Shown here: one piece after another, positions 1 through 11,723 of the stretch
Numbering within the stretch: the first letter of the stretch is position 1
Layout: each line of letters starts with the position of its first letter
NCBI GenBank assembly: GCA_964035545.1
Contig: CAXIUT010000266.1
Coordinates: forward strand, 1 to 11,723
Length of the DNA stretch: 11,723 nt
Source of the DNA: Bugula neritina
Taxonomy: Eukaryota; Animalia; Bryozoa
Direction of reading: 5' to 3'
The notes under the pieces: model-generated
The model's input: only the letters and a program-made list of their open reading frames with translations
Database searches by the model: none
What the model was told of the DNA's origin: nothing
Program-made: the position numbers and the translations under genes

Positions 1-87
1 CCCAACCCCAACCCCAACCCCAACCCCAACCCCAACCCCAACCCCAACCCCAACCCCAACCCCAACCCCAACCCCAACCCCAACCCC
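1..87 (+). repeat. Left telomere, (CCCCAA)n
   Basis: Perfect CCCCAA tandem array from the first base to 87; this is the Tetrahymena-type telomeric repeat, C-strand at the 5' end. Confidence 0.97.
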
Positions 88-126
88 TATCAATCCTTAT
101 TATACTAATTTTCAAAAGTAATAATA

Positions 127-528
127 ATGAACCGTTAGTCCTACCCATGCCAACAACCCCTCCATCTAACAACCCACTCTATCTCTCACTATTCCCATCT
201 AAAAAAATCATCATCTCATAAAACAACAAGACAACCACTTTCAGAAGAAGTCCTCAATCGTAGATAAACACTCCTTCTAAGAACCAGAAAGGCCAGCCTT
301 CAAAAAACAAGCCAATAAAATTTATTTCTTTTCAAAAGAATAAACTCCCAAAGATCAATGGTCAACAGCCTTCGTCCTCAAACAGCAACAACAAAAACAT
401 CAAAAAAACATCTATACTCTACCAACGAAAACATCGACTTAGATAAACTAGACCAAATCATATCCAAGAGAAAAGGAGAGATCGATCGGTGTTTGAAAGT
501 TAAAGCAGTTGGAATGTATGTAGGATGA
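127..528 (+). CDS. Hypothetical protein, 133 aa (TAR=Glu)
   Basis: ATG 39 nt from the telomere after an AT-rich leader; open to TGA at 526-528 (MNRESYPCQQ...SLQKTSQENLFLFKRINSQRS...RPQTA...GMYVG*). No family is securely recognised and the 3' end is uncertain. Confidence 0.6.
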
Positions 529-742
529 GACCCATAAATGAATTGATATTTTTTGGATTTGGTTATTACAGATAGATAGGTTAATAGTAGTTCCTGGATT
601 CTAAAGGACTATCTTTGATATATAGTTCTTGCAAATGCTAGGAAGAGATATAATATTTTCTGAAGAAGAATGGCAGTTGGTCTATCCGCTGCTGTTTAAG
701 AGACAGTTAAAATATCCTATTTTATTTATCTAATCGTTTCAT
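458..742 (-). CDS. Possible small hypothetical protein, 94 aa
   Basis: ATG at 742, TGA at 460-458 (MKRLDKENRIFELSLKQQRIDQLPFFF...LLFSWI*). It starts 52 nt after the AGC kinase stop and fills an otherwise empty gap, but overlaps ORF 127-528 by 71 nt. ORFs of this length arise easily by chance with a single stop codon. Confidence 0.3.
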
Positions 743-794
743 AAATGTTAATCAAAATGCTACTATTATCTTTTGTAAAAACTACATTACAATA

Positions 795-2725
795 TCATTT
801 ATTCTTTTTAAACATAGAATTCAAAGCAGTACTACTTTTGATTCTTTTCAATCCAGTAGATTTCTTGAGATTATGAATAGATTTATCACCTGGCTGTTTT
901 ATTAATGATTTGTCATCTCTTTTCTTTGCTCTTTATATCAAATTCAACTGTTTTTTACTTTTCTGTTTCTTCAATTTCTTTTTAGGTCGCAACTACGATG
1001 TAGGCTACTTATGTCCAATCTAAATATTAAAATGATCTAATTTCTATCTAGACATAGACGATTTAAATCCATTATTCTTTTTTGTAAACTACTTTATCGA
1101 ATTAGATTGCGGCACTTTCAGACTTTTGTTTTATTTTGTACTATCAGATTTGACTGAAGGAAGCGCCTAATCCAATATGTTCATCTCTTAGTATCGATTG
1201 AAATAAAAATCTTAAAACTAATGCTTAAATTACATATCATCTGACATTATCTTTCGAATAAACTACTATCCTCCTTACTATATCTATTACTAGTTTATGT
1301 TAAAAGTCATCAAATTGATCTTAATAGGAGTCTATACCGTTTTGTTTATGATATCTGCAGGTTTTAACTTTCTCACCCAAGGATGACTCAGAATTTATCT
1401 AATACCACCCATCGAACCCAACCTTCTCTTCGGATCTTTTATCAATAAACCCTATAGAAGCATTCTTATTTCATATGAAAGGTCCACATGAGAAGGAAAA
1501 TCTATTTACTAGTTTTGAATAGAGTAGTAAATCTTATCTACATCTCTTGAATAAAAAGGAGGATTTCCTGTTACTAGTTCATACAGAAGTGCTCCTAAAC
1601 AATAGTAGTCAACTGAATAAGAATGTCCTTCTCTGAATCACATCAAAATTACTTAGTTAGCATTTCTGGTGCCATGTATTATGGACTGCCGCAATATGTA
1701 GTTGCAAGTTAGTTTCCTCTGATACCCTAACGGCTTAATCCAAAATCTGCTATTTTGAGATTACCGTGCATATCTATCATAATATTTTAGGGTTTTATGT
1801 CACGGTAGATGATATGCTGGTTGTGAAGATATTGAATGCCTAGAAGTATTTATACAAAACAGTAGCGGGCTTCATCTTCTGTCATTCTTTTTACTTTGCG
1901 GAGATAGTAGAAAAGCTATCCTCCTGGACAATCTACATCAAGAGTTTTTTACATTAGAGAGCAAGTGCCACGAAGTGTTTGGATTCAAAAGCAAATTCGA
2001 GATTTACTATATATGGACTGTTGAGACCTACAAGAATGTTTCTTTAGTTGGTAACAACACATTCCTTTCCACTTTAGAGCAATCCATCTTTTTCCATAAG
2101 TTTTAATGCATAGAAAGTACCTGTACTTTTTAGTCTAACTAAAAAGACTCGACTGAATCCACCTGTTCCTATGCATTTGATGATTTAGAAATCTTACAAA
2201 GTGACTTTCTCAACCATTTTATCTTTCCAAACTGGTTCTATTTCCAACAGTTGTCCTTTGAATTCCTTGATAGGTTTGCTAGTTTGAAAATAGTAGTCTT
2301 TAAGAATATCACCTCTTCCACTACTCTTCCAATTACTTATACTTGCTGGAGAGAAGTCCTTATTGTCTAAGTTAAAAGAGATAAGTACTTAGAATTTAGT
2401 GTTAGAAGCGAGTGATATGAGGTATTACTGTCTCATGTAGATTTTTATTATCACAAGTGGTGATGGGAATAGATATTCTTTTTCCTTTGTAGTTTACTTT
2501 TATTAATATTTCTGGAGGTTTTAGTTCTTATATTTTTTTCTTTACTAGCGTTTTTCCTGTGTTTTTTTTGTTATGAGCGACTGTTTTAGCAGGATGATGG
2601 CTGATTGTTAGTTTAGAATTAGAGCTGCGTAGGTTAGGACTGGAACTACGTTTGTCTTTAGATTTCGAAAGAGATGGTTGACGGTTTGATTATTTAGGAG
2701 CTGATTTTCTACGATTACTTTGCAT
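795..2725 (-). CDS. AGC-family Ser/Thr protein kinase, about 622 aa; exons 2725-2389, 2366-1953, 1932-1653, 1632-795
   Basis: KVTLEDFEIIKCIGTGGFSRV, YALK, NERNIL, LEYCPGGELF, YRDIKPEN, ADFG, TYCGSPEYMAPE, DYYCLG, KDPKRRLG, HPW and a C-tail FEDFYF. Three frame-restoring introns (22, 20, 20 nt); ends in TGA. Confidence 0.95.
1633..1652 (-). other. 20-nt spliceosomal intron (AGC kinase)
   Basis: gtaattttgatgtgattcag; removal joins APEMLTK to EGHSYSVD. Confidence 0.92.
1933..1952 (-). other. 20-nt spliceosomal intron (AGC kinase)
   Basis: gtaaaaaactcttgatgtag; removal gives LEYCPGGELF. Confidence 0.93.
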
Positions 2726-3058
2726 GCTTATAATTTAAAATTAACTTATAAGGGTGACTTAATTTAGTCAAATGATATAAATAAAATAATTGGAATAATA
2801 TGTTTTAAATTGTTTATTTTCATTTAAATTTATTATTTTATCGAAAGAAATGAGATTGAATATAATGTGAAAAATAATATTGATGATAAATACTTTGAAC
2901 ATTTTATTTAAAATATTTCGCTTAAAGTTGTTATTAAAGATTATCTAAAAAATGAAAATGAAAAAAAAAAAAAAATATATAAATATAAATACTATTTTTC
3001 ACTTTGTGATATCAATACAAAATCGTAATAAAAGAGTCTCAATAAAAAGTGAAATTAA

Positions 3059-4220
3059 TCAAAATATATTTTTCTGTGAAGCTATCCTTGGCAATTTGAC
3101 ATATCCATTTGGTGATTGCAATGGAACCTATATTAAAACAAAAGTACCCTCATATGTTCAGCTTTATCATTCTATTTCTCATCTTTATAAAATTTGAATG
3201 GATGCACATTCACTGGTAAATTTTTACTTGATCCGATTTTCTTCAAACTACGAGGATAGTTTTCTCTTGGCGATTCCTCTCTCTAGATATCCTTGATAGT
3301 AACTAGTCTTTTAACCGATTTTGATTCAGGTAGCTGGTTATGTAAATTTTTTAACATCTTTGGACAACGAATTGTATCCAGAAGTTATATTTCTCCCTAC
3401 TAGTAGTTCTACATTTATCTGAATATCTATATCCTAAGTAATTCTTTAGGCATTGGTCTTTGATACATCTTAACCTGAAGACAACTTTTGATCAAATCTG
3501 TCAAATTTTTAGAATAACCCACTGGGATAGGCTCATAGTATCCTAGAGTCACCTTTCTACTCAAACCTGGAAAATCTTTAGCGATAAACGGTGGTCTTAA
3601 AGTTGCCAGTTCGTAGAGTACACAGCCAAATGACCAAACATCAACTCTTCCATCATATTTGGAGTTATTCCAAATTTATGGACTAGTATAGTATGGCGTA
3701 CCTGTTTGTGTTGAAGCATATTTTCCATCAAGAACTTTAGAAACATTGAGGTCTCCTAACTTAGCAATTCCATCGACAAAGAAGATGTTCGCAGGTTTGA
3801 TGTCTCGATGAATGATATGATTTTCATGTAAAATTTTTAGACCTTTCAAGATATCATAGGCTACTTTCCAGATAAAATTTTAACTAAATCTGTGACTTTT
3901 TTATCTTTTACGTTTGATTAGTCCCTAAATAGTGAAAAATATACTGCGAGGTCTCCTCCATCTGCATACTCCATAAGGATGCAGAGAGTATTACCAAATT
4001 ATTCAAAGAAAGCTGTTTTGTATGAGATGATGTTAGGAGAGTCAATGCTGGCTAATAGTCTAACTTCATTGAGTGCATTGTCTTTCTATCTGGCATTGAG
4101 AGTCATCATTTTGATTTGTTTCATGGCGTAGACTTAATCTTGCCTTTTGTTTTTGCGGACTTTAACTACCCTTCCAAAACTACCTGTTCCTAGTTCTTTG
4201 AGAAGCTCAAACTATTTCAT
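3059..4220 (-). CDS. NIMA-related (NEK) kinase with the DLN variant motif, about 373 aa; exons 4220-3945, 3924-3148, 3127-3059
   Basis: LGTGSFGRV, YAMK, EKDNALNEVRLLASI, MEYADGGDL, HRDIKPANIF, KLGDLNVSK, TQTGTPYYTSPEIW, DVWSFGCVLYE, LLDTIRCP. Two 20-nt introns; the second is inferred from intron consensus only. Confidence 0.95.
3925..3944 (-). other. 20-nt spliceosomal intron (NEK kinase)
   Basis: gtatatttttcactatttag; removal joins DGGDLA to GLIKRKR and restores the kinase frame. Confidence 0.92.
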
Positions 4221-4397
4221 AGAAGAATATAATACTATTGTCTATATCTTTGTATATAAATAACAGCTCTCTTTAATCATAGATTTTGATAGGACAATTA
4301 AATGATGCCAGTTGATGGTATGATAGATATAGATAGATGATGTATGAGATGATGATGCAAAAAGGTAAATATAGGTTGATAATAAATAAATTTAGTA

Positions 4398-5690
4398 ATG
4401 TAAAACTTCAGGGTCTTTTAGAACATAATAAAAACAAAGTACTTCTCTTTCTATCGTGCCTAAAACAACCAGAACAAAGAAGGTGTGATAATAAAGAAGT
4501 TGCATAAGGAAAGTACTTGGTAAGATATCCTTAAAAACAAAGACATATCGTTGATGAATCACTCTAAAATATAAGAAATAGCTAATATTCAACAAATAAT
4601 CAAAGACTAGTTCAACTTCTTCTGCGTTTTTCCCAACCTAGAATTCAACCTCTAAAAAGTCATCCGGAGTGAACTCCAAAAAGAAGACATCTTTAAGATA
4701 AGTAGAACCATCATACAGATGGCAGTTCATCTACATTAACATAAATTGGTGCCAAGAGAACTCAGACCATCTTCGCTCTTTGTCACTGCTGATTACCAGT
4801 CTATCAAAATAGCACATTTGGAATCACATTGGAATAGAGATCTCTCTGGCTTGGATCTGGTGGAACTACAAGATCTCAGATATTTATCACCTTAATCTGT
4901 TCTTACTAGCAGAGATATCGATTAAAGATCTACTGTCTTTTCGGTTGGTTTACTTATTGCCTAGTTGATTCTTGGTAGACCTCTGCTTTCATCCAATACA
5001 AAAATGAACTATATCTATGAAATGACTAAGTTGTTTCCTGAGGAATCATTGGAACAGGGACATGGAGAGATGGTATCTAAATCTAAGGTAGGTAGTGAGG
5101 ATGAAACTTTTTAGAGTGTGATGGGACAATTCAACTTCAGTCGTCAATTTATATCTTTGATTCGGGAGATGCTCAAAATAGATAGAAATTAAAGGTTGAT
5201 TATAGACTAATTACTTGAGGCGTTTGATCTTATTGTGGCCAGTGAGTAGGATTTTCTAAAATAGAATTAATAGGAATAAGTTGTAGTTCAATAACCATAA
5301 CCGTAGTAATAAAAAGTAGTGGAATCTGAGCTGATTCAATCAGTATAGATTAATTTTTAGTTTTAAAAAGTAGCAACTCTATCAAACAGCCCTCATATCA
5401 AAGTTCATAACTCGGTTCTTCCAATTTAAAAAAATGTGGACGATGATGCTGTACAGCCAATTATCATTAAACAGTCTAGCAAACCACTGGATAATCAGAA
5501 TCAAGGACAAACTATGCCTATTTCTTTGTTAAAAGATCCAACCAAAATATCGAGAACTACCAAAAGACAAACTATTAGTACTGTTAAAAGACCTCAACTT
5601 ACCAACTATGCCATGAATGAAGGAAGCAGTCTGGGAGTGAAGTTAGGATTCCAACCTACTCTTTTTTCATAAAACGATAATGATTTATGA
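4398..5690 (+). CDS. CMGC (MAK/ICK-like) pseudokinase with an acidic, low-complexity C-terminal tail, about 430 aa
   Basis: Single open frame under TAR=Glu: MENF...VIIKKLHKESTWEDIL...CVFPNLEFNL...HLHEHKLVPRELRPSSLFV...IKIAHLE...RYLSPE...VFSVGLLIAELILGRPLL...LIREMLKIDRNER. Kinase subdomain order is intact but the catalytic motifs are degenerate. Confidence 0.85.
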
Positions 5691-5812
5691 TTCTGATGCT
5701 TTCTACCCATCTATAACTAATACTCCTATTTACTTGAACTACTTTGAATGCTAAAGCTTCAATAAAAACATAAAGGTTGCTCATACAAAGATGGGATATT
5801 AAAGTATAGAGA

Positions 5813-6058
5813 TCAATTTTTGACTTTAAAGGCACTTCCTTCAGTAAGTTTGCATTTTCCTCCAGTTGGCTTGCTGAGGATGTTTTTGCAGTTGTTGCAG
5901 GCTACGACTGTCTGTGCGTGGCTAAAGATAATGGCAGTTTCGTTGCAACCTCCACACTTTACGTCCATGAAGTAGGAGTTGGGTGAGGGAACTAGTCTTT
6001 TAAGTTTGTGTCTTTGCTTTTCGGTCTAGAGAGAAGGATGTAGGAGATCACGGTCCAT
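5813..6058 (-). CDS. RPS27: 40S ribosomal protein S27 (eS27), 81 aa
   Basis: [38 protein letters not shown]...[13 protein letters not shown]...[19 protein letters not shown]4 zinc finger present; one in-frame TAG (6028-6026) at a Glu position; no intron. Confidence 0.98.
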
Positions 6059-6236
6059 TGTTGGTAAGAAATATTAGCAATATTTTATATCAATTAATTA
6101 AAGAATTACTTTTAAACTCAACTCATCACTTTTCCAACCATATCTGATCAGATTCAACCAAATAATCAGATCATATTAATACAATAGTGATGAGAAAGTG
6201 CTATTATCAGTATTGAATAAAGATAGGCAGCAAAAA

Positions 6237-8675
6237 TCACTCATTCATACGAAAACCATACTTATTTTTCAGCAATAAAGATATCTATTACTTACAAGGA
6301 TATGTTTTCTCAATTTTTAACCCGTATTTACTGTATAGTGATATTTGGATTTATTCTTTACATGGAATAGGTTTACGCAAAGGTAATGCGTACTTGCTTT
6401 TCAAACTTATTTATATTTATTATCTGCATGCTCTGTATTCTTTTTCTTGTTTTGGTTAGACTTTATCTAAAGGATGCTAGCTTACTGTATTCTTTTATAA
6501 TACTTATTGTGGCGCTTTTTCATCAGATATTAGCTATTTTTATTCCTTTATTGAATCTTCCTATGGCGTAGCCTACTATTCGAGATTGAATGAAGTTGTA
6601 AGCTAAGGTACTTACTTTTCAATCACATTCAACTCATAAGGTTGACTAGCTTATATTTTTTTATTTGATTTTGCAAAAGACAACCGCTTTTCATCTTGAA
6701 CGAAAGAAGCCATATTAGGTATTTCTCCTGATTCTTAAAAACTCAAGTTTATAGCCACAATACTATTTGCTCTTGGAACTTAGAAATGATTGTTTGGTTC
6801 AACTTATTCTACCTTTTCTTTGTCAGCATTTACCTTCTTAGGAGATCTAGTAGAATTGGTCATCAAAGTGTCAGGTAGTCCATCATCGAAATCTCCATTA
6901 TCTTCTTCTTCTGATTTGTCAGAATCAAGAGGAAGGTCAGGTAGATCAGTATCATCATAGTAGTGATGGTTGGGACCTCCATCTTTTTAGTCAGGAAAAG
7001 GATCTTCTTCTTAGCTTAATACTTATTTGCCTTCTATTTAGTTACCTGCTGTATTGACCATAACATATCTATTTTTTTCTTTGTTTTTATTTTAGCCTCC
7101 TTCTTGGAAAGTTTTAATATCCAATGGTTTAAGAATGTTTTATTAGAAACTACCCCATTTATCATGATTTTTAGGATTTCCTCCTATACTGACATCATAG
7201 AAAGCTCTTTTATTTTTGAAGGTCTACTCTAAATCACTCCAACTAGTGGCTAAATAAAAAAATAATTACAAAAAGCACTATTTTCTTGTGCTTTATTTTT
7301 AACAGTTTATCCAATAAGAAAGATTTGACTTTCAAAACTGATTTTACTATTAGTTTAACTAACATGTGACCTCAAAGTAGAATCAAATTATAATTAATTT
7401 TGAAAAATATTACAAATTTGATGAGACTGCTTAATACCTAAAATAACTAGTTATTTTTGAAAGTTATGAAGAATGTTGTTATTTGGATCTTTTTTCATGA
7501 GACTAAGAGTCTGAGAAATAAATTATTTTGATATAATTTACTAGATAGCTAAAGAATCAAAAGATAGATAATTTTTAACTAATTTGTAAAAATGAATTAG
7601 CTACATACCTAAATATCAATATTATTACGATATTATGAAGCAAATTCTTGAGGAGGATGACTAATAATATACTTTTTAGCCATACATAAAAATTACTAAC
7701 TAATCTTGATATTTTAATTCCCTTAATTCTACTAAATAACTGATTTCTTGATAGGATCATGTATCCTCTGAAAAGCTTATACACAATGCAGCAACTATGT
7801 CTTAATATGTCTGTTATGATGGTATTTTTCAAGAAAGTTAAATAGGAATACATAATTAGCATTATCTGAGGTAATTTTATTCAATAAACTGATATATTTT
7901 GACCTATCATATTTATCTTAATGTTTTGATACTAAAGACTCATAAAATTATCCTAAACTTTAGATAACTGATTATATTTATTACTATTTTTAGAGATTAG
8001 CTATTTATACAAAAAATGATCGAACAAAAGTTGTTTTTTAATTCTAATAGAAATCGTTTTATCCCTATGCTTATAATACTTTAGAGACAAAATCAGACAT
8101 AGAAGGAGAACCAAAATATGTGACTATTATTTTAACTGCATTTTGTTTCAAATAGCTTATCATCTATATTATCAAATAAAGTACTTCTTCAGGTTTGTGG
8201 TAGATAAAAGGTGTAATTAGTTTTGAAAAATAAGCAAGTCCAGTTTCCTATACTTATTCATTTAAGACTTTAAAAATGAAGGTCAAAATTGGATATTATT
8301 GTTCTGTTTGAATAACTTAATCTTCTTGATTATCTTGTTAGAATATTTTTTATGTAAATTATTACGAAAGGTTGCTCAATATTTATATAGCCGCATGGGT
8401 CGTATTCTTATCAAGTATTTTGTTGTTTTTTCGCATAAATAAAACAGGATTGACTGCTATTTCTATCATCTAAAACAAAATATTTCTTCTAGTATCTGCT
8501 ATCAAGCTAAGTAGAAAAGTAAGTACATTTGAGTAAATTTGTTATTTTTGCATTTAACCTATTCGACCAAGCCTTTGACTTGTAACAGGTCTATAGCTGA
8601 GGAATGCTAGTTGAAGAGTTGAATAAAATTGATGCCTGAAGATTATTCAGGTTGTTGACTGCCCCATCTACTCAT
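6237..8675 (-). CDS. SAPS-domain protein (SIT4-associated / PP6 regulatory subunit-like), about 785 aa; exons 8675-8527, 8506-8185, 8163-7629, 7608-7270, 7249-6237
   Basis: MSRW...IDLLQVKGLVEEVKCKNNKF, AAIEILS, ETGLAYFSKLITPFIYHKPEE, SPSMSDFVSKVL, EYRMELI, PNNNILHN, then a long Asp/Glu-rich tail. Motif order matches the SAPS family. Four introns of 20-21 nt; the 21-nt one (8164-8184) is in frame and less certain. Confidence 0.8.
6240..6428 (-). repeat. Three tandem 22-aa (66-nt) coding repeats at the C-terminus of the SAPS protein
   Basis: CREEIEISLKSKYALPLRKPIP / CKEEIQISLYSKYGLKIEKTYP / CKEEISLLLKNKYGFRMNE*. Confidence 0.85.
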
Positions 8676-8755
8676 TCTTGGTTAAATCAATTCGATTATT
8701 ATCTGTTTAAATCAAAAATAAAGTTCTTTCAAATATCTCATAACTTATTTATACC

Positions 8756-9667
8756 ATGTTTTACTCAGGAGTTAAATAGAATCCCTACCCAGATCTTTAA
8801 TAAAAAAAAGAACAAAAAGAATAAAATCCCTACGCCTCCAAAAGTACCCATCCTCTCACCAAGAAGTTGAGCCCTCTCAAGACATCTTCTCCAAACATAA
8901 ATAATCAAGCAATATTAGAAATTCAGTGTTTTTAAAGTAAACTGAAGAATAACAATCAAAGGGTTGCTGTGATAAATGTTGCGCTTGCTTTTCGATCGAT
9001 TATTACAAGGAGCACTTCAAAGTCACCAACAAAATGGTCTTTGATCGCATTAAACTAAACCTCAAATTCTGGTCAGGAGGCTTCTTCTAAGACCTCAAAG
9101 CCGACTATGACCTGTACTACTCTCTTACTTAGCTATGGACCTCTCTGGCTTTATGCTACGATGACTTTTCTTGCCAGTGCAGTCCACAATGTTTTGAAAT
9201 ACAAATCCAATCCTGATACCTTTGAGTATGATTTTCAGGTGATCGGTGTCGCAGGAGGTCTTTTCTTTGTTCTAGGTCTTGTTCTTTCAGCAGTCTATGG
9301 AGCTCTTTTCGGATGCATGGGTCTTAACTGCAAAACAATGCACATCATATGTATCTATGGATACTCGATGTCAAACTATATCATTTGTACTCTTTTATGC
9401 ATCATTGATGTGAGACTGCTTACTTGGATATTGCTCCTATATGCAGCAACAGCAAAGGTAGTTTTTATATTGAAGAATATGTTCGATAAATTAAATGTGC
9501 CAACAAGTAAGAAGATAATGGTGTTGGTGCTGGTCATAGCCTAAGCAGCAATTCAATTTTTAGCAATAAAATTTGCTTTAATAGTCCATCACGATTCAGT
9601 TCAAACGATAACACAGGTAACATCTGGCCATCAGATGTATTTAAGAACTCATGAAGGAATGATATGA
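8756..9667 (+). CDS. Yip1-domain membrane protein (YIPF1/2-like), about 290 aa; exons 8756-8843, 8864-9113, 9133-9667
   Basis: CFSIDYYKEHFKVTNKMVFDRI, then DLYGPLWLYAT (reconstituted across a 19-nt intron), ICIYGYSM, and about five hydrophobic segments; ends in TGA. Confidence 0.92.
9114..9132 (+). other. 19-nt spliceosomal intron (Yip1 gene)
   Basis: gtactactctcttacttag; removal creates the DLYGP signature. Confidence 0.92.
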
Positions 9668-9698
9668 TAAACAATTCATTATAATAAAATCAAATAGA

Positions 9699-10057
9699 TC
9701 AATCTTTTTTTGGACGAATTACCAAAGGAGGATCTTTCTTGTAATTTTAAGGATCTTTTACTGCACGATAAATGTATACTCCGATCACAATGTTGATAAA
9801 TATTATGCTTGGAATTATCGAATAAGCTGTCTTCTAGAGTTCACTCATTCCAGGAACATCTTTTAAGTAGGCTTGACTACCAAGGACCAACAAAATAGGC
9901 AGTCCAATGATCAGAAAAGAAGTCAAAAGGAACTAGAATATCACTTTTTTGGAGGCGAAGGGAAGTCCAAAGCTGAGTGAGTAATGATTTACAAGTAGAA
10001 AGGTTTTTATTTTTATTATTCGAAGGTTCGGACTTGATCAGGCTATGCTGTTGTCAT
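9699..10057 (-). CDS. VMA21-like V-ATPase assembly factor, 112 aa; exons 10057-9993, 9972-9699
   Basis: Small two-TM protein: VIFEFLLTSFLIIGLPILLV...YSIIPSIIFINIVIGVYIYRAVKD...RPKKD*, with a dilysine-like C-terminus. One 20-nt intron. Confidence 0.75.
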
Positions 10058-10116
10058 TATATTATCAACATATCAATTCTGATATTTGACTATATATAAA
10101 TTGTTGATACATATGA

Positions 10117-11448
10117 TCATGCAAATTTGGTCTTTAGACCTTTCTAAACTTCACTTAACTCTTGCTTGTTCAGTCTTTACCAGTATTAGATTTGCTTTTT
10201 AGTGTATTTGTTTGTTTTAGGTTAATTTTATATGTTTTTCATTGTCTTCAATGCACTTTAAACTACTTCTTTGAACTCTTATTCACTTGTTCCACATTGC
10301 AAAGTGTACTTGTAGATAGATGTTTTTTGAAGGAAAGCGAAACGACATTTGTTTTCTTCTTCACTTTCAATTACTTCATCTAAGAAGACCAACTCTTGTT
10401 TAAATATACTTTTTATGGTTTCTTCTATCCATTTTTTCGACAGCTGATCTTCAAATAATCTACCCGTCGATTCAAGTTTGATTTCAACTGATTTGTTTAA
10501 ATTTGATGCAAAAGTAATCTTTGGACTAGTATATTTAACTTTCCAACGATCAGATTGCAATTTACCTGACAATCCTTAAAGCTAAACATTATCTCCTTCG
10601 ATTAACTATCTAAAACTACTGACTTTCATATTAGTTATTAGCGTATCATAACCCTAATTTTTAATTTGACAGACCACAAAAGCAGGTACTAACTGTCCTA
10701 ATAGCCAATTATAGTACAACCATGGAGCTTATTCATGTGGATTTAGAAAGATAGCAGTTTTTACTTTTTAAAGCTAAACATTAAGTTGATTTTTTGGCAT
10801 ACCAAATGTGAGTATTTACTGTTTTTCTGAAGATGGAATATCTTTATTAAGCTATTATGTATATTTTTGACAAATAAATTTGCTACGGAAGTAATAGGGA
10901 GAGAAATTGAATGGATTCGATGTTATTTTCTAATTAGTAAACTAAATTTACTAATCAATAAAAGATTGAATAGAATTAAGCCAATTTCTATAATTCCAAA
11001 CATGAAAATTCTTTTAATCTTTCATAAGTAGCATCTTAATCAACTATTTTTATGCCTTAATAACAGCAGAATTAATTTTAAACAATGATTTTAGGGGTTG
11101 GGGTTGGGGTTGGGGTTGGGGTTGGGGTTGGGGTTGGGGTTGGGGTTGGGGTTGGGGTTGGGGTTGGGGTTGGGGTTGGGGTTTACTAATATCATCTTGA
11201 TTTTTATTTTTTATGGCTAGTTCTATTAATTCTCTTCTGAAATTAAAGACTGTAGGGATATCTGAAACTAATTGCATGAGTAAAGCTATAAATTATAGAT
11301 ATTTTGGTATTTGTTATGGATTGATGTTGTTTCTTGGTATAGCAAAAAACTATCCTAATTTGTTGTTTATTTTTATTGAGAGCTATTCTTACTATTTTAA
11401 CTCTATATCACTTTTCTAACGTTTTGTTCGTTTATAACCATGGATCAT
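10117..11448 (-). CDS. RABGGTA: Rab geranylgeranyltransferase (GGTase-II) alpha subunit, interrupted in frame by a telomeric tract at 11094-11183
   Basis: N-terminal MIHGYKR; PPTA repeats SDIPTVFNFRRELI, KDEKNFHVWNYRNWL, EEIEFTNEKITSNPFNFSPYYFRSKF and ELEKVKTAIFLNPHEEAPWLYYNWLL. The expected second repeat (PKSY..W.HR type) is absent where (PQ)15 is read. Confidence 0.88.
11094..11183 (+). repeat. Internal telomeric tract (GGGGTT)15
   Basis: Perfect 90-nt array in the same orientation as the right telomere. Confidence 0.95.
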
Positions 11449-11510
11449 TTCTGATTGTTTAATATTGATATTTATAATTAATCAATCATTTTTAAAAATA
11501 TGAGATAAAA

Positions 11511-11591
11511 GGGGTTGGGGTTGGGGTTGGGGTTGGGGTTGGGGTTGGGGTTGGGGTTGGGGTTGGGGTTGGGGTTGGGGTTGGGGTTGGG
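11511..11591 (+). repeat. Internal telomeric tract (GGGGTT)n, 81 nt
   Basis: Perfect array starting 62 nt upstream of the RabGGTA ATG, followed by 51 nt of AT-rich unique sequence. Confidence 0.95.
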
Positions 11592-11642
11592 ATAGTTAAT
11601 TTTTATTATTAGAATTATTATTATTCTTTTATTAATGATTCA

Positions 11643-11723
11643 GGGGTTGGGGTTGGGGTTGGGGTTGGGGTTGGGGTTGGGGTTGGGGTTGGGGTTGGGG
11701 TTGGGGTTGGGGTTGGGGTTGGG
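11643..11723 (+). repeat. Right telomere (GGGGTT)n
   Basis: Perfect array running to the last base, G-strand at the 3' end. Confidence 0.97.

What the first reader, a model, noticed from the sequence alone, without database searches (positions are those of the whole stretch)
795..11448. Reassigned genetic code: TAA and TAG both encode glutamate; TGA is the only stop
Seen: in-frame TAA/TAG occur at conserved Glu positions. In the AGC kinase these are the alphaC N[E]R (TAA 2046-2044), GG[E]LF (TAG 1918-1916), KP[E]N (TAA 1789-1787) and GSP[E]Y (TAA 1681-1679). Others are NEK SP[E] (TAA 3678-3676), pseudokinase SP[E] (TAA 4893-4895) and RPS27 HPSL[E] (TAG 6028-6026). Conserved Gln sites use CAR, and all eight recognisable genes end in TGA. 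Established: this is the rare peritrich nuclear code (table 30), not the TAR=Gln code of Tetrahymena/Paramecium. Inference: the organism is a peritrich, or an independent origin of the code. It should have tRNA-Glu with UUA/CUA anticodons and a UGA-specific eRF1.
Basis: partly seen in the sequence, partly recalled or inferred. Interest (0 to 1): 0.85.

Follow-up and report, generated by a model that had tools for sequence, protein, structure and literature searches.

The report
Ciliate contig using the peritrich code
The window is a small telomere-capped chromosome of a ciliate, sitting as a stray contig in another animal's genome assembly, whose genes read TAA and TAG as glutamate and stop only at TGA; this is the already described peritrich nuclear code, so the reading is correct but not new.

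Summary
It is a known code (NCBI table 30).

- **Claimed codons:** all seven TAA/TAG codons exist at the stated coordinates.
- **Decoding test:** I ran a Codetta-like test over the window plus 28 other ciliate kinase loci of the same assembly (8,077 aligned codons).
  - TAA (n=247) and TAG (n=121) both decode as Glu, with profiles like GAA/GAG.
  - Control codons CAA/CAG, AAA/AAG, TAT/TAC and TGG decode correctly.
  - At the alphaC Glu, the "mEy" Glu, the KPEN Glu and the APE Glu, paralogues swap GAR and TAR freely.
  - The HRDLK Lys column never uses TAA, and TGA never falls in a match column.
- **RPS27:** the TAG aligns to Glu in all 16 nearest relatives. The gene's TGA sits at the normal C-terminus.
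- **Strain variants:** variants in other public runs include GAA>TAA, TAG>GAG, GAG>TAG, TAA>GAA and TAA>TAG, among mostly synonymous changes.
- **Translation machinery:** the ciliate contigs carry two tRNA(CUA) genes and an eRF1 with NIKS changed to QIKD. I found no tRNA(UUA).
- **Context:** the window is one of about 300 C4A2-telomered contigs in a 216-Mb assembly of a standard-code animal.
- **Organism:** peritrich identity is inferred, not placed by rRNA.

First-stage readers of this scan noted the same code on many other windows of this genome.

The parts
1..87 (.). Left telomere, (CCCCAA)n
   Evidence: Read directly. The same C4A2 cap starts many other small contigs of the assembly.
127..528 (+). 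ORF of 133 codons next to the telomere, function unknown; 2 TAA and 1 TAG in frame, ends in TGA 526-528
   Evidence: TGA-only ORF model. No homology was tested.
795..2725 (-). AGC-type protein kinase. Two 20-nt GT..AG introns lie in the kinase domain (1952-1933 and 1652-1633). One more frame change upstream is unresolved. Stop is TGA 797-795.
   Evidence: Pfam Pkinase on stop-free pieces. The best PDB matches are SGK1, PKG, S6K, PKC and PKA. Intron model. Two strain variants (1939, 1947) fall inside the first intron.
2044..2046 (-). TAA at the alphaC-helix Glu of the AGC kinase
   Evidence: Profile column 58 (E 0.47). Ciliate paralogues there use TAA 12, GAA 11, TAG 7, GAG 2 and GAC 1.
1916..1918 (-). 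TAG in GG[.]LF of the AGC kinase
   Evidence: Codon confirmed. Profile column 94 is acidic (D 0.43 in NEK references). GGELF as the AGC/CAMK consensus is from established knowledge.
1787..1789 (-). TAA in HRDxKP[.]N of the AGC kinase
   Evidence: At column 141 the ciliate paralogues use TAA 8, GAA 6 and TAG 2; the rest are A, D, Q or S codons.
1679..1681 (-). TAA in CGSP[.]YMAPE (the AGC 'GTPEY' position, not the APE Glu)
   Evidence: Codon confirmed. The GTPEY consensus is from established knowledge. The NEK-based profile is not informative at this site.
3059..4220 (-). NEK-family protein kinase. 20-nt introns at 3944-3925 and 3147-3128. Stop is TGA 3061-3059, reached only after the second intron is removed.
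   Evidence: Pfam Pkinase 60 and 42 bits on two pieces. Relatives are named NIMA-related kinase. Model. Variants 3138 and 3139 fall in the last intron.
3676..3678 (-). TAA at the APE glutamate of the NEK kinase
   Evidence: The flanking pieces end at Pfam Pkinase position 166 and resume at 168. Profile column 180 (E 0.78). Paralogues there use GAA 13, TAA 13, TAG 3 and GAG 1.
4398..5690 (+). Intronless kinase-like gene without HRD or DFG (pseudokinase); 31 in-frame TAA/TAG; stop is TGA 5688-5690
   Evidence: Matches the kinase profile. Model. Strain variants are TAG>GAG at 4962, GAG>TAG at 5097 and TAA>GAA at 5427.
4893..4895 (+). TAA at the SP[E] (APE) position of the pseudokinase
   Evidence: Profile column 180.
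5816..6058 (-). Ribosomal protein S27e gene, 81 codons, stop is TGA 5818-5816
   Evidence: Pfam Ribosomal_S27e 82 bits. There are 356 homologues. The C-terminus is within one residue of 113 of 120 homologues.
6026..6028 (-). TAG in HPSL[.]TEK of RPS27
   Evidence: The aligned column is E in 74 of 120 homologues and in all 16 nearest ones.
8756..9667 (+). Yip1-domain membrane protein. Introns of 20 nt (8844-8863) and 19 nt (9114-9132). Stop is TGA 9665-9667.
   Evidence: Pfam Yip1, E 7.7e-5, below the family cut-off. Splice model restoring DYDL|YGPLW.
9699..9848 (-). Short ORF for a small membrane protein, function unknown, ends in TGA
   Evidence: TGA-only ORF model. The start codon is not certain.
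10117..11034 (-). Gene of about 305 codons with W..YR.WLL-like repeats, function unknown, 28 in-frame TAA/TAG, stop is TGA 10119-10117
   Evidence: ORF model. No Pfam family at E<=0.01 above cut-off. The prenyltransferase-alpha resemblance is my own reading only.
11096..11175 (.). (GGGGTT)n array: right telomere of the 11-kb chromosome
   Evidence: Read directly.
11510..11723 (.). Two further (GGGGTT)n arrays (11510-11592 and 11643-11723). They are separated from the first array and from each other by 334 and 50 unique bases.
   Evidence: Read directly. The same layout of one C4A2 start followed by several G4T2 arrays is seen on contigs C10, C11, C14 and C15.

Best explanation
The window is a complete macronuclear chromosome of about 11 kb from a ciliate, most likely a peritrich. 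It was co-assembled with a larger animal genome.

In this ciliate UAA and UAG are ordinary glutamate codons. They supply about half of all Glu codons in kinase domains. UGA is the terminator.

Shown:
- the meaning of TAA and TAG;
- the absence of in-frame TGA;
- TGA at the natural end of RPS27;
- dedicated tRNA(CUA) genes on ciliate contigs;
- an eRF1 with an altered NIKS motif.

Inferred:
- UAA is read by a tRNA(UUA), which I did not find;
- the CUA/UUA tRNAs are charged by GluRS;
- the altered eRF1 no longer recognises UAR;
- the organism belongs to Peritrichia.
For: **1. Codons and contexts** are confirmed.

**2. Profile decoding** used a kinase HMM built from 56 reference kinases.
- TAA (n=247) decodes as E, log-likelihood 141 against Q 53, D 48 and K 37.
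- TAG (n=121) decodes as E, 74 against D 33.
- Controls GAA, GAG, CAA, CAG, AAA, AAG, TAT, TAC, TGG, GAT and TTA all decode correctly.
- TGA occurs 0 times in 8,077 aligned codons.

**3. Column usage among paralogues**:
- alphaC Glu: TAA 12, GAA 11, TAG 7, GAG 2.
- mEy: GAG 9, TAG 9, GAA 8, TAA 4.
- APE: GAA 13, TAA 13, TAG 3.
- Column-wise correlation with Glu codons is 0.77 for TAA and 0.65 for TAG.

**4. RPS27:** the TAG column is E in all 16 nearest relatives, and the TGA lies at the conserved C-terminus.

**5. eRF1:** the ciliate eRF1 (L001) was aligned to the standard-code host eRF1. Eight of 12 TAR positions are E in the host, including DF[E]PFKP, RLRx[E]KRHNY, GG[E]NG and NQAI[E].

**6. 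Strain variants** in other public runs are GAA>TAA (2265), TAG>GAG (4962), GAG>TAG (5097), TAA>GAA (5427) and TAA>TAG (3385). None goes to CAR, AAR or TAY. The background is mostly synonymous changes.

**7. tRNA:** two tRNA(CUA) genes score 62 and 57 bits against Rfam tRNA. They lie on contigs C256 and C10, which also carry recoded kinases or C4A2 telomeres.

**8. Relatives:** environmental relatives of the NEK gene decode the same way.

**9. Literature:** UAR=Glu is the peritrich code (PMC10553269; Sanchez-Silva 2003, cited in PMC4967479). Peritrich genomes have narrow, tiny intron length distributions (PMC13685798). The 19-20-nt introns here fit that.
Against: - There is no protein or RNA evidence. 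No RNA run holds the sequence.
- I found no tRNA(UUA), and no canonical tRNA-Glu of the ciliate to compare backbones with.
- The tRNA(CUA) anticodon arm looks Gln-like by my own recollection.
- Four of 12 TAR positions in eRF1 align to non-Glu host residues (R, Q, P, A). All four are variable or E/Q-exchangeable sites.
- Peritrich identity was not tested with rRNA: the SSU search failed twice.
- The reference kinases are mostly NEK-family and partly from uncharacterised metagenomic proteins.
Confidence: 0.92

Rival explanations
1. A code with no dedicated stop: UAR=Glu plus UGA=Trp or stop by context, as in Blastocrithidia (table 31) or Condylostoma. Another first-stage note on this genome (s1-435652) suggested this.
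For: The search table lists 1-3 TGA inside six ciliate kinase matches. The NEK reading frame has no TGA for 706 codons unless an intron is removed.
Against: - In all six kinases the TGA lies in an out-of-frame stretch between roughly 20-nt introns, and the true frame carries the conserved sequence.
- TGA occurs 0 times against TGG 52 times in 8,077 aligned codons. The DxWSxG Trp column is TGG 26, with the rest F or Y codons.
- eRF1 (437 codons) and all window gene models need no in-frame TGA.
- RPS27 ends at TGA exactly where its homologues end.
Confidence: 0.04
2. Split or ambiguous meaning of the two codons. Either UAA=Lys with UAG=Glu, as in Oligohymenophorea sp. PL0344, or UAR read partly as Gln (first-stage note s1-434031).
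For: - Gln is the second-best assignment for TAA.
- One TAA in eRF1 aligns to Q in the host.
- The tRNA(CUA) anticodon arm resembles tRNA-Gln (own recollection).
- The literature infers a Gln stage in the ancestor (PMC10553269).
Against: - GAA shows the same runner-up pattern (D 65, Q 54).
- TAA sits in Gln-consensus columns 1.2% of the time, like GAA at 1.9%, against CAA at 10.7%.
- The Lys columns never use TAA: HRDLK is AAA 25, AAG 7, AGA 1.
- Strain variants link both TAA and TAG to GAR only.
Confidence: 0.03
3. The code is UAR=Glu but the organism is not a peritrich, so the same reassignment arose independently in another ciliate lineage.
For: No rRNA or phylogenomic placement was obtained. 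C4A2 telomeres and tiny introns are not exclusive to peritrichs.
Against: - UAR=Glu among ciliates is reported only from Peritrichia (PMC10553269).
- The narrow tiny-intron distribution matches what is reported for three peritrich genomes (PMC13685798).
- The sequence turns up in runs labelled with three different organisms. It is absent from other runs carrying the first label, as expected for an attached or co-occurring ciliate.
Confidence: 0.08

Closest known systems
Peritrich nuclear code (NCBI translation table 30; Sanchez-Silva et al. 2003; Vorticella, Opisthonecta, Carchesium, Campanella)
   Same: TAA and TAG both read as glutamate, TGA is the terminator, and the other tested codons are standard.
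   Different: I found no difference in the code. The carrier is unidentified and sits as a passenger in an animal genome assembly.
Oligohymenophorea sp. PL0344 code (UAA=Lys, UAG=Glu; PMC10553269)
   Same: UAG=Glu, UGA is the only stop, and the organism is an oligohymenophorean-type ciliate.
   Different: Here UAA is Glu, not Lys. TAA is absent from the invariant Lys column and shares the Glu columns with GAA. Introns here are about 20 nt, against a median of 57 nt in PL0344.
Standard ciliate code (table 6; Tetrahymena, Paramecium)
   Same: UAR is reassigned, UGA is the sole stop, telomeres are C4A2, and the eRF1 N-domain is modified.
   Different: UAR is Gln there and Glu here.
Blastocrithidia code (table 31)
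   Same: UAR=Glu.
   Different: There UGA=Trp and UAA also terminates. Here TGA is never in frame and it ends RPS27 at the conserved C-terminus.

Membership tests
Peritrich nuclear code (table 30) | UAA encodes glutamate | tested here: met
   n=247, best residue E by 88 log units over Q. TAA shares the alphaC, KPEN and APE Glu columns with GAA. Strain variants include GAA>TAA and TAA>GAA.
Peritrich nuclear code (table 30) | UAG encodes glutamate | tested here: met
   n=121, best residue E. The RPS27 TAG column is E in all 16 nearest relatives. Strain variants include TAG>GAG and GAG>TAG. Four of 5 eRF1 TAG positions are E in the host.
Peritrich nuclear code (table 30) | UGA is a stop codon and is not used as sense | tested here: met
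   There are 0 TGA in 8,077 aligned kinase codons. The apparent in-frame TGAs are out-of-frame read-through. The RPS27 TGA lies at the conserved C-terminus. The sample is kinases plus two other genes, not the whole proteome.
Peritrich nuclear code (table 30) | Remaining codons are standard | tested here: met
   The eleven control codons tested all decode to their standard residue. The other codons were not tested one by one.
Peritrich nuclear code (table 30) | The carrier belongs to Peritrichia | tested here: inconclusive
   The SSU rRNA search of the assembly failed twice. Only indirect signs are available: C4A2 telomeres, 19-20-nt introns, and occurrence in runs of three differently labelled organisms.
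Peritrich nuclear code (table 30) | Cognate tRNAs with UUA and CUA anticodons charged with Glu | tested here: inconclusive
   Two tRNA(CUA) genes were found. My pattern and BLAST searches found no tRNA(UUA). Charging identity cannot be tested here.
PL0344 code (UAA=Lys, UAG=Glu) | UAA encodes lysine | tested here: not met
   The HRDLK Lys column is AAA 25, AAG 7, AGA 1 with no TAA. K is only the fourth-best assignment for TAA.
Ciliate code (table 6) | UAR encodes glutamine | tested here: not met
   TAA and TAG fall in Gln-consensus columns 1.2% and 0.8% of the time, against 10.7% for CAA and 17% for CAG.
Blastocrithidia code (table 31) / codes with no dedicated stop | UGA encodes tryptophan | tested here: not met
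   TGG 52 and TGA 0 in match columns. The conserved Trp column is TGG 26 with no TGA.

The most novel reading that the evidence does not exclude
The two tRNA(CUA) genes begin U1-C2-C3 or A1-U2-C3, have a 4-nt variable loop, and carry a GGNCU-CUA-AANCC anticodon arm that I recall as typical of tRNA-Gln. They may be descendants of the ancestral oligohymenophorean UAR=Gln suppressor tRNAs that switched to charging by GluRS. That would make this genome a direct record of how a second reassignment (Gln to Glu) happened. Alternatively, the carrier may be a non-peritrich lineage that reached UAR=Glu independently.
Probability: 0.12. Interest if true: 0.7.

Novelty: already known. Interest (0 to 1): 0.27.

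Why it matters
The practical value lies in annotation and hygiene.

- About 300 contigs of this 216-Mb assembly belong to a ciliate passenger. They must be translated with table 30 and with roughly 20-nt introns removed. Standard gene callers break these genes into fragments, as seen in the 70-150-residue pieces in public protein collections.
- The contigs should not be attributed to the host animal.

Scientifically it adds a partial macronuclear genome of a UAR=Glu ciliate, with very small multigene chromosomes, tRNA(CUA) genes and an eRF1 carrying QIKD in place of NIKS. This is useful material for studying how eRF1 loses UAR recognition and how suppressor tRNAs change identity. It does not reveal a new code.

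Tried and rejected
- **SSU rRNA:** the search of the assembly (RF01960) failed twice with a machine error, so there is no rRNA placement.
- **tRNA(UUA):**
  - The pattern CTTTAAA..GTTCRANTC gave only non-tRNA hits. The one candidate on a ciliate contig (C108) is not a tRNA.
  - BLAST of the tRNA(CUA) against the assembly found only the second CUA gene, and the shared T-arm is unique to those two.
  - My first pattern had the wrong spacing and hit only host repeats.
- **Canonical ciliate tRNA-Glu:** the pattern found only host Glu and Asp tRNAs, so the 'Glu backbone' prediction could not be tested.
- **Accession look-ups:** searches for related assemblies (GCA_050043615, GCA_041192925, SRR14332048) in the paper library found nothing.
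- **Sequencing-run names:** run and organism names are coded, so neither the host nor the habitat can be named.
- **Pfam blanks:** Pfam gave nothing usable for the 10117-11034 gene or the pseudokinase piece.
- **Rejected readings:** UAR=Gln, UAA=Lys, UAR=Tyr and UGA=Trp, for the reasons given under the rivals. I also rejected pseudogenes or assembly errors as the cause of the in-frame stops. More than 100 kinase domains show the same pattern, and the strain variants are mostly synonymous.

Full report
**What the window is**

The 11,723-base window starts with (CCCCAA)n at 1-87. It carries (GGGGTT)n at 11096-11175, followed by two more G4T2 arrays. It is contig C275 of a 216-Mb assembly of 321 contigs.

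The large contigs C1-C9 carry kinase, eRF1 and tRNA genes with no internal stops. The tRNAs there look animal-type to me. These contigs are the assembly's main, standard-code organism.

About 300 small contigs begin with the same C4A2 repeat. Their protein matches are full of TAA and TAG. More than 100 Pkinase matches on them carry 1-15 TAA and 0-10 TAG each, and almost never TGA. The window therefore belongs to a ciliate macronuclear genome that was co-assembled with a host. The assembly also holds other passengers: contig C214 carries a dense cluster of 11 tRNA genes that looks organellar or bacterial to me.

**Check of the observation**

Pfam and PDB support the gene names:
- The two kinases hit Pkinase.
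- The best solved relatives of the first kinase are SGK1, PKG, S6K, PKC and PKA.
- Relatives of the second kinase are named NIMA-related kinase.
- The small gene at 5816-6058 hits Ribosomal_S27e at 82 bits.
- The gene at 8756-9667 gives a sub-threshold Yip1 hit.

At the NEK APE site, the stop-free pieces on either side end at Pkinase profile position 166 and resume at 168. The TAA therefore occupies the APE glutamate position.

**What TAA and TAG mean**

The tools do not take proteins read through stops, so I built a reference of my own.
- An 82-residue stop-free NEK piece retrieved 150 representative kinases.
- Fifty-six of them with a complete catalytic domain gave a 276-column profile.
- I aligned that profile to six-frame translations of the window and of 28 other ciliate kinase loci, masking all three stop codons.

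Summing profile log-odds over the aligned positions gives:

| Codon | n | Best | Runners-up |
|---|---|---|---|
| TAA | 247 | E 141 | Q 53, D 48, K 37 |
| TAG | 121 | E 74 | D 33, N 20, Q 17 |

Controls decode correctly: GAA/GAG to E, CAA/CAG to Q, AAA/AAG to K, TAT/TAC to Y, TGG to W, GAT to D and TTA to L.

Forty-four percent of TAA and 47% of TAG lie in Glu-consensus columns, against 13% of all codons (p 4e-32 and 1e-19). The figures are 50% for GAA, 69% for GAG, 16% for AAA, 30% for CAA and 4% for TAT.

The ciliate's own paralogues give the most intuitive evidence:

| Column | Codons used |
|---|---|
| alphaC Glu | TAA 12, GAA 11, TAG 7, GAG 2, GAC 1 |
| mEy Glu | GAG 9, TAG 9, GAA 8, TAA 4 |
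| KPEN | TAA 8, GAA 6, TAG 2 |
| APE Glu | GAA 13, TAA 13, TAG 3, GAG 1 |
| HRDLK Lys | AAA 25, AAG 7, AGA 1 |

TAR makes up 52% of Glu codons in these domains.

**Independent lines of evidence**

*RPS27.* The TAG at 6028-6026 aligns to E in 74 of 120 homologues. It aligns to E in all 16 nearest ones, which are 81-97% identical and use ordinary Glu codons there.

*eRF1.* The ciliate's eRF1 gene (contig C314, L001) was aligned to the host's standard-code eRF1 exons. Eight of 12 TAR positions are E in the host, at strongly conserved places (DFEPF, RLxxEKRHNY, KVAETAVQ, GGENG, NQAIE, IQEK). The other four are R, Q, P and A at variable positions.

*Strain variants.* Contigs from four other public runs were laid on 795-6060. 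Most differences in exons are synonymous. Those touching the codons in question are GAA>TAA (2265), TAA>TAG (3385), TAG>GAG (4962), GAG>TAG (5097) and TAA>GAA (5427). None leads to CAR, AAR or TAY. Four further variants fall inside the predicted 20-nt introns, which supports the gene models.

*Relatives.* Related NEK loci from metagenomes and two other assemblies decode the same way, with smaller numbers.

**Is TGA the only stop, and only a stop?**

TGA never falls in a match column, against 52 TGG. The conserved DxWSxG tryptophan is TGG 26, with the rest F or Y codons.

Six kinase matches were listed with 1-3 internal TGA. I fetched them and found that each TGA lies in an out-of-frame stretch between two tiny introns, while another frame carries the conserved sequence. 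This answers the suggestion in another first-stage note (s1-435652) that UGA might also be sense.

The RPS27 TGA lies within one residue of the C-terminus of 113 of 120 homologues. The eRF1 ORF ends at TGA after an acidic tail. By an alignment recalled from memory, that is where human eRF1 ends too.

One caution applies. In this AT-rich genome TGA-free frames run long, so 'ends in TGA' alone is weak evidence. The NEK frame has no TGA for 706 codons until a 20-nt intron (3147-3128) is removed, after which it stops at 3061-3059.

**Machinery**

ARAGORN and Rfam find two tRNA(CUA) genes (62 and 57 bits) on ciliate contigs C256 and C10. They are 85% identical by mean column identity in the pairwise alignment (80% in the BLAST match) and share a T-arm found nowhere else in the assembly.

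I found no tRNA(UUA) and no canonical ciliate tRNA-Glu. Whether the suppressors have a Glu backbone therefore stays open.

The ciliate eRF1 has RASQIKD where the host has TASNIKS. It keeps YxCxxxF as YNCDSRF, and has NGSVVT where the host has NGTSMIS. These are the motifs implicated in stop-codon recognition (PMC3632111). UGA-only specificity is an inference.

**Gene structure**

Introns are 19-20 nt with GT..AG ends. Examples are 1952-1933 and 1652-1633 in the AGC kinase, 3944-3925 and 3147-3128 in NEK, and 8844-8863 and 9114-9132 in the Yip1 gene. Removing them restores conserved motifs: ALAL[E]YCPGG[E]LF, GGDLAGLIK..FS[E]NFIW and DYDLYGPLW.

**Comparison with what is known**

UAR=Glu with UGA as the only stop is NCBI table 30. 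It was first described by Sanchez-Silva et al. 2003 (cited in PMC4967479). It was confirmed in Campanella and Carchesium transcriptomes (PMC4967479). It is stated to have arisen once, in Peritrichia, from an ancestral UAR=Gln state (PMC10553269).

The PL0344 code (UAA=Lys, UAG=Glu) is excluded here. Three peritrich genomes are reported to have narrow intron-length distributions like Paramecium (PMC13685798), which the introns here fit.

The window's sequence occurs in runs labelled with three different organisms in three studies. It is absent from other runs carrying the first label. That fits a co-occurring or attached ciliate rather than a host gene.

I could not place the organism by rRNA. 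'Peritrich' is therefore the best-supported inference, at about 0.85, not a result.

**Verdict**

The code is already known, and first-stage readers of this scan noted it many times on other windows of the same genome. The added points are these:
- the contig is a ciliate passenger in an animal assembly;
- the apparent sense TGAs are artefacts of tiny introns;
- UAR is not partly Gln;
- tRNA(CUA) genes and a QIKD eRF1 are present;
- the tRNA(UUA) and the tRNA backbone identity remain open.

Noticed in passing
window 11096-11723; also contigs C10, C11, C14, C15: After the G4T2 telomere at 11096-11175 the contig continues with 334 unique bases, a second G4T2 array, 50 unique bases and a third array. 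No C4A2 array lies between them. Other ciliate contigs show the same layout: one C4A2 start, then several G4T2 arrays. This does not look like a simple end-to-end joining of whole chromosomes. It could be an assembly artefact or alternative telomere-addition products.
   Followed up: no
G000 as a whole: The assembly is a mixture. Chromosome-scale contigs belong to a standard-code animal. About 300 telomere-capped contigs of 10-100 kb belong to the ciliate. Contig C214 carries a dense cluster of 11 tRNA genes that looks organellar or bacterial. Contig C212 has stop-free kinase ORFs of 803 residues, so it comes from some standard-code organism.
   Followed up: partly
window 1933-1952, 1633-1652, 3925-3944, 3128-3147, 8844-8863, 9114-9132: Spliceosomal introns of only 19-20 nt (GTA...AG) shift the frame inside conserved domains. 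Strain variants cluster in two of them.
   Followed up: partly
L049:2274-2344 (-) = G000:C304: A tRNA gene (51.8 bits against Rfam tRNA) with initiator-like features: three G-C pairs at the base of the anticodon stem and an AUCGAAA T-loop. Its anticodon loop has six bases, CUUAUG, so ARAGORN cannot name an anticodon.
   Followed up: partly
L001 (G000:C314:16448-19810), minus strand: The ciliate eRF1 gene has 437 codons with 20 in-frame TAA/TAG. NIKS is replaced by QIKD, and the GTS-loop region reads NGSVVT.
   Followed up: partly
L090-L096, L103-L109: Close relatives of the window's NEK and RPS27 genes occur in several lake and other metagenomes and in two NCBI assemblies (GCA_050043615.1, GCA_041192925.1). 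There they were called as short fragments between TAA/TAG codons. Public protein collections therefore hold many truncated pieces of such ciliate genes.
   Followed up: partly
L069-L080 (host contigs C2, C3, C4, C6): The host carries a family of tRNA-like sequences with a GCAAGC 'anticodon' region and a GGTTCGATTCC T-arm. ARAGORN calls them tRNA-?(Ala|Cys). They may be a tRNA-derived repeat.
   Followed up: no
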